Below, one piece after another: positions 1 to 64,000 of a stretch of 64,000 nt of DNA; the first letter of the stretch is position 1, and every line of letters starts with the position of its first letter. Below the pieces are notes generated by a model. That model saw only the letters and a program-made list of their open reading frames with translations, did not search any database and was not told the DNA's origin. The position numbers were made by a program, and so were the translations under genes. The stretch covers positions 4,631 to 68,630 of the forward strand of contig JBNKBO010000004.1 in assembly GCA_050287265.1 (NCBI GenBank). The letters are read 5' to 3'. The DNA is from Sideroxydans sp. (GTDB lineage: Bacteria; Pseudomonadota; Gammaproteobacteria; Burkholderiales; Gallionellaceae).

Positions 1-2039
1 GCCATCAGGTCATAGGTGTAAACGCGGCCGTTGGCACTCAAGTCGCAGAAGGTGTAAGCCCGCGTGCCATCCGGCGAAAGGGTCGCAAGGCTGGTGCTGC
101 AACTGTTTGCGGCGTCGTTGAAATAGGGCAGGTTGCCGACCAACGCCATGGATGAATTGTAAATGTTGGTGTTGTTGGTCAGGAAACGCGAACCGGTACG
201 ATCCATGCTGTTGACCGGACCGCTGATCGAAGGCGTGATGGCGGTATATATCCCCGTTCCAGCATCGAAGGAATACAGGCTGCTACTGGTCGGCGTTGCC
301 GAGTTGTCGTATCTCAATATCGCACGGCTGCCATCGCCCGAGGCGGTGATGGAAGTCCATGGCAAATTGACCGCATTCATGGAATAGGGTCGACGCATCA
401 GCACTTCACCATCGTTCATGACGGCAGCGACCGTTGGATTTCCGGCATAAGACCCACTCGCGGAAAGCTCGGTCAAAGACACCGCATCGACTCTGACAAT
501 TTTATAGTCCTGCGTGAGCAACACAATCTCCTTACCATCGGGAGTCATCAGCCCCGGGCCGAACGCATATGGCAAGGTCACACTGCTTGCCGACCAAGTC
601 GATCCGTTGTAGGTGTGGCGCTCGATGAAAGAACCACTCAAGGGAAAGACAAGCACAGCATTACGTTCCGGGTCGTGAAGGATTCCTTTGGTTGCGGATG
701 AATCCAGAAAGGTGAGGTCGGTCAAGGTAGCCGGATTGGTCACCACCAGCGTGGCGGAGCTAACGATGCCGCCGCCAGTAGTGGTAAAACTCACGGGATA
801 TTGTCCCGCCGAGAGCGCCGGATGGGTCGCGCGAATTTCGGTATCGCTGACCACTTGGAAAGCACTGGCGTTGAAGTTCCCGAATTTGACGTTGGTCACG
901 CTGGTTTGCGAAAAATTTCTACCCCGGATAATCACTTGCGCAGAAGTGTTAGCGGCGGCCACATAGGGTGAAACATAGTTGGCTTGCGCTCGATTTATGT
1001 ACAAGGAAACTGGAATGGTGACATCAGACACATTGGCATCGGGCGAACTCAACGTGATGTAACCCCAGTGGATTCCGTTCAACATTTGATCAAGCTGCGC
1101 CTGTACCAGCGTTCCAGTCAGCGTGGGTTGCGAACTACTATTTCCCGCAGAAGTGATACTCAACCAAGGCACATCCACCACGGCGCTCCAATTAATCGTC
1201 TTTGGCGAACCTGCCGGGTAATTGGTCCCGATATTTACGCTTTGGACCAGATCGGCGGGAACGACCGTGGTGCCAATACTGAACCCCATCAGCGCAGGGT
1301 TTGGCGCCATGGCTTTGGCAACAACGTAAGTAACCGGAATGTCCAGTGTTTTTCCGGGAATGGCAAGTTGTATCGTGGCCGAGTAAGTTCCGACCGGCAA
1401 TGGAGTCGCTCCAACACTCAGGGTGACTGGCAAGGTCACACCGGACTCGGCCGACAAGGTGAGCCAATTAGTGGTCGCACCGTTGTACACCACCGAACTA
1501 GTCCATGCGGCAGAACCCGAAGTGTTGGTGATGGATTCGGAAACGGCAACAGGGGTTTCGCCCTCCGCCGCATTCAAGCTGATGCTGGTCGGCGAACCGC
1601 TAAATCCGCCAACCACATAGGTCACGTTGATGGTGAACGGGCTACCCGCTATTTCGGCGTTGCAGTACTGGTCGGCGCAAACCTGCACCGTGACCGAGCC
1701 GGTATGGGTACCGACGCCCAGGTTGAAGGGGGAAGCCGGAGTAATAGTAACCTGTGCCGTAGTGGGGCCGGAAATCGAGGTTACGGCGTTGGCAATCAAC
1801 GTCCCATAGGCCGAGGTCGTTCCCAGCCACGCGCTACCCCCAGATAACGTCAAGGTGACTGATTGCGCAGGTGGCGTGGAGGAGCTTGGATCATCCGCAA
1901 CGAAAGTGACCGAAGAAGTTGAAGGCGAGACGGAGGGCCCGCCACCATCACCGTCACCGCCGCCACCACCACAGGCCGCGAGTGTTACAAGCAAAGCTGC
2001 CAAAGCGATTCTGGCAACAAGTTTTGTTGTAGCGGACAT
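1..2039 (-). CDS. Large surface lipoprotein with Ig-like/BACON and IPT-TIG-like repeats and a probable C-terminal beta-propeller; 3' end lies beyond the left window edge
   Basis: Hand translation from ATG 2039 gives MSATTKLVARIALAALLVTLAAC-GGGGGDGDGGG (lipobox LAAC, then a Gly linker). It continues as Thr/Ser/Val-rich beta-strand sequence, open to position 3 (...VYTYDLM). Absent from the ORF track, presumably because no stop falls in the window. Confidence 0.8.
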   Translation of the reverse strand, partial: MSATTKLVARIALAALLVTLAACGGGGGDGDGGGPSVSPSTSSVTFVADDPSSSTPPAQSVTLTLSGGSAWLGTTSAYGTLIANAVTSISGPTTAQVTITPASPFNLGVGTHTGSVTVQVCADQYCNAEIAGSPFTINVTYVVGGFSGSPTSISLNAAEGETPVAVSESITNTSGSAAWTSSVVYNGATTNWLTLSAESGVTLPVTLSVGATPLPVGTYSATIQLAIPGKTLDIPVTYVVAKAMAPNPALMGFSIGTTVVPADLVQSVNIGTNYPAGSPKTINWSAVVDVPWLSITSAGNSSSQPTLTGTLVQAQLDQMLNGIHWGYITLSSPDANVSDVTIPVSLYINRAQANYVSPYVAAANTSAQVIIRGRNFSQTSVTNVKFGNFNASAFQVVSDTEIRATHPALSAGQYPVSFTTTGGGIVSSATLVVTNPATLTDLTFLDSSATKGILHDPERNAVLVFPLSGSFIERHTYNGSTWSASSVTLPYAFGPGLMTPDGKEIVLLTQDYKIVRVDAVSLTELSASGSYAGNPTVAAVMNDGEVLMRRPYSMNAVNLPWTSITASGDGSRAILRYDNSATPTSSSLYSFDAGTGIYTAITPSISGPVNSMDRTGSRFLTNNTNIYNSSMALVGNLPYFNDAANSCSTSLATLSPDGTRAYTFCDLSANGRVYTYDLM

Positions 2040-2185
2040 AAGGCCACCCTCTTTCATGTACCCATTTTTTAATGACGGGCATTGTATTACATTAGCTGAA
2101 AGACTCCATCTCATTCTTGGCAAGAAATTTGGAACAACCAAGTATAAAATTGTCTTTCACACAGTCCTTTAACCAGCGTGTATAT

Positions 2186-2890
2186 ATGTTAACCAAAGCC
2201 ATCATCTTCGACGTCGACGGTACGCTGGCCAATACCGAGGAAGCCCACCGTATCGCATTCAACAAGGCGTTCGCCGAAAACAATCTTCCCTGGAACTGGG
2301 ATGTGGCGCTGTATGGCAAGCTGCTCAAGGTGACAGGCGGCAAAGAGCGCATCAAGTATTTTGTCGAAGACTTCCTGAAGGATTTCGACAAACCTGCCGA
2401 CTACGAATCCTTCGTAAAGAATCTGCACGTGCAGAAAACCGCGCATTACACTGCGGCGTTACGCGATGGACATATCCCGCTACGTCCCGGCATCAAACAA
2501 CTTATCAACGATGCTCGCAAGGCTGGGCTCAAGCTGGCGATCGCCACCACCACTTCGCCGGAAAACGTTTCAGCTTTGCTTGAGGTGGGCCTGGGCAAGG
2601 ACTGGGCAAAATATTTCGACGCCATCGGTTGCGGCGACATCGTGCCGCTGAAAAAACCCGCACCGGACATTTATAACTGGGTATTGAATGAGCTCAGGCT
2701 TGCGCCGCAGGATTGCATCGCACTCGAAGATTCTGCCAACGGCTTGCACGCTGCGCTGGCAGCAGGCATCCGGACCTGCATCACGACCAGTCCGTACACC
2801 TTTAATCAGAACTTTACCGGAGCGGCGGCGGTATTCGACGATTTGGGCGATTTATCCCGCTTCTATAGCCTGATCGGGCTGCGCATGTAA
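2186..2890 (+). CDS. cbbY: HAD-superfamily hydrolase, CbbY family
   Basis: FDVDGTLANTEEAHR motif I, TGGKERI, KKPAPDIY, EDSANG. Start set at ATG 2186. Confidence 0.8.
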   Translation: MLTKAIIFDVDGTLANTEEAHRIAFNKAFAENNLPWNWDVALYGKLLKVTGGKERIKYFVEDFLKDFDKPADYESFVKNLHVQKTAHYTAALRDGHIPLRPGIKQLINDARKAGLKLAIATTTSPENVSALLEVGLGKDWAKYFDAIGCGDIVPLKKPAPDIYNWVLNELRLAPQDCIALEDSANGLHAALAAGIRTCITTSPYTFNQNFTGAAAVFDDLGDLSRFYSLIGLRM

Positions 2891-2948
2891 GCAAGCAAGC
2901 CCGTTTCCTGCTAATCTTGCGGTTAATTCTGTTGAATCGCAAAACATC

Positions 2949-4466
2949 ATGCAAAGCTATTTGAAAAAGGTTCTCACGGCTCGCGTCTATGACGTCGCCA
3001 TCGAAAGTCCGCTCGAACCCGCGCCCGCCCTGTCGGCGCGCATCGGCAACAATGTACTGTTCAAGCGCGAAGACATGCAGCCGGTGTTCTCGTTCAAGCT
3101 ACGTGGCGCCTACAACAAGATGGCGCAACTGTCCCCCGAACAACTGAAACGGGGTGTCATCACCGCTTCTGCCGGCAACCATGCGCAGGGCGTCGCGCTC
3201 AGCGCGCACCGTCTCGGCTGCAAGGCCATCATCGTAATGCCAACCACCACACCACAACTGAAGGTCGAGGCAGTCAAGCATTTCGGGCAGCGCGCGGTGG
3301 AAGTCGTGTTGCATGGCGATAGTTACAGCGACGCTTCCGCCCATGCTTACGCGCTGGAAAAGGAAAAAAAACTCACATTCGTGCATCCGTTCGACGATCC
3401 TGACGTAATTGCCGGGCAAGGCACCGTCGGCATGGAGATACTGCGCCAGCACCAGACACCAATACACGCGATCTTTTGCGCGATCGGCGGCGGCGGTCTG
3501 ATCGCGGGTGTGGCGGCCTATGTAAAACAGGTACGTCCAGACATCAAGGTGATCGGCGTACAAACCACCGACTCCGACGCAATGGCGCGTTCGCTCGCGG
3601 CAAAAAAACGCGTCACGTTGAACGATGTCGGCCTGTTCTCGGACGGCACCGCGGTCAAACTCGCGGGCGAGGAAACATTCCGTGTCTGCAAAAAATACGT
3701 GGATGAAGTGGTGCTGGTGGATACCGATGCAGTATGTGCCGCGATCAAGGATGTATTCCAGGATACGCGCTCCATCCTCGAACCGGCAGGCGCACTGGCT
3801 GTGGCAGGCGCCAAACTCTATGCCAAGCGCGAAGAGCTCAAGGGCGAAACACTGGTCACGGTATGCAGCGGCGCAAACATGAACTTCGACCGCCTGCGTT
3901 TCGTCGCCGAACGCTCAGAGATCGGCGAACGACGCGAAGCGATACTTGCCGTCTCCATCCCGGAAACGCCCGGCAGCTTCCGCAAATTCTGTACGCTGCT
4001 CGGCAAGCGTAGCATCACCGAATTCAATTACCGCTACGACGACCCGAAAGTGGCGCAGGTATTCGTCGGCATCCAGATCAAAGATCAGCAACAAACTGCC
4101 GACCTGGTGGACAAGCTGCAGCGCAGCAAATTGCCGACGATAGACCTCTCAGACAACGAAATGGCCAAGCTGCACTTGCGCCATCTTGTCGGTGGGCACG
4201 CGCCCGAAGCCAGGGATGAAATCCTGTTCCGCTTCGAATTCCCCGAACGTCCCGGCGCGCTGATGAACTTCCTCAACAGCATGAATCATAGCTGGAACAT
4301 CAGCCTGTTCCATTACCGCAACCACGGCGGTGATGTCGGCCGCGTGCTGGCCGGCATGCAGGTGCCGCGGCAAGACAAGAAAGCGCTCAAGACTTTCCTC
4401 GACAAGCTCGGCTACCGCTACTGGGACGAGAGCGACAATCCGGCCTATCACCTGTTTTTGGGATAA
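2949..4466 (+). CDS. ilvA: Biosynthetic threonine ammonia-lyase
   Basis: VFSFKLRGAYN PLP-lysine motif, SAGNHAQG, two C-terminal ACT-like domains (FEFPERPGAL). Confidence 0.97.
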   Translation: MQSYLKKVLTARVYDVAIESPLEPAPALSARIGNNVLFKREDMQPVFSFKLRGAYNKMAQLSPEQLKRGVITASAGNHAQGVALSAHRLGCKAIIVMPTTTPQLKVEAVKHFGQRAVEVVLHGDSYSDASAHAYALEKEKKLTFVHPFDDPDVIAGQGTVGMEILRQHQTPIHAIFCAIGGGGLIAGVAAYVKQVRPDIKVIGVQTTDSDAMARSLAAKKRVTLNDVGLFSDGTAVKLAGEETFRVCKKYVDEVVLVDTDAVCAAIKDVFQDTRSILEPAGALAVAGAKLYAKREELKGETLVTVCSGANMNFDRLRFVAERSEIGERREAILAVSIPETPGSFRKFCTLLGKRSITEFNYRYDDPKVAQVFVGIQIKDQQQTADLVDKLQRSKLPTIDLSDNEMAKLHLRHLVGGHAPEARDEILFRFEFPERPGALMNFLNSMNHSWNISLFHYRNHGGDVGRVLAGMQVPRQDKKALKTFLDKLGYRYWDESDNPAYHLFLG

Positions 4467-4477
4467 TACATGGTTCC

Positions 4478-4498
4478 GCCCTCCGGCAATCGGAGGGC
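4478..4498. terminator. GC-rich hairpin between convergent ilvA and the OM-barrel gene; likely terminator
   Basis: Perfect 8-bp stem GCCCTCCG-gcaat-CGGAGGGC. No clear U tract. Confidence 0.5.
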
Positions 4499-4509
4499 AG
4501 GGCACCATA

Positions 4510-5715
4510 TCACTGATCCCAGCGCACCCCTACCAAGAGCTGTTTGCGATCATAGGCATAGCGCTTGTCAGATGAGTCATTCTTATCGAGGATCACCTCA
4601 GCCCATAATGAGAATTGTTTGCTCTGGGCATACCCGGCCTTGACACTCAGATCGATGCCGCTGGAGCTCTTGGCGGGCTGACCGGCAATATCGAAGGCGA
4701 AAGCATTCGGATAATTTCGCTGCCAGCGGTGCAGCGACACTCTGCCGCTCAGCGCATCCTGTTTGAACAGGAAGCGACCACCAAAACGATGCAACTTGTA
4801 GTCGTTGTAGTTCACATAGTTATCGGCACGTTGCAAATAATTGTAATCAAGGTAATACACCGTATCCTCATTCAGACGTTCTCGAAACGTGACACCGAAT
4901 TTGTTATAGGTGTATTTCAGCACCGGGTTGGCCGTCGCATAGACGCCGTTTGCCGTACGGGCATGGCGCTCTGTGTAATCGCGGGTGTAATGTTCTGCTA
5001 AAAACTTGAGTTTCATCCCGACGCCCAGCTTAAGATCGGCATCACCACCGATGCTAAAGAAATTGTGGTCCATCTGCGATACAACCACGGGATCGTCATA
5101 GTCATTCTGCAAGTATTGACTACTAATGGTGTAGTCGACACCACCGACGCTGCTCTGGTATTCGCCCTCAATGCCCGCACTCGTGTAGTTGTAGCGGTTT
5201 GAAATGTCGCTTCCGCCCGCCGTGATTTTAGGGTCGCCTGAATCGTGATCCACATAGACCTGATCGTGTTTCTCCAGCACGAGGCCCGCGTATGCCTGCC
5301 TCTCCGAGTTGCCTTTGCCACCCAGGTCGAACGTCGAGCCGCCCCTGGCCTCCAGATTGAGCTCGTTGGCATCGCTAACACTGCCCAGATAACGCCTGCC
5401 ATCGACTGTAACCAAACCGATCAGACGCCCGTTCTTCTCGTTCTGCCTGCCAACATCCACATGCGCCGTAAACGGCACAAAAAACCCTGATCTCACCTGC
5501 GGTACCACAGTCGTATTCTGCGTAGCCCCCACGCCGTAGTCGAAGTAAGCATTACTCGGTGCATGGTAGGGGTTGCTGTCATAGCCCAGCCCGGTTTCGG
5601 CGAACCAGGAAAAATCGCCTTTTCCGACTCTCGGCCCAATTTCAGCACAAGCCAACATAGACATAGTCATCGCAAGCATGCCCAGCAACGCATGGAACAT
5701 TAATTTATTATTCAT
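4510..5715 (-). CDS. Outer-membrane beta-barrel protein of unknown function
   Basis: Sec signal peptide, alternating aromatic/Gly amphipathic strands, C-terminal ...LLVGVRWDQ. Last gene of the operon. Confidence 0.7.
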   Translation of the reverse strand: MNNKLMFHALLGMLAMTMSMLACAEIGPRVGKGDFSWFAETGLGYDSNPYHAPSNAYFDYGVGATQNTTVVPQVRSGFFVPFTAHVDVGRQNEKNGRLIGLVTVDGRRYLGSVSDANELNLEARGGSTFDLGGKGNSERQAYAGLVLEKHDQVYVDHDSGDPKITAGGSDISNRYNYTSAGIEGEYQSSVGGVDYTISSQYLQNDYDDPVVVSQMDHNFFSIGGDADLKLGVGMKLKFLAEHYTRDYTERHARTANGVYATANPVLKYTYNKFGVTFRERLNEDTVYYLDYNYLQRADNYVNYNDYKLHRFGGRFLFKQDALSGRVSLHRWQRNYPNAFAFDIAGQPAKSSSGIDLSVKAGYAQSKQFSLWAEVILDKNDSSDKRYAYDRKQLLVGVRWDQ

Positions 5716-5762
5716 ATTTCACCTCTCTCTGACATATTGACAACATATTAATTAACAACTTT

Positions 5763-7673
5763 TTATTTACTCCCATCCAATTTCTGCATTTCCTCATCCA
5801 GCCCCTGTAATTCCGGATCCAGTTGTCTGGCTTTTGCCAATTCCTTGCGCGCTTCCTCGGCACGACCCGCTTCGCGCAGCGCACGCACGAATTCCAGCCG
5901 CAATCGCGCGTCGCCGGTATCGGCGGCGACCGCACTGTCCAGTACCCTCACCGCTTCCTGCACTTGCTTGTTCCACAGCAGTGCCCGCCCAAGGAACCGT
6001 GACTTCTTGGTATCGTTGGGATCGAGTTTGTTGGCACGGCGCAGCGCATTGACCGCATCGGCATATCTGCCCTGCTTTAAATAGGCATTGCCCAGATCGA
6101 ACCAGGCCAGCGAATAGGTATCATCGCGCGCAATAATTGCACTGTACAGCTTGATGGCCTCGTCGAATTCCTCCAGCTTGGCATAACGAACAGCCAGGTT
6201 GAGCTGCGCAGCCCGGTAGTCCGGGCGAATACTCAGCGCCTTGCGGTAGGCATCTATCGCCTCTTTGTCGCGACCGGTGTTGCCGTATACCACCGCCAGG
6301 TTGAACCATGCCTGTTCGTAATCCGGTCGCTGCCGCACAGCCTTGTTGAAGGCCTGCTCCGCATTTTTATTATCTTTTTGCCGCAGATAGGTGATACCGA
6401 TGTTGTACCACGCTTCCGGATACTGGCGGCGCACCTTGAGCGCAGCCCGATAGGCAGCCAGTGCAGCGACATAATCGTCTTTGGCCGCATAAGATAACCC
6501 CAAGTTGACATGTGCTTCGGGATACGGACCGGCAGACTTCTTCAGTGCCATCTGGTATTCCGCAATCGCCTTGTCGTAATGCTTCTCGCCATAGGCAACG
6601 CGCCCCAGATTGAAGTGCGCATCGACGCGTTGCGGATCGCGCTGGAGTATCCATTCGAATTCGTTGCGTGCATCGGCCCAGTGCTTTCCCGCCAGCAATA
6701 CCGTCCCAAGCACCGAGTGCGCACGGTCATATTCCGGGGCTACTTGTATCGCTTGGCGCAGTAACCGCTCCGCCTCGCGCCGCTTGTGCTGATCATTCAG
6801 TATCAACGCCATGTTGACCAGTGCCGGTGAATAATTCGGTTTCAGCTCCAGTATCGTGCGGTACTGTGTCAGAGCGCGCGCCTGACCTTCGGGAGTATCC
6901 GCCTCCAGTCTGGCAAGCTCCACCCGCGGCTCCGGATCGCCTGGAATCAGGCGGATCGCAGCATTGAACGCATTCGCCGCCAGTTCAGGCTGTCCAAGTT
7001 TGCGTCGCGTCATACCTAACGCAAGAAGCGCCTGCGCCTTACGCTTACCGCCGACCAATTGCACGGCCTTTTCCAGCTCCGCCGCGCCGGCAGCATAATC
7101 CCCACGGCCGTTTATCAGAATACCGAGGTTGTACTGCGCCTCGAAATGCGCCGGGTGTCGAACCAGCAACTGCCGGTATCCCTTGATGGCCTGACTGGTC
7201 TGACCGTTGCGCGAAAGTGCCAGGGCGCGGTTGAACAATGCGCTGGTATCCGCCGGATCTGCCGCCATGGCACGGTTGAAATACTCCAGCGCCAGTGCCG
7301 TGGCGCCTTTCTTCAGATAGAGCACGCCAAAATCGTTGAGCACCCGAGCGCTCGGGTTCTTCGCCAGCGCTTTCAGATATATCTGCTCGGCCTCACGCCA
7401 TTTCTTTTTCTCCACCAGCGTCGCGGCGCGTTGCATTTCCGAATCGACGGCATCAGAGACTATCGGCACCGCATCATCGGTCATCGCAAATGATTCCGCG
7501 TCATCGGCTACCGCAGTGACGTAAGGCGGTATCCTGATCACGGTCACGGCGTTTGCATCGTACTCGGCCCTGAATCGCACATACAGCAACATCAGGAATA
7601 TCCCCAGAATCACGATCATCACGGGAACAAAACTTTCCCTGAACAACCTCATCCACCCGACTTTGCTATTCAT
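5763..7673 (-). CDS. Membrane-anchored multi-TPR protein
   Basis: One N-terminal hydrophobic helix followed by many TPR repeats (AxFNLG, AIAEYQxAL). Start is uncertain (TTG 7682, ATG 7673 or ATG 7652). Confidence 0.85.
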   Translation of the reverse strand: MNSKVGWMRLFRESFVPVMIVILGIFLMLLYVRFRAEYDANAVTVIRIPPYVTAVADDAESFAMTDDAVPIVSDAVDSEMQRAATLVEKKKWREAEQIYLKALAKNPSARVLNDFGVLYLKKGATALALEYFNRAMAADPADTSALFNRALALSRNGQTSQAIKGYRQLLVRHPAHFEAQYNLGILINGRGDYAAGAAELEKAVQLVGGKRKAQALLALGMTRRKLGQPELAANAFNAAIRLIPGDPEPRVELARLEADTPEGQARALTQYRTILELKPNYSPALVNMALILNDQHKRREAERLLRQAIQVAPEYDRAHSVLGTVLLAGKHWADARNEFEWILQRDPQRVDAHFNLGRVAYGEKHYDKAIAEYQMALKKSAGPYPEAHVNLGLSYAAKDDYVAALAAYRAALKVRRQYPEAWYNIGITYLRQKDNKNAEQAFNKAVRQRPDYEQAWFNLAVVYGNTGRDKEAIDAYRKALSIRPDYRAAQLNLAVRYAKLEEFDEAIKLYSAIIARDDTYSLAWFDLGNAYLKQGRYADAVNALRRANKLDPNDTKKSRFLGRALLWNKQVQEAVRVLDSAVAADTGDARLRLEFVRALREAGRAEEARKELAKARQLDPELQGLDEEMQKLDGSK

Positions 7674-8583
7674 CCCGGACAACCTCGTTTGCTGTAATTG
7701 CCTGGAGCGTCGGCAACATGCCTCGCCCGTTCACGTTCTGTATCTCAAGTCCCGGACGCACATTGATCTCCAGCAGCAATGGTCCATCCGGAGAAACCGA
7801 TATATCCACACCCAGATATTTGAGCGGCACAGCATTGGCCGCATTTTTTGCCAGCTCGATCACTTCCGCCCAGTACGGAATCGTTCTGCCCAATACCCTC
7901 AAGCCGGAATCGGGATGTTTTTCGATCTGCACCCCGAGAAACTGGGCATGGATCGTGATGCCGCTGGCAATATCGATCGCAATACCGAGCGCTCCCTGAT
8001 GCAGATTCGCCTTGCCGTCGGACTGTTTCGTCGGCACGCGCGTCATTGACATCACCGGTTTTTCATCACACATGATGATGCGCACGTCGGCCAGACCGAG
8101 CGGGCTGAGTTCGGCCATTTTCGTATGCTGGACGATGCGGCTCTCGATGATCGCAATATCGCCCAGATCGAAGGAATAGATGCCGAAGATGATGTCCGAA
8201 ATATGTTTGCGCAGGTCGAAGGCGCTATAGATTTTCCCGCCGATGCCTACCCAGTCCTTACCGTTCCTGCCGACGATGACAATGATGCCGTTGCCACCGC
8301 TGCCTTGTGCCGGCTTGATGACAAAATCGTCATAGCCTGCAAGATCGTTTTCCAGGTCACGCAGTTCGTAGAAGTAACTGTAGATGCGATGAGTCCTGGG
8401 CATGCTCACGCCCGCTGCGCCCAGCACCTTTTTTGCCTGCAACTTATCGTCCGCCAGGGGGAAATGCTTGCGATGGTTGCGCGTATAGATGTAATGCAGG
8501 TTGCGCCGGTTCATGGAAAGCACCCTGGACGCGTGCTCACGCACCTCCTCCAGCCGCAACCGCCAGTCTCGTAGCGACATCAT
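7666..8583 (-). CDS. RimK-related alpha-L-glutamate ligase-like ATP-grasp protein
   Basis: LSMNRRNLHYI, ADDKLQAK, FVIKPAQGSGGNGI, ANLHQGA, YLGVD, LEINVRPGL. ATG 8583 overlaps the upstream stop (ATGA). Confidence 0.9.
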   Translation of the reverse strand: MMSLRDWRLRLEEVREHASRVLSMNRRNLHYIYTRNHRKHFPLADDKLQAKKVLGAAGVSMPRTHRIYSYFYELRDLENDLAGYDDFVIKPAQGSGGNGIIVIVGRNGKDWVGIGGKIYSAFDLRKHISDIIFGIYSFDLGDIAIIESRIVQHTKMAELSPLGLADVRIIMCDEKPVMSMTRVPTKQSDGKANLHQGALGIAIDIASGITIHAQFLGVQIEKHPDSGLRVLGRTIPYWAEVIELAKNAANAVPLKYLGVDISVSPDGPLLLEINVRPGLEIQNVNGRGMLPTLQAITANEVVRDE

Positions 8584-10190
8584 TTGCTCGTATCCAGAAT
8601 CAGACGGCGGAAACGCATGAACTCCAACACGCGGATACCTATCCATTTCCCCAACCACAGGTTCAGTGCGATCACCACCAGCAACAGTTCGGGGAATGCC
8701 AGCACCAGACTCTGCATGAACAACGAATCCATCACCGCATAACAGGCGGCAATCACGAGCAACGTCATCAAAGTGATTGAGACCACCTTGAGCGCCCCCT
8801 GTTCGGCCTCCATCAACGCCACACGTTCGGCGGTAATGGCAAGAATGGCGATGGGAAACAATGTCACATGCGCCAGTTCGAAAAATCCGAGCTGCACTCC
8901 CCCCACCGTGGTCACCATCATCACGATCACCACTACAGTCAAGACGATGGCCATCTTGGGCGAGTGCAGCAATTGCAGCCAGTCGAGTCCTCGGCGGACG
9001 ACCGCCGACACCAGCACGATACCGAGAAAACCGACAATACCCCACAACAGACCGGTTTCGCGCGACGCCGCCGCGATCAGCGCAGGCAGGAAGGTACCGA
9101 AGGTCTCCAGACCGACCACGTTGCGAAACACCACTGTCACCAACGCCCCCAGCGGCAACATGAGAAGTATTTTCAGCAGGTTCTGCGAGATGCCTACGCG
9201 TTCAAAATGTGCATACAGATTGGTAATATTCAGTGCTGACTTGCTCAGGGCATCCTGCGCATCACGCTGCGGGACCAGTTGCTTGGTGGTCTTGAACATA
9301 TACTGAAAGTTCACGTTGGCCGTATGCCTGAACAGCACCATATCGCCGTAATAAAGCGTCAGAAAATTGGCGGGTATCTCAGCAAAGTGGTCGTTGATGG
9401 TGTCGAACGGAATCCAGTGCCCGTTGACATAGATTTCCACCCACTGGTGGCTGGTGCGTTTGCTGCCCTGCTCCATCACGAAGCCGCCGACCAGTCGCGC
9501 CGGAAGGTTAAGCTTGCGCGCCATCGCCACGAACAGGCGGCTTTTGCCGTTGCAACTTGCCTCACCAAGTTTGAGCGCGATCAGGGAATCGGTGTAACCG
9601 GAAAAATTCCGGTTGGTGATATTGTCCTGCAAATGCCGGTGTATTCGGGTCAGCACATCCAGCACCGAGCGATTCTCGCTCGGCACGATACTGTTCAAGG
9701 CTTTTTCGATCTGCGAATCGTCTTTATGAATGCCCGGCTCATCGGCAAGGAAAGGGGCCAGCGTCGCAGAATAGGAATCCGGGATCGGCATCCCTTCGGG
9801 GATATCGTAACGCACATGGCGCGCCCGAACCGAATAGGCGTAGCGAATGCTGTGTTGCCCCACCACATTCTCCGCACTCCAGACCACATCGCGGTTCAAG
9901 GAGTCAGAGTGCATATTGGATGAAAATATTCCGGTTGCACTCTCCTCGTTATCGACCGACTGACGTCCATCAGTCTTCGGCAGATAGGTCTGAATGCGAA
10001 TATCTTCCCCGTGCCCGTCGACTTGCATATTGACCTCGACGGTGTAGCTGGGTGCCGGGATCAGGCCAGCCAGGGGGTAATCGAGTACATATAACTTGTA
10101 GCCGGCCACCGCCATTGGGATCAGCACCATTATCGCAAGCAAGGCAACATAGGCGCTACGTCTTATTCCGACTGAGCGTTGATTTTTCAT
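8580..10190 (-). CDS. Transglutaminase-like domain fused to a 7TM domain (7TM_transglut-type)
   Basis: N-terminal TM helix; GEASCNGKS, HQWVEIY and WIPFD motifs; C-terminal membrane domain (VVGLETFGTFLPALIA, FPELLL). ATG 10190 follows an AGGTG SD-like sequence. Confidence 0.88.
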   Translation of the reverse strand: MKNQRSVGIRRSAYVALLAIMVLIPMAVAGYKLYVLDYPLAGLIPAPSYTVEVNMQVDGHGEDIRIQTYLPKTDGRQSVDNEESATGIFSSNMHSDSLNRDVVWSAENVVGQHSIRYAYSVRARHVRYDIPEGMPIPDSYSATLAPFLADEPGIHKDDSQIEKALNSIVPSENRSVLDVLTRIHRHLQDNITNRNFSGYTDSLIALKLGEASCNGKSRLFVAMARKLNLPARLVGGFVMEQGSKRTSHQWVEIYVNGHWIPFDTINDHFAEIPANFLTLYYGDMVLFRHTANVNFQYMFKTTKQLVPQRDAQDALSKSALNITNLYAHFERVGISQNLLKILLMLPLGALVTVVFRNVVGLETFGTFLPALIAAASRETGLLWGIVGFLGIVLVSAVVRRGLDWLQLLHSPKMAIVLTVVVIVMMVTTVGGVQLGFFELAHVTLFPIAILAITAERVALMEAEQGALKVVSITLMTLLVIAACYAVMDSLFMQSLVLAFPELLLVVIALNLWLGKWIGIRVLEFMRFRRLILDTSK

Positions 10191-10254
10191 TATTATAAAC
10201 ACCTGTTTTAATTGCTCTATTCGGAAGCCGGCAGGCCCGCTCTTTGGCGTTCTC

Positions 10255-10310
10255 CACCTTGGTGACCCCGGCTACACCTGTACCTGCGTATCAAACCGGC
10301 AACCCTTAGG
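10255..10310 (-). ncRNA. Candidate cis-regulatory RNA (riboswitch-like hairpin) in the operon leader
   Basis: Minus strand AGGGTTG-CCGGTT-TGATACGCAGGTACAGGTGT-AGCCGG-GGTCACC: CCGGUU pairs with AGCCGG around an inner UAC/GUA hairpin. Resemblance to the DUF1646 (Na+) riboswitch is from memory and unverified. Confidence 0.45.
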
Positions 10311-10337
10311 ATAGCCTGAAAACAAGAAATCCGTCAA
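10308..10337 (-). promoter_or_regulatory. Putative sigma70 promoter of the transglutaminase/ATP-grasp operon
   Basis: TTGACG (10337-10332), 18-nt spacer, TATCCT (10313-10308). Confidence 0.45.
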
Positions 10338-10653
10338 AAGACCCTGTGGGAAAATTGCCAAAAGCCCCCATAAAATCCATAACATATCATTGTTCTCATC
10401 AAGGTGAATATTCGGGATATTCACGAGCGAGTATGATCAACGGTTTCCTCTGCAGTTCCATCTGGGCAATTTTTTGTCAGTTGCTTCGATGGTTGACAGG
10501 CTGGAGTACAACTGAATAAGCAAGGTTCTCAAGATGTTATTTCAACAATCTTTCAGAATTATGACAAACCGCAGACTATACCTGATGTTTTTCATCGGGT
10601 ATGTTGAAAAATAACGTATCATTAGGACGTTGGACGATAAGGCCAGCTTGATC

Positions 10654-11241
10654 ATGACCATACCAGAACAAAAACAGACACTCAGGCAACGCATCATCGC
10701 CACCCGCGATAAATTGCCCGCATCCGAACGCTTGCGGCTTAGCCATGCTGTAATCAAATCTGTGTGCAATCTGAATTCCTATCAGTCAGCCCATACCGTG
10801 CTGGGCTATCTGAATTTTGGATCGGAGCTGGCCTCCGAACTCTGGGTGCAACAGGCATTCGCAGACGGCAAGCGAGTTTTGTTGCCGCGCGTCAACCGTG
10901 CCGGCAATCACCTGGATCTATATCAGGTGCACGACCTGCACCACGACGTGGCACCCGGTTCATGGGGGATACGCGAACCAGTCGCTGAGCGCTGCATCAA
11001 AGAAGATGCGCCGGGTACGGTGGATTTCATCCTGCTGCCCGGTGTGGCCTTCACCCTCGAGGGTACGCGCCTGGGTTACGGCGGCGGCTATTACGACAAG
11101 CTGCTGGCACGCATGCCGCATCGACCGGCCTTGGTCGCCGGGGCATTTTCGCTACAGGTGATACAAGAGATTCCGCAAGAAAAAACCGACCGCAAAGTGG
11201 AATGGCTGGTGACTGAAGACGGAACAACACGTTGCAACTGA
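10654..11241 (+). CDS. ygfA: 5-formyltetrahydrofolate cyclo-ligase
   Basis: KQTLRQRI, VLLPRV, WGIREP, PGVAFT, RLGYGGGYYDKLL. Confidence 0.92.
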   Translation: MTIPEQKQTLRQRIIATRDKLPASERLRLSHAVIKSVCNLNSYQSAHTVLGYLNFGSELASELWVQQAFADGKRVLLPRVNRAGNHLDLYQVHDLHHDVAPGSWGIREPVAERCIKEDAPGTVDFILLPGVAFTLEGTRLGYGGGYYDKLLARMPHRPALVAGAFSLQVIQEIPQEKTDRKVEWLVTEDGTTRCN

Positions 11242-11254
11242 AGGAGGGGAAACA

Positions 11255-13921
11255 ATGGCAACACTGCAGCCAGATAACGATCCGCAGGAAACGCAGGAAT
11301 GGCTGGACTCGCTCCAATCCGTGCTGGACAAGGAAGGCGCGGAACGCGCCCATTTCCTGCTCGATCAACTGATCCACCATGCGCGTCTGGCCGGCGACGA
11401 CATGCCGATCAGCGCCACCACGCCCTACATCAACACCATCCCGCTGGAAAAGGAAGAGCGTTCACCCGGCAACAAGGAACTGGAACACCGTATCCGCGCG
11501 CTGATGCGCTGGAATGCGATGGCCATCGTGGCCAGTACGAACAAAGAGTCTTCTGAACTGGGCGGCCATATCGCCAGCTTCGCCTCGGCAGCGACTTTGT
11601 ACGATGTCGGCTTCAATCATTTTTTCCACGGCAAGACCGACGATCACGGCGGCGATCTCGTGTTTTTCCAGGGTCACTCCTCGCCCGGCATCTATGCGCG
11701 TGCTTTCCTCGAAGGACGCATCAGCGAAGAACAATTGCGCAAGTTCCGCCAGGAAGTGGACGGCGACGGTCTCTCCTCCTACCCGCATCCGTGGCTGATG
11801 CCGAACTTCTGGCAGTTCCCCACGGTATCCATGGGCTTGGGCCCGCTGATGGCGATCTACCAGGCGCGCTTTATGCGCTATTTGCAACACCGCGAACTCG
11901 CACAAACCAACGGCCGCAAAGTGTGGGCCTTCCTCGGTGACGGCGAAACCGACGAGCCGGAATCGCTGGGCGCGATCTCCATGGCCGGACGCGAAGGGCT
12001 GGATAACCTGGTTTTCGTCATCAACTGCAACCTGCAACGTCTGGACGGCCCGGTGCGCGGCAACGGCAAGATCATCCAGGAACTGGAAGGCGTATTCCGC
12101 GGCGCAGGCTGGAACGTGATCAAGCTGATCTGGGGCGGGCGCTGGGATCGCCTGCTGGCCAAGGACAAGCGCGGCCTGTTGCTGAAACGTATGGAAGAAG
12201 TGGTCGACGGCGAATACCAGAATTACAAGGCCAAGGACGGTGCTTTCGTGCGTAGGGAATTTTTCGGCAAATATCCCGAACTGCTGGAACTGGTCGCCGA
12301 CATGTCAGACAGTGAGATCTGGCACCTGAATCGCGGCGGTCACGACCCACTCAAAGTGTTCGCGGCCTATGCCGCGGCCAGCAAGCACAAGGGGCAACCG
12401 ACTGTGATCCTCGCCAAGACCGTGAAAGGTTACGGCATGGGCGCCTCCGGCGAAGCGCAAAACCCGACGCACCAGCAGAAAAAAATGGATGAGGAGTCGC
12501 TGCGCAAATTCCGCGACCGCTTCAACATTCCCGTCACGGACGAACAATTGCCCAACCTCCCGTTCGTGCGCCCTGCCGAAGACAGTCAGGAAATGAAATA
12601 TCTGCGCGAACGCGCGGTGGCCATGGGCTCCCTCCCGGCACGCAATCCCCTCGCCCTGTGTTTGCAGGTGCCCGACCTGTCGGCTTTCGAGACCCTGCTG
12701 AAAGACAGCGAAGGCCGCGAATTCTCCACCACCATGGCGTTCGTGCGCCTGCTCGGCGTATTGGTGAAAGACAAAAACATCGGCAAACAGATCGTACCCA
12801 TTGTGCCGGACGAATCGCGCACCTTCGGCATGGAAGGCATGTTCCGTCAGCTCGGCATTTTCTCGCAGGTCGGCCAGTTGTACACGCCGCAGGATTCCGA
12901 ACAGCTCATGTTCTACAAGGAATCCGAGACCGGGCAGATCCTGCAGGAAGGCATCAACGAAGCTGGCGGCATGGCCGACTGGATGGCTGCTGCAACTTCC
13001 TACGCCAACCACGGCGTGGCGATGGTTCCGTTCTATATCTACTACTCAATGTTCGGCTTCCAGCGCGTCGGCGATCTGGTCTATGCGGCGGGCGACATGC
13101 GTGCGCGCGGTTTTCTCGTCGGCGGCACTGCGGGCCGCACCACACTCAACGGCGAAGGACTGCAACACCAGGACGGTCATAGTCACGTGGTGGCTGCAAC
13201 CATCCCCAACTGCGTGTCCTACGACCCGGCCTTTGCCTACGAACTGGCAGTGATCGTGCATGACGGCATGCGCCGCATGTACCAGGAGCAGGAAGATGTG
13301 TTCTATTACCTCACCGTCATGAACGAAAACTATGCCCATCCTGGCATGCCGAAAGGTGCCGAGGAAGGCATCGTCAAGGGTATGTATAGATTCAGTGAAG
13401 GGGGAAGGGGGAAGAGGGAAGAGAAAAAAACCAAAGTGCAATTGCTGGGTAGTGGGACAATTTTGCGCGAGGTGATCGCTGCGGCCGAGTTGCTGGAAAA
13501 GGATTTCAATGTCGCGGCCGACGTATGGAGTGTGACCAGTTTCAACGAACTGCGCCGCGACGGCATAGCCTGCGAGCGCTGGAATACCCTGCACCCGGAA
13601 GAAAAACCGCGTGTGAGTTATGTCGAGCAATGCATGGACGGCAAGACACCGGTGATTGCCGCGACCGACTACATCCGCGCCTATGCCGACCAGATCCGTC
13701 CCTTCGTCAAAGCGAATTACAAAACGCTGGGCACGGACGGTTTCGGACGCTCGGACACGCGCAAAAAACTGCGCCATTTCTTCGAGGTGGATCGCTACTA
13801 CGTCGCCGTAACCGCGTTGAAGGCGTTGGCAGATGAAGGCGCCATCCCGGCGAGCGAAGTAAGCAAAGCGATCAAGTTATACAAGATCAACCCGGACAAA
13901 CCGAATCCCACCACGGTGTGA
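11255..13921 (+). CDS. aceE: Pyruvate dehydrogenase E1 (homodimeric type)
   Basis: GGHIASFAS, QFPTVSMGLGP, GDGETDEPES TPP motif, GEGLQHQDG. Confidence 0.98.
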   Translation: MATLQPDNDPQETQEWLDSLQSVLDKEGAERAHFLLDQLIHHARLAGDDMPISATTPYINTIPLEKEERSPGNKELEHRIRALMRWNAMAIVASTNKESSELGGHIASFASAATLYDVGFNHFFHGKTDDHGGDLVFFQGHSSPGIYARAFLEGRISEEQLRKFRQEVDGDGLSSYPHPWLMPNFWQFPTVSMGLGPLMAIYQARFMRYLQHRELAQTNGRKVWAFLGDGETDEPESLGAISMAGREGLDNLVFVINCNLQRLDGPVRGNGKIIQELEGVFRGAGWNVIKLIWGGRWDRLLAKDKRGLLLKRMEEVVDGEYQNYKAKDGAFVRREFFGKYPELLELVADMSDSEIWHLNRGGHDPLKVFAAYAAASKHKGQPTVILAKTVKGYGMGASGEAQNPTHQQKKMDEESLRKFRDRFNIPVTDEQLPNLPFVRPAEDSQEMKYLRERAVAMGSLPARNPLALCLQVPDLSAFETLLKDSEGREFSTTMAFVRLLGVLVKDKNIGKQIVPIVPDESRTFGMEGMFRQLGIFSQVGQLYTPQDSEQLMFYKESETGQILQEGINEAGGMADWMAAATSYANHGVAMVPFYIYYSMFGFQRVGDLVYAAGDMRARGFLVGGTAGRTTLNGEGLQHQDGHSHVVAATIPNCVSYDPAFAYELAVIVHDGMRRMYQEQEDVFYYLTVMNENYAHPGMPKGAEEGIVKGMYRFSEGGRGKREEKKTKVQLLGSGTILREVIAAAELLEKDFNVAADVWSVTSFNELRRDGIACERWNTLHPEEKPRVSYVEQCMDGKTPVIAATDYIRAYADQIRPFVKANYKTLGTDGFGRSDTRKKLRHFFEVDRYYVAVTALKALADEGAIPASEVSKAIKLYKINPDKPNPTTV

Positions 13922-13935
13922 TCGAGGAGAACGAC

Positions 13936-15249
13936 GTGGCAGAAATCAAGAACGTACTGGTGCCGGACATCGGCGATTTCAAGGATGTGCGCATCATCGA
14001 AGTGTCGGTGAAGCCCGGCGACAGTGTGGCCGCAGAACAGGCGCTGATCTCGCTGGAAACGGACAAGGCGACCATTGACGTGCCCGCGCCGTTTGCGGGC
14101 GTGGTGAAGGAAGTGAAAGTCAAGGTCGGCGACAAAGTGTCGGAAGGGGCGCTGATCGTCACTATCGAAGCGAGCGGTGAAACAGCTTCGCAAATCCCCC
14201 CTACCCCCCCTTTGCAAAAGGGGGGGATGGAAGCAGCTCACGCAACAATGGCCACTGCCCCCCAATCCCTTCAACCCTCCGCCCCAGTTCCCCCCTTGAT
14301 AAAAGGGGGGCCAAGGGGGATTTCAATTCCTGATCAAGCACAAGGAGTAGCAGCCCACGCCAGTCCTTCCATCCGTCGCTTCGCGCGCGAATTGGGCGTG
14401 GATCTGACCAGGGTCGGTGGCAGCGGTGAAAAAGGCCGCGTTACCAAAGACGATGTACAGAATTTCGTCAAGCAGGCGCTGGCGGGCAGTGCCACCACCG
14501 GCGGTGGAATGCCCGGCCTGCTGCCGTGGCCAGACGTGGATTTTTCCAAATTCGGTGAAGTGGAAAGCAAACCTCTGTCGCGCATCAAGAAAATCTCCGG
14601 CGCCAACCTGCACCGCAACTGGGTGATGATCCCGCATGTAACGCAATTCGAGGAAGCCGACATCAGCGAACTGGAAGCCTTCCGCAAGGAACTGGGCGCG
14701 GAGCATGCAAAAGAGAATATCAAGATCACGTTGCTGGCTTTTCTGCTCAAAGCCTGCGCAATCGCGCTCAGGCAGTTCCCCGATTTCAACGTTTCACTGG
14801 ATGCCAGCGGCGAAAATCTGATCGTAAAGAAATATGTCCACGTCGGCGTCGCGGTGGACACACCGGAGGGCCTGATGGTGCCGGTGATACGCGACGTGGA
14901 CCAGAAAGGCATTGTGCAGTTAGCCAAAGAACTGGGCGAAGTCAGCCAGAAGGCACGTGACAAAAAACTTCCCGCCACCGGCATGCAGGGCGGCTGTTTC
15001 ACCATCTCCAGCCTGGGCGGCATCGGTGGCACCTGTTTCACGCCCATCATCAACGCACCCGAAGTCGCCATCCTCGGCGTGTCGCGCGCCACAATGAAGC
15101 CAATGTGGAAAAACGGCGAATTTGTACCACGCCTGATGCTGCCGCTATCGCTGACCTACGACCACCGCGTGATCGACGGCGCAGCCGGGGCGCGTTTCGC
15201 CGTTTACCTCGCCCAGGTGCTATCCGATATGCGCCAGCTCGCACTGTAG
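13936..15249 (+). CDS. aceF: Dihydrolipoamide acetyltransferase E2 (single lipoyl domain)
   Basis: LETDKAT lipoyl Lys, ASPSIRRFARELGVDL E3-binding domain, DHRVIDGA. GTG 13936 follows a GAGGAG SD. Confidence 0.96.
   Translation: MAEIKNVLVPDIGDFKDVRIIEVSVKPGDSVAAEQALISLETDKATIDVPAPFAGVVKEVKVKVGDKVSEGALIVTIEASGETASQIPPTPPLQKGGMEAAHATMATAPQSLQPSAPVPPLIKGGPRGISIPDQAQGVAAHASPSIRRFARELGVDLTRVGGSGEKGRVTKDDVQNFVKQALAGSATTGGGMPGLLPWPDVDFSKFGEVESKPLSRIKKISGANLHRNWVMIPHVTQFEEADISELEAFRKELGAEHAKENIKITLLAFLLKACAIALRQFPDFNVSLDASGENLIVKKYVHVGVAVDTPEGLMVPVIRDVDQKGIVQLAKELGEVSQKARDKKLPATGMQGGCFTISSLGGIGGTCFTPIINAPEVAILGVSRATMKPMWKNGEFVPRLMLPLSLTYDHRVIDGAAGARFAVYLAQVLSDMRQLAL
14194..14322. repeat. Inverted pair of palindromic REP-like units inside the aceF linker
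   Basis: CCCCCCCTTT-gca-AAAGGGGGGG (14204-14226) and CCCCCCTT-gataa-AAGGGGGG (14290-14310). The second unit with its flank is a degenerate reverse complement of the first. Confidence 0.75.
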
Positions 15250-15404
15250 GTTATTATCTCGGAAATAGTATTCATCGTTGCCAGCGGTCAAGCACAATAA
15301 CAGCCGTGCAACGGACTACCAGAACACGAATAACGCAAGTTCCGGCAAAGACTTACCATCAGGTTATGTCATCGCCGCATAACTTGCAGGCAGGCAGGGA
15401 GAGA

Positions 15405-16103
15405 GTGAACGCGAAACGCAACAAACTGGCCACGCAACAGGTTGTTCGCCCGATTGGCATTCTGGGCGGCACGTTCGACCCCATCCACCATGGACATTTG
15501 CGCATCGCGCAGGAAGCACTGGAACAGTGCGGCCTCGAACAAGTGCGCTTCGTACCCTGTGGCACACCCCCGCACCGCCCGGCACCGCACGCCGAGGCAA
15601 AAGCCCGCTGGAAAATGGTGCGTCTGGCCCTGACCGGTCACCCCGATTTTCTGGTCGATGTGCATGAAATATTCCGCACCGATCCCTGTTATACGGTGGA
15701 CACGCTCACTGCACTGCGCGCCCAATTTGGCGCACAACGACCGTTATGCCTCATTCTCGGCGGCGATGCCTTTATGCAATTACACACCTGGCACGAGTGG
15801 AAGCGCCTGTTCGCCCTGGCGCATATCGTCGTATTGCAACGCGCCGGTGGGCCACCGCTGGGTAATGCAATGAAAGAAGCCGATGCCGCACTGCAAGCCG
15901 AATATCAGGCACGTCTTGCCCCCGGCGCAGGCGTGCTGCACGAAACGCCCGCCGGCACGATTTTCGTCGCCGACATGCCCGCGCTGGAAATCTCCTCCAC
16001 CGAAATCCGCCGCCGCAATGCTGAAAATAAAAACATCCGTTACCTGCTTCCGGATGCCGTCGTCAATTACATCAATACCAACTCACTCTACCGTACATGC
16101 TAA
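15405..16103 (+). CDS. nadD: Nicotinate-nucleotide adenylyltransferase
   Basis: GILGGTFDPIHHGH, PPHR, ILGGDA, ISSTEIR. Start set at GTG 15405. Confidence 0.95.
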   Translation: MNAKRNKLATQQVVRPIGILGGTFDPIHHGHLRIAQEALEQCGLEQVRFVPCGTPPHRPAPHAEAKARWKMVRLALTGHPDFLVDVHEIFRTDPCYTVDTLTALRAQFGAQRPLCLILGGDAFMQLHTWHEWKRLFALAHIVVLQRAGGPPLGNAMKEADAALQAEYQARLAPGAGVLHETPAGTIFVADMPALEISSTEIRRRNAENKNIRYLLPDAVVNYINTNSLYRTC

Positions 16104-16456
16104 ATACAAAAGAAAAGACACAAGCCATTGTTTCCGCACTTGAAGACGTCAAAGCTCAGGATATCAATGTTATCGACACCAGCAATCTCAGCCCCCTGTT
16201 CGAATGCATGATTATCGCCAGCGCACAGTCCACCCGACAAACCAAAGCACTGGCCAACAGCGTGGTGGTCAAACTCAAAGAACTCGGCGAGACGGTACAC
16301 GGCACCGAAGGCGAAAACAGCGGTGAATGGGTACTGGTCGACCTGGGCGAAGTGATCGTGCACATCATGCAACCCGCAGTGCGCGCCTACTACAATCTCG
16401 AAGAATTGTGGGATGCGCGACCACCGGCACGAATAGTCGCCAACGCAAAAAAATGA
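16097..16456 (+). CDS. rsfS: Ribosome silencing factor
   Basis: [33 protein letters not shown]. Canonical nadD-rsfS-rlmH order. Confidence 0.95.
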
Positions 16457-16923
16457 AGTATTTCGTGATCTCCGTCGGCAACAAAATGCCGGACTGGATC
16501 ACGTCCGGTTTCAACGAATACACAAAGCGCATGTCGCGTGAGGCAGCGATTTCACTGATCGAGATCAAGCCGGAACCGCGCAACAGCGGCAAGACCGCCA
16601 TGCAGATCACGGAGTCCGAGGCGCAGCGCATCCGCGCTGCATTACCCGCCGGGGCAATGTGTATCGCGCTCGATGAACGCGGTGCAACGCCCACCACCAG
16701 ACAGCTTGCACAACAAATGCAGGACTGGATGCAACAGGGATGCGATGTTGCCTTCGTGATCGGCGGCGCGGACGGCCTGCATGAATCGATCAAACAGCAG
16801 GCACGGCAACAAATGGCACTATCCGCCCTCACCCTCCCGCATGGGATGGTACGCGTGCTGCTGGCCGAACAGTTATATCGGGCGCATTCGTTGCTGCACA
16901 ATCATCCGTATCATCGAGACTGA
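16453..16923 (+). CDS. rlmH: 23S rRNA m3-pseudouridine1915 methyltransferase
   Basis: [39 protein letters not shown]. Confidence 0.96.
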
Positions 16924-16926
16924 ATC

Positions 16927-17547
16927 ATGAGAACCAGGCACGATCACATCTACCTTGCCTCTCGCAGCCCACGCCGCCGCGAACTGCTCAAGCAGATGGG
17001 TGTGCATTTCGAAATGCTGTTGCTACGTAATGACCGGCGCCGAAACTTGCATGTTGACGAAACGCCGCACGAAGGCGAAGACCCGGCGGCCTATGTACAG
17101 CGCATTTGCTGCGACAAGGCACGTGCCGGTTGGGATACCGTGGTTTTTCGAAATCTGCCGCAATGCCCCGTTCTTGCGGCGGATACCACGGTAGCACTGG
17201 ACGGCAAAATCATCGGCAAACCTGACAACAACAAGCATGCCGCCGAAATTCTGCGTAAACTTTCGGGCACCAAACATCAGGTACTCACCGCAGTTGCAAT
17301 CGCCTACAGGGGTCGTCTTGAAATGCGCCTGTCCACAACCACCATCACCTTCGACAAGCTCAGCGCAGAACGCATCAACCGCTACCTGCTCACCAACGAA
17401 GCACACGACAAGGCCGGTGCATACGGTATTCAGGGACATGCCGGGGCATTCGTAAAACATATCGACGGCAGCTATACCGGCGTAATGGGACTGCCGCTGT
17501 ATGAGACGGTAGAATTACTGAAACTATTCGGATACCCCGCGCCATGA
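16927..17547 (+). CDS. maf: Maf family nucleotide pyrophosphatase (YhdE-like)
   Basis: LASRSPRRRELL, VLAADTTV, DKAGAYGIQG, YTGVMGLPL. Confidence 0.93.
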   Translation: MRTRHDHIYLASRSPRRRELLKQMGVHFEMLLLRNDRRRNLHVDETPHEGEDPAAYVQRICCDKARAGWDTVVFRNLPQCPVLAADTTVALDGKIIGKPDNNKHAAEILRKLSGTKHQVLTAVAIAYRGRLEMRLSTTTITFDKLSAERINRYLLTNEAHDKAGAYGIQGHAGAFVKHIDGSYTGVMGLPLYETVELLKLFGYPAP

Positions 17548-18998
17548 CAGAAGAGATTTTGATCAACGTCACCCCGCAGGAAACGCGCGTCGCAGTAATG
17601 CAGCAGGGCGCCGTACAGGAATTGCACATCGAACGCGGCAGCCAGCGCGGCCTGGTCAGCAACGTCTACGTCGGCAAGGTGAAGCGCGTATTGCCCGGCA
17701 TGCAGTCGGCCTTCATCGACATCGGGCTGGAACGCTCTGCTTTCCTGCATGTCGCCGACATCTGGGAAAACCAGCGAAACGGCGATCCCGCCAAACCCAT
17801 CGAAAAGCTGTTGTCTGAAGGTCAGAGCCTGCTGGTACAAGTCATCAAGGATCCCATCGGCTCCAAAGGCGCCCGTCTCTCCACGCAATTGAGTATTGCC
17901 GGCCGGTTGCTGGTTTACCTGCCACAGGAAGCGCATATCGGCATTTCGCAGCGTATCGAAAATGAAGATGATCGCGAAGCCTTGCGCATCAAACTTCAAC
18001 AGCTGCTGCCCGCCGAACACAAGGGCGGCTACATCATCCGCACCATGGCTGAAACCGCATCCGATGATGAGTTGCGCACCGATGTCGCGTATCTGAACAA
18101 GCTATGGAACAATCTGCAACAACAAGCGCAACTCATGGCACCTCCCTCCCTGCTGTACAAGGAACTGGATATCTGCCTGCGCGTGCTGCGCGATTTTGTA
18201 ACCGAAGAGACGACACGTATTTTCGTTGACTCGCGCGAGACATACGAACGGATGCTGGCATTTGCCAATGATTACATTGCAGCCGCCATCCCCAGGCTCG
18301 AGCACTACGTCGGTGCCCGCCCGCTGTTCGATCTGTACTGTGTGGAAGAAGAAATTGAGCGTGCGCTATCGCGCCGCGTCAACCTTAAATCGGGCGGCTA
18401 CCTCATTATCGATCAGACCGAGGCGCTTACCACCATCGATGTCAATACCGGCGGATTCGTCGGCGTGCGCAACTTTGATGACACCGTTTTCAAAACCAAC
18501 CTGGAAGCCGCGCAAGTCATTGCGCGGCAACTGCGCCTGCGCAACCTGGGCGGCATCATCATCTGCGACTTCATCGATATGGATACCGCAGAACACCGTG
18601 ACGCCGTGCTGGAAGAATTCGAAAAGATGCTGGCGCACGACCACACGCGCATCAGCGTAAACGGTTTTTCATCGCTGGGGCTGGTGGAAATGACGCGCAA
18701 ACGCACGCGAGAAAGCCTGGCGCATGTGCTGTGCGAACCCTGCCCCACCTGCCAGGGACGCGGCGAAGTGAAAACCGCCCAGACCGTGTGCTACGAAATC
18801 CTGCGCGAGATCGTGCGCGAAGCACGCCAGTTCAGCGCCCGCGAATACCGTATTCTCGCCTCACAACATGTCATCGACCTGTTCCTCGACGAAGAATCGC
18901 AAAGCCTCGCCATGCTGTCCGACTTCATCGGCAAACCGGTATCGCTGCAGGTGGAAACGCTGTATACGCAGGAACAGTACGACGTCATCCTGATGTAG
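17544..18998 (+). CDS. rng: Ribonuclease G
   Basis: S1 domain, SGGYLIIDQTEALTTIDVNTG, LRLRNLGGIIICDFIDM, CPTCQG. Confidence 0.96.
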   Translation: MTEEILINVTPQETRVAVMQQGAVQELHIERGSQRGLVSNVYVGKVKRVLPGMQSAFIDIGLERSAFLHVADIWENQRNGDPAKPIEKLLSEGQSLLVQVIKDPIGSKGARLSTQLSIAGRLLVYLPQEAHIGISQRIENEDDREALRIKLQQLLPAEHKGGYIIRTMAETASDDELRTDVAYLNKLWNNLQQQAQLMAPPSLLYKELDICLRVLRDFVTEETTRIFVDSRETYERMLAFANDYIAAAIPRLEHYVGARPLFDLYCVEEEIERALSRRVNLKSGGYLIIDQTEALTTIDVNTGGFVGVRNFDDTVFKTNLEAAQVIARQLRLRNLGGIIICDFIDMDTAEHRDAVLEEFEKMLAHDHTRISVNGFSSLGLVEMTRKRTRESLAHVLCEPCPTCQGRGEVKTAQTVCYEILREIVREARQFSAREYRILASQHVIDLFLDEESQSLAMLSDFIGKPVSLQVETLYTQEQYDVILM

Positions 18999-19015
18999 GA
19001 ATCGCACCGCACATC

Positions 19016-19672
19016 TCACACACGCACAAGAACGCTCTCCAGCGTGCGCCGCGACTTGGGCAGCCGCGCATTGAAGTCCTCCGTCGGATGGCGATAGCCG
19101 ATCGCCAGGACAACATGGCACTGATATCCACCCAGTTCTTTCTCGAACTCCCTGTTGACGAGTCCGATATCGATTCCTTCCATCGTCGTGGAATCGATCC
19201 TGAGCCTTGCCAATACATGCAGCGTGTTGCCAAGTGCCAGGTAAGTCTGGGCTTTGGTCCATACACTCGTGTCCCCGGTTTCATCCATGTTGACCTCGGC
19301 AAACACGAACGCCCCAAAAGCGTTTTCCCGCGCCTCAGACTTTATGCGTCCGTCCGCAATGGTCCGGTCAACGACTTCCGCGTAGTTTTCCCGTGTGTAG
19401 CGGGGATTATGCGCAAAAAGAATGATGTGCGAACTGTCGAAAATATGCGGCTGGTTGAATTGGTACGTACTGGTAAAAGTCTTGTGCATGCGCTCCTTGG
19501 CCCCATCTGTTTCAAGAACGACAAACTTCCATGGCTGCGAATTGATTGAAGACGGCGAGAGGCGCATTGCTTCGAAGAGGACATCAAGGTCTGCCTGCGC
19601 AACCTTTCTTGTCTTGTCGTATTTTTTCGTCGTATAGCGCCACTGCAAATCCTGGATAACGGGATGTGTCAT
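19016..19672 (-). CDS. Nitroreductase family protein (NfsB-like)
   Basis: RYTTKKYD, LSPSSINSQPWKF, STTMEGID, LPKSR. Confidence 0.9.
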   Translation of the reverse strand: MTHPVIQDLQWRYTTKKYDKTRKVAQADLDVLFEAMRLSPSSINSQPWKFVVLETDGAKERMHKTFTSTYQFNQPHIFDSSHIILFAHNPRYTRENYAEVVDRTIADGRIKSEARENAFGAFVFAEVNMDETGDTSVWTKAQTYLALGNTLHVLARLRIDSTTMEGIDIGLVNREFEKELGGYQCHVVLAIGYRHPTEDFNARLPKSRRTLESVLVRV

Positions 19673-19820
19673 GCTCGTTCCTTTTCATGTATTGATGAAG
19701 GAGTGACTATGATTGCAGATTTCATTTGAACAGGCACGCCGAATTAACGGCATTATGACCTACGTCTGGCCATATAGATTCCAGGGAAACCTGCGCCACT
19801 TTTCCGGTTGATTCGGTAAT

Positions 19821-20105
19821 TCAGTCCAGCAGACTCTCCGGCTCAACACGACTTCCCGTGATCGCCACAACCTTGTGACGCGATTGCCCTCCCTGCCTGA
19901 GTTCAACCTGGCGCAGAGGCACCTCGAAAATACCAGCAATGAATTTCAGCAGCGCCTCGTTGGCACGGCCTTCGATGGGCGGGGCAGCGAGGCGTATTTT
20001 TAAAGCTTCACCATGTAGTCCGGCCACACCGGAGGATTTTGCACCTGGCTGGACATGCAGTGTCAGCGAAAGCACATCGCCGTTGCGGCGATACCACACG
20101 CTCAT
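19821..20105 (-). CDS. yggU: DUF167 / YggU family protein
   Basis: LHVQPGAK, LKIRLAAPPIEGRANEAL, SRHKVV. ATG 20105 overlaps the yggT stop. Confidence 0.92.
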   Translation of the reverse strand: MSVWYRRNGDVLSLTLHVQPGAKSSGVAGLHGEALKIRLAAPPIEGRANEALLKFIAGIFEVPLRQVELRQGGQSRHKVVAITGSRVEPESLLD

Positions 20106-20668
20106 ATCAATTTCGTGACAGCCTGTTCCAGCCCGCCTATCGGCACAATAAGGATGAGTTGGCAGATCAGGAGCAGCACCAGCACCGAGAGATCGACGTT
20201 GCCCACGGGCGGGATACGGCGGCGCAAGGGTTGCAGGAATGGGCTGTTGAAAGCGAAAAGCATGGGCGCAATCTGCGTACGCGGATTGATCCAGGACAAA
20301 ATGGCTTCGGCAATCAGGGTAGCAACGAGCAAGTAGACACTGATTTTCAGCAGTTTGACAGCCGTCCATGCCAGCAAGCCGACCACAGGAAAGGATTCAA
20401 ATGCGTAGCCCTGCACCCACAGAAATGTACAGAGATAGATGAACTCGACGACAAATGCCAGGAGCAGCGTGGCCCTGTCCATGCCCCATGCAGGCTTGAT
20501 AAAACGGCGCGCGCGCAGCACGATGAAATCGGTGAGCGCCATCAGAAATTCACCAAGAGGGTTGCGCATGGGGGCGCGTAGCCAAGCGGCATGAAAGCGG
20601 AACAGCAGAATGACAGCAAAAGGTTGTACCAGTGCATCGCTCAAGAACGAAAAAGTTTCAGCCAGCAT
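20102..20668 (-). CDS. yggT: YggT family membrane protein
   Basis: Two YGGT repeats (RNPLGEF; LRRRIPPVGNVDLS). ATG 20668 follows an AGGAG SD. Confidence 0.9.
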   Translation of the reverse strand: MLAETFSFLSDALVQPFAVILLFRFHAAWLRAPMRNPLGEFLMALTDFIVLRARRFIKPAWGMDRATLLLAFVVEFIYLCTFLWVQGYAFESFPVVGLLAWTAVKLLKISVYLLVATLIAEAILSWINPRTQIAPMLFAFNSPFLQPLRRRIPPVGNVDLSVLVLLLICQLILIVPIGGLEQAVTKLI

Positions 20669-20752
20669 TGCCCGCTCCTGCAGATTCAAAATCATATGCT
20701 AGACAAAACGCGAAATGAATGCTCGTAAAGCCTGGACCTCCTGAGGCAGTCA

Positions 20753-21565
20753 TTATTTATCCTTTCCCATGTCATCGCCCATTTCTTTGGATCGTTCTGC
20801 TGCAGCGTGAATGGCCGCGACAATATCCATCTTCACCTGGTTTGCGTCCAGGCTGCTCAACGCGCGTTCGGTGGTTCCGTTTTTGGAAGTGACACGTTCG
20901 CGCAATGTGGCAATCTCTTCATGGCTGCTCTCGGCCAGTTTGCTGGCACCCAGAAATGTATCCAGCACCAGTTGCCTCGCCTGGGCTTCGTCCAGCCCCA
21001 GTTCGTATGCACCCTGCTGCATCGCCTCGATAAAGTAGAACACATACGCCGGACCGCTGCCGGAAATCGCCGTCACCGCATCCATCATTTCTTCGTCTTC
21101 AATCCACAAGGTACTGCCCACGGCAGAAAGAATCGACTCGGCGTGATGGCACTGTTCCGGCTTGACTGCCGGCATGGCATACAAAGCGGTAACGCCGCAA
21201 CGAATGAGCGTTGGCGTATTAGGCATGCAGCGCACGACATTGTGTGTAACCAGCCAGCGCGCCAGGTCTTTTGTGCGAATACCAGCTGCTATGGAGATGA
21301 CAAGTTGACCTTTCAGGATAGGCGCCAGCCGCAGCGCGACCTCTTTCAGGTTTTGCGGTTTAACCGCAAGAATCACGGTCTCGCCGTGCGCCACCGCTTC
21401 TGCAAGTTCCGTTGTTGCCCTGACCCCGAATTCATTATGCAAACTCCTGCAAATATCCTTGTTCACTTCCACCACATGTATTTTGGAAGGCGAATAACCG
21501 CGCTTGGTCAAGCCGCAGATCAATGCTTTTGCCATATTTCCGCCGCCGATGAACGTGATTTTCAT
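20753..21565 (-). CDS. proC: Pyrroline-5-carboxylate reductase
   Basis: FIGGGNMA, LAVKPQ, RCMPNTP, TAISGSGPAY, VTSKNGTT. Confidence 0.96.
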   Translation of the reverse strand: MKITFIGGGNMAKALICGLTKRGYSPSKIHVVEVNKDICRSLHNEFGVRATTELAEAVAHGETVILAVKPQNLKEVALRLAPILKGQLVISIAAGIRTKDLARWLVTHNVVRCMPNTPTLIRCGVTALYAMPAVKPEQCHHAESILSAVGSTLWIEDEEMMDAVTAISGSGPAYVFYFIEAMQQGAYELGLDEAQARQLVLDTFLGASKLAESSHEEIATLRERVTSKNGTTERALSSLDANQVKMDIVAAIHAAAERSKEMGDDMGKDK

Positions 21566-22260
21566 GATTGCTCTCCGTAATCCCGGGTACCAAATATCGC
21601 CGTGCCGATGCGCACAATCGTCGCCCCCTCCTGTATTGCTGCCGGAAAATCGTGCGACATGCCCATCGACAGGGTATCCATAACCATTCCCTGCGAATTC
21701 AACTGATTCAATAATGCCTGCAACTGTGCGAACGGTATACGTTGCGCCGTTTGTTCGGTTGAAGGAGAAGGTATCGACATCAATCCGCGTAACTTGAGGT
21801 GCGGCAGGCGCGTAACCGCTTGTGCCAGTTGCCCGACTTCGCCGGGTGCCACGCCGCTCTTGCTCTCTTCGCCGCTCACGTTCACCTGCAGGCACACGTT
21901 CAGCGGCGGCAAATGCGAAGGTCGCTGTGCCGACAGGCGCTCGGCGATCTTCAGTCTGTCCACACTATGCACCCAGGCGAAGTTTTCGGCAATTGCGCGC
22001 GTCTTGTTGCTCTGGATGGGGCCGATGAAATGCCACTCCAGCGGCAAATCGCGCAATGCCTGGATCTTGTCCAGCGCTTCCTGCAAGTAGTTCTCGCCAA
22101 AAGCAGTTTGCCCCGCCTGATGGGCCTCGCGTACCGCCGCCGCCGGAAAGGTCTTGCTCACGGCCAGCAGCCGGACTTCTGCCACATTCCGGTGTGCCGC
22201 TTTTGCAGCTTGTTCAATGGCTTCGCGGGTCGCTTGCAAGTTGGAGAGGATTGCAGTCAT
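21562..22260 (-). CDS. yggS: PLP homeostasis protein
   Basis: LLAVSKT, FGENYLQE, WHFIGPIQSNK, LSMGMS, VRIGTAIFG. Confidence 0.96.
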   Translation of the reverse strand: MTAILSNLQATREAIEQAAKAAHRNVAEVRLLAVSKTFPAAAVREAHQAGQTAFGENYLQEALDKIQALRDLPLEWHFIGPIQSNKTRAIAENFAWVHSVDRLKIAERLSAQRPSHLPPLNVCLQVNVSGEESKSGVAPGEVGQLAQAVTRLPHLKLRGLMSIPSPSTEQTAQRIPFAQLQALLNQLNSQGMVMDTLSMGMSHDFPAAIQEGATIVRIGTAIFGTRDYGEQS

Positions 22261-22312
22261 AATCGCCCGGACAGCCGTTTGTCGACTCTGTTTTCATCGC
22301 TCAGGATTATAT

Positions 22313-23356
22313 ATGGATATTACCGAACTGCTCGCCTTCGGCGTAAAGAACAAAGCCTCCGACTTGCACCTCTCCGCAGGCCTGCCTCCAATGATACGCG
22401 TACATGGCGATATGCGCCGCATCAACCTGCCTGCAATGGAGCACAAGGAAGTGCATGCCATGGTGTACGACATCATGAACGACGGACAGCGTAAACATTA
22501 CGAAGAGAACAAGGAAGTCGATTTTTCGTTTGAAGTGCCGAATCTGGCGCGCTTCCGTGTCAATGCTTTCGTCCAGCAGCGCGGTGCGGGCGCAGTCATG
22601 CGTACCATTCCGTCCAAGATCCTCACACTGGAAGACCTCAATTGTCCGGCGATCTTCAAGGATATCTCCGAATTCCCGCGCGGCATGGTGCTGGTAACCG
22701 GCCCGACGGGTTCCGGTAAGTCGACCACGCTGGCGGCCATGATCAACCACATCAACGATAACGAAATGGGCCACATCCTGACGGTGGAAGACCCGATCGA
22801 ATTCGTGCATGAATCCAAGAAATCGCTGATCAACCAGCGTGAAGTCGGTCCGCATACCCTGTCATTCAACAACGCCTTGCGTTCCGCGCTGCGTGAAGAC
22901 CCGGACGTGATTCTGGTGGGCGAAATGCGCGACCTGGAAACCATCCGCCTGGCGATGACGGCGGCGGAAACCGGCCACCTGGTATTCGGCACCCTGCACA
23001 CGAGTTCCGCAGCAAAAACCATCGACCGTATCATCGACGTATTTCCGGCCGACGAAAAGGAAATGGTGCGTGCGATGTTGTCCGAATCCCTGCGTGCAGT
23101 GATCTCGCAGACCCTGCTCAAAACCAAGGACGGGGCCGGCCGTGTAGCCGCTCACGAAATCATGATCTGTACACCGGCAATCCGCAACCTGATCCGCGAA
23201 GCCAAAGTGCCGCAGATGTATTCCGCCATCCAGACCGGCGGCAACATCGGCATGCAGACACTGGATCAGAACCTGAGCGAGATGGTAAAAAGAAATCTCG
23301 TGTCTTCCGCCGAAGCACGCGGCAAGGCAGTCAACAAAGACCAGTTCGCGGGATAA
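22313..23356 (+). CDS. pilT: Type IV pilus retraction ATPase
   Basis: ASDLHLS, GPTGSGKST, LREDPDVILVGEMRD, AIRNLIRE motif. Confidence 0.97.
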   Translation: MDITELLAFGVKNKASDLHLSAGLPPMIRVHGDMRRINLPAMEHKEVHAMVYDIMNDGQRKHYEENKEVDFSFEVPNLARFRVNAFVQQRGAGAVMRTIPSKILTLEDLNCPAIFKDISEFPRGMVLVTGPTGSGKSTTLAAMINHINDNEMGHILTVEDPIEFVHESKKSLINQREVGPHTLSFNNALRSALREDPDVILVGEMRDLETIRLAMTAAETGHLVFGTLHTSSAAKTIDRIIDVFPADEKEMVRAMLSESLRAVISQTLLKTKDGAGRVAAHEIMICTPAIRNLIREAKVPQMYSAIQTGGNIGMQTLDQNLSEMVKRNLVSSAEARGKAVNKDQFAG

Positions 23357-23401
23357 ATTCCGAACCAGCCATAATAAATGCAACTGCTTTAGGAGAGCAT
23401 C

Positions 23402-24538
23402 ATGGAAAGAGACCAGGCCACCGAACTAGTTCACAATTTGTTGCGAGGAATGGTCTCGAAGAACGCGTCCGATCTGTTCATCACTTCCGGCTTCCCCCCC
23501 GCATTCAAGATAGACGGCAAGATGACACCGGTCTCAAACCAGGCTTTAACATCGGCACACACGCAAGAGCTGGCGCGCAGCATCATGAACGACCGCCAGG
23601 CGGCCGAATTCGAATCCTCACACGAGTGCAACTTCGCCATCAGTCCGCCGGGTATCGGACGCTTCCGCGTCAATGTCTTCTTGCAACAGCAACGCGTCGG
23701 CATGGTACTGCGCACCATCACCACCAAGATCCCTACTTTTGAAGAAATGAGTTTGCCGTCGATATTGAAAGACGTGGTAATGACCAAGCGCGGGCTGGTG
23801 ATTCTGGTCGGCGGAACCGGCTCCGGCAAATCCACCTCGCTGGCTGCCATGCTCGGCCACCGCAACCACAACAGCTATGGACACATCATCACCATCGAAG
23901 ACCCGGTGGAATTTGTGCATGACCACGATAAATGCATCGTCACCCACCGCGAAGTGGGCGTGGACACAGACGACTGGCATGCCGCATTGAAAAATACCTT
24001 GCGGCAGGCACCGGACGTGATCCTCATCGGCGAAATCCGCGACCGCGAAACCATGGAATACGCGGTAACTTTCTCCGAAACCGGTCACTTGTGCATGGCC
24101 ACGCTGCATGCCAACAGCGCCAACCAGGCACTCGATCGCATCATCAACTTCTTCCCGGAAGATCGCCGCGAACAACTGCTGATGGATCTGTCCCTCAACG
24201 TCAAGGCACTTATTTCCCAGCGCCTGATCCCCAAACGCGACGGCAAAGGGCGCGCTGCCGCCTTCGAAATCCTGCTCGCCTCGCCGCTGATTTCCGACCT
24301 CATCTTCAAGGGGCAAGTACACGAGATCAAGGAAGTCATGGCCAAATCGCGCGAACTCGGCATGCAAACCTTCGACCAGGCACTGTTCAGCCTGCACGAG
24401 TCGGGAATGATCAGCTACGAAGAGGCGCTCAAGAACGCCGACTCCGTCAACGACTTGCGTCTGAAGATCAAACTGGAAGGCCAGGCCACCAGAGACAAGG
24501 ATGTAATGGGTGGTTTGGAAGGTCTGCATATGACCTGA
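23402..24538 (+). CDS. pilU: Type IV pilus retraction ATPase PilU
   Basis: GGTGSGKST, LRQAPDVILIGEIRD, GMQTFDQAL. Lies directly after pilT. Confidence 0.95.
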   Translation: MERDQATELVHNLLRGMVSKNASDLFITSGFPPAFKIDGKMTPVSNQALTSAHTQELARSIMNDRQAAEFESSHECNFAISPPGIGRFRVNVFLQQQRVGMVLRTITTKIPTFEEMSLPSILKDVVMTKRGLVILVGGTGSGKSTSLAAMLGHRNHNSYGHIITIEDPVEFVHDHDKCIVTHREVGVDTDDWHAALKNTLRQAPDVILIGEIRDRETMEYAVTFSETGHLCMATLHANSANQALDRIINFFPEDRREQLLMDLSLNVKALISQRLIPKRDGKGRAAAFEILLASPLISDLIFKGQVHEIKEVMAKSRELGMQTFDQALFSLHESGMISYEEALKNADSVNDLRLKIKLEGQATRDKDVMGGLEGLHMT

Positions 24539-24590
24539 CGGCTACTGCCTGCGCAAACGAAATGCACTCCCTCCAAATCACTCCCGCGAC

Positions 24591-25196
24591 TTACTGATAC
24601 AACTCCGGAAACTGTTTCTGCAATTGCCCCAGCTTGGGCATGTCGTTGAATACGATATAGGGCTGATAGGGATGCAATGCCAGATAGTTCTGGTGATAAT
24701 CCTCGGCCGGAAAGAACTGTTTCAGCGGCACAACCTGCGTGACAACTGGCGAAGAAAAAACATGTCCGGCATCAAGCTTCCGGATATAACGTTGCGCGAT
24801 TTTCTGCTGGTCGGAACTGGTATAAAAAATCGCCGAGCGGTATTGACTGCCGGTATCCGGCCCCTGGCGATTCAGCTGGGTTGGATCGTGTGCCACGCTG
24901 AAAAAAACCTGCAGCAGTTGCTCATAAGACACCCGCACCGGATCGAAGCGGACGCGCACCGATTCGGCATGACCGGTATTGCCCCGGCTCACCATTTCAT
25001 AATGCGCCGTATCTGCATTCCCGCCCGCGTAGCCCGATTCGACCTCCACAACGCCTTTGACGTGTTTGAACACCGCATCCACCCCCCAGAAACAGCCGCC
25101 TGCAAATACTGCCGTCTGTTCTGTCGGTGCGGCATTGGCATTGGGAAATGCACCCAGACTGAATAAAAGTATCACCAGATATTTGAATGTTTGCAT
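24591..25196 (-). CDS. msrA: Periplasmic peptide-methionine (S)-sulfoxide reductase
   Basis: Signal peptide, FAGGCFWG, GHAESV, QYRSAIF, AEDYHQNY. No C-terminal resolving Cys is evident. Confidence 0.93.
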   Translation of the reverse strand: MQTFKYLVILLFSLGAFPNANAAPTEQTAVFAGGCFWGVDAVFKHVKGVVEVESGYAGGNADTAHYEMVSRGNTGHAESVRVRFDPVRVSYEQLLQVFFSVAHDPTQLNRQGPDTGSQYRSAIFYTSSDQQKIAQRYIRKLDAGHVFSSPVVTQVVPLKQFFPAEDYHQNYLALHPYQPYIVFNDMPKLGQLQKQFPELYQ

Positions 25197-25213
25197 GATG
25201 GTTCTCCTGATAT

Positions 25214-26911
25214 TCAACCGAAGGTAAAGGCGAATGCCTCTACCCCGGCATCCAAAAATTCAATACGGAAGGTTCTGTCCCTGATCTCGCTGCGCTGCCT
25301 GATCAATTGATACAAGCGTTGTTCCCGGATCACCCCGTTTCCTGTCGCATCGGTGTCCGTACCGTGGTTCCTGCCGGGCGCAACACCATCTAGCGTGACT
25401 TTGAACCGCACCGGTTGACGGTTATTTGTACCGAGTACCAGATGCAAATCACGCCCCCGGAATCGGTAGCTGATCGCACCGCCCTGCTCCTTCAGCATTG
25501 CAGATTCCTTGTTCACCAGCCACGTCCCGCTCAATGCCCACTGGTTCAGCTTGAGCTTGCGCGGCGTACTGTAGCGGGCTGGGTTCTCGATCTGGAGTTT
25601 TTCGCGAGATGCAAAATTCTCCTGACGCGCATACCCCAGGTAGGTTTCCGGCGATTGCGCCCTGTACACCGTTGCCGCTGTCGCGCCTGTACCCTGCACC
25701 CGCACAAATTCCTTTTTGAACGCCAGATCCTGACGTGCTTCCTGCAGCAACATCTGGATCATCTGTTCCGTTTCTCGGTATGCACCTTCGCCAAAATGCT
25801 GATGGCGTATGTATCCTTGCGCATCGATCAGATAATGCGCGGGCCAGTACTGGTTATGGTAGGCATTCCAGATCTCATAGCGGTTATCGATCGCCACCGG
25901 GTATTTCACCCCCAGATCATGCACAGCCTGTTCGACATTACTGATGTCTTTTTCGAAAGCGAACTCCGGCGAATGCACGCCGATGATGACCAGACCTTGT
26001 GCGCGATATTTTTCATCCCACGCTTTCAAGTACGGTAACGTGCGCAGGCAATTGATGCAGGAATAAGTCCAGAAATCCACCAGCACCACTTTGCCGCGCA
26101 AGGCCTCCATGCTCAATGGCGGCGAATTGAGCCATTGTGTTGCACCAACCAGCGGTGGTGCCTTGCCGGTTTCAGCAACAACAGATGCCTCGGGAGTTTG
26201 TGCCAGACGCTGGATCAGCTGCTGTTCGGCAACCGTGGTATTCGCCGAAGTAAACTGCGCCAGAAAACGCGTATCCCAGCCCAGTCCGATGACGACAACA
26301 CCTGCCACCACCGCGACGCCCAAAGCGCGGCGCAGCCACTCTTCAACACCGAAGCTGCGTTTCAGCCAGGCAATCACACGGCCGCTGGCCAACAGGGCCA
26401 CACCCAGCGAAGTCGCTGCCCCCGCAGCAAAGGTCAGCAACAACAACGCACTGTACAAATTCAGCCCATTCAATGCCGCACCTGCCAGCACCAGTCCCAG
26501 GATCGGCCCCGCGCATGGCGCCCACAGGAAACCGACCGCCACGCCCAGCAGCAACGAACCCTTAAGGCTGTCCTGCCGTCCGGCACTTTCCTGCAATCGT
26601 CCACCCAGCGTAACAAAAGGACGCATCATGCGTTCCGACCAGGACGGGAAAATCAGTGCCAGCCCCAGCAGCAGCAATATCAGCATCGCCGCATAGCGCC
26701 CGTACTGGTTCACCTCGACCAGCCAGGCACCGCCGACCGCGCCAAGGCTGGCCAGCACAGTAAACGTCACCGCCATACCGATCAGAATGGGCAGCCCGGA
26801 ACGGCGGAATGACTGCTCTGAACGTGCGAAAACGAACGGCAACACCGGCAGCACGCACGGACTCAGGATCGTGATAACGCCTCCGAGATAGGCCAGCAAA
26901 AAGATCAGCAT
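25214..26911 (-). CDS. dipZ: DipZ-type protein (DsbD/CcdA TM domain, thioredoxin domain and C-terminal beta domain)
   Basis: SPCVLP and WAPCAGP TM cysteines, FWTYSCINC thioredoxin motif, YWPAHY, FAFTFG end. Confidence 0.92.
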   Translation of the reverse strand: MLIFLLAYLGGVITILSPCVLPVLPFVFARSEQSFRRSGLPILIGMAVTFTVLASLGAVGGAWLVEVNQYGRYAAMLILLLLGLALIFPSWSERMMRPFVTLGGRLQESAGRQDSLKGSLLLGVAVGFLWAPCAGPILGLVLAGAALNGLNLYSALLLLTFAAGAATSLGVALLASGRVIAWLKRSFGVEEWLRRALGVAVVAGVVVIGLGWDTRFLAQFTSANTTVAEQQLIQRLAQTPEASVVAETGKAPPLVGATQWLNSPPLSMEALRGKVVLVDFWTYSCINCLRTLPYLKAWDEKYRAQGLVIIGVHSPEFAFEKDISNVEQAVHDLGVKYPVAIDNRYEIWNAYHNQYWPAHYLIDAQGYIRHQHFGEGAYRETEQMIQMLLQEARQDLAFKKEFVRVQGTGATAATVYRAQSPETYLGYARQENFASREKLQIENPARYSTPRKLKLNQWALSGTWLVNKESAMLKEQGGAISYRFRGRDLHLVLGTNNRQPVRFKVTLDGVAPGRNHGTDTDATGNGVIREQRLYQLIRQRSEIRDRTFRIEFLDAGVEAFAFTFG

Positions 26912-26960
26912 GTTGGTTTCCTTTTCGTAATATTGTCTGGCATTTCGTTTGTGCCCTGCA

Positions 26961-27065
26961 CCCTTCTCCCGCGGGAAGAGCTGAGGATGAGGGTATGTAG
27001 ATCAAAATCAAATTTGTCTTGCCCAACGACCCTCACCCTAACCCTCTCCCGCCTGCGGGAGAGGG
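26961..27065. repeat. REP-like inverted doublet (CCCTCACCCTAACCCTCTCCC...GGGAGAGGG family)
   Basis: Copy at 27030-27065 and a degenerate inverted copy at 26961-26994, between msrB and dipZ. Confidence 0.75.
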
Positions 27066-27074
27066 GATTTGTTT

Positions 27075-27617
27075 CTATTTCGGTTTCGGCACAAACCGCA
27101 ACGCCACCGTGTTCATGAAATATCGCAAACCGGTCGGTTTCGGACCATCGTCGAAAACATGACCCAGGTGCGCATCGCACAAGGTGCAACGCACTTCGGT
27201 GCGTGTCATACCGAACATATGGTCAGCGACATTGCGCACGTTCTGCGGCGCAATGGGCTGCCAGAAACTCGGCCAGCCGGTACCGGAATCGTATTTGGCG
27301 GCAGCATCGAACAGCGCGTTATCGCAACACACACAGCGATACAGCCCCGGCTCATGCCTGTCGTAACCCGGCTGGGAAAACGCCCGCTCCGTGCCCTGTC
27401 GCCGTGTCACTTCATAGGCCAGCGGCGACAGGCGCTGCTTCCACTCCGCGTCCTTGTTCACCCTGGCCAGGGTAACCAGTCCAAGTGGTTTGCCGTCATC
27501 CGAATACTTCATGATGGTCACTTGATCATTGTTCATGGCCGTACTCCCGGCAAAGGAACGCACCGACCAAGCCAGCGCCATTCCTGATAATCCCAGTAAA
27601 AAATCCCTGCGTTGCAT
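27075..27617 (-). CDS. msrB: Exported methionine (R)-sulfoxide reductase, with Phe at the catalytic Cys position
   Basis: Tat-like QRRDFL leader, Zn motifs CVCC and CTLC, SGTGWPSF, HLGHVF, then RYFMN instead of RYC(I/M)N. Confidence 0.88.
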   Translation of the reverse strand: MQRRDFLLGLSGMALAWSVRSFAGSTAMNNDQVTIMKYSDDGKPLGLVTLARVNKDAEWKQRLSPLAYEVTRRQGTERAFSQPGYDRHEPGLYRCVCCDNALFDAAAKYDSGTGWPSFWQPIAPQNVRNVADHMFGMTRTEVRCTLCDAHLGHVFDDGPKPTGLRYFMNTVALRFVPKPK

Positions 27618-27674
27618 GATGTCACCTCCTGCGAATTTAATGGAACCCGATACTTTGTGTTCCCTGCCTGCCCC

Positions 27675-27705
27675 TTGGTTCGGAATTGCCCGGGAAATAG
27701 TTACA
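27675..27705 (-). promoter_or_regulatory. ECF sigma (SigF/ECF16-like) promoter for msrB-dipZ-msrA
   Basis: Minus strand TGTAACT-atttcccgggcaattc(16 nt)-CGAACCAA. Confidence 0.75.
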
Positions 27706-27786
27706 TCAACCTTGCCGACATAAAGGTCAAAAAATATATGTAAAACGGCATGTCGCAGTATCACAAAAATTATTTTTCCCCGGCGT

Positions 27787-27817
27787 TGTAACTTTTATCT
27801 CCACCCTACCGAACCAA
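27787..27817 (+). promoter_or_regulatory. ECF sigma (SigF/ECF16-like) promoter for the DUF2282-DUF692 cluster
   Basis: TGTAACT-tttatctccaccctac(16 nt)-CGAACCAA, with boxes identical to those of the divergent promoter. Confidence 0.75.
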
Positions 27818-27868
27818 TGGGCGGAGGCACGCTCTCCACCACTTTCAACTTTCAATAAGGAGTTCATC

Positions 27869-28150
27869 ATGAGCAATACACACAACATACTCTCCGCAGC
27901 CATCGGCAGCTTGCTGGTGATGGGCCTGGTCAGCGGCAATGCCCTGGCAGCCGATGTAAAAACGGAAAAATGTTTCGGCATCGCCAAAGCCGGCAAGAAC
28001 GATTGTGCCAGCAACAAGAGTGCACACTCCTGTGCCGGCCAAGCCACTCACGACAACGATCCGCGCGATTTCGTTGCCGTCCCCAAGGGCACTTGTGACA
28101 AGATCGCCAACGGCTCGACCATGCCCGGCGGCGCAATGATGAAGAAGTAA
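27869..28150 (+). CDS. DUF2282 / BufA1-type bufferin RiPP precursor
   Basis: Signal peptide plus four Cys ([14 protein letters not shown]...HSCAG...VPKGTCDKI) and a Met-rich tail. Confidence 0.88.
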
Positions 28151-28980
28151 TGATGAACGCGCCCGCAAGTCCTTCCCTTCCCAATGTTGCAGGCATCGGC
28201 TTGCGGGCGCCTCATTATCCTGAAGTACTGGAACAACGCCCCGCCCTGGGCTGGGTCGAAGTTCACAGCGAGAATTTTTTCGGCGGCGGTGCGCCTTTGC
28301 ATACGCTGCTGCAGGTAGCACAACATTACCCGGTCAGTCTGCATGGTGTCGGCATGGGACTGGCCTCGCCCGACCCGCTGGATGCGGGACACCTGCGCGA
28401 ACTGCGTAAGCTTTGCGATGCGGTCAATCCCGCCAGCGTGTCGGAGCACTTGTGCTGGAACACGGTCGGCGGCATCGCCATCAACGACCTGTTGCCCTTC
28501 CCCTATACGCAGGATGCGTTGGGCCATGTCGCCGACCGTGTGCGCCACGTCCAGGATTTTCTGGGACGGCGCATCCTGATCGAAAACCTTTCCTACTATG
28601 TCGCTTTCGGCAACAGCGAAATGCGCGAGGAAGAATTCCTGTCCGAACTGGTGGCGCGCACCGACTGCGGCATCCTGTTCGACGTCAACAACATCTATGT
28701 CAACACCGTGAACCTGGGCGTGGATGCGCAGGCATTCATGCGCGCCATTCCCGCCGACGCGGTCGGCGAATATCACCTGGCCGGACCGAGCATGATGGAC
28801 GGTTGTCTGGTGGACACGCACAGCGCACGGGTCTTCGATGAAGTATGGACCTTGTATGAAGACGCCCTGCGCCACATCGGCAGGCGTCCGACGCTGATCG
28901 AGTGGGATGTGGACATTCCCGCTCTTTCGATATTGCAGGAAGAAGCGCAAAAAGCACAACACAGGATGGATGCGCCATGA
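28150..28980 (+). CDS. DUF692 multinuclear non-heme iron oxidase (MNIO, BufB-type)
   Basis: GIGLR, EVHSENF, SEHL, ENLS, DVNNIYV, HLAG, DTH, LIEWD. Confidence 0.93.
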   Translation: MMNAPASPSLPNVAGIGLRAPHYPEVLEQRPALGWVEVHSENFFGGGAPLHTLLQVAQHYPVSLHGVGMGLASPDPLDAGHLRELRKLCDAVNPASVSEHLCWNTVGGIAINDLLPFPYTQDALGHVADRVRHVQDFLGRRILIENLSYYVAFGNSEMREEEFLSELVARTDCGILFDVNNIYVNTVNLGVDAQAFMRAIPADAVGEYHLAGPSMMDGCLVDTHSARVFDEVWTLYEDALRHIGRRPTLIEWDVDIPALSILQEEAQKAQHRMDAP

Positions 28981-29759
28981 GCACCTGGACCCACACATTG
29001 GAGTGTTTCTCCGCGACGATCCGCACAGGCTCCAGATCGCCGGGAGAAATCATTTGCCCGCGTTACGCCGAGGAACGCGGCGTCGGCGTGTATCGCAACA
29101 ATTATCGCGGCAACCTGCATGACACACTGGCCAGTGCCTATCCGGTAATACACCAACTGGTCGGCGAAGACTTTTTCCGCCTGCTGGCAAAACGTTTCAT
29201 CGAGCAGCATGCTTCGCGCAGCGGCAACCTGCACCGCTATGGCGGCGAGATGGACGAATTCCTGACGCACTTCGAGAATACACAGCATCTCGTTTACCTG
29301 CCGGACATGGCGCGGCTGGAATGGGCTTACCACCGCGCTTATTTCGCCGATGACGCGGTACCGTTCGATCTCGCCCGCCTCGTAAATATTGCGCCTGAGT
29401 CCTATGCCGGGCTGCGCTGGCAACTGCACCCGAGTTGCACGTTACTGACCACCGCCTATCCCGTGGCCGCGATCTGGCAAGCTCACCAGGACGGCGCAAA
29501 CGCCGATTTCAACATCGACCTTGAAGCCGGCGGCGACAGCCTGCTGGTGTATCGCAATGGCCTGAGCATGAATATCAACCGCATCGCACCGGCCAGCGTG
29601 CATTGGCTGGCACAACTTCAGCAAAACATCTGCATGGGCGACGCCACCGAGGCAACTTTATGCGCACATCCTGATTTCGATGTCGCAACGACACTGCAGC
29701 ACTGGCTGGCGCAAGGGGTGCTGGTCAATTTTGATATTCCACAAGGAGGACAATCATGA
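28977..29759 (+). CDS. DUF2063-containing MNIO partner (BufC/HvfC-type)
   Basis: VYRNNY, YPVIHQLVGEDFF, PDMARLEWA. Translationally coupled to the DUF692 gene. Confidence 0.88.
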   Translation: MSTWTHTLECFSATIRTGSRSPGEIICPRYAEERGVGVYRNNYRGNLHDTLASAYPVIHQLVGEDFFRLLAKRFIEQHASRSGNLHRYGGEMDEFLTHFENTQHLVYLPDMARLEWAYHRAYFADDAVPFDLARLVNIAPESYAGLRWQLHPSCTLLTTAYPVAAIWQAHQDGANADFNIDLEAGGDSLLVYRNGLSMNINRIAPASVHWLAQLQQNICMGDATEATLCAHPDFDVATTLQHWLAQGVLVNFDIPQGGQS

Positions 29760-30211
29760 ACTGGCTATCGAACGGTCTTGATCTGTATTACCGCAGCAGT
29801 CGCCTGCTGCTGCATGCCGCTCCTGCGCTTGACCTGGGGCTGCGGCTGTTTCTCGCAAACGTGTTTTTCAAATCCGGACTGACCAAGATACAAACCTGGG
29901 ACAGCACCCTCTACCTGTTTCGCGAAGAATACAAAGTGCCATTGCTGCCGCCGGACTTTGCCGCTTACCTCGGCACCGCGTCCGAACTGGCTTTCCCGGT
30001 GTTGCTGGTACTTGGCCTGTTCGGACGCTTCGGCGCGCTGGGGCTGACCATCCTGAATGCGGTCGCCGCCTATTCCTACTACGACCAGTTGAGCGAAGCG
30101 GGCCTGAACCAGCACCTGTACTGGGGCCTGTTGCTGGGTGTGCTGCTGCTGCACGGCATGGGTAAATGGTCGGCGGACGCATGGCTGGAGAAACGCCTGA
30201 GTCATTATTGA
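29756..30211 (+). CDS. DoxX family membrane protein
   Basis: FFKSGLTK, LFREEY, ELAFPVLLVLGLFGR, HLYW. Confidence 0.9.
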   Translation: MNWLSNGLDLYYRSSRLLLHAAPALDLGLRLFLANVFFKSGLTKIQTWDSTLYLFREEYKVPLLPPDFAAYLGTASELAFPVLLVLGLFGRFGALGLTILNAVAAYSYYDQLSEAGLNQHLYWGLLLGVLLLHGMGKWSADAWLEKRLSHY

Positions 30212-30239
30212 ATTCACCAAAATTAAAACGAACCAAGGC

Positions 30240-30369
30240 GTCATTCCCGCGCAGGCGGGAATCCAGGCAATCAAATTATTCTCACGTAGTGAGACAACAC
30301 CACAAACACAGTTTTGTCCGCGATGCGGTAATTGTTTAAGAACTGGATTCCCGCCTGCGCGGGAATGAC
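30240..30369. repeat. REPIN/MITE-like element with perfect 27-bp inverted REP ends
   Basis: GTCATTCCCGCGCAGGCGGGAATCCAG at 30240-30266 and its exact reverse complement at 30343-30369. Confidence 0.85.
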
Positions 30370-30374
30370 AAAGG

Positions 30375-30977
30375 ATGATTATGGATATGGCACTGACGGG
30401 TTATCATTCGTTTGTCGATTTTTCGAATGGCCACCCGGTGACAGATCGCAGCGACGACCTTGCAGCGCTCATGCAACGATCCCTTGACGGGGATACGCAG
30501 GCTTATGCCGGACTGTTGCAGGAAACTGCGCGCCTGTTGCGTCCCTATCTGGCCAAGCGACTTTATGCCGGTTCGGAAGTGGACGATGTATTGCAGGAAG
30601 TGCTGATCTCCATCCACAAGGCACGACACACCTACGATGGCCAACGTCCATATAAACCCTGGGCGTATGCCATTGCCAAATTCCGTTTGCAGGATCATCT
30701 GCGCGCGCACTATGCCGACCATCTGCACAACGCCGAAGATGTGTCCGAACTGGCAGAAATCCTGCCGGACGATGTAACCGAAATCGACTTCAACTACGAA
30801 TCCATAAGTGAGGAAGTCGAAAAACTTCCGGAGAAACAGGCGACCATTCTGCGGCTGATGCATCATGAGGGTTACACCGCCAGGGAAGTCGCCGAAAAGA
30901 TCGGCATGAACGAATCCGCGGTGAAGGTTGCCGCACACCGTGCCTACAAGATTTTGCGTGAAAGGCTGGAACGTTAA
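30375..30977 (+). CDS. ECF sigma factor (SigF/ECF16-like)
   Basis: DDVLQEVLISIHKARHTYD, PWAYAIAK, region 4 (EVAEKIGMNESAVKVAAHRA). The true start may be downstream (for example GTG 30438). Confidence 0.9.
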   Translation: MIMDMALTGYHSFVDFSNGHPVTDRSDDLAALMQRSLDGDTQAYAGLLQETARLLRPYLAKRLYAGSEVDDVLQEVLISIHKARHTYDGQRPYKPWAYAIAKFRLQDHLRAHYADHLHNAEDVSELAEILPDDVTEIDFNYESISEEVEKLPEKQATILRLMHHEGYTAREVAEKIGMNESAVKVAAHRAYKILRERLER

Positions 30978-30978
30978 A

Positions 30979-31614
30979 ATGGACAATATCGAACAACTGA
31001 TCGCAGGACTGAGCAAAGACGCGCAACCGGTCAAGCCCGCGCCGCATCCATACATGCTTAGCCTGCAATGGATTGGCGCTGCCGCGATCTACCTGATCGT
31101 GTCACTTGCGCTCAGCGGCTTGCGTCCGGATTGGCAAGCAAGCATCCATAACCCGTGGTTCATCGCCGAGGTCGCCGCCCTGCTCGCGCTTTTCATCGTC
31201 ACTGCGCTCAGTGCCGCACTGCTGGCCTTCCCCGACCTGCACCAGAAACGCCTGCTGGCCTTTGCGCCGGCAGCCCCTGCCGCACTGTTCCTGGCCGTGC
31301 TCTTTTTCGCATGGCGCGCCGACAGTCCTCCTGCTCCCTTGCCTGTTCACAGCATCGAATGCACATGCAGCATATTGCTGACGATGTTGTTGCCGGCGCT
31401 GTGGACGTTCTATTCCCTGCGCAGATACGCCAGCACGCACTATCGTCTGGCAGGCAGCATTGCACTGCTCTCCGCATTCAGCGTAGGCGCATTGTGGCTG
31501 CGGCTGCACGAAACGAACGACTCCATCGCTCATGTAGTTGAATGGCATTACCTGCCCATGATCGCAGTCGGGCTGTTAGGCCTGTGGCTAGGAAGACTGC
31601 TGCTGAAGTGGTGA
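30979..31614 (+). CDS. nrsF: NrsF / DUF1109 membrane anti-sigma factor
   Basis: LIAGLSKDAQPV N-terminus, about six TM helices, Cys residues (ECTC), WHYLP. Directly follows the sigma gene. Confidence 0.85.
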   Translation: MDNIEQLIAGLSKDAQPVKPAPHPYMLSLQWIGAAAIYLIVSLALSGLRPDWQASIHNPWFIAEVAALLALFIVTALSAALLAFPDLHQKRLLAFAPAAPAALFLAVLFFAWRADSPPAPLPVHSIECTCSILLTMLLPALWTFYSLRRYASTHYRLAGSIALLSAFSVGALWLRLHETNDSIAHVVEWHYLPMIAVGLLGLWLGRLLLKW

Positions 31615-31733
31615 AATGCGTATCGTGGACATGAAAATCCTGTTGCTGCGCGTCCTTTGATAATAGAATCGTACGCATCACAGTCCCGGCACTGTCCTCC
31701 GCGCAGTAACCCTGCCGCATCAGGTCACAGGAA

Positions 31734-32429
31734 ATGGATATTCACTTGCCAAATTTTTTATTCAACGATCTCACCAGCTTTGTGATTAGCATCTCGCTTA
31801 TCATCGGCTATCACTACTTTCTCCGCCGCAAGATCAAGAAAGACCCGACCTATACCGTGCAGGCAGTCAACAGGATCGCCAGGAAAGCATGGGTCGAAAA
31901 TATCATGAGCGACGAAAAGAATGGCTTGCTGGGTGTGCAGACCTTGCGCAATTCGATCATGTCAGCCACTTTTCTTGCTTCCACTTCAGTGCTGCTGATC
32001 ATGGGCGTGCTCACGCTGAGCGAACAGGAACAGAAGATCGAGGCGACCTGGCATGCACTCAATCTGATGGGTTCGACCCATCCGGCACTGTGGATGATAA
32101 AGCTGATCCTGATGCTGCTCGACCTGCTTGTCGCGTTCTTCAGTTTTGTCATGGCCATTCGCATCTACAACCATGTCGGCTTCCAGCTCAATGTCCCGGT
32201 GCGCCTGGGCCACAAGATGATCACACCCGAACATGTGGCGACCCACCTGAACCGCGCCGGACATTTTTACAGCATGGGAACACGTTCCTACTATTACATG
32301 GTGCCGCTGGTGTTCTGGCTGTTCGGCCCGCATTTCATGCTGGCCGCCACGCTGGGGTTGCTCGTTTCACTGTACCGTATCGACCGCTCGCCAAAGATCG
32401 TACCCCTGGAATACGACGACGTTGACTGA
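31734..32429 (+). CDS. DUF599 family membrane protein
   Basis: RKAWV, VQTLRNSIMSATFLAST, FSFVMAIR, RSYYY, LVFWLFGP. Confidence 0.85.
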   Translation: MDIHLPNFLFNDLTSFVISISLIIGYHYFLRRKIKKDPTYTVQAVNRIARKAWVENIMSDEKNGLLGVQTLRNSIMSATFLASTSVLLIMGVLTLSEQEQKIEATWHALNLMGSTHPALWMIKLILMLLDLLVAFFSFVMAIRIYNHVGFQLNVPVRLGHKMITPEHVATHLNRAGHFYSMGTRSYYYMVPLVFWLFGPHFMLAATLGLLVSLYRIDRSPKIVPLEYDDVD

Positions 32430-32458
32430 ATTAACCGTGTCGGCAACGAGGATGTTCT

Positions 32459-32746
32459 TCACCTGATCCTGAAACCGGCGTATTCGCCTTCGCCCGGCGA
32501 AGCATCCACCCGCTCCACATGCGCCATCTGCGGCCCACGCTGAGCCCAGCGCACGATGGCATCCACCGCAGCAGGATCACCCTGCACCATCGCCTCCACC
32601 GTTCTGTCGCTGCAATTCCGCACCCAGCCGGAAATCGCCAGACTCTGCGCCTCGCGCAGCATCGACTGGCGAAAGAACACACCCTGCACACGGCCATGGA
32701 CCACAAGATGTAATGTTTTTTTGACGGGAGATTCCGGAACAGACAT
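32459..32746 (-). CDS. acyP: Acylphosphatase
   Basis: HGRVQGVFFR, GWVRN, RGP. Confidence 0.92.
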   Translation of the reverse strand: MSVPESPVKKTLHLVVHGRVQGVFFRQSMLREAQSLAISGWVRNCSDRTVEAMVQGDPAAVDAIVRWAQRGPQMAHVERVDASPGEGEYAGFRIR

Positions 32747-32994
32747 TTTGATTTTCCTGCAACAATTCGCTTGATGAACAAAGCGGAATACGGAAAGTAC
32801 AGCAACCTTCGCACAATGCTATCAGCCGGACGCCGGAATGCAAGCTGCCGGATCGGTCAAGTATTTCCCGCATAAAAACAGCCGACGGCGGCACAAAATT
32901 CCTGAAATCTTCCGCAAGGTGTGTTCAAGACCGGCAGTTTTGCATAAACTGTCGCCCGGAAACTTTTTCAAATAATATTAATTAGGAGTTCCTC

Positions 32995-33210
32995 ATGAAA
33001 CCCAATGTCGGTGGATTCGACCGTCTCGCCCGTCTTGTAGTTGGCCTCGTACTTCTGTTCATATGGGTGATCGCGCCGCCTGCCAATGGCTTGTTGCAAG
33101 TTGCACTGCTGATTGTGCTCGCCATCCTGTTGTTCACGGCGTTCATAAAATACTGCCCGCTCAACGCGGCGCTTGGCATCGACACCAACAAACCCAAAGA
33201 AAATAAGTAA
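32995..33210 (+). CDS. DUF2892 / YgaP-like membrane protein
   Basis: NVGGFDRLAR, two TM helices, YCPLNAALGIDT. Confidence 0.88.
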   Translation: MKPNVGGFDRLARLVVGLVLLFIWVIAPPANGLLQVALLIVLAILLFTAFIKYCPLNAALGIDTNKPKENK

Positions 33211-33412
33211 CGCAGTCGCGGCTGATACATCAACAAATGCAAACAGAATGCGGAGATTATTCCTGAGCAATGGTCTCCGCATTCGTTCAAGCCTTTGCTT
33301 CGACCAATTATTCAGCCAGTTACATACTGCATGCCGCAACCTGCCCCACTCTCCGGTAAAATGCGCACCCAGCAACCACCCGGATACGGACAGATCAACA
33401 GAAATTTGAATA

Positions 33413-35371
33413 ATGGCCACCTATAACGAAGCTAGTTTCAAAGTCCTGCGCGGACTCGAACCGGTGCGGCAACGCCCCGGCATGTATACCAATCTCGAAT
33501 CGCCCAACCACATCATCGCCGAAGTCGTCGACAACGCATGCGATGAAGCGCTCGCGGGCTACGCAAAAAATATCTTTGTCACAGTGCACACCGACGGCTC
33601 GGTGTCGGTCCTGGACGACGGACGCGGCATTCCGGTCGGCATACACAAGGAAGAAGGCCGGTCGGTTGTTGAGGTCGCCTTCACCATCCTGCACGCGGGC
33701 GGCAAGTTCGACAAGGACAAGGGCGGCGCCTACCAGTTTGCGGGCGGCCTGCATGGCGTCGGCGTGGCGGTCACCAATGCGCTGTCGAAAAAAGTCGAAG
33801 TCACGGTGTATCGCGACGGCGCCAAGTACGACATCCGTTTCGTGAACGGCGTCGCGGAAAAGCCGCTGAAAAAAACCGGCACCTGCCCCAAAAACCAGAG
33901 CGGCACAGCCGTGCGCGCCTGGCCCAATCCGAAATATTTCGACAGTCCCGGCATCAATCTCGCACAGTTCGAACATTCGCTGCGCTCGAAAGCGGTGCTG
34001 CTGCCCGGTGTCACCATCACGCTCTTGCTGGAAAAAACCGGCGAAACCAAATCGTGGGTCTACCCCGACGGCTTGCGCGGCTACCTGGCCGAGGCATTGG
34101 CCGAATTCGAACTGGCCACCCCCATCCTGTTGCAGGAAAAATTCACGCGCAAGGATGACAACAACGGCTTTGCCGAAGGCGAAGGCGCGACCTGGGCCCT
34201 GACCTGGTCCACCGAAGGCAATGTGGTGCGCGAATCCTATGTCAACCTCATCCCCACGCCCTCCGGCGGCACGCATGAATCCGGCCTGCGCGAAGGCGTG
34301 TTCAACTCGGTGAAATCGTTTGCCGATATCCACGGCCTGTTGCCGAAAGGCGTGAAGCTGGTGTCGGAAGACGTATTTTCCAGATTGAGCTTCGTGCTCT
34401 CGTCCAAAGTGCTGGATCCGCAATTCCAGGGGCAGACCAAGGAAAAGCTGGTGTCGCGCGAAGCGCTGCGCCTGGTCTCCTCCATGATCAAGGATCCGCT
34501 CGACCTGTGGCTGAACGAACACATCGACGCGGCCAAAAAAATCGTCGAACTCGCGATCCAGCAGGCGCAGGCGCGTTTGCGCTCGGCACAGAAAGTAGAA
34601 AAGAAAAAAGGCACCAGCGTCGCCGTCCTGCCGGGCAAGCTCACCGATTGCAGTTCCAGCGATGCCAGCCGCACCGAACTGTTCCTGGTCGAAGGCGACT
34701 CGGCGGGCGGCTCGGCCAAGCAGGGACGCGACAAGGAATTCCAGGCCGTGCTGCCCCTGCGCGGCAAAGTGCTGAACACATTCGAAGTGGAAAAAGACCG
34801 CCTGTTCGCCAACAACGAAATACACGACATCGCCGTCGCCATCGGTATCGATCCGCATGCGCCAAGCGACGACATCGACCTCTCGGCTTTGCGCTACAAC
34901 GCCATCCTGATCATGGCCGATGCCGATGTGGACGGCGCACACATCTCCACGTTGCTGCTCACGCTGTTCTATCGGCATTTCTACCGCGTGGTCGAAGCAG
35001 GCAAGGTTTACATCGCACAGCCGCCGCTGTTCCGCGTCGACGCACCCGCACATGGCAAAAAACCCGCGAGTAAAATCTATGCGCTGAATGAAGCTGAACT
35101 GAATGCCATCCAGGACCGCTTGCGCAAGGAAAAAGTACGCGAAGGCAGCTGGTCGGTCTCGCGCTTCAAAGGCTTGGGCGAGATGAGCCCCGAGCAATTG
35201 TGGGATACCACACTGAACCCCGACACGCGCCGCGCGTTGTGCGTCAAGGCGGATGCCGCCTCGTACAAAAAGACAATGGCGATCTTCAACATGCTCATGG
35301 GCAAGCAGGAGGCTGCAACGCGCAGGGCATGGCTGGAGTATCACGGGAATGAGGTTGAGGTGGACATATAG
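33413..35371 (+). CDS. parE: DNA topoisomerase IV subunit B
   Basis: EPVRQRPGMY, LHAGGKF, EGDSAGGSAKQ, PLRGK, DADVDG, RFKGLGEM. Confidence 0.96.
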   Translation: MATYNEASFKVLRGLEPVRQRPGMYTNLESPNHIIAEVVDNACDEALAGYAKNIFVTVHTDGSVSVLDDGRGIPVGIHKEEGRSVVEVAFTILHAGGKFDKDKGGAYQFAGGLHGVGVAVTNALSKKVEVTVYRDGAKYDIRFVNGVAEKPLKKTGTCPKNQSGTAVRAWPNPKYFDSPGINLAQFEHSLRSKAVLLPGVTITLLLEKTGETKSWVYPDGLRGYLAEALAEFELATPILLQEKFTRKDDNNGFAEGEGATWALTWSTEGNVVRESYVNLIPTPSGGTHESGLREGVFNSVKSFADIHGLLPKGVKLVSEDVFSRLSFVLSSKVLDPQFQGQTKEKLVSREALRLVSSMIKDPLDLWLNEHIDAAKKIVELAIQQAQARLRSAQKVEKKKGTSVAVLPGKLTDCSSSDASRTELFLVEGDSAGGSAKQGRDKEFQAVLPLRGKVLNTFEVEKDRLFANNEIHDIAVAIGIDPHAPSDDIDLSALRYNAILIMADADVDGAHISTLLLTLFYRHFYRVVEAGKVYIAQPPLFRVDAPAHGKKPASKIYALNEAELNAIQDRLRKEKVREGSWSVSRFKGLGEMSPEQLWDTTLNPDTRRALCVKADAASYKKTMAIFNMLMGKQEAATRRAWLEYHGNEVEVDI

Positions 35372-35386
35372 AACATGCAACACCTT

Positions 35387-35492
35387 CCCCTCCCCCATGC
35401 AGGGGGAGGGTTAGGGTGGGGGTAGAAACTAGAGGGTGCGCTTAACTTGGCTTCTACCCCCATCCCAGCCTTCCCCCTGCAAGGGGGAAGGA
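35387..35492. repeat. REP-like inverted doublet between parE and parC
   Basis: CCCCTCCCCCATGCAGGGGGAGGGTTAGGGTGGGGGTAG and an inverted CTACCCCCATCCCAGCCTTCCCCCTGCAAGGGGGAAGG. Same family as 26961-27065. Confidence 0.75.
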
Positions 35493-35537
35493 GTTGAAGA
35501 CAGCGAAGCGAACATCAATTAACGACAAGAACACAGC

Positions 35538-37898
35538 ATGGCAACGAAAAAAAAGGCACCACCCAAAGAAGAAAAACAAACAAAACCATCCGCCCCCTCC
35601 GGCGGCAAGTCGAAATTCGCCCCGCTCGCCAAGCTCCCCGACAACGATGAAGTCCTCATCGCCAACTACGCGGAACGCGCCTATCTTGAATACGCCGTCT
35701 CCGTCGTCAAGGGCCGTGCACTGCCGGAAGTGTGCGACGGACAAAAGCCCGTGCAGCGCCGCATTCTCTACGCAATGCGCCAGATGGGACTCACGCATGG
35801 CAACAAGCATGTAAAGTCGGCGCGCGTGGTGGGCGATGTGCTGGGTAAATACCATCCGCACGGCGACTCTTCCGCGTATGAGGCGATGGTGCGGCTGGCG
35901 CAGGATTTTTCGATGCGTTATCCGCTGGTGGATGGACAGGGCAACTTCGGCAGCCGCGACGGCGACAACGCGGCAGCGATGCGCTACACCGAGGCGCGGC
36001 TCACGCCGATTGCCGATCTGCTGCTGTCCGAGCTGGACATGGGCACGGTGGATTTCATCCCCAACTACGACGGCGCATTCAATGAACCGGCAATGCTGCC
36101 CGCACGCCTGCCCATGGTGCTGCTGAATGGCGCATCGGGTATTGCCGTGGGCATGGCAACCGAAATTCCTTCGCATAACCTGAAAGAAGTTTCCAAGGCC
36201 GCCGTCGCACTCGCGAAGAACCCCGACGTCAAGGACAGCAGGCTGTTGTCTTTTATCAGCGGCCCGGACTTCCCCGGCGGCGGACAGATCATCTCTTCCG
36301 AAGCCGACATCCGCGAAGCCTACACCACCGGCCGCGGCTCGCTGAAAATGCGCGCACGCTGGACCGTCGAGCAACTCGCACGCGGCCAGTGGCAAGTGGT
36401 GATAAACGAATTCCCGCATGGCGTCTCGGCGCAGAAAGTGCTGGAGGAGATCGGCGAATTGACCAACCCCAAGGTCAAGGCAAACAAAAAATCGCTGACC
36501 GCAGAACAGACACAGAACAAGCAGCTCATTCTCTCGGTGCTGGATACGGTGGCCGACGAATCGGACAAGACCAGCAAGGTGCGCCTCGTGCTGCAGCCCA
36601 AGTCGTCACGGCAGGACCCGGACGAAATGATGGCCGTGCTGCTCACCCACACCAGCCTGCAGAACTCGGTGTCGGTCAACCTCACCATGATCGGCCTCGA
36701 CGGGCGCCCGCAACAGAAATCGCTGGCGCAGGTGCTGCGCGAATGGGTGGAGTTCCGCCTGCGCACCGTCACACGCCGCTGCCAGCATCGCCTCGACCAG
36801 GTCAACGACCGCCTGCACATCCTTGCCGGACGCATGGTGGTGTACCTGAACGTGGACGAAGTCATCAAGGTCATCCGCAATTCCGATGCGCCCAAGGAAG
36901 ACCTGATGAAGAAGTTCAAGCTGTCGGAACGCCAAGCCGAGGACATCCTGGAAATCCGCCTGCGTCAGTTGGCGCGCCTGGAAGGCATCAAGATCGAAAA
37001 AGAGATCAAGGAGCTGAAGACCGAAGCCAAGGAACTGAAACGCGTACTCGGCAGCGAAAGTGCACTGCGCGAACTGGTGGTAAGCGAGATCGAAGCCGAC
37101 ACCAAAAAGTTCGGCGACGAACGCCGCACATTGATCGAAGAAGCGCAGATCACCAAGGTGGTCGCGCAAGTGAGCGACGAACCCGTGACCGTGTATATTT
37201 CGCAACGCTTCTGGGTGCGCACGCGCCAGGGCCACGGTGTCGATGCGAGCAGCATCGCCTTCAAGGACGGCGACAGCATCGCCGCCACTTATGAAGTACG
37301 CACCACCGACAACGTCATCGTCATCTGCAGCAATGGCCGCGTGTGCAGCATCCCCGTCTCATCGTTGCCCTCAGGCCGCGGCGACGGCGCGCCGCTCGCC
37401 ACCTTTATCGAGATTGCGCCGGGCGCGAAGATCGCCCAGGCAGTCTGTGGCAACAACGAAACACCTGTGCTCATCTCCACCAGTGCAGGCTACGGCTTCC
37501 CCTGCTTCATCGGCGACATGGTGGGCCGCATCAAGGCAGGCAAACAATTCGTCAACGTAAAGGGAGAAAACATCCTGCCGCCCGCGATCCTGTCGCCGCA
37601 GGAAAATTCGATGGTCGCCGCACTGACCGCAAACAAGCGCCTGCTGGTGTTCATGCTCTCGGAACTCAAACTGCTGCAAGGCGGCGGCAAGGGCCTGATG
37701 CTGATCGATGTCAAGAAAGACGACGAATTAGTGGCCTGCAAGGTAGTGAACGAACCCGCGCTCACGCTGAGCGGCATGGCGGGCAGCAAGGCAAAGCAAC
37801 TGGTGCTGGAAGGTGAAAAACTTCAACGCCACTTCAGTGCGAGAGCGAAGACAGGAAGGGTGGTGGAGACGAAGTTGAAGGGGTTGAAGCTTGAATAA
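35538..37898 (+). CDS. parC: DNA topoisomerase IV subunit A
   Basis: [40 protein letters not shown]-terminal pinwheel repeats. Confidence 0.96.
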
Positions 37899-37927
37899 TC
37901 AATAAAATTCAGTTCCGGCACATTTTG

Positions 37928-38767
37928 TTAGCGTTTGCGCTGGATATCTGCACTGACTTTAATGGCTAGTCGCCCCTCATGTGTAAGCGCAGTGTTTCCA
38001 CCAGCAGAACTAACGAGGTTCTTGTTTTGAAGTTCCTTAAGTCCAATTTTTCCTGAAATAATATCTTCAGGAATTACTTCACGTAATAACTTACTATTGT
38101 TAACCAAATTGACGCCTTTATTTTCATATTCGCCAAGAGCGTGGAGCATTTTCAATTCAATACTGGAAAGCTCTAACGGAATATCTGGTACGATTGGACT
38201 ACCCGTTAAATGTTGCATTCCTTCACTTAGCGGAAGAATGTTTTTTGATTCCGCCAAATCCTGTTCTAGTTTATCAATTTTGGATTTAGACAAGGCCAAC
38301 TCTTCCAACAATTCCCTGTTTCGGTTTGTTAACTCGGTATTGGCGCTCGAAGACAATCTTAATTCCTGCTGCATCCGAGACAATTCTTGAATTGAAGTCT
38401 TTCTTAATTCCTTCGCCTCATCTTGAGTCAACGGCGTCTCATCTTCGATTTGTTGCTGAATCTTTTTTATCTTTATATGCTGCCAATGCCAATAGTGATA
38501 TGCCCACTTAGCTGGAAAAGGATATAACAATATAAACAATGCAGAAGTCGCTAGAGGAAAAATCAATCCATACAAGTACGGCACATAAGCTCCAGAATAA
38601 AACGCATCCCAGCGCACAAGTTTTTCATCTAACGTAAGGTTCGAGAAAAATATTGCAATAGGTCGAAAATTCCAAGCTATCCAGGAAATAATGAATGCAC
38701 CCGTCAGAGGACTTCTCGCCCTTTCGTAGAGCTGCGCTTTTATATCTTTCGTAAGGTCATTAAACAT
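37928..38767 (-). CDS. AT-rich hypothetical protein: two TM segments, a coiled coil and a possible C-terminal winged helix
   Basis: SPLTGAFIISWIAWNF TM segment, Q/E/K/L heptads, long open frame with AT-rich codons. Start set at ATG 38767. Confidence 0.7.
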   Translation of the reverse strand: MFNDLTKDIKAQLYERARSPLTGAFIISWIAWNFRPIAIFFSNLTLDEKLVRWDAFYSGAYVPYLYGLIFPLATSALFILLYPFPAKWAYHYWHWQHIKIKKIQQQIEDETPLTQDEAKELRKTSIQELSRMQQELRLSSSANTELTNRNRELLEELALSKSKIDKLEQDLAESKNILPLSEGMQHLTGSPIVPDIPLELSSIELKMLHALGEYENKGVNLVNNSKLLREVIPEDIISGKIGLKELQNKNLVSSAGGNTALTHEGRLAIKVSADIQRKR

Positions 38768-38900
38768 TTTTTCTCGCACAATCAAAGAATTTCTTTCTAC
38801 ACCGCTAATAGGCTAGATCGAACTATAGGGGGCAGCATCGATATAAATGCCGACACCAACCCCGTCAACTAATAACAAAAAGTCCAGAAACCAATCTGGT

Positions 38901-40376
38901 TCAAAGGACGCGAGTCTCCACACTCAATGAAGAATTATTGCGCAAAACATGTTGAAGAATGTTTGCCCCAAGCATATATGCATACAAGCTACTTGGCATA
39001 AATTCAAAATTTATGCCTCTATAAGTTATGTTGTCTGAAATTGTTTTTGTAGTAACGAGAACACGACTGCTAGCAGAAAAATTGTTCATACTAAACTCAA
39101 CACAATTATCCAGCTCACCATTTTTTGAAACAACACGATCAGACCATTTCACCTCTACAATCCAATTGGGTTTTTGAGTTTTATCATTTATACAAACAAT
39201 ATCTACTTCACCAGTTGCCCAGCGTGCATAATATAAACTGTTTATACTTAAGCTATGAAGCCACTGGCTATATATGGCCGTTTCAACCAAGTGCCCAATG
39301 GCAACATCATCTTCTGCAATATGTCCGAAGAGTGCAGCGCGCATTGATGGATTTGTGAGATATACCTTAAATGAAGTAGCCCTTTTAAAATGCTTAGCAT
39401 TATTATCGACTCTATTCACGCGCCTAATTAAAAAAGCAGCTTCAAGATATTCCAAGTAGCGTTTAATGGTATTTTTTGCGACCCCTGCTGACTTGGAAAG
39501 TCCTTCTAAAGTAATTTCATTCCCTGTGTTGTAGGCTAACGTAGTAAATAGTCGATTCAACTCTTGAATATCGCTAATACCATACAAGCTTGGCAAGTCG
39601 CGCAAAAGAACCTTGTCTATTATGTCGCTTTTTATGTATCGACCCGGATCTTGCTGGATTATCTTTGACATAACTGCTTCAGGGTAACCCCCAAAATTTA
39701 AATAATTACAAAATTCCTTGTTTAGTTCTTGAATATCAGTCGTCTTATATTTATTTTTTATTCCATTCTTAGTTTCAATCTCTGAAGTCTCAATTAGCTC
39801 ATCCTTCCGCTTAATAAAAAATATGTATTCTGAAAAAGTCAGTGGCGGAAGAATAAAGTCCGTGAATCGACCGGCACCAGATTCCTGACTTTTGAGTTTT
39901 AGTGCTGCTGCTGCAGAGCCAGTAACTACAAACTGATAGGATGGATAAGAGTCAACCAGTGATTTAAGGTGTTTTTCCCAATCGCGCAGATATTGCACTT
40001 CATCGAAAAAAATATAGAGGCGGTCTTCTTTTTTATGTCCGAAGCGTTTCTGAAACATCCCCAACATTTTTTCTAATGCAATATCGCTATATAGAGGCGT
40101 TTCTAATGATATATAAAAGATAGACTCACCTGACACGCCAGAATCCAAGAGTTTCTGAATCGCGTGAAAGGCCATGACAGTTTTTCCAACTCTGCGCGGT
40201 CCCATAACTACTATAGCCCGATTAACAGATATATCTTGAATCAGTGAAATCAAGTGTTTGAAATAGAATCGACGGGGCAACTCTGCAAAACGTTCTTCAA
40301 TTCCTACCCCTTCTGCCCACCAAGGATTATCAAATTCAAATCGCCCAATTATTTCGTCACTTGAGATGGTTAACAT
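38901..40376 (-). CDS. AAA_14 / DUF4143-type ATP-binding protein with a C-terminal PD-(D/E)xK-like motif
   Basis: Walker A GPRRVGKT, Walker B FFDEVQ, VTGS, GGYPE, GEVDIV...VEVKW. Confidence 0.85.
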   Translation of the reverse strand: MLTISSDEIIGRFEFDNPWWAEGVGIEERFAELPRRFYFKHLISLIQDISVNRAIVVMGPRRVGKTVMAFHAIQKLLDSGVSGESIFYISLETPLYSDIALEKMLGMFQKRFGHKKEDRLYIFFDEVQYLRDWEKHLKSLVDSYPSYQFVVTGSAAAALKLKSQESGAGRFTDFILPPLTFSEYIFFIKRKDELIETSEIETKNGIKNKYKTTDIQELNKEFCNYLNFGGYPEAVMSKIIQQDPGRYIKSDIIDKVLLRDLPSLYGISDIQELNRLFTTLAYNTGNEITLEGLSKSAGVAKNTIKRYLEYLEAAFLIRRVNRVDNNAKHFKRATSFKVYLTNPSMRAALFGHIAEDDVAIGHLVETAIYSQWLHSLSINSLYYARWATGEVDIVCINDKTQKPNWIVEVKWSDRVVSKNGELDNCVEFSMNNFSASSRVLVTTKTISDNITYRGINFEFMPSSLYAYMLGANILQHVLRNNSSLSVETRVL

Positions 40377-40411
40377 ATAACCCTTTCAAAACAATATATT
40401 GACAACTAAGA

Positions 40412-40466
40412 TCAGTTGATTGATTTTAATAATATCATAGTTTTTTAATTAAGATCAATCAACTGA
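40412..40466. promoter_or_regulatory. Long AT-rich inverted repeat upstream of the AAA ATPase gene
   Basis: TCAGTTGATTGAT / ATCAATCAACTGA perfect 13-bp arms, extendable to 19 bp with one G-T pair. Confidence 0.5.
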
Positions 40467-40562
40467 CTCTAATCAATAGGGCAGTAACACAGGCTTTAAT
40501 TCAAAGAGTTAGCTAAAGCGCGTTACATCGTTACATGCGTTACATGGGGACGGAGTCGAGGG

Positions 40563-40701
40563 TCAGATACCGTCTTGAAAGTCAAGTTTGAGACCTGAGA
40601 AACTGGCATCAAATGGTTGTCCGGATTTGATGACACCGTAAATGAGATGCGCAAGTTTGCGCATTACCGCCCCCACCACCGCCTTTGGTGCCAGCCCCGC
40701 G
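40563..40701 (-). mobile_element. 3' remnant of an IS110-family (IS621-like) element
   Basis: Translates as AGLAPKAVVGAVMRKLAHLIYGVIKSGQPFD...LDFQDGI*, typical of an IS110 transposase C-terminus. Ends in GACGGTATCT. Confidence 0.8.
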
Positions 40702-41013
40702 AGGAAATCGATGGGAAATCGATGCGGGAAATCGATGGGGTCAGACTCCATTGATCCTTGCTCCAAATACCTAACCTACTAATTCCACAAAAGAAGACGC
40801 GGTTGACAACAGAACGTTAATGAAATGGGTCAGCTTCGGATTTGTTTTCGACTTAATATTTGTTGTCAAAACAATTGCGATATTGATCTCAATTTTCACC
40901 CACAATATTTCCATCCATAATCCGTCTTCACAGTCATCTGGTACGACCTTAACTGCTTTCCCACATAATTCTGTGGTATTGCATTGGCTGTTTAACAACC
41001 ATGGGGAAAGCAC

Positions 41014-41840
41014 TTGCGAATCCATCATCTGAATTGCGCGACGCTTTGTCCGGTGAGCGCTAAACTTGTCAATGGCACGGGGGGGCTATTTTCGCCAGCG
41101 CTATTGATCTGCCATTGTCTATTGATCGAGACCAGGAACAATTTGATTCTTGTCGATACCGGCCTGGGGGTGCAGGATTTGGCGCACCCAGACTCACTGG
41201 GGTTTATCTTTCGCAACTTCATCAGACCCAAGTTGAGTATTACGGAAACTGCGGTTGAACAGGTAAAGAAACTCGGCTTTTGTCCTGATGACGTCAGGCA
41301 TATCGTTGTCACCCATCTGGATCTGGATCATGCCGGTGGGCTGCCGGATTTTCCCGGGGCGGAGATCCATGTTTCGGGCCTTGAATATAGTTCGGCGATG
41401 GACAGCAACTCATTTCGGGACAAATTCAGATATCACCCCGAGCACTGGTCACATCAGCCGAAGTGGAATACACATGCAATTTCCGGCGAAAAGTGGTTCG
41501 GGTTTGATGCAGTCCGCACGGTTGACGAGCGAGAAACGGAGGTGTTGTTAATTCCTTTGCGGGGGCACACCACCGGCCACTGCGGCGTTGCGGTCAAGTC
41601 GGCGGACAAGTGGATTCTGAACTGCGGCGATGCCTACTTTTTCCATGCCGAGATGTCCCCCCGGCCAGTTTGCACACCGGGGCTCAGCATTTTCCAAAGA
41701 TTGCTGGAGAGTGATCATGAGGCAAGAATGAATAATCAGCAGCGCCTGCGCGAACTTAAACAAAATCACGGCAACGACATACAATTATTCTTTCTCATGA
41801 TCACAGTGAATTTTGCGAATGCACAGGTGCAAGAACATAG
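41014..41840 (+). pseudogene. MBL-fold metallo-hydrolase with a probable 1-nt deletion near the 3' end
   Basis: MRIHHLNC, LVDTG, THLDLDHAGG, GHTTGH, GDA motifs. The final His (SHD) lies in another frame from 41793, ending at TAG 41838-41840; the ORF-track frame runs on to 41928. Confidence 0.7.
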
Positions 41841-41936
41841 GGACGGAGCCCCATTTATTGATATTCGCAAGGAACGCAATGAGGGATTGCCAATGGAAAC
41901 TTGCTATTGCAGTTCTTCAGATAATTAAAACGAACC

Positions 41937-42344
41937 ATGGAGGCCACCATGCTTGAATCCCGAACGATCAGTATCTCTATCAATCGCAATTGGAACGAAA
42001 TATACGAGGCAGTCTGGCGCCCGAAAGATTTTCCAAAATGGGCTTCCGGTCTCAGCAAGTCCTCGCTTTCCAGGGATGGCGATGGATGGATGGCTGAAGG
42101 TCCTGAAGGATCAATCAGGATTGTGTTTACCGATCACAACGCTTTCGGGATCATGGATCACTATGTCACGTTAGGTGATGGATCAGTGATCTATGTCCCG
42201 ATGAGGATAATCCCCAATGGCGACGGGGCCGAGGTTCTGCTCACTTTGTTTCGCCAGCCAAGCACGTCCGATGCGAAGTTCATGGCAGATGCTGAATGGA
42301 TTGAGCGCGACTTGCTCGCGCTAAAAACGCTCGTTGCGCGTTAG
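41937..42344 (+). CDS. SRPBCC / polyketide cyclase-like protein
   Basis: SRTISISINR, FPKWASGL, YVPMRIIPNGDGAEVLLTLFRQP, ERDLLALK. Confidence 0.8.
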   Translation: MEATMLESRTISISINRNWNEIYEAVWRPKDFPKWASGLSKSSLSRDGDGWMAEGPEGSIRIVFTDHNAFGIMDHYVTLGDGSVIYVPMRIIPNGDGAEVLLTLFRQPSTSDAKFMADAEWIERDLLALKTLVAR

Positions 42345-42444
42345 CCTTCAAAGCACTTAAACAACATGGGTGCAACATCGGGTCGGAGCCCAGTTTATTG
42401 AAAGAGGATTAAAAGTGCTCAGGCCCGAATGCTCTATGCACATA

Positions 42445-43023
42445 CTATTTTGAAGGCATCTGTATTGTTATCGTTTTGGGTGTGCAAAGGGTTGAATTCG
42501 TCTTCATTATCGTCATCGGCTGGACAACCAACTTATCTGTGAACTTTGGGTAACTTTCGTCCAGAAAAATTCGAACTTTTTTCTCGTCGAGGGTGTGGGT
42601 AAAACCCAATCCACTGTCATCGAATGTGTAGTTCAGATCGCCTACATAATTTACAACACCGGGCATGACGACGAATGTGGGCGAATCGGATCCCTGGCAT
42701 GGTCCATATGTCTTTCCTTCGGGAAATATCAGGGAAACGCCTAATGCCTGTGACTCGCCAGTTCGTTTCGCCTTAACAACGATGTAGCCTTTCTCTGGAT
42801 ATAAATTGATTTCCGGAACATCCAGGTGTGGTCTATTCCAAATATTGTTCTTGGTGCTTCCGCGAGTAAGATGAATTCTGTAGTTCGGTGATAGACCAAA
42901 AACCAGTATTCCCGTTTTTGCATCCAATTCAGGATTGGATCCAACCTGAATGTTCTTTGTGGTTCCGCATGCGCTGATAAAGAGGGTGACAAACAATATT
43001 GCAATTTTGGAAAGTTTAATCAT
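42445..43023 (-). CDS. Hypothetical lipoprotein
   Basis: Lipobox ISAC after a hydrophobic leader; VVNYVGDL motif. Confidence 0.75.
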   Translation of the reverse strand: MIKLSKIAILFVTLFISACGTTKNIQVGSNPELDAKTGILVFGLSPNYRIHLTRGSTKNNIWNRPHLDVPEINLYPEKGYIVVKAKRTGESQALGVSLIFPEGKTYGPCQGSDSPTFVVMPGVVNYVGDLNYTFDDSGLGFTHTLDEKKVRIFLDESYPKFTDKLVVQPMTIMKTNSTLCTPKTITIQMPSK

Positions 43024-43070
43024 GGAATTGCCCCTTAGACATCTTGGTTAGTGGAATACCTCAGAAAAAA

Positions 43071-43370
43071 TTATTTCTTATTGCCATCATTACTTTCAAT
43101 AACCTTCAACTTGGCGGATTTGATATAGAGAACTAAAAATATTGCAATCCAGATCAGAAGCAATACCAGCAATGGCGTCTTCGGGTTCCCAGCCCCGGCA
43201 ATTGCCCCGAGCATTGCTGTAATTGTTATGCCCACGCCACTGACCAACACGACACTTCTCGGTATGACTCTAGTTTTTGCGCCGCATTTCTTGCAGTATA
43301 AGTCACGCTTCATCAGTAATATCTTACCGACCATTGGTACATCACTATTGCAGATGGGACACTTGGGCAT
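43071..43370 (-). CDS. Small protein with a CxxC...CxxC zinc-finger and two TM helices
   Basis: MPKCPIC...LYCKKC, then two hydrophobic helices. GGAGG SD before ATG 43370. Confidence 0.7.
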   Translation of the reverse strand: MPKCPICNSDVPMVGKILLMKRDLYCKKCGAKTRVIPRSVVLVSGVGITITAMLGAIAGAGNPKTPLLVLLLIWIAIFLVLYIKSAKLKVIESNDGNKK

Positions 43371-43805
43371 GCGCATTCCTCCCTTGCATTGATAATTTCC
43401 AAAACTAATCAACCACACAGAAAAAGCATATAACAGCAAAGGTACTGGAGTCGATTTATTTCAGTCTTGTCTTCCTTCAGGAACAACATGGGAACGGAGC
43501 CCAAATATATTCTGGAAAAAATGGGGCTCCGTCCCTAGTGGACCTGCAGAATTAAACGGGGCAGCCCACACAGGGCGCAATAATCAGCGGGCATTACACT
43601 AAATGTGACTTTTATATAGTCGATACAACACGCTACACTTATTTTGCAACAATCCTGCAACAATCGGAGACAGACAACGGTTCCCCACGCTATTATTATG
43701 GACATGTCGAAACACTTCGATTAAATGCGAAACGCATCACAGAATGATTGAGGCGGACGCATATATTCGGTTCAGGCGAAACCAGACATACATTAAGGAG
43801 AAATC

Positions 43806-44357
43806 GTGGGGATTCTCGATCAACTTGGCGCGCTGTTCAGGAGTGAACCGGAACCGCTTTCTGACCTGCCTCAATCAATAGCACATGAACGCCGCCTCAA
43901 GCCGCGGGTCAATGCACGTGAGGGAACGCGGGTGCTCATCATTGACGATTCGAAAACTGTCGTCTCGGCAATCAAGATATACCTGCGCTCCGTCGGCTTT
44001 GAAATCTTTGAGGCGTTCGATGCCGAAACCGGCCTGAGCACCATCGAGCAACATACTCCGGAACTTGTCTTTCTTGACATCATGCTGCCCGGCATGAACG
44101 GCTTCGCCGCGCTCCGCACCATCAGACGCAATCCACTGAGCCGCGACATTCCGGTGATCATGATGAGCGGAAACGAGCAGGCAATGGAGCAGTTTTACGG
44201 TTCGCGAATCGGCGCCGATTCCTTCATGAAAAAGCCTTTTTCACGCGAAGAGTTGTTTTTCCACATCGAAGGCCTGCTCGACCATGAAGCTGTTCCGCGC
44301 CGTATCGAATTTGTTTCCGAAGCATTCCCGGGTGACGCTGCGGCATCCATTGCCTGA
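43806..44357 (+). CDS. Stand-alone response regulator receiver (PilH/CheY-like) with an N-terminal extension
   Basis: VLIIDDS, FLDIMLPGMNG, IPVIMMSG, KKPF. Confidence 0.88.
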   Translation: MGILDQLGALFRSEPEPLSDLPQSIAHERRLKPRVNAREGTRVLIIDDSKTVVSAIKIYLRSVGFEIFEAFDAETGLSTIEQHTPELVFLDIMLPGMNGFAALRTIRRNPLSRDIPVIMMSGNEQAMEQFYGSRIGADSFMKKPFSREELFFHIEGLLDHEAVPRRIEFVSEAFPGDAAASIA

Positions 44358-44454
44358 TCCGAAGCGCAATAACCGGGAGCTGACCACGGCTTCCTGAATT
44401 AAACGGTGCAGCCTACACAGGTTGCAACCAACGTTCACGTCAAGGAAATGGAAC

Positions 44455-45030
44455 ATGCGAACAAGATGGCTCATTGCCACTGCCCTGGCCATGCTCACCG
44501 TCCACTCGTCTGCATCTGAATGCATACAAAGCCTCAAAGCAGGCTCACATGTCACCGCCATCGGCGCATTCAGCAATATGCGCTTTACCGAAGAACATGC
44601 TTATGGATACATCGTCGAGTTGTGGCGTGCGGAAGACTGTGTGTTTGGTTTGTTCCTTTCTTCCAGCGGGCTGATGGGTGACACGCCTACTGGGCGGATC
44701 GAAAATATCTCGTATGACAGGAATACTCGAAATATTTCTTTTGGCGCCCGATTAACGACAGGCGTCATTCCTGCGAGCACCGCCCCGTCAAGCGCCTGGA
44801 TCCCATCGCAGGATGCTTACAGGTTCAACGGCATTCTGGGAAATAATTCTCTGGATGGCACTTTGTCTCATGAGATATTAAATTATCCGGGCAACAAGAC
44901 TTTTGCTTCGGAAAAGCTGTCCTTACCGCTCACACACGACAAGAACATCGGAATACAGGACTACAGCGCGTTCTCGGAATGGGAGGCATATGCGAAATTG
45001 GTGCTTCGTTATCGCGGGCCGAAATGGTGA
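44455..45030 (+). CDS. Hypothetical secreted protein
   Basis: Signal peptide ending SSA-SEC; AAGGA SD upstream. Confidence 0.7.
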   Translation: MRTRWLIATALAMLTVHSSASECIQSLKAGSHVTAIGAFSNMRFTEEHAYGYIVELWRAEDCVFGLFLSSSGLMGDTPTGRIENISYDRNTRNISFGARLTTGVIPASTAPSSAWIPSQDAYRFNGILGNNSLDGTLSHEILNYPGNKTFASEKLSLPLTHDKNIGIQDYSAFSEWEAYAKLVLRYRGPKW

Positions 45031-45196
45031 TTTCGCCAGTTGATATCTTCTTTGATTTGCCGTCTTTCAGCTTCATCCTTATTTGCTGAGAACTGGTTGC
45101 CAGTCACTCTTCCAACATAGCAAGATTCGGGTCGAGTTCCACTCCTGTGCCCTTCATACTCCCTCTACACTTTGATAAACCTTTGCGTAGAGGATC

Positions 45197-45865
45197 ATGC
45201 ATAAATCTGTTACTCCCTCGATACTGTACTTTGGCACGCCTGTTGTCCTCGTCGGCACGTTGAATGAGGACGGGACGCCGAATCTTGCGCCCATTTCGTC
45301 GGTGTTCTGGCTGGGCTGGCGTTGCATGCTCGGGTTCACGACGATCTCGAAGACGCCGCAGAATATGCTGCGCATCGGCGAATGCACGATCAATCTGCCT
45401 TCGGTGAATGAGGTGGCTGCTGTGGATCGCCTGGCGCTCACCACCGGCTCCCGGCCTGTTCCCGAATTCAAGCTGCATAAGGGCTACCGGCATGAGCCGG
45501 ACAAGTTCGGTGTGGCAGGAATGACGCCAACAGCTTCTGAGCTCGTTGCCGCACCGCGTGTGCAGGAATGCCCGATACAGCTTGAGGCTGCTGTGGTAGC
45601 GACGCATCGCTTTGCGGAGGACGACCCGCTGCAGCGCGGATTTATTGTCAGCATTGAGGTTCGCATTCTGCGCGCGCATGTGGAAGAATCGTTGCTCCTG
45701 GACGGCAAACATGACCGGATCGATCCGGACAAGTGGCGTCCGCTTATGATGAGTTTCCAGCATTTTTATGGACTCGGCCCGAAACTGCATGCTTCTGCGC
45801 TCGCGAAAATTCCGGAGTCCATGTATCGCAGCCCGGATGCGGAGCGGGCGCGCCAGTCCATGTAA
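45197..45865 (+). CDS. Flavin reductase-like / FMN-binding split-barrel protein
   Basis: LYFGTPVVLVGT, PNLAPISS, ECTINLP, PRVQECPIQLEA. Confidence 0.88.
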   Translation: MHKSVTPSILYFGTPVVLVGTLNEDGTPNLAPISSVFWLGWRCMLGFTTISKTPQNMLRIGECTINLPSVNEVAAVDRLALTTGSRPVPEFKLHKGYRHEPDKFGVAGMTPTASELVAAPRVQECPIQLEAAVVATHRFAEDDPLQRGFIVSIEVRILRAHVEESLLLDGKHDRIDPDKWRPLMMSFQHFYGLGPKLHASALAKIPESMYRSPDAERARQSM

Positions 45866-45877
45866 TATTGAATCGAT

Positions 45878-46714
45878 ATGTCCGATTACGAACGCATCGC
45901 GCAGGCAATTGCTTTCATTACGAGCCAGGTGGGTAACCAGCCGTCGCTGGATGAGGTTGCTGCGCACCTGCACATGAGTCCGTTCCATTTCCAACGCCTG
46001 TTCAGCCGCTGGGCCGGGGTAACCCCGAAGCGGTATCTGCAGGTTCTCACGCTGGAACGCGCCAAGCTCCTCCTGAGGGAATCGCAATCCCTGCTGGAGG
46101 TTTCCGATGCGGTGGGGTTAAGCAGCGGCTCGCGTTTGTATGACCACTTCGTCCATCTGGAGGCGATCACGCCGGGGGAGTTTAAGTCGGGAGGTCTGGG
46201 CCTGACGATAGAATATGCGATGTTGTCTACCCCGTTCGGGGATGTGTTCATTGCCGCCACGCCCAGGGGCATTTGCAATCTTGCATTCATGGATGGGCAG
46301 GGGCTCGACGAACATCTGGCCCGGCTCTCGACAACGTGGCCTGGTGCGAAGCTGCGCAGAAACCCGGAAAGGTTGCGCGAATTCATCGCCGCAATGTTCG
46401 GCGGAAAGACAGCGGCTGATCGCCCGCTTTCGCTGCATGTCTCCGGCACCAATTTCCAGGTAAATGTCTGGAAAGCGTTGCTGCAAATTCCCGCGGGTGC
46501 GGTGACGAGCTATTCCCGGCTAGCCGAAGCCATTCACCATCCACACGCTTCACGTGCAGTCGGCCTTGCCGTCGGCGCAAATCCGGTTGCGTTCCTGATT
46601 CCCTGCCACCGGGTCATCCGGCTAAGCGGGGAAATCGGAGGCTATCGCTGGGGTGAAACACGGAAGCATGCGATACATGCGTGGGAAGCAGCGCATGCGG
46701 ACAATAAAAGCTGA
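45878..46714 (+). CDS. AraC-HTH plus methylated-DNA-[protein]-cysteine S-methyltransferase (Ada-like, no N-terminal Zn domain)
   Basis: MSPFHFQRLFSRWAGVTPKRY, GTNFQVNVW, IPCHRV. Confidence 0.92.
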   Translation: MSDYERIAQAIAFITSQVGNQPSLDEVAAHLHMSPFHFQRLFSRWAGVTPKRYLQVLTLERAKLLLRESQSLLEVSDAVGLSSGSRLYDHFVHLEAITPGEFKSGGLGLTIEYAMLSTPFGDVFIAATPRGICNLAFMDGQGLDEHLARLSTTWPGAKLRRNPERLREFIAAMFGGKTAADRPLSLHVSGTNFQVNVWKALLQIPAGAVTSYSRLAEAIHHPHASRAVGLAVGANPVAFLIPCHRVIRLSGEIGGYRWGETRKHAIHAWEAAHADNKS

Positions 46715-46737
46715 ACCATACTACCCGATCAGAACAT

Positions 46738-47058
46738 TCAGAACAGCGGCGAATCCACGTCCAGCATGTCCCAGTCGGCGCTGGTTTCGCGGCGTTCGAC
46801 AATAAGATCGGACAAGGGTCTGGCACAACAGAACAGGACCATGCCCGCTTCCTTGTCTTCAGGTGGCAATGCAATCTCGGTGGATTTGCCGTGGTCCACC
46901 TTGCCGTGCAGCAGATTGCCCTTGCACATGCTGCATGCACCATCGTTGCAGCCGTGCGGCAGGTCGTGGCCATTTCGGCGCGCGGCTTCGAGTATGGTCT
47001 CGCCCTTTTCGGCAGTGAAGTTGTGGTTGCCCGGTTGAAGTGTGATGTTAAATCCCAT
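46738..47058 (-). CDS. Stand-alone plant-type 2Fe-2S ferredoxin
   Basis: GCNDGACSMCK and LFCCARP Cys pattern. Confidence 0.85.
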   Translation of the reverse strand: MGFNITLQPGNHNFTAEKGETILEAARRNGHDLPHGCNDGACSMCKGNLLHGKVDHGKSTEIALPPEDKEAGMVLFCCARPLSDLIVERRETSADWDMLDVDSPLF

Positions 47059-47194
47059 GATGCCTTCTATTCGTCAATTAAAAACAAGTCAAACAGTTCG
47101 GCATCGAACTGTTCCCGGCGACTATGTTATCAGGTCTGTGTCTGTGTTCGCCCTGCCTTGGGCAAATTGAATGGCCGTATTTACCTGCAACAGG

Positions 47195-48142
47195 TCATTG
47201 ATATATCTCAATGCGGTTGCGGCCTCGTTGTTTGGCAAGATAGAGCGCCTGATCTGCTTCGTGAATGAGTTGGTCGAGGTCATCGGTATCTTGCGTCATG
47301 GTAAGGCCGATCGACAGCGTGGCATGTATATCGGTCTTTCGCGTACGAATTTCAAATTTTTCGACCTTGCTGCGCAGTCGCTCGGCAACCATTGTGGCTT
47401 CTGCCAGATTGGCTTCGGCCAGGAGTACGGAAAACTCTTCACCACCGTAGCGAACCAATAGATCCTGCGGACGCAGGCTTTCCTGCACGCATCTGGCGAT
47501 GCTTTTCAGTGCAGCATCCCCAACCAGGTGCCCATGTGCATCATTGATTTTCTTGAAATAGTCGACATCGAGCACCATGACCCCAAACGGCGTTTTGTTT
47601 CGCATGCAGCGCTGTATGGTGCGCGGAAAGGCTTTGTTCATCCAGTGCCGGTTATACACGCCTGTCAATGCATCGATGTAGGCCTGCTGTTCAAATATTT
47701 TTTCCCTGATTGTCGAATTGATAATGGCCTTGTTGTCGTTGCGCATGCGGCTGACAAGTATGCCCAGAAGATTTCCTGCCACCTGGTGCGAGTTGTTGAG
47801 CAATGACCAGACCGTATCGATAGGAATGGACAGGATACGCAACGGTTCGGCAGCCACGACGAGCGCTGAAGGATATTTCCCGTCAACGATTGAAATCTCT
47901 CCCACGCACTCTCCGGGACCCAGCACTGTGTACTGCTGTGACTCCTTTTCAAGCAGGTACACATTCAGGGAGCCTTCGAGTATCAGGTGGAGATGCTGGT
48001 TTTGCGAATCCGGCTCGATCAGTCTTTCGCCGGTTTTCAGGGTGCGCAGAATGCAGCATTCCAGTATGTACTTCACACTCTCAAAATCGATATCGCTGAA
48101 CAAGTCGTTTTTTTCTATCAGGGAGAGGTCTGTTGGATTCAT
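47195..48142 (-). CDS. Diguanylate cyclase with an N-terminal cNMP-binding domain
   Basis: GECVGEISIVDG cNMP motif, DALTGVYNR, RPQD I-site, GGEEF. Confidence 0.92.
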   Translation of the reverse strand: MNPTDLSLIEKNDLFSDIDFESVKYILECCILRTLKTGERLIEPDSQNQHLHLILEGSLNVYLLEKESQQYTVLGPGECVGEISIVDGKYPSALVVAAEPLRILSIPIDTVWSLLNNSHQVAGNLLGILVSRMRNDNKAIINSTIREKIFEQQAYIDALTGVYNRHWMNKAFPRTIQRCMRNKTPFGVMVLDVDYFKKINDAHGHLVGDAALKSIARCVQESLRPQDLLVRYGGEEFSVLLAEANLAEATMVAERLRSKVEKFEIRTRKTDIHATLSIGLTMTQDTDDLDQLIHEADQALYLAKQRGRNRIEIYQ

Positions 48143-48267
48143 TTCAATTATTTCCTGCAGAAATTCATCAGGCTACAGTGATACCCATGTTGCCAATGCG
48201 GACTAACATTATATAGAGCCCTGCTGTTTCGGCAAGCTGCTTTATGGAGAATAAGATATGTCGGTAT

Positions 48268-48921
48268 TCACTTCGGCGTTGCAACAATCACTTCAGTGGG
48301 CACGCCGAACTTGACGGTTATGTTGTGCTGATCCAGCGACCAGTTTGCGGGATCAAAGTACTGGCCGAGCCGGATCGGGCGGCAACCGCCCACCAGCGAA
48401 GAATGCAGGCGAAAAATCTGCGACCACAGTCCGCTGACGATGCGCGAAGCCACTGTTACCCCTTCTGTCAGGCTTGCCAGACATAGTTTGCCGCCGGGCT
48501 GCAACGCCCGATGCGCCTCGGCAATGGCCTGGCGGATGTCATCTTCGGGCAGGATGTCGAAGAGGTAGACGCAGACAACGCGGTCGACAGAATGGTCCGG
48601 CAGCGGAAACTGCATGGCACCGTTAGATTGAATAACTTTCGCGCGGTCGGCGTAAGGCGCGATGCGCCGCGTGGCAAGATCGATCATGGTGGTGCTAAGG
48701 TCGATGCCCAGATAAGTCGCCGTTGAAGGCAGGTGTTTGCTCAACAGGCGCAACGCAAAACGACCGGTGCCGCTGGCGAGTTCAAAAACGCTGGCGGCCT
48801 GTTCGAATGCGGCGTGCGCAACGAGATCGTCGAGCGCCGCATCTTCATAGAACGCCTGTGCATCCTGCTTGCTGCCGAAGCGGTCGTAGAAAGTCTGCGC
48901 CTGTTGTCGGGTGAAGAGCAT
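48268..48921 (-). CDS. Class I SAM-dependent methyltransferase
   Basis: FELASGTG, GIDLS, VDRVVCVYLFD, LQPGG. Confidence 0.88.
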   Translation of the reverse strand: MLFTRQQAQTFYDRFGSKQDAQAFYEDAALDDLVAHAAFEQAASVFELASGTGRFALRLLSKHLPSTATYLGIDLSTTMIDLATRRIAPYADRAKVIQSNGAMQFPLPDHSVDRVVCVYLFDILPEDDIRQAIAEAHRALQPGGKLCLASLTEGVTVASRIVSGLWSQIFRLHSSLVGGCRPIRLGQYFDPANWSLDQHNITVKFGVPTEVIVATPK

Positions 48922-49123
48922 GCCAGTTTCCTTCGGTTGGACATTTCTTTACATATTAAATCATGGTTATTCCGTGAAGCAGGTGATTTGGGAAAACGTT
49001 AAAATTGCCCGACAATTCTCAAAAGCACCGGGATCGACTTCATTCCAGCCATACCGTCCTGCAAATATAATTCGATGCTGGCCTTGGGATTTCCCATTCT
49101 TCCCGGAATATTTGATCATCAAT

Positions 49124-50449
49124 ATGGAATCTGACACTTTCCGAATCAATCCATTGAACAGCTTGCGCGGCAAGTTGACGGTGGCGCTGCTGCTTGTCAG
49201 TTTGCTGACAGCATTGGCTGTAGGCGGGACAGCCTACTGGATGTTAATGCAGGACTTCAACTCAACAGTGCGCGAAATCGCTTTTGCGAATTTCCAGAAG
49301 GATGTACAAGCTTATATCGGCGAATACGGCTCTTGGGGAAACGCGAGCCGCAATGAGCACTTTGGCGAATATATGGCACGGCATCGCAATCCCTCCCCGC
49401 CTTCGTTGCGAGAAGGGTTGGGCACGGCCATGATGCCGCGTCCAGGTACGCCACTCGGCGCTATTCCAAATCGCAACCCGCCTTTCCGTTTCATGTTGCT
49501 TGATCCACAAGGCCATGTGCTGCTTGGTGAGAGGCGTCTTGAAGGCAAACCGGTTGACGAGGCAATCCTTCAAAAAGCACGCCCGATCAGTGTGAATGGC
49601 AAGGTCGAGGTGCTGGCTGTCCCGATCGGGTCGCCGCAACTGAGTGTGCAGGACAAGGCCTATCTCGACATTATGCGCAGAGCTTTGCTGGATGGCTTGC
49701 TGGCCGCCTGTGCGCTGGCTGTCGTGCTGGGGTTGCTGCTCGGATCGCGCTTTGGTGCGCGGGTACGTGAATTGACAACTGCTATCCAGTCCATGCGGGC
49801 GGATGGCGAGTTGCTGCAACAGGTGCCGGTGCATTCCCGCGATGAGATGGGTTTGCTTGCAAAGGCGTTCAATCGCATGAGCAGTGAATTGTCCCAGGCG
49901 CATACGGCATTGCGAATGACGAACGAGCAGGTGCAGCAACAGTCGGAACAGTTGAAGGAGCTGAGCATTCGCGATCCGCTCACGCTGATGTTCAACCGGC
50001 GTTATTTCGACGAACAATCCCGCTTGTTGTATGAGCAGGCACATAGGCACAACAGGCCGATGTGCGTCATGGTGGGCGACCTGGATCATTTCAAGACCAT
50101 CAATGACGATTTTTCCCATGCGATCGGTGATGAGGTGCTGCGCCGCGTGGCTGAAATTCTGCGCGTGAATGCACGCAGCAGCGATGTAATGGCGCGTTAT
50201 GGCGGCGAGGAGTTTGTCATTACCTTTGTGGAAAGCACGGCAGAACAGGCGGCTGTTCGTTGCGAAGTCATCCGGAGTGCGATCGAACATCATGCTTGGC
50301 ATGAGGTGCATCCCGATCTGCGGGTGACGATGAGTATGGGGTTGTGCGACGATATGAAATGCGGCTCAGTCGAAAAGATGCTGGCCGCAGCCGACGAAAG
50401 TCTGTACGAAGCCAAGCGCAGCGGGCGCAACCGTATTGTCATTTGCTGA
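49124..50449 (+). CDS. Membrane sensor diguanylate cyclase (two TM, HAMP, GGDEF)
   Basis: Two TM helices, RDEMGLLAKAFNRM HAMP, DPLTLMFNRR, RSSD I-site, GGEEF. Start set at ATG 49124. Confidence 0.92.
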   Translation: MESDTFRINPLNSLRGKLTVALLLVSLLTALAVGGTAYWMLMQDFNSTVREIAFANFQKDVQAYIGEYGSWGNASRNEHFGEYMARHRNPSPPSLREGLGTAMMPRPGTPLGAIPNRNPPFRFMLLDPQGHVLLGERRLEGKPVDEAILQKARPISVNGKVEVLAVPIGSPQLSVQDKAYLDIMRRALLDGLLAACALAVVLGLLLGSRFGARVRELTTAIQSMRADGELLQQVPVHSRDEMGLLAKAFNRMSSELSQAHTALRMTNEQVQQQSEQLKELSIRDPLTLMFNRRYFDEQSRLLYEQAHRHNRPMCVMVGDLDHFKTINDDFSHAIGDEVLRRVAEILRVNARSSDVMARYGGEEFVITFVESTAEQAAVRCEVIRSAIEHHAWHEVHPDLRVTMSMGLCDDMKCGSVEKMLAAADESLYEAKRSGRNRIVIC

Positions 50450-50562
50450 TTGCGCCCCTGTGTACTACAAGCGCTACTGGAATGTTGGTAACATCCACAA
50501 CTTATCCGGGTTCGAATTCGCTGTTCGAACCCGCCCGACCAATCGTTGACAGGAGGAATCGC

Positions 50563-51159
50563 ATGGGTACCACATTTATCGTTTTCCTGGTGATCATCGC
50601 CGTCATCGTTATTTATGTCGTGTCGATTTTCAACCGTCTCGTGGCACTGAAGAACCGTTTCAAGAATGCTTTCGCGCAGATAGAGGTGCAGTTGAAGCGG
50701 CGCTACGATCTGATTCCCAACCTGGTCGAAACGGCCAAGGGTTACATCAAGCATGAGCGGGAAACGCTGGAGGCGGTTATCCAGGCGCGTAATGCGGCGG
50801 CCAACGGCCTGAGCCGCGCGCACAGCGACCCGGGCAATGCCGATGCGATCCGTTCCCTGAGCCAGGCGGAAGGCAGTCTCGCCGGTGCGCTGGGCAGGCT
50901 CAATGTGGTGATGGAAGCCTACCCCGATCTCAAGGCCAACCAGAACATGATGCAGGTGTCGGAAGAGTTGACCAGCACGGAAAACCGCGTTGCCTTTGCG
51001 CGCCAGGCTTTCAACGATGCCGTGACGGAATACAACATTTACAAACAGTCTTTTCCTCCGGTTTTCTTCGCCGGCATGTTCGGCCATGGACGCGATGCTG
51101 CGCTGCTCGAATTCGAGGATCACGCAGCCATTCAGGCCGCACCCAAAGTGTCGTTCTGA
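50563..51159 (+). CDS. lemA: LemA family protein
   Basis: QIEVQLKRRYDLIPNLV, EAYPDLKAN, TENRVAFARQAFN. AGGAGG SD. Confidence 0.95.
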   Translation: MGTTFIVFLVIIAVIVIYVVSIFNRLVALKNRFKNAFAQIEVQLKRRYDLIPNLVETAKGYIKHERETLEAVIQARNAAANGLSRAHSDPGNADAIRSLSQAEGSLAGALGRLNVVMEAYPDLKANQNMMQVSEELTSTENRVAFARQAFNDAVTEYNIYKQSFPPVFFAGMFGHGRDAALLEFEDHAAIQAAPKVSF

Positions 51160-51173
51160 TCTGAGGCCGGGCC

Positions 51174-53114
51174 ATGAATTTCTTTGAGGCCCAGGCCAGG
51201 GCGAAGCGCCGGACCGGCTGGCTTTTGCTGCTGTTCACGCTTGCGGTGACAGGGATAGTCGCCTTGGTCAACCTGTTTGTGATGATGCTCATCTTCTTCA
51301 ACCGGGATACTATCCACCCTTCCCAGCTCGCCTTTTGGCAACGTTTCGACTGGCATCTGTTCGGCATGATTAGTATCGCCACGGTGGCGTTGGTCGGTCT
51401 CGGCAGCATCTACAAAATGCTCCTGCTTTCCGGCGGCGGCAACGTCGTTGCCGAAATGCTGGGCGGCAGCCTGGTGCAACGCAATACGGATGACCCGGCA
51501 CAGCGCCGATTGATCAATGTGGTCGAGGAGATGGCCATTGCTTCCGGCACGCCTGCGCCGCCTGTCTATCTGTTAGACGACATGGGCATCAATGCCTTTG
51601 CCGCAGGTCTTACTCCTTACAACGCCGTCATCGGCATCACGCGCGGCGCCATCACCTATCTGAGCCGCGACGAACTGCAAGGTGTCGTCGCCCATGAGTT
51701 CAGCCATATTTTCAACGGCGACATGCGCATGAACATTCGCCTGATGGGCGTGCTGCACGGCATTCTGCTTATCGGTCTGACGGGCTACTACCTCTTGCGC
51801 GCAACGCACTACACCACCGACTCACGCAGCAGCCGCGGCGGCGGTAATGTTGTCGCCGTTATGCTGTTGCTGGGTGTGGGTCTGTGGGTGATCGGCTATG
51901 TCGGCTTCTTTTTCGGCCAATGGATCAAAGCCATCGTCAGCCGCCAGCGCGAATTTCTCGCCGATGCCAGCGCCGTGCAATTTACCCGCAACAAGGACAG
52001 CATCGCCGGTGCACTGAAGAAGATCGGCGGCTCTACCTGGGGCTCGCGACTAGCAAGTCCATCGGCACGGCAATTCAGCCACGCCTATTTCTCTGACGGC
52101 ATCGGCGGTTTCCTGGAGGGAATGTTCGCTACGCATCCTCCCCTGGCGCAACGCATCAAGCGCATCGATTCGCACTGGGATGGTAAATACGTCGAACCCA
52201 AGGTCCAGGAAGTCGCCGCCGACCGGGCGGCGACGGATATGGCTGCAGCGCGCAAATCCGTGTTGGCCAGTGCGGTGCTGGCAGGCGTGCTGACGCCGGA
52301 TGATGCGCTTGCCACTATCGGCAAGATGAACCAGGACAATGTCGACCGCGCCCGCGACATTCTCGCTTCCATCCCCGATCCCTTACGTGAGGCCGCGGCA
52401 GAACCCTTCGGCGCCCGGGCCGTGATTTACGGCATGTTGCTCGACGGCAACGCCGGCATCCTCGCCAAACAGCAGGCAATACTGACCGTCCAGGCAGATC
52501 CGGCGGTGGTGCAACTGACCGGAAAATTGTGCGGCCATTTACCGAATTTGCCTGAAGCAGCCCGGCTGCCGCTGGCGGGCCTCGCGCTGCCGACATTGCG
52601 CAGCTTGTCGAGGGCGCAATACGATCGATTCCGCGCCGTGGTGCAGGCGTTGATCGTAGCGGACAACAAGGTGGATCTGGGCGAATGGACGCTGACGCAT
52701 TTTCTGATGCGTCAGCTTGACGAACACTTCGGTCTGCAGCCACCTCCCAAGGCAAAATTCGGGGGCCTCGGCGACGTGAATCCCGAAGCGGCGCTGTTGA
52801 TATCGCTCGTGGCGCATGCCGAGCACCATGACAATGCCGGCGCTGCAGAACACGCCTTCAAGGCTGGCATCACCGCCGCGGGCGCCACGGCATTAAAGTT
52901 CGTCCCGCGCGAAGTGCTGAATCTTGGCGACCTGGACAGTGCCGTCGACAAACTGGCGGAGCTCAAGCCTTTGCTCAAGCCCCGTATTATCAAAGCCTGC
53001 GCTGCCGTCATCATGCATGACGGTCAGGCGACCATCCGCGGCCATGAGCTGTTGCGTACCATCGCCAGTTGTCTTGGCAGTCCAATGCCGCCGCTACCCG
53101 CACCCGGCAACTGA
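51174..53114 (+). CDS. M48 family (HtpX-like) zinc metalloprotease with a long C-terminal extension
   Basis: NAFAAG, AHEFSH zinc motif, REFLAD, THPP..QRI. Confidence 0.9.
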   Translation: MNFFEAQARAKRRTGWLLLLFTLAVTGIVALVNLFVMMLIFFNRDTIHPSQLAFWQRFDWHLFGMISIATVALVGLGSIYKMLLLSGGGNVVAEMLGGSLVQRNTDDPAQRRLINVVEEMAIASGTPAPPVYLLDDMGINAFAAGLTPYNAVIGITRGAITYLSRDELQGVVAHEFSHIFNGDMRMNIRLMGVLHGILLIGLTGYYLLRATHYTTDSRSSRGGGNVVAVMLLLGVGLWVIGYVGFFFGQWIKAIVSRQREFLADASAVQFTRNKDSIAGALKKIGGSTWGSRLASPSARQFSHAYFSDGIGGFLEGMFATHPPLAQRIKRIDSHWDGKYVEPKVQEVAADRAATDMAAARKSVLASAVLAGVLTPDDALATIGKMNQDNVDRARDILASIPDPLREAAAEPFGARAVIYGMLLDGNAGILAKQQAILTVQADPAVVQLTGKLCGHLPNLPEAARLPLAGLALPTLRSLSRAQYDRFRAVVQALIVADNKVDLGEWTLTHFLMRQLDEHFGLQPPPKAKFGGLGDVNPEAALLISLVAHAEHHDNAGAAEHAFKAGITAAGATALKFVPREVLNLGDLDSAVDKLAELKPLLKPRIIKACAAVIMHDGQATIRGHELLRTIASCLGSPMPPLPAPGN

Positions 53115-53250
53115 TAACGTAAGCAGTGTTTCCTGTAAATGACTTACCGAAATTGTCTGTTTTTTGCCCATTAAAATAATATGGTTGATCAAATGGCATC
53201 CGTTTGCCACTACTGCGGTTTTGCATTATTCTGAGCGTTCGGATAGGGGG

Positions 53251-54396
53251 ATGGTCATGAAGTCAATAAATACTGCGTTACAGCGTAGCCTCAAAACATT
53301 TATCGGCCTTTTGCTGCTGCATCTGAGCAGTAGTGCTTTTGCTTTTACGTTGATAGTGCTACCGCCGGCAGCGACTCCCAGCAATGCCATCACTGGCCCA
53401 ACAACGGTTAATACCCAGATTCAGCCGGTAGCAAAAGTAATTAAGGTGCATTTGCACAACATCCGCAGGACACCTAAAACGAAAAAATTCGCACAGCGTG
53501 ACAATATGCTGGCGGCCAACAGCTATTCCGATCATGTCAGCGATATCAATCATGCGATGTTTGCCTACAACGATCTGGCCAGTTCGGGTGGCGGTGTCAG
53601 CGGCAGTGGCGGCAGTACAAACAGTGTATGGATCAACTCTACCTATTCTTCGTTGAAGAATTCTTTTTCAAGGACACGTTTTGATGGCGATGTCCAGATG
53701 GCCATAGCAGGCTATGACCTGACGGTATCGGACCAATACACATTGGGCGCTGCGTTCAGCTATCAAACGAGCAATCTTGTTACGCGATTCAATAGCGGCG
53801 ATGAAAGAACCAAAGGTTTTAATATCAGCCCCTATTTTGCCTATTTACTGTCAGACACCTGGAGTATCGACTTGAGTCTGGGGTATGGAAAGTTCAGCAC
53901 GTCTCAAACCAGAACCATTGGCACTGGCCTTTTTACCAGCGTGGAAGTAAACAATGACTTTGCTTCAACGCGAAGCTTTTTTGCATCCAACCTGACCAAT
54001 GTTTCAACAGTGGGGAATTGGAACCTGACAAGCTCGATTGGCATATTTGCGGCAAAGCAAAAACAGGATGGCTTTGATGATAGTTTTGCGGTTGGCGGTC
54101 TTGTGCCCGGTTCGAGCCAGAGTGTCAAGCAGTGGAATCTCGCCGGTGAGGCTGCCTACAGCCACCGGAATTCCGAAACATTTGCCGGCCTGATATATGA
54201 AAAACTGAAAGATCCGGAAGCGCTCCAACTCTCTGCAGGCGAACAGCCATCCAATGATCCCAGCAGTTTCTTGCTATCCGCCGGCTGGCGTCACTTCGGC
54301 AAGGAATTGACGGCGGATTTCATGTTCAGCACGCGCCTGGGGCAGGATAAAATTGCTGAACACGGTTTTTTGACCACGATCCGGATCGATCTGTAG
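53251..54396 (+). CDS. Autotransporter-type outer-membrane beta-barrel with a very short passenger
   Basis: Signal peptide ending SAFA, VWINSTY, AGYD, PYFAY, amphipathic strands. Start is 53251 or 53257. Confidence 0.72.
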   Translation: MVMKSINTALQRSLKTFIGLLLLHLSSSAFAFTLIVLPPAATPSNAITGPTTVNTQIQPVAKVIKVHLHNIRRTPKTKKFAQRDNMLAANSYSDHVSDINHAMFAYNDLASSGGGVSGSGGSTNSVWINSTYSSLKNSFSRTRFDGDVQMAIAGYDLTVSDQYTLGAAFSYQTSNLVTRFNSGDERTKGFNISPYFAYLLSDTWSIDLSLGYGKFSTSQTRTIGTGLFTSVEVNNDFASTRSFFASNLTNVSTVGNWNLTSSIGIFAAKQKQDGFDDSFAVGGLVPGSSQSVKQWNLAGEAAYSHRNSETFAGLIYEKLKDPEALQLSAGEQPSNDPSSFLLSAGWRHFGKELTADFMFSTRLGQDKIAEHGFLTTIRIDL

Positions 54397-54404
54397 CACC
54401 AACC

Positions 54405-55961
54405 TCAATGCCCTTTTCTTAATTCCGCATCGACCAGGCGGATAACGCTGGCTGCGTAGTATTCTACCGGCGCAAAATCATCGGTCAGCAGAAAAGCGGA
54501 CTCCACCTGATCTTCCGCCGGGCGCAGTTCCAGCCCGGCCACTTTGTTCAATACCGGATAGGAAAATTTGAATGCGACAGCTTGCTGCAAGTCGATACGA
54601 TTATCGGGCTTGCTCGCGTTATGGCCGATATATATCAGATTCTGCAGTTCATCGCTCTGCGGGTTGATTGTCGCAATCAGGTAAACTTGCGGAAATACGG
54701 CACGCATGGTTTTCAGGACCGAATAGATCATCGGACGCGTATTTTCACCCAGGCTACCGTAATAATTCGCAATGAATACCCCATCGCTTTTAAGTTTGCT
54801 TTTTGCCAGGGTAAAAAATTCACGGGTAGTGAACTGCATGGGCACGGATGTGAACGCGCGGTAGGCATCTGAAAAAATCAGGTCGTACTGTTCGGGCGTG
54901 TCGTGCAAAAAGCGCCGCCCGTCGATCACATGATTTCTCAGTCTCGGATCATCCGGCAAGGCAAAATATTCGCGCGCCAGCTTATAAAGCGATGGATCGA
55001 TCTCTGCCACATCCACGATTGCCTTGGGCAAGTCATGCAGGATGGCTTTGGGTACGGAGTAGGCCCCCCCGCCGATTGCCAGCGCAGTCCTGAGTTCGGG
55101 TATGAACAACCGGTACAGATCGAAGAACTTCGTATAATCGAAAGCCATGCTGCCATCGTCGAGGAACATGCCGCTGTTGATGTTGCGGTCCTGCAGCAAT
55201 ATGCGGGCAGTGCGGCCCTGATGCGGAATGTCGCGTATCACGATTTTTTCGTACAAGCCGTCGGCGTCATAAACAATGTCCTGTCCAACTGTCTGCGTGG
55301 GTCTGGCCAGGGCAAAACCGCATAACAGTCCCAACAGTATCAGGCTGACTGGATATGTTTTCCGCTTTCCTGCAAGCAGCAGCATACCAAGGCTGCCCAG
55401 TAGCATCAGACCCAGACCGACACCGATGATGATGTTACTGACGCCCCAATGCGGGATCAATATGAACCCTGCACTCAAACTACCCACAATGCTGCCCAGC
55501 GTCGACCAGAAAAATACCAGGCCCGCCGCGTTACCCACACCTTTTTCCGCATTGCTGACATGCAGCAACTTGATCGCAAACGGCGAGAGCATGCCAAGAA
55601 ACAGGGCAGGCAACAGAAACATCATCAGTGACACGATCAACGGCCCGCTGATCATGGAAAGGTTATAAGCCATGCCGGGCAGAACGGTTGCGTTCAGCAG
55701 TTGCAGCAACAGCACAGTGAAACCCGCAATCACGATCAGGCTGCAAAACAACACTTCGGACGGTTTGCGGTCAGACAGTCGTCCACCAAAATAGTAGCCA
55801 AAACTTAATGCGGCCAGAATGATGCTGATGACACTTGAGAACGTAATGATTGAATTACCAAAGTAGGGAGCAAGTATCCGTGTGGCGGCAATTTCAACAA
55901 TCAGCACCGCCATGCCGGTCAGCGTGACAGAAAACAGAAGACCAAACTCATATTTGCGCAT
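54405..55961 (-). CDS. Fused MFS-like membrane domain / spermidine-synthase-like methyltransferase
   Basis: EIAATRILAPYFGNS, GLVFFWSTLGSIVG, IGGGAY, EIDP, DGRRF, SDAY, LLTDDFAPVE. Confidence 0.85.
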   Translation of the reverse strand: MRKYEFGLLFSVTLTGMAVLIVEIAATRILAPYFGNSIITFSSVISIILAALSFGYYFGGRLSDRKPSEVLFCSLIVIAGFTVLLLQLLNATVLPGMAYNLSMISGPLIVSLMMFLLPALFLGMLSPFAIKLLHVSNAEKGVGNAAGLVFFWSTLGSIVGSLSAGFILIPHWGVSNIIIGVGLGLMLLGSLGMLLLAGKRKTYPVSLILLGLLCGFALARPTQTVGQDIVYDADGLYEKIVIRDIPHQGRTARILLQDRNINSGMFLDDGSMAFDYTKFFDLYRLFIPELRTALAIGGGAYSVPKAILHDLPKAIVDVAEIDPSLYKLAREYFALPDDPRLRNHVIDGRRFLHDTPEQYDLIFSDAYRAFTSVPMQFTTREFFTLAKSKLKSDGVFIANYYGSLGENTRPMIYSVLKTMRAVFPQVYLIATINPQSDELQNLIYIGHNASKPDNRIDLQQAVAFKFSYPVLNKVAGLELRPAEDQVESAFLLTDDFAPVEYYAASVIRLVDAELRKGH

Positions 55962-56336
55962 ATTATTTATTTGTAATTTTGTAGTTCGCAAAGATCCATA
56001 ATGCCCTGCCAGTATTTCGGCCCGTTAGTTCCAGGCACGATTTTGCACTCGAGCACTCGATATTCGTTGGCGTAATTATATGATAATGCCTTTCGCGCAC
56101 TTGGTCTGCATGCTCACTGCGTCTGTTTTCCGCAGTGCAGCATTTCAAAAAAGTTGGGATGCGCGTTGTTTCAGAACGCGTGGTACGCTTTTTTTATATC
56201 AGGTAGTCCAGCAGCGAGACGAGATACGCCATACGTCTCCACGGTCACGTATGACGACACGTAAAAATCGAATGTCTGCTTCTGGGCATATTCCACAAAC
56301 ATAACAAGCGTACTGTTTTAGGGAGTTGCGTTCATT

Positions 56337-57020
56337 CTACTTGCGGGAATCGAGCAGTTTGTTGAGTACTGCTGCTGCAAAACCTGCGCCGCCAATTCCA
56401 AAGGCCATGGCAAAAGTGATGCATAGCGTCAAGTACGTCGCCCCCAGTACAATCAGAATGATTTCTTTGGGAATGCCTATCTGGAACAAGCAAATAAGTG
56501 CTGTAGAAAAAACGACTGCCCATTTGACAACATTAGCCAGCTTTTCCGGTTTGGCAAACCCGATACTTCCAGCTGTGGCAAGTACTACGCGATATGCCAG
56601 CATGCTCAGGAACAGGCCGGCAACAGCAATTATGGCCGCGACAAATACCGCCACCGCAAAGCCAACGACAGCATCAATCTGGAAGGAAACTGCACCCAGG
56701 CGCAAGCGATCAAATACCGACACGATGGCAGACAGAAGTACGAGCCAGTACGCCCATAATGATGCGTATTCATGCGGAAGAAGTTTGTCTGCGCCTTCTT
56801 CCGTATTCTCGGGAAACAGGTTGATGCGCCTTGAGAATTCGTCAAAACGCACCGATTTCAGAAAAGCTTTAAGGAATTCGCGAGCCAGAATGGCCAGAAT
56901 CAGGCCAATCAGGATGATGAGCAGGCTGGTGATGATATTCGGGATAAATGAGATCGCACCTTTTGCTGCTGAGGTCAGGGGATCAATCAGCAAATGCTTC
57001 CAGTCGAGTTCGGGTTCCAT
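56337..57020 (-). CDS. Conserved TM-helix (CmpX / MscS-associated-type) membrane protein
   Basis: FIPNIITSLLIILIG, repeated TM hairpins, AFGIGG near the C-terminus. Confidence 0.75.
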   Translation of the reverse strand: MEPELDWKHLLIDPLTSAAKGAISFIPNIITSLLIILIGLILAILAREFLKAFLKSVRFDEFSRRINLFPENTEEGADKLLPHEYASLWAYWLVLLSAIVSVFDRLRLGAVSFQIDAVVGFAVAVFVAAIIAVAGLFLSMLAYRVVLATAGSIGFAKPEKLANVVKWAVVFSTALICLFQIGIPKEIILIVLGATYLTLCITFAMAFGIGGAGFAAAVLNKLLDSRK

Positions 57021-57140
57021 GGGTTTTGTCTCCTTGGATCAGCCCCTCAGGTCAGGGCACGCAAAGTATAAGTGTCCCTTTTTATAAACTCAATACCATT
57101 GCTTGCGGCATGGTTAAGATTAACCTGTCTAATTGCTATT

Positions 57141-58103
57141 TCACTTAACCTGGTTCATTTCTTTCTTCACCATTTCCGACGGGTATGCAACAAACTCAGC
57201 CATCCCCATTCTTGTAAAGAACGGCAATGGTTTTAGTACCTTTTCGATGCTTCCCGCACGCGTTGCGGCATCACCCATCCATGTCCAGAGTTTGCCGGTC
57301 ACTTTTTCGTTTTGTATCTGATTTTCCCATATGACCTTGCCGAGCGATTTTGAGAACAATGTCGTTTTCAGCATTACCGGCCTGAATTCAGGCAAGACAG
57401 GTACAACCGCGTGTTCATCCATCAATTCGATTAGCAGCAGCAACTCTGCTTCATTGCCGTACAGTGCATGCGTGCTGGTTTGACTGTTTGCTACGAGATC
57501 CTGAACCTTGCCGGTAAATTTGACGGTGGGGTCCACCGGGGCGTAGTAGCCTTTGTCTTCGAGAAACCATTTGGCCCCGGCACGCAAATCACGGTCGAGG
57601 ATGGCGTAGTTGTTCTTGTCCATTTCGGCTTCCCCGATCTGTACGGGCAATATTCCAACCTGTAAATCAGCCTGCATGGCTAATGGTGCTTTTGCCTCGT
57701 TCAGTATCTGGACGGCCAGACCGCTGACATATTCAACGTTGATATCCCCGCCTAGGTAAACACCGTGGTAAATCCCAACTACAGCGTTGGCGCGCATACC
57801 CTTGGCAGGCCCCTTCAGTGCTTCAACCATATCTATTGGCGGAATACCGCGGTAATCCAGATCGCGGACAGCGCCTGATCCGCCTCTCTTGTATGTTGTC
57901 ACCTTGCCTAGAATTGAATACGCCTTGCCAACTTGTTTGCCGTATTCGTAAATAGTGACATCCTGGGTTTTGACTGCAATCGGACTTCCCTGGGCAGTCT
58001 GAACGGAAAAAGCTTGTACCGGCGCAACCGATCCACAACCAGAAAGCGAAAATAGACCAATGACTACCCAAATAACGATCAGCACTTTGCCGGGGTTGTA
58101 CAT
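57141..58103 (-). CDS. Hypothetical lipoprotein
   Basis: Lipobox LSGC. The AKGMRANAVV segment is reminiscent of YbjQ-like domains. Confidence 0.7.
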   Translation of the reverse strand: MYNPGKVLIVIWVVIGLFSLSGCGSVAPVQAFSVQTAQGSPIAVKTQDVTIYEYGKQVGKAYSILGKVTTYKRGGSGAVRDLDYRGIPPIDMVEALKGPAKGMRANAVVGIYHGVYLGGDINVEYVSGLAVQILNEAKAPLAMQADLQVGILPVQIGEAEMDKNNYAILDRDLRAGAKWFLEDKGYYAPVDPTVKFTGKVQDLVANSQTSTHALYGNEAELLLLIELMDEHAVVPVLPEFRPVMLKTTLFSKSLGKVIWENQIQNEKVTGKLWTWMGDAATRAGSIEKVLKPLPFFTRMGMAEFVAYPSEMVKKEMNQVK

Positions 58104-58595
58104 TTTCTTTCCTCCTTTCCGTGTTTAAGCAATGAGATAGACACCCCCTGCTCTTGACGGCAACTTCGAGTCAGATTGCCTTCAAATGCGGCGAGGTCAA
58201 TATCAATTAAATGGAGATAAGGCCAGCTTTACAAATGTCTTTGCATTTTCAATGCGATCTGAAAATGCTCCATGGGCAAATATCATTGGATCATGCCTCA
58301 TGGATAGCATCAGGGAAGTATAGAGACCCCTTTCCAAAAACTCAACACGTGCCAGCACCGTCTTTTCCGGCCATGGTTCACGGTACGATGTTTCAGGAAC
58401 ATTCAAAACGAAGATGCCGAAGTGAAACTACCCGTGGCGATAGTGACATCGCCGCCATTGTGTAACCCTCACTCTTGACAAAAAATACCTGACACACTTT
58501 ACCTCAGTAACCGCTGCAAAACGGCAAACTGGGTAAACGTGCCAAAATTAGATTGTTATGATTGATTGTCCAGGCTGGCTGAGCGCCACTTTCGG

Positions 58596-58949
58596 TTACC
58601 TGATAACAGTGGATACGGATGCGCTACCTGGATGAGCCAGCACACTGATTCCGCTGGCGTTGAGTTCAACTATGTCGTCATCACTGACAGCAAACTGTGG
58701 TGGAACATAGACGAGGGCAAAAGAGGCATCACCGTAGGCACCGTCTTTGATGTTAACGACTGCATAGCGCCCCCCTGCCTCCTGCCCATCGGGTAATCCC
58801 AGTTTGGATCTGAATTTTCCCGACGCCACTTCGGAATGAACACCGAGTATGGTGCCGCGATCACCCCGCCCCATGGCCAGGGTTACCGCTGTCGAAAGCA
58901 CCAGCGCACCCAAAGCCACGATGAACAAATGTCTGATCGGAGTTCCCAT
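58596..58949 (-). CDS. Small secreted hypothetical protein, paralog 1
   Basis: Signal peptide. Shares GDRGTIL, LGLP, GGRYAVV, GAYGDASFALVYVPPQFAV and PGSA with the neighbouring gene. Confidence 0.8.
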   Translation of the reverse strand: MGTPIRHLFIVALGALVLSTAVTLAMGRGDRGTILGVHSEVASGKFRSKLGLPDGQEAGGRYAVVNIKDGAYGDASFALVYVPPQFAVSDDDIVELNASGISVLAHPGSASVSTVIR

Positions 58950-58976
58950 GATTTTGATTCCTTCAATTTGCCAAAA

Positions 58977-59381
58977 TTACCCAAGCAAATGGAAGAACTT
59001 GCTCCTTTTGTTGATAACCTTGGTTACTGCTGCACTGCCAGGTTGAGCCAGCACACTGACGCCCTTGGCATTGAGCTGAACTTCTGTATTGTCCTCGACA
59101 GCAAACTGCGGTGGTACATAGACGAGTGCGAACGAAGCATCGCCATAGGCGCCGTTGTCGATCTTGACGACAGCATAGCGTCCACCATCCAACTGGCCTT
59201 CGGGCAATCCCAATGCAGCTTTGAATTTGTCTGTTCCCTTTACGGAATGAACACTCAAAATAGTGCCACGATCACCGCTCTTAGCTTCCTTGGTGGCTGT
59301 TGCCACTGCTATGGTTGTTGTTGATACCAATGCCAGAATTGCCACAGTCGAAATGAGTATCTTCTTGATCGGCTTTTTCAT
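58977..59381 (-). CDS. Small secreted hypothetical protein, paralog 2
   Basis: AGGAG SD, signal peptide, same motif blocks as paralog 1. Confidence 0.8.
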   Translation of the reverse strand: MKKPIKKILISTVAILALVSTTTIAVATATKEAKSGDRGTILSVHSVKGTDKFKAALGLPEGQLDGGRYAVVKIDNGAYGDASFALVYVPPQFAVEDNTEVQLNAKGVSVLAQPGSAAVTKVINKRSKFFHLLG

Positions 59382-59484
59382 GACTTTTCTCCTTTTCATT
59401 TGCTAAATTAAGCATTTAAAGAAACTGTCACCTATGTCGATATTGCTATGCATCATCAAGGTAATAAGTGCAGCATCTCAATAC

Positions 59485-59578
59485 ACGTGGGAATTTATCC
59501 CGCGTTGATTGAATGCTAACGTGGGAATATTTCCCATGTCAAGCTTTTTGTGTGAATATTTCCCACATATGCTAAAAT
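59485..59578. promoter_or_regulatory. Three palindromic operator-like boxes (GTGGGAAWWWWTCCCRY) overlapping divergent sigma70 promoters
   Basis: Boxes at 59485-59505, 59519-59539 and 59548-59568. Minus promoter TTGACA(59542-59537)-N18-TAGCAT. Plus-strand extended -10 TGcTAAAAT (59570-59578). Confidence 0.7.
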
Positions 59579-59583
59579 AACGC

Positions 59584-60438
59584 ATGGAAACAAATAACAA
59601 CACTGAAGATACCGATTTCCAGAAACCGACTTCTCCCCTGATTTCGGCTGTTAGCCGCATCCTGCATCCTTTGGTTAAGCTGTTATTAACGCGCTCAATT
59701 ACGTATCCATACGTGTCAAATTTGTTGAAATCGATCTATGTTGAAGTGGCAACAGAAGAGTTTCGGCTAAAAGGCAAACCACAAACAGATAGTCGTATCA
59801 GTCTTTTGAGCGGGGTACATCGCAAAGATGTAAAAAACCTGCGTCCTGAGCGAGCGACGGAGCATCCGATTCCTCACACGGTTTCGCTGAGCGCAAAACT
59901 GGTTAAGCTATGGTCCAGCGATCCCAAGCGTCTGGATGAAACCGGTCAATACCGCCCCCTGCCCAAACTGATGAGTGAAGGGGGTGATGCATCGTTTGAG
60001 GGCCTGGTCAATTCTGTCAGCAAAGATATTCGTTCCCGAGTAATTCTGGATGAATGGCTACGCACTGGAATTGCCAAAATCGATGATGAAGGTCGTGTCT
60101 GCCTGATTACCGACCCCTCGTCCACAAAAAAGGACTTTGACGAAAAAGCATATTACGTCGGCCTGAATATACACGATCACTTGTGTGCAGCTTCACACAA
60201 TCTTTTTGGACAACAGCCTCCGCTGCTTGAGAGCAGCATTCATTGCAACAAGCTGACTCCTGAGTCGATAGTCGAACTCGATACGTTAACCAAGAAACTG
60301 GGCATGCAGATGCTGAATGAGGTAGAGAAGCGCACCTCTGAACTGGAGTTGCGAGATGAAGGCAAACCAGCGGCGAATAACCGCATGAATTTCGGCATAT
60401 TTTTTTATAGCACCGAAAATATCGAACGGAAATCCTGA
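59584..60438 (+). CDS. DUF6502 family protein (probable DNA-binding regulator)
   Basis: LHPLVKLLL, VEVATEEF, TDSRISLLSGVHRKDV, SKDIRSRVILDEW. Confidence 0.82.
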   Translation: METNNNTEDTDFQKPTSPLISAVSRILHPLVKLLLTRSITYPYVSNLLKSIYVEVATEEFRLKGKPQTDSRISLLSGVHRKDVKNLRPERATEHPIPHTVSLSAKLVKLWSSDPKRLDETGQYRPLPKLMSEGGDASFEGLVNSVSKDIRSRVILDEWLRTGIAKIDDEGRVCLITDPSSTKKDFDEKAYYVGLNIHDHLCAASHNLFGQQPPLLESSIHCNKLTPESIVELDTLTKKLGMQMLNEVEKRTSELELRDEGKPAANNRMNFGIFFYSTENIERKS

Positions 60439-60745
60439 ATACAAATCAGCTACACATATAAGGGATCGACATCAAATTGTTCCTGACAGGTTTCTCAGAC
60501 ACAAAAATGTTTTCGCGTTTCACCCCCCTTCCTTACAGAATGCCAAGAAACACAGACACAATATGATTTTCCTTCGACGATGGTTTTTTGTTTTAGGAAT
60601 GGCAGGAATTTGTCCGCAGGATAGGATTTTGATTGACGCATGTTGGCTTGCACGTGAAAATCCCCTGTTATGATGAATGCGGGCAGGTCTAGCCAGTGTT
60701 TGGGCCTAAATCAATCATGATCAGCTAAAGGTCAATGGATCAACA

Positions 60746-61597
60746 ATGGAAGATCTAAATTTCACTATTCCCCCCGCAAAGCCCACTTACGACTCGAAAG
60801 TTGCACTGAAATATTTCAGAGTTTCAGGAAGCGTGATAAATGTGGCAGCAGGAAAAACCATTTTTGTCGAGAACAAGAAGAGTCACCCACTCCTTTTTCA
60901 GCACGACAGGATGTATTACCTGCTGGAAGGGGAGGTTGGCCTGACAGTGAACAAGAGCCATGTGTGTTTGATACACAGTGGTGAGCTATTTGGCGAGATG
61001 GGGCTGATTACCGGAATGCCGAGAACAGCAACAGCCAGGGCAAAAACGGATTGTCTTCTTTACACTTTAACCAGCGAACAACTTCATATGGCACTGAGTT
61101 CGGCACCTGAGTTTGGCCTGTTGCTGATGAACATTATGATCACACGTCTGCGAGATACCATTGCCTTTTTGAAATCGCATGGCATGTTGGCCAACCACGA
61201 AGAATTGAAAGATGCTGAAATATTTGATAAGAAGCTGCTGGACAGTCTGGTCGATGAACTTGAAGACAGTGCACATTTTCGATATGCGGCAGGCAAAACC
61301 ATCATCCAGGAGGGCCAGTCGGGCATATTCATGTATGTGGTTCTGAAGGGCACGGTGGAAGTTGCAGTCCAGAACAATGTTGTAGGAAAAATCGGACGAG
61401 GCGGCATTTTCGGCGAAATGGCGCTGATTTCACGCGAGGAACGAGTAGCCAGCGCCATGGCAACAACTGATTGCGAGGTATTGGCACTCAGTCGCAAAGT
61501 GTTTCTCGATCTGGTCTGCGCAAATCCCAAGTTCGCGGTTTCCCTGCTTGGTGCTGTGGGGAATCGTGCCAGGTACATGGCGGCGCTGCGCGTGTAA
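60746..61597 (+). CDS. Protein composed of two tandem cNMP-binding domains
   Basis: Two copies of the GELFGEM..I...PRTATA / GIFGEMALI..ERVASA motif; no output domain. Confidence 0.88.
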   Translation: MEDLNFTIPPAKPTYDSKVALKYFRVSGSVINVAAGKTIFVENKKSHPLLFQHDRMYYLLEGEVGLTVNKSHVCLIHSGELFGEMGLITGMPRTATARAKTDCLLYTLTSEQLHMALSSAPEFGLLLMNIMITRLRDTIAFLKSHGMLANHEELKDAEIFDKKLLDSLVDELEDSAHFRYAAGKTIIQEGQSGIFMYVVLKGTVEVAVQNNVVGKIGRGGIFGEMALISREERVASAMATTDCEVLALSRKVFLDLVCANPKFAVSLLGAVGNRARYMAALRV

Positions 61598-61763
61598 AGA
61601 CTTTGATTCGGCATGAGCAGTATATGCTTGCTGCAACACGCCTTCCCATAATAGAATTATGGGTATAGCCTGAAATATTTAGCCTCTCTTCAAGCATCGT
61701 CCGGCAGTTTCCACAGCCTGAGCCTCGCCATGATGAGATCAATAGCCAAGGAGGGAAGTCATA

Positions 61764-62024
61764 ATGATCAGTAGGGAAACTGTCCTGCAAACCCTTCACT
61801 GCAATCCGAACCAGTATCCGCAAATGCTCAGCGAAAGATTTCCTCATATTCTGGAAAAAGTCGTTCAACTCTGGGATTCGCCTGAAATCGAACCCTATTT
61901 CGTTGATTTATTGCAGCCACAAGGCCGGGGTGGAGGCAGATTCGATCGGGATGGTTTTCCGGAACAAGCCTGGCAGGAAATTCTTCAGTTGCAGATTCTC
62001 TACGGCAAGACTCACTCCAAGTAG
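61764..62024 (+). CDS. Small hypothetical protein
   Basis: GGAGG SD; RFPHILEKVVQLWDSPEI...RDGFP resembles a recurring betaproteobacterial hypothetical family (from memory). Confidence 0.7.
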   Translation: MISRETVLQTLHCNPNQYPQMLSERFPHILEKVVQLWDSPEIEPYFVDLLQPQGRGGGRFDRDGFPEQAWQEILQLQILYGKTHSK

Positions 62025-62128
62025 TAAGGCAAACACATCTCCCGCTGCACCGTAGAAGAACGGCACAGTGAAAACATCTCTTCAGTTGCAACTTAACCTC
62101 TGGAGCAATAAGCTCGTTGCAGAACTTT

Positions 62129-62560
62129 TCAGGAGGTTATGTAGTGTTCCAGTTGCTCAATGATAAAACTTTGATCCGATATCTTTGCCTTGACCAGATC
62201 CCCTATAGATACGATACCCAGAATATTCTGCTGCTCGTCGAGTACCGGAAGGTGGCGTAAGAAACGCTCGGTCATCAGTGCAAGACCCTGCGAAACTTCA
62301 GTATCCAGTGTCGCGTAGTGCACCTTGGAAGTCATTACGTCAATAACCTTTACCTCCTTGGGGTTCAGGCCGCGAAATGCTACTTTTTGCAGGCAGTCGC
62401 GCTCGGAAAAGAGACCTTTCAGCTTGTTGCCGTCAACTACCATGACTGATCCAATATCGCGGTCGCACATCAATTCCAGCGCTTTCTGGACTGTTGCGTC
62501 AACCGCTACAGTAGTGAGCGGTTTTGATTTTTCGGCCAGAATTTGTTTGATTGTTTTCAT
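62129..62560 (-). CDS. CBS domain pair protein
   Basis: IGSVMVV, GLFSERD, RHLPV, GIVSIGDLVK. Confidence 0.92.
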   Translation of the reverse strand: MKTIKQILAEKSKPLTTVAVDATVQKALELMCDRDIGSVMVVDGNKLKGLFSERDCLQKVAFRGLNPKEVKVIDVMTSKVHYATLDTEVSQGLALMTERFLRHLPVLDEQQNILGIVSIGDLVKAKISDQSFIIEQLEHYITS

Positions 62561-62788
62561 ATTTTTCTCCCTGTTTGGTCTTGTTCAGCAGCTAGTTGAT
62601 ACCTTGAACTGATTTCGTTTACCAATAAATAGTGACATGCTCAGCATATCAGGCTGATTCTAGTGGAGCGCCTGTAAAATTACCTGATACGAAGAATCAA
62701 CGTGTAAACGAAGTATCCTTAAACCAAGCAATTTGGTCAACTACGCATTTTCATCACATTTCTGTAATCACCCGCCGCTGCAGCAAGA

Positions 62789-64000
62789 TTAATAAAGCAT
62801 AAAGCCGGCAACCAAGGTTGTTACAACTGCGTAGGGTAAAGCCATCCACAACATGCGTCCGTAACCCAGCCGGATTAACGGCGCAATCTGTGACGTCAGC
62901 AAATACAGGAATGCAGCCTGCCCGTTGGGTGTCGACATACTGGGTATTCCCGTACCCATGACGACTGCGACGGATTGCGCATCGAACAATTCGCGGCTGG
63001 TCAGTCCCGCATCGAATACGGCTTTGAGTTCTTTCATATAGATAGCAGCCACAAAGACATTGTCACTGATCGCAGACAATAAGCCATTGGTGACAAAAAC
63101 CATGAATATCTGCATTTTGGGTTCGAGCTTCAGCACCCAGTGAATGACCGAGTCGAACATGTGCAAACTGCCTATCATGGACACAATGACATAGAACACC
63201 ACGAGTAGTGATGCAAACGGCAGGCCAGGCATGAAAGCTTCGGCAACATGGTGTTCGTCGGTAACACCAGAGATCGAAGAGACAAGAACAATGACCGCCA
63301 GGCCGATTAGACCGATTTCGGCAATATGAAAGGCCAGGGCCACTACCATCAAAATAGCAACCACTGCCTGGGCGACCAGCAACATACGGTCAATGGGCTT
63401 GTGGTTCGCGCGTAAACGCCGGTCTTCATCCAATAGTATCTGGCGCACACCGGCCGGCAACTCGGCACCGTATCCAAACAGTTTGTACTTTTCAATTACC
63501 CAGCAAGTCAGAAAGCCAGCGAACAAAGTCGGTATGGTGGCATAAGACACCTGCATAATGAACTCCATGAAGTGCCAACCAGCTTCGGTACCGATAACGA
63601 TATTTTCCGGTTCACCGACCAACGTGCAGACCCCGCCTATCGCAGTTCCAATAGCACCGTGCATTAGCATGCTACGCAACACGGCGCGAAACTGTTCAAG
63701 GTCGGCGCGATGAATCTCGTCGACATATTCATCCGTCAAATCGGGATCATCGTGATAGCCCCTGGTGGAAACCGCACGGTGATAAACCTCGTAGAAACCG
63801 ACCGTTACGGCAATCAGGACAGCCAATATGGTGAGCGCATCCAGAAAGGCAGAGCAGACTGCAACGACCATGATCGTGACCAGATTCAGTGCAAGTCTGG
63901 AGCGTATACCCAGCAGGATATGGCTGATCAGGCGATACAGCATGCCGCGCAGAAAATGCACGCCCGCCACCATGAAGATCACCAGCAACAGCACCGGCAA
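62789..64000 (-). CDS. nhaB: Na+/H+ antiporter NhaB (5' end beyond the right window edge)
   Basis: PVLLLVIFMVAG, SAFLDALT, GGVCTLVGEPEN, LSAISDNVFV, TPNGQAAFLYLLTS. Confidence 0.92.
   Translation of the reverse strand: MPVLLLVIFMVAGVHFLRGMLYRLISHILLGIRSRLALNLVTIMVVAVCSAFLDALTILAVLIAVTVGFYEVYHRAVSTRGYHDDPDLTDEYVDEIHRADLEQFRAVLRSMLMHGAIGTAIGGVCTLVGEPENIVIGTEAGWHFMEFIMQVSYATIPTLFAGFLTCWVIEKYKLFGYGAELPAGVRQILLDEDRRLRANHKPIDRMLLVAQAVVAILMVVALAFHIAEIGLIGLAVIVLVSSISGVTDEHHVAEAFMPGLPFASLLVVFYVIVSMIGSLHMFDSVIHWVLKLEPKMQIFMVFVTNGLLSAISDNVFVAAIYMKELKAVFDAGLTSRELFDAQSVAVVMGTGIPSMSTPNGQAAFLYLLTSQIAPLIRLGYGRMLWMALPYAVVTTLVAGFMLY

Follow-up and report, generated by a model that had tools for sequence, protein, structure and literature searches.

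The window analysed here, the whole 64-kb stretch of DNA, carries a group of accessory genes and short repeats directly downstream of parC, which ends at 37898. The GC fraction is 0.36–0.41 at 38.0–40.5 kb and 0.42–0.51 at 40.5–43.5 kb, against 0.54–0.61 in the flanks; the low GC of the "AT-rich island" claimed in a sequence-only reading of this DNA was therefore real, but only its left half is strongly AT-rich. The genes and repeats are given below; the nhmmer arm profile drew in part on copies in the window itself, which makes the E-values of those copies optimistic.

37901–37927, minus strand: REP-A-type solo arm, CAAAATGTGCCGGAACTGAATTTTATT on that strand (nhmmer E = 0.008, optimistic; BLAST match to the right arm of L006)
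37928–38785, minus strand: low-GC accessory gene for a TM/coiled-coil protein, 285 aa
38825–38848, plus strand: REP-C-like arm ATAGGGGGCAGCATCGATATAAAT between two low-GC genes, matching the AAAGGGG[GT]CAGCATCG family
38901–40376, minus strand: AAA_14+DUF4143 ATPase (Pfam)
40541–40559, plus strand: truncated arm E (TACATGGGGACGGAGTCGA), ending exactly at the start of the IS110 remnant (arm profile match)
40560–40699, minus strand: C-terminal remnant of an IS110-family transposase (translation; tblastn to an annotated IS110-family transposase)
40733–40757, plus strand: palindromic repeat of family F (CGATGGGGTCAGACTCCATTGATCC), predicted 11-bp hairpin
40823–40890, plus strand: decayed REP-C2-type element (AAATGGGTCAGCTTCGGATTTGTTTTCGAC...), with copies in L008 and L010
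41014–41840 as repaired (41014–41928 as called), plus strand: MBL-fold hydrolase gene (Pfam)
41836–41861, plus strand: REP-B arm A (CATAGGGACGGAGCCCCATTTATTGA), solo, overlapping the MBL stop; 95% complementary to arm D
41937–42344, plus strand: SRPBCC-like gene, 135 aa (66% nucleotide match to a "polyketide cyclase" gene only)
42375–42432, plus strand: REP-B arm B (42375–42401), then family-D-like arm ATTAAAAGTGCTCAGGCCCGAATGC (42408–42432)
42445–43023, minus strand: lipoprotein gene, in a block common to L008
43071–43439, minus strand: gene for a small CxxC/Zn-finger membrane protein (Zn-finger weakly supported)
43437–43486, plus strand: REP-A arm and loop (CAAAGGTACTGGAGTCGATTTATTTCAG...CTTCCTTCAGGAACAA; nhmmer E = 1e-4, optimistic)
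43487–43539, no strand assigned: complete REP-B doublet (REPIN), arms C (43490–43502) and D (43523–43535) inverted around a 20-nt loop
43550–43580, plus strand: family-D-like repeat AATTAAACGGGGCAGCC..., with related copies in L006, L008 and L010
44397–44427, plus strand: second family-D-like copy, 88% identical over 32 nt to 43550–43580
49018–49085, plus strand: degenerate REP-A hairpin, 73% identical over 55 nt to the L005 hairpin (E = 1e-5)

The earlier gene calls held for the ATPase, the MBL hydrolase and the IS110 remnant, and less firmly for the SRPBCC-like and Zn-finger genes. The ATPase matched PADLOC candidate defence family PDC-S01 (E = 1e-63), and neither this gene nor the TM/coiled-coil gene is present in the related strain X3 or in a minor variant of the source sample. 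The IS110 remnant comprises the last ~45 codons and the end of the IS; it has doubled depth, loose ends of X1 contigs fall at 40560 and 40699, and further copies of its sequence occur in the source sample. The MBL gene, the sole gene common to all related loci (homologues at 90% identity), has lost 1 nt near 41791: in X3 an additional G follows 41791, and with it the repaired stop (TAG, 41838–41840) falls inside copy A, as had been predicted. The SRPBCC-like gene is absent from X3 and every related locus, and the lipoprotein and Zn-finger genes are found apart in relatives (in L008 and X3, respectively).

The clear motif copies at 40546, 41838, 42380, 43441, 43490 and 43537 (inverted) are genuine and form one superfamily, as originally reported, in numbers far above chance, and every strong one lies within 37.9–43.5 kb. 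The 19-mer ATGGGGACGGAGCCCCATT had three matches at up to 3 mismatches (0.02 expected), and GGTACCGGAGTCGATTTATT had one, with 1 mismatch, at 43437–43486 (0.00 expected); the bare 12-mer core at 3 mismatches showed no excess (44 found, 54 expected). The degenerate hairpin at 49018–49085, between methyltransferase and HAMP-GGDEF genes, lies outside the island and is the only comparable copy outside 37.9–43.5 kb in the 64 kb. The remaining copies fared unevenly. The weak copy at 37899–37924 proved to be a solo arm by profile and BLAST, lying 3 nt past the parC stop at the left edge of the first strain-variable segment. The copy at 40737 belongs to another palindrome family, ATCGATGGGGTCAGACTCCATTGAT (18 copies in other loci), with three tandem GGAAATCGATGSG units just before it (40703–40739). 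The copy at about 38843–38863 is not the motif, the REP-like arm at 38825–38848 being a different one (54 copies of its family in 125 loci), and that at 45130–45157 was detected by none of the profiles.

The motif copies are not free-standing sites but arms of hairpin elements of 50–75 nt, which align as AAAGG/ATGGG, ~10–13 nt and TTT(A)TT; full hairpins in related loci measure 65–75 nt. Two doublets in the window are foldable. The one at 42375–42432 can form an imperfect hairpin between convergent genes, and the one at 43487–43539, once taken for an "empty head-to-head site" (43490/43537), is an ordinary hairpin doublet (predicted −15.7 kcal/mol) that is itself present in X3 and has counterparts in L025 and L090. 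Arms 41838–41859 and 43516–43537 are 95% complementary over 22 nt. The sequence at 43437–43486 is half a REPIN of the RAYT-linked family described below, its second arm missing, and is 84% identical over 50 nt to the L005 hairpin. The REP-C2-type element lies upstream of the MBL gene, and the first variable segment has its right edge where this element ends on the right. The family-D-like repeat (2 matches, 0.14 expected) brackets a response-regulator gene (43806–44357), with a strain branch point at 44363.

RAYTs are HUH/Y1 single-strand DNA transposases related to IS200, and the GGTACC-type arms are linked to RAYT genes. AAAGGTACCGGAGTCGATTT is a widespread repeat of the same arm type as 43437–43486 and the solo arm at 37901–37927. 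AAAGGTACCGGAGTCGAWTT matched at least 120 metagenome contigs; the matches listed include 36 doublets of 51–99 nt and 12 contigs with an ORF family of 241–243 aa, which matched Pfam Y1_Tnp (PF01797, 52.7 bits, cut-off 23), had REP_Tyr_transpos as its top NCBIfam match (72 bits) and contains HVH and YxxxELNP motifs. This gene is enclosed by inverted, inward AAAGGTACCGGAGTCGATTT-type arms, 788–807 nt apart (~35 nt ahead of the ATG and ~25 nt past the stop), in 10–12 metagenome contigs among the matches listed, which bears out the earlier statement that similar motifs stand beside IS200-like Y1/REP-associated tyrosine transposases. RAYT genes with arms also occur in two genome contigs, L132 (left arm only) and L133 (both arms, GTGGA variant). 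A Gallionellales MAG has an annotated RAYT with 93% identity to the L086 query, and two homologues are named in JGI as "REP-associated tyrosine transposase". The hairpin loops align to the RAYT unit minus its ORF, and 43437–43486 aligns with its 3′ flank; judged from these alignments, the hairpins derive from the RAYT element by loss of its ORF and are thus mobile elements in their own right. The arms co-vary with RAYT lineage: diverged homologues (60–75% identity) have different, mutually complementary arms, namely GTGGA in L133, AAAGGGGTCAGCATCGCATTA in L128 and AAGGGGTCAGAGACGAATT in L134 and L135, and an arm resembling the one at 38825–38848 flanks the L128 homologue.

The main motif of the sequence-only reading, ATGGGGACGGAGCCCnATT, fits this arm series and recurs elsewhere, with nine copies in seven listed metagenome contigs (~1 expected by estimate), with the same ATG/ATA 5′ flank and twice as doublets. 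In the metagenome and genome contigs searched, no RAYT had flanking arms of the GGGACGGAGCCC type, and the 64-kb window encodes neither a RAYT, as had been stated, nor any other recombinase. The source sample does contain RAYT-like contigs, but at depths of 2–21x against ~50x for this genome, so none of them is assignable to it.

In relatives (Sideroxyarcus, Gallionellaceae), the region downstream of parC is a mosaic that differs gene by gene, and the island did not move as one block, in keeping with the earlier proposal. X3 and the minor X1 variant part from the window at 37897/37898, and in X3 37898 is joined to 40894 with 1231 other bases between. The left end of the MBL block falls at 40839–40900 in five relatives and at 40981 in L005. 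Past the MBL gene, homology ends within 41824–41835 (at 41824, 41826, 41831 or 41835) for X3 and five of six related loci; in L006 it ends further downstream, at a microhomology of 8–9 nt, GCGATGCT, which points to illegitimate recombination. The lipoprotein block common to L008 begins at 42422, within the second arm of 42375–42432. X3 is without arm A, the SRPBCC-like gene and the lipoprotein gene, but the Zn-finger gene and the C/D doublet are still there; the A-to-D segment has therefore not moved as a unit. Between the window and X3/X1, six of seven breakpoints lie within ~35 nt of a REP-like arm. Most junctions are close to such arms, but they take no fixed position in the motif.

Considering these results, we propose, with a probability of about 0.75, that the motif is the arm (REP) of REPIN-type miniature hairpin elements, as defined in PMC3337134, derived from a RAYT unit and lying in a strain-variable accessory region. 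A full element would consist of two inverted arms of ~13–20 nt around a loop of 15–35 nt, and solo arms would be decayed or interrupted copies. The non-autonomous hairpins would arise by internal deletion from a unit of ~800 bp with the same inverted arms and the RAYT gene, and would presumably be copied in trans by a RAYT encoded elsewhere in the genome. We infer that the GGGACGGAGCCC arms have their own RAYT and that this genome encodes one; the way in which the elements move is likewise inferred. Arm E was probably struck later by an IS110-family element of which the 3′ end alone was left, and a remnant abutting an arm fits the documented targeting of REPs by this family (PMC1525189, PMC11208160). 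Against this proposal, besides the failure to find a RAYT in the window or next to GGGACGGAGCCC arms, stand two differences from classical REPINs: those are dispersed genome-wide, whereas all strong copies here lie within 5.7 kb of the 64 kb, and a single classical arm is a small palindrome with a GTAG head, whereas the single arms here are not.

Hairpins of 50–75 nt between small, promoter-less-looking genes, toxin-antitoxin pairs common in related arrays, and AAC 5′ and GTT 3′ flanks on many GGTACC-type copies would also suit attC sites of a chromosomal integron or an integrase-less attC cluster (CALIN), with the genes as integron cassettes. That explanation is close to refuted: the same arms flank a Y1 transposase gene of which the hairpins are deletion derivatives, the stems, near-perfect palindromes, have neither the unpaired spacer nor the extrahelical bases of attC, the window copies have no complementary R″/R′ boxes, arms point in either direction and genes lie on both strands, and neither the window nor the gene maps of related loci contain an integrase. 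It is also very improbable that the hairpins are ordinary signals (intrinsic terminators, mRNA-stabilising stem-loops or operator sites) travelling with genes and neither mobile nor recombinogenic. Copies do directly follow the stop codons of MBL and SRPBCC or lie between convergent genes, T-rich tracts follow the arms, and REPs have been co-opted as attenuators (PMC3337134), but terminator-like sites are no more frequent than expected (9 against 8.6), loops of 15–35 nt exceed what an intrinsic terminator allows, folding energies are unexceptional (z −0.2 to −1.5), Rfam gave no match, and the recurrence of near-identical 20-mers around a transposase gene and in at least 120 unrelated contexts shows mobility.

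We consider it unlikely that the REP/REPIN arms are working joints of a non-integron cassette array beside parC, in which single-gene modules are gained, lost or shuffled at or between arms, either by RAYT catalysis on single-stranded hairpins or by REP-by-REP recombination. Besides the proximity of six of seven breakpoints, this idea draws on the different genes around the common MBL gene at every related locus, on minimal modules (an aldo-keto reductase block extends from 29 nt upstream of the start to the stop codon), on gene-plus-hairpin units that recur at different array positions with homology stopping within ~10 nt of the hairpin edge (L005 and L006 at a 376-aa gene; L005 and L010 upstream of MBL), and on inverted arms that twice bracket passenger genes (41838...43537 in the window; 15696...17025 in L006). 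Against it stand the scattered breakpoints past the MBL gene, the L006 microhomology and the piecemeal history of the A-to-D segment; moreover, the repeat family next to a given gene changes from genome to genome, and the aldo-keto reductase block of L006 and L009 leaves out the arms, ~145–150 nt outside. Among the 120 metagenome contigs listed, inward arm pairs more than 230 nt apart all enclose a RAYT, with no passenger gene. REP-like sequence fills nearly every short spacer in the region, so that repeats mark most junctions and their closeness is largely expected. These results give no evidence that the motif is a new site-specific recombination site for gene capture, and REPIN/RAYT elements are of a known kind.

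Under the REPIN explanation, several families of arms, each with a RAYT lineage of its own, would have piled up in the intergenic spacers directly downstream of parC. Given that most junctions lie within ~35 nt of an arm, the arms may have an active role in gene exchange; their short homologies and hairpins perhaps favour illegitimate recombination, adding to the junction proximity. The accessory region next to parC in Sideroxyarcus (Gallionellaceae) would be one that turns over gene by gene.

The short motif repeated through the island downstream of parC is a hairpin arm and not a free-standing site. In a scan of the window allowing up to two mismatches, the core GGGACGGAGCCC was found at 40547, 41840, 42380 and 43491 on the forward strand and at 43524 on the reverse strand, besides two further chance-like matches within genes, and longer versions of the motif far exceeded chance (3 vs. 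0.02 expected and 1 vs. 0.00 expected). Seven of the ten copies proposed by the sequence-only reading were confirmed, while three did not stand as the same motif: 40737 belongs to another palindrome family, 38843 adjoins a different arm at 38825-38848, and 45130 was undetected. All strong copies lie within 5.7 kb of the 64 kb viewed. The arm at 41838-41859 is 95% complementary, over 22 nt, to that at 43516-43537, and two doublets were delimited by folding and a hairpin scan. The repeats are listed below, REP-A denoting arms of the GGTACC type and REP-B the main motif of the sequence-only reading.

Short repeats in and near the island
37901-27, solo REP-A arm, same type as the copy at 43437-43486, right after the parC stop
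38825-38848, arm of a sister family
40541-40559, forward strand, truncated arm E
40733-40757, palindrome of a sister family
40823-40890, element of a sister family
41836-41861, forward strand, REP-B arm A
42375-42432, imperfect doublet, with REP-B arm B at 42375-42401 on the forward strand
43487-43539, complete doublet of REP-B arms C (forward) and D (reverse), 13-bp stem, 20-nt loop
43550 and 44397, pair of a sister family
49018-49085, degenerate REP-A hairpin, outside the island

Cleaner hairpins of 65-75 nt were present in related loci, such as AAAGGTACCGGAGTCGA...TCGACTCCGGTAC at 4790-4859 of L005, one of six related loci with the MBL gene (L005-L010), and one arm and the loop of this hairpin match window positions 43437-43486 with 84% identity over 50 nt. 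Alignment of 19 arms gave AAAGG/ATGGG, ~10-13 nt and TTT(A)TT; single arms carry GGTACC/GGTAG and TCGA, yet have no stem-loop of their own. A metagenome scan with AAAGGTACCGGAGTCGAWTT matched at least 120 contigs, with 36 doublets of 51-99 nt among the matches listed, and REP-B doublets also occur in contigs L025 and L090. The final ~10 nt of the right arm (GTACCTTTGG / GTACNTTGAAGCATTAG) often recur once, 5-10 nt 3' of the hairpin (L005 4856-4895; right flanks of contigs L021, L048 and L054), perhaps as a footprint left by insertion or by nested elements. The sister families are likewise common in the REP-A metagenome contigs among the matches listed. Three tandem units of 11-13 nt (GGAAATCGATGSG), at 40703-40739, separate the IS110 remnant from the palindrome at 40733-40757 (family F). 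The parE-parC spacer (35383-35481) holds a nested palindromic repeat (CCCTCCCCC..GGGGGAGGGTTAGGGTGGGGGTAG...CTACCCCCATCC) that recurs in varied contexts (L005 986-1080, L006 2199-2278, L008 14996-15078, L010 5277-5321) and represents a distinct G-rich REP-like family.

Clustering of all ORFs of the contigs listed for AAAGGTACCGGAGTCGAWTT gave a family of 241-243 aa, present in 12 of them. This family matches Pfam Y1_Tnp at 52.7 bits (cut-off 23), carries the HVH and Y motifs, and has 'REP-associated tyrosine transposase' (RAYT) as its best NCBIfam model at 72 bits, slightly below the curated 80, with IS200 at 22 bits. In every complete case the gene is enclosed by inward-facing arms 788-807 nt apart, ~35 nt before the ATG and ~25 nt past the stop. 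The link to motifs beside Y1/RAYT transposases drawn in the sequence-only reading was the right lead, the enclosing arms being of REP-A type. The hairpin loops align to the RAYT unit minus its ORF, including GGGGAA(A/T)A(T/C)ATGA directly 3' of the stop codon, and the hairpins are therefore miniature derivatives of this unit, the relationship described for REPINs (inverted REP doublets folding as hairpins) and RAYTs (PMC3116915, PMC3337134). The RAYT family is very large, and a member 93% identical to the query from contig L086 is annotated in a Gallionellales MAG. More distant homologues have arms that differ yet are internally complementary, so that four RAYT lineages correspond to four arm variants, each self-complementary.

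Arms of distant RAYT homologues, by contig
L133, ...GGAGTGGA...
L128, AAAGGGGTCAGCATCGCATTA
L134 and L135, AAGGGGTCAGAGACGAATT

The REP-B arm (ATGGGGACGGAGCCCnATT) fits this RAYT-paired series, with nine occurrences in seven REP-A metagenome contigs, with the same 5' flank and two as doublets, among the matches listed. A search for a RAYT gene flanked by REP-B (ATGGGGACGGAGCCC) arms found none, four further RAYT homologues all having other arm types, and membership of the GGGACGGAGCCC-type arm in the REPIN/RAYT class is for this reason proposed by analogy. The REP-B arm had 0 matches in a viral-contig scan, and a genome-collection scan for GGGACGGAGCCCCATTTWTT gave three isolated matches only (a Burkholderiales-labelled MAG, Omnitrophota and Pseudomonas). 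RAYT-like contigs in the source sample have depths that differ from that of this genome. An inverted pair of GGGGACGGAGCCC arms ~110 nt apart was seen at 5133-5244 of contig L003 (Omnitrophota MAG, JAHIUV010000070.1); either the arm family extends far beyond Gallionellaceae or this contig is mis-binned. In contig L132 (GCA_036171255.1, 188-3576), a RAYT gene with a REP-A arm lies directly 5' of rpsO-pnp, which fits a fixed, vertically inherited chromosomal position.

Considering these results, we concluded that the feature consists of REP/REPIN elements served by RAYTs and concentrated in a strain-variable accessory region, with no demonstrated new gene-capture system. In classical REPs each unit forms an imperfect palindrome, with GTAG conserved as its 5' tetranucleotide. 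The arms are not such GTAG-headed palindromes, a form that the doublet-hairpin definition of PMC3337134 does not require. As in REPIN-RAYT systems (Bertels and Rainey 2011, PMC3116915; PMC3337134; PMC5581495), short intergenic inverted doublets form hairpins with conserved arms and a variable spacer, singlets are decayed copies, the repeats lie in inverted orientation on both sides of a Y1/HUH transposase gene (here the GGTACC-type arm), and each RAYT lineage has its own repeat sequence. Unlike in those systems, the arms are not themselves small palindromes, and the window copies are crowded in one variable region with several families interleaved; the RAYTs of 241-243 aa also differ from those of Pseudomonas, described as ~500-bp genes. 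Such systems have tens to hundreds of copies dispersed over the chromosome, of which 64 kb were viewed here. The IS200/IS605 elements share the Y1_Tnp fold, and the hairpins here, like the PATE-type MITEs that are the miniature derivatives of IS200/IS605, are deletion derivatives keeping only the ends; as in IS200/IS605, no target duplication is visible, whereas one long inverted pair takes the place of its two different subterminal hairpins. For E. coli, Nunvar 2010 and Ton-Hoang 2012 are reported to have described a REP/BIME 'REPtron' in which tnpA-REP is flanked by REPs. The placing of a transposase gene between inverted repeats and the spread of the repeats to many intergenic sites are alike, whereas sequence, arm length and loop are unrelated and the GTAG-headed palindromic unit is absent here.

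Systems that move genes between short sites were also compared. Integron attC/CALIN arrays are likewise strain-variable, with hairpin sites between small accessory genes, toxin-antitoxin pairs among them. This reading was rejected because the copies folded no better than shuffles (z -0.2 to -1.5). Paired R'' (RYYYAAC) and R' (GTTRRRY) boxes were absent at the window copies in the sequence and the folds, as were the R''/L'' architecture, the unpaired spacer and extrahelical bases, and the metagenome copies among the matches listed are near-perfect palindromes. The arms are moreover part of a transposase-bearing element and lie on both strands, in contrast to the single orientation that attC requires, and no IntI integrase was found in the window or in the gene maps of the related loci. 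The pdif sites of Acinetobacter plasmids are 28-bp XerC-spacer-XerD sites. Their gene modules also lie in either orientation between short sites with the enzyme encoded elsewhere; unlike them, the hairpins here span 50-75 nt and have no dif-like sequence. A terminator reading was discarded, as the loops are too long and terminator-like sites are not enriched.

The island lies between parE-parC (33.4-37.9 kb) and a core-looking block (response regulator, flavin reductase, AraC regulator, ferredoxin, GGDEF proteins), and the rest of the window is housekeeping, e.g., pyruvate dehydrogenase, RNase G and pilus ATPases. The gene map and Pfam searches, including ten large ORFs, found no RAYT, integrase, transposase or other recombinase encoded in the window, and tRNA and Rfam scans of the window found no tRNA genes or Rfam matches. 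The AT-richness of the island was confirmed (GC 0.36-0.41 at 38.0-40.5 kb, then 0.42-0.51 as far as 43.5 kb, vs. 0.54-0.61 outside), and the accessory genes that had been named, from the TM/coiled-coil protein to the Zn-finger protein, are in essence correct. The ATPase (38901-40376, reverse strand; AAA_14 and DUF4143) matches the PADLOC candidate defence family PDC-S01 (E=1e-63). The strain-specific part of the island with the lowest GC consists of this gene and the neighbouring 285-aa TM/coiled-coil gene. Just 5' of the ATPase gene start, a perfect inverted repeat of 12-19 bp (TCAGTTGATTGA...TCAATCAACTGA; AT-rich loop of 31 nt; 40412-40466) overlaps hexamers that resemble a promoter, and is a possible operator. 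The MBL protein clusters at 90% identity with a protein annotated in a MAG of Sideroxyarcus sp. (Gallionellaceae). The suggested frameshift in the MBL gene is a deletion of 1 nt: in a related strain the gene is intact, with one more G after 41791, which restores the stop at 41838-41840, inside arm A. The deletion at 41791 is shared by the window and the contigs of the source-sample run, and is therefore probably real and not a MAG assembly error. A plasmid collection held no island like this one, with matches at the single-gene level only. Elsewhere in the window, 27.8-30.2 kb (L001 2332-4674) holds a bufferin-type RiPP operon (BufA1 / MbnB-TglH / HvfC / DoxX), after which come genes for an ECF sigma factor and an anti-sigma factor, NrsF.

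Rearrangements and IS insertions are known to occur at REPs. Here, arm E is cut exactly at the start of the IS110-family remnant (40559/40560), and 40560-40699 is repeated elsewhere with other flanks, as loose contig ends of the source run show. Over 31 aa the remnant is 69% identical to a transposase annotated as IS110-family, with similarity in the C-terminal domain, and its 67-aa ORF had no Pfam match. This resembles the reported insertion of IS110-family elements into REP sequences (PMC1525189; for IS621 and bridge RNA, PMC11208160) in that the remnant starts where the arm ends, and differs in that the IS is reduced to its last ~140 nt, the other target half and the guide RNA region being gone.

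Contigs of three runs were placed on the region. The related strain, ~95% identical to the window, has 1231 other bases in place of 37899-40893 and 63 bases with a different small hairpin (GGGATCAG...CTGACCC) in place of 41836-43066, diverges further at 43436-43514, and has a branch point after 44363. For minor variants in the source run, the branch points are 37897, 40897 and 44363. Neighbours of the MBL gene differ in each of the six related loci, include toxin-antitoxin pairs, DUF488, DndB and HD proteins and an aldo-keto reductase, and reappear at different positions among these loci. These differences show that the island has not moved as a single block with other ends, an outcome that would have counted against the sequence-only reading; it is a gene-by-gene mosaic, with most junctions near REP-like arms.

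It was further proposed that the motif is a recombination site for gene capture. In a modified form of this idea, the REP/REPIN arms of several RAYT lineages would be the joints of a non-integron cassette array beside parC, single genes bracketed or trailed by arms would be excised, inserted or swapped, either by single-strand cleavage directed by the hairpins or by recombination between REPs, and the parC-adjacent Gallionellaceae region would be a RAYT-serviced gene-shuffling site. Units of gene plus hairpin do reappear with homology stopping within ~10 nt of the hairpin edge, and the modules are minimal ORF units. The junctions themselves, however, are variable: those after the MBL gene fall at 41824, 41826, 41831, and 41835 or later, with a different hairpin after each; three repeat types precede the 376-aa gene among four genomes; the aldo-keto reductase block common to L006 and L009 leaves out the flanking arms; and one junction shows GCGATGCT microhomology. 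Among the 120 contigs listed, inward-facing arms more than 230 nt apart always enclosed a RAYT gene and never a passenger. The interval between arms A and D is not a unit, as the related strain shows; arms A and D as ends of a transposon inserted into the MBL gene with a TA duplication were rejected on this ground and because 41840 is the natural end of the gene, as the frameshift repair shows. Since REP-like sequence fills most short spacers, junctions are for the most part expected to lie near arms. The motif is thus not upheld as a capture site, and we consider the cassette array improbable. For these reasons passive accumulation of the repeats, with possible facilitation of illegitimate recombination, is most likely, and an active cassette-like role is a minority possibility.

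The result mainly explains away an apparent new recombination system. It documents REPIN/RAYT-type miniature elements in the iron-oxidising Gallionellaceae and links at least four of their arm families to RAYT lineages. The arms are useful for annotation because they mark accessory-gene hotspots and break metagenome assemblies, and at the chromosomal site downstream of parC the strains vary one gene at a time and carry toxin-antitoxin genes as well as candidate defence genes. If REP arms were truly joints of gene exchange, RAYTs would gain a host-level function, a question open since their discovery.
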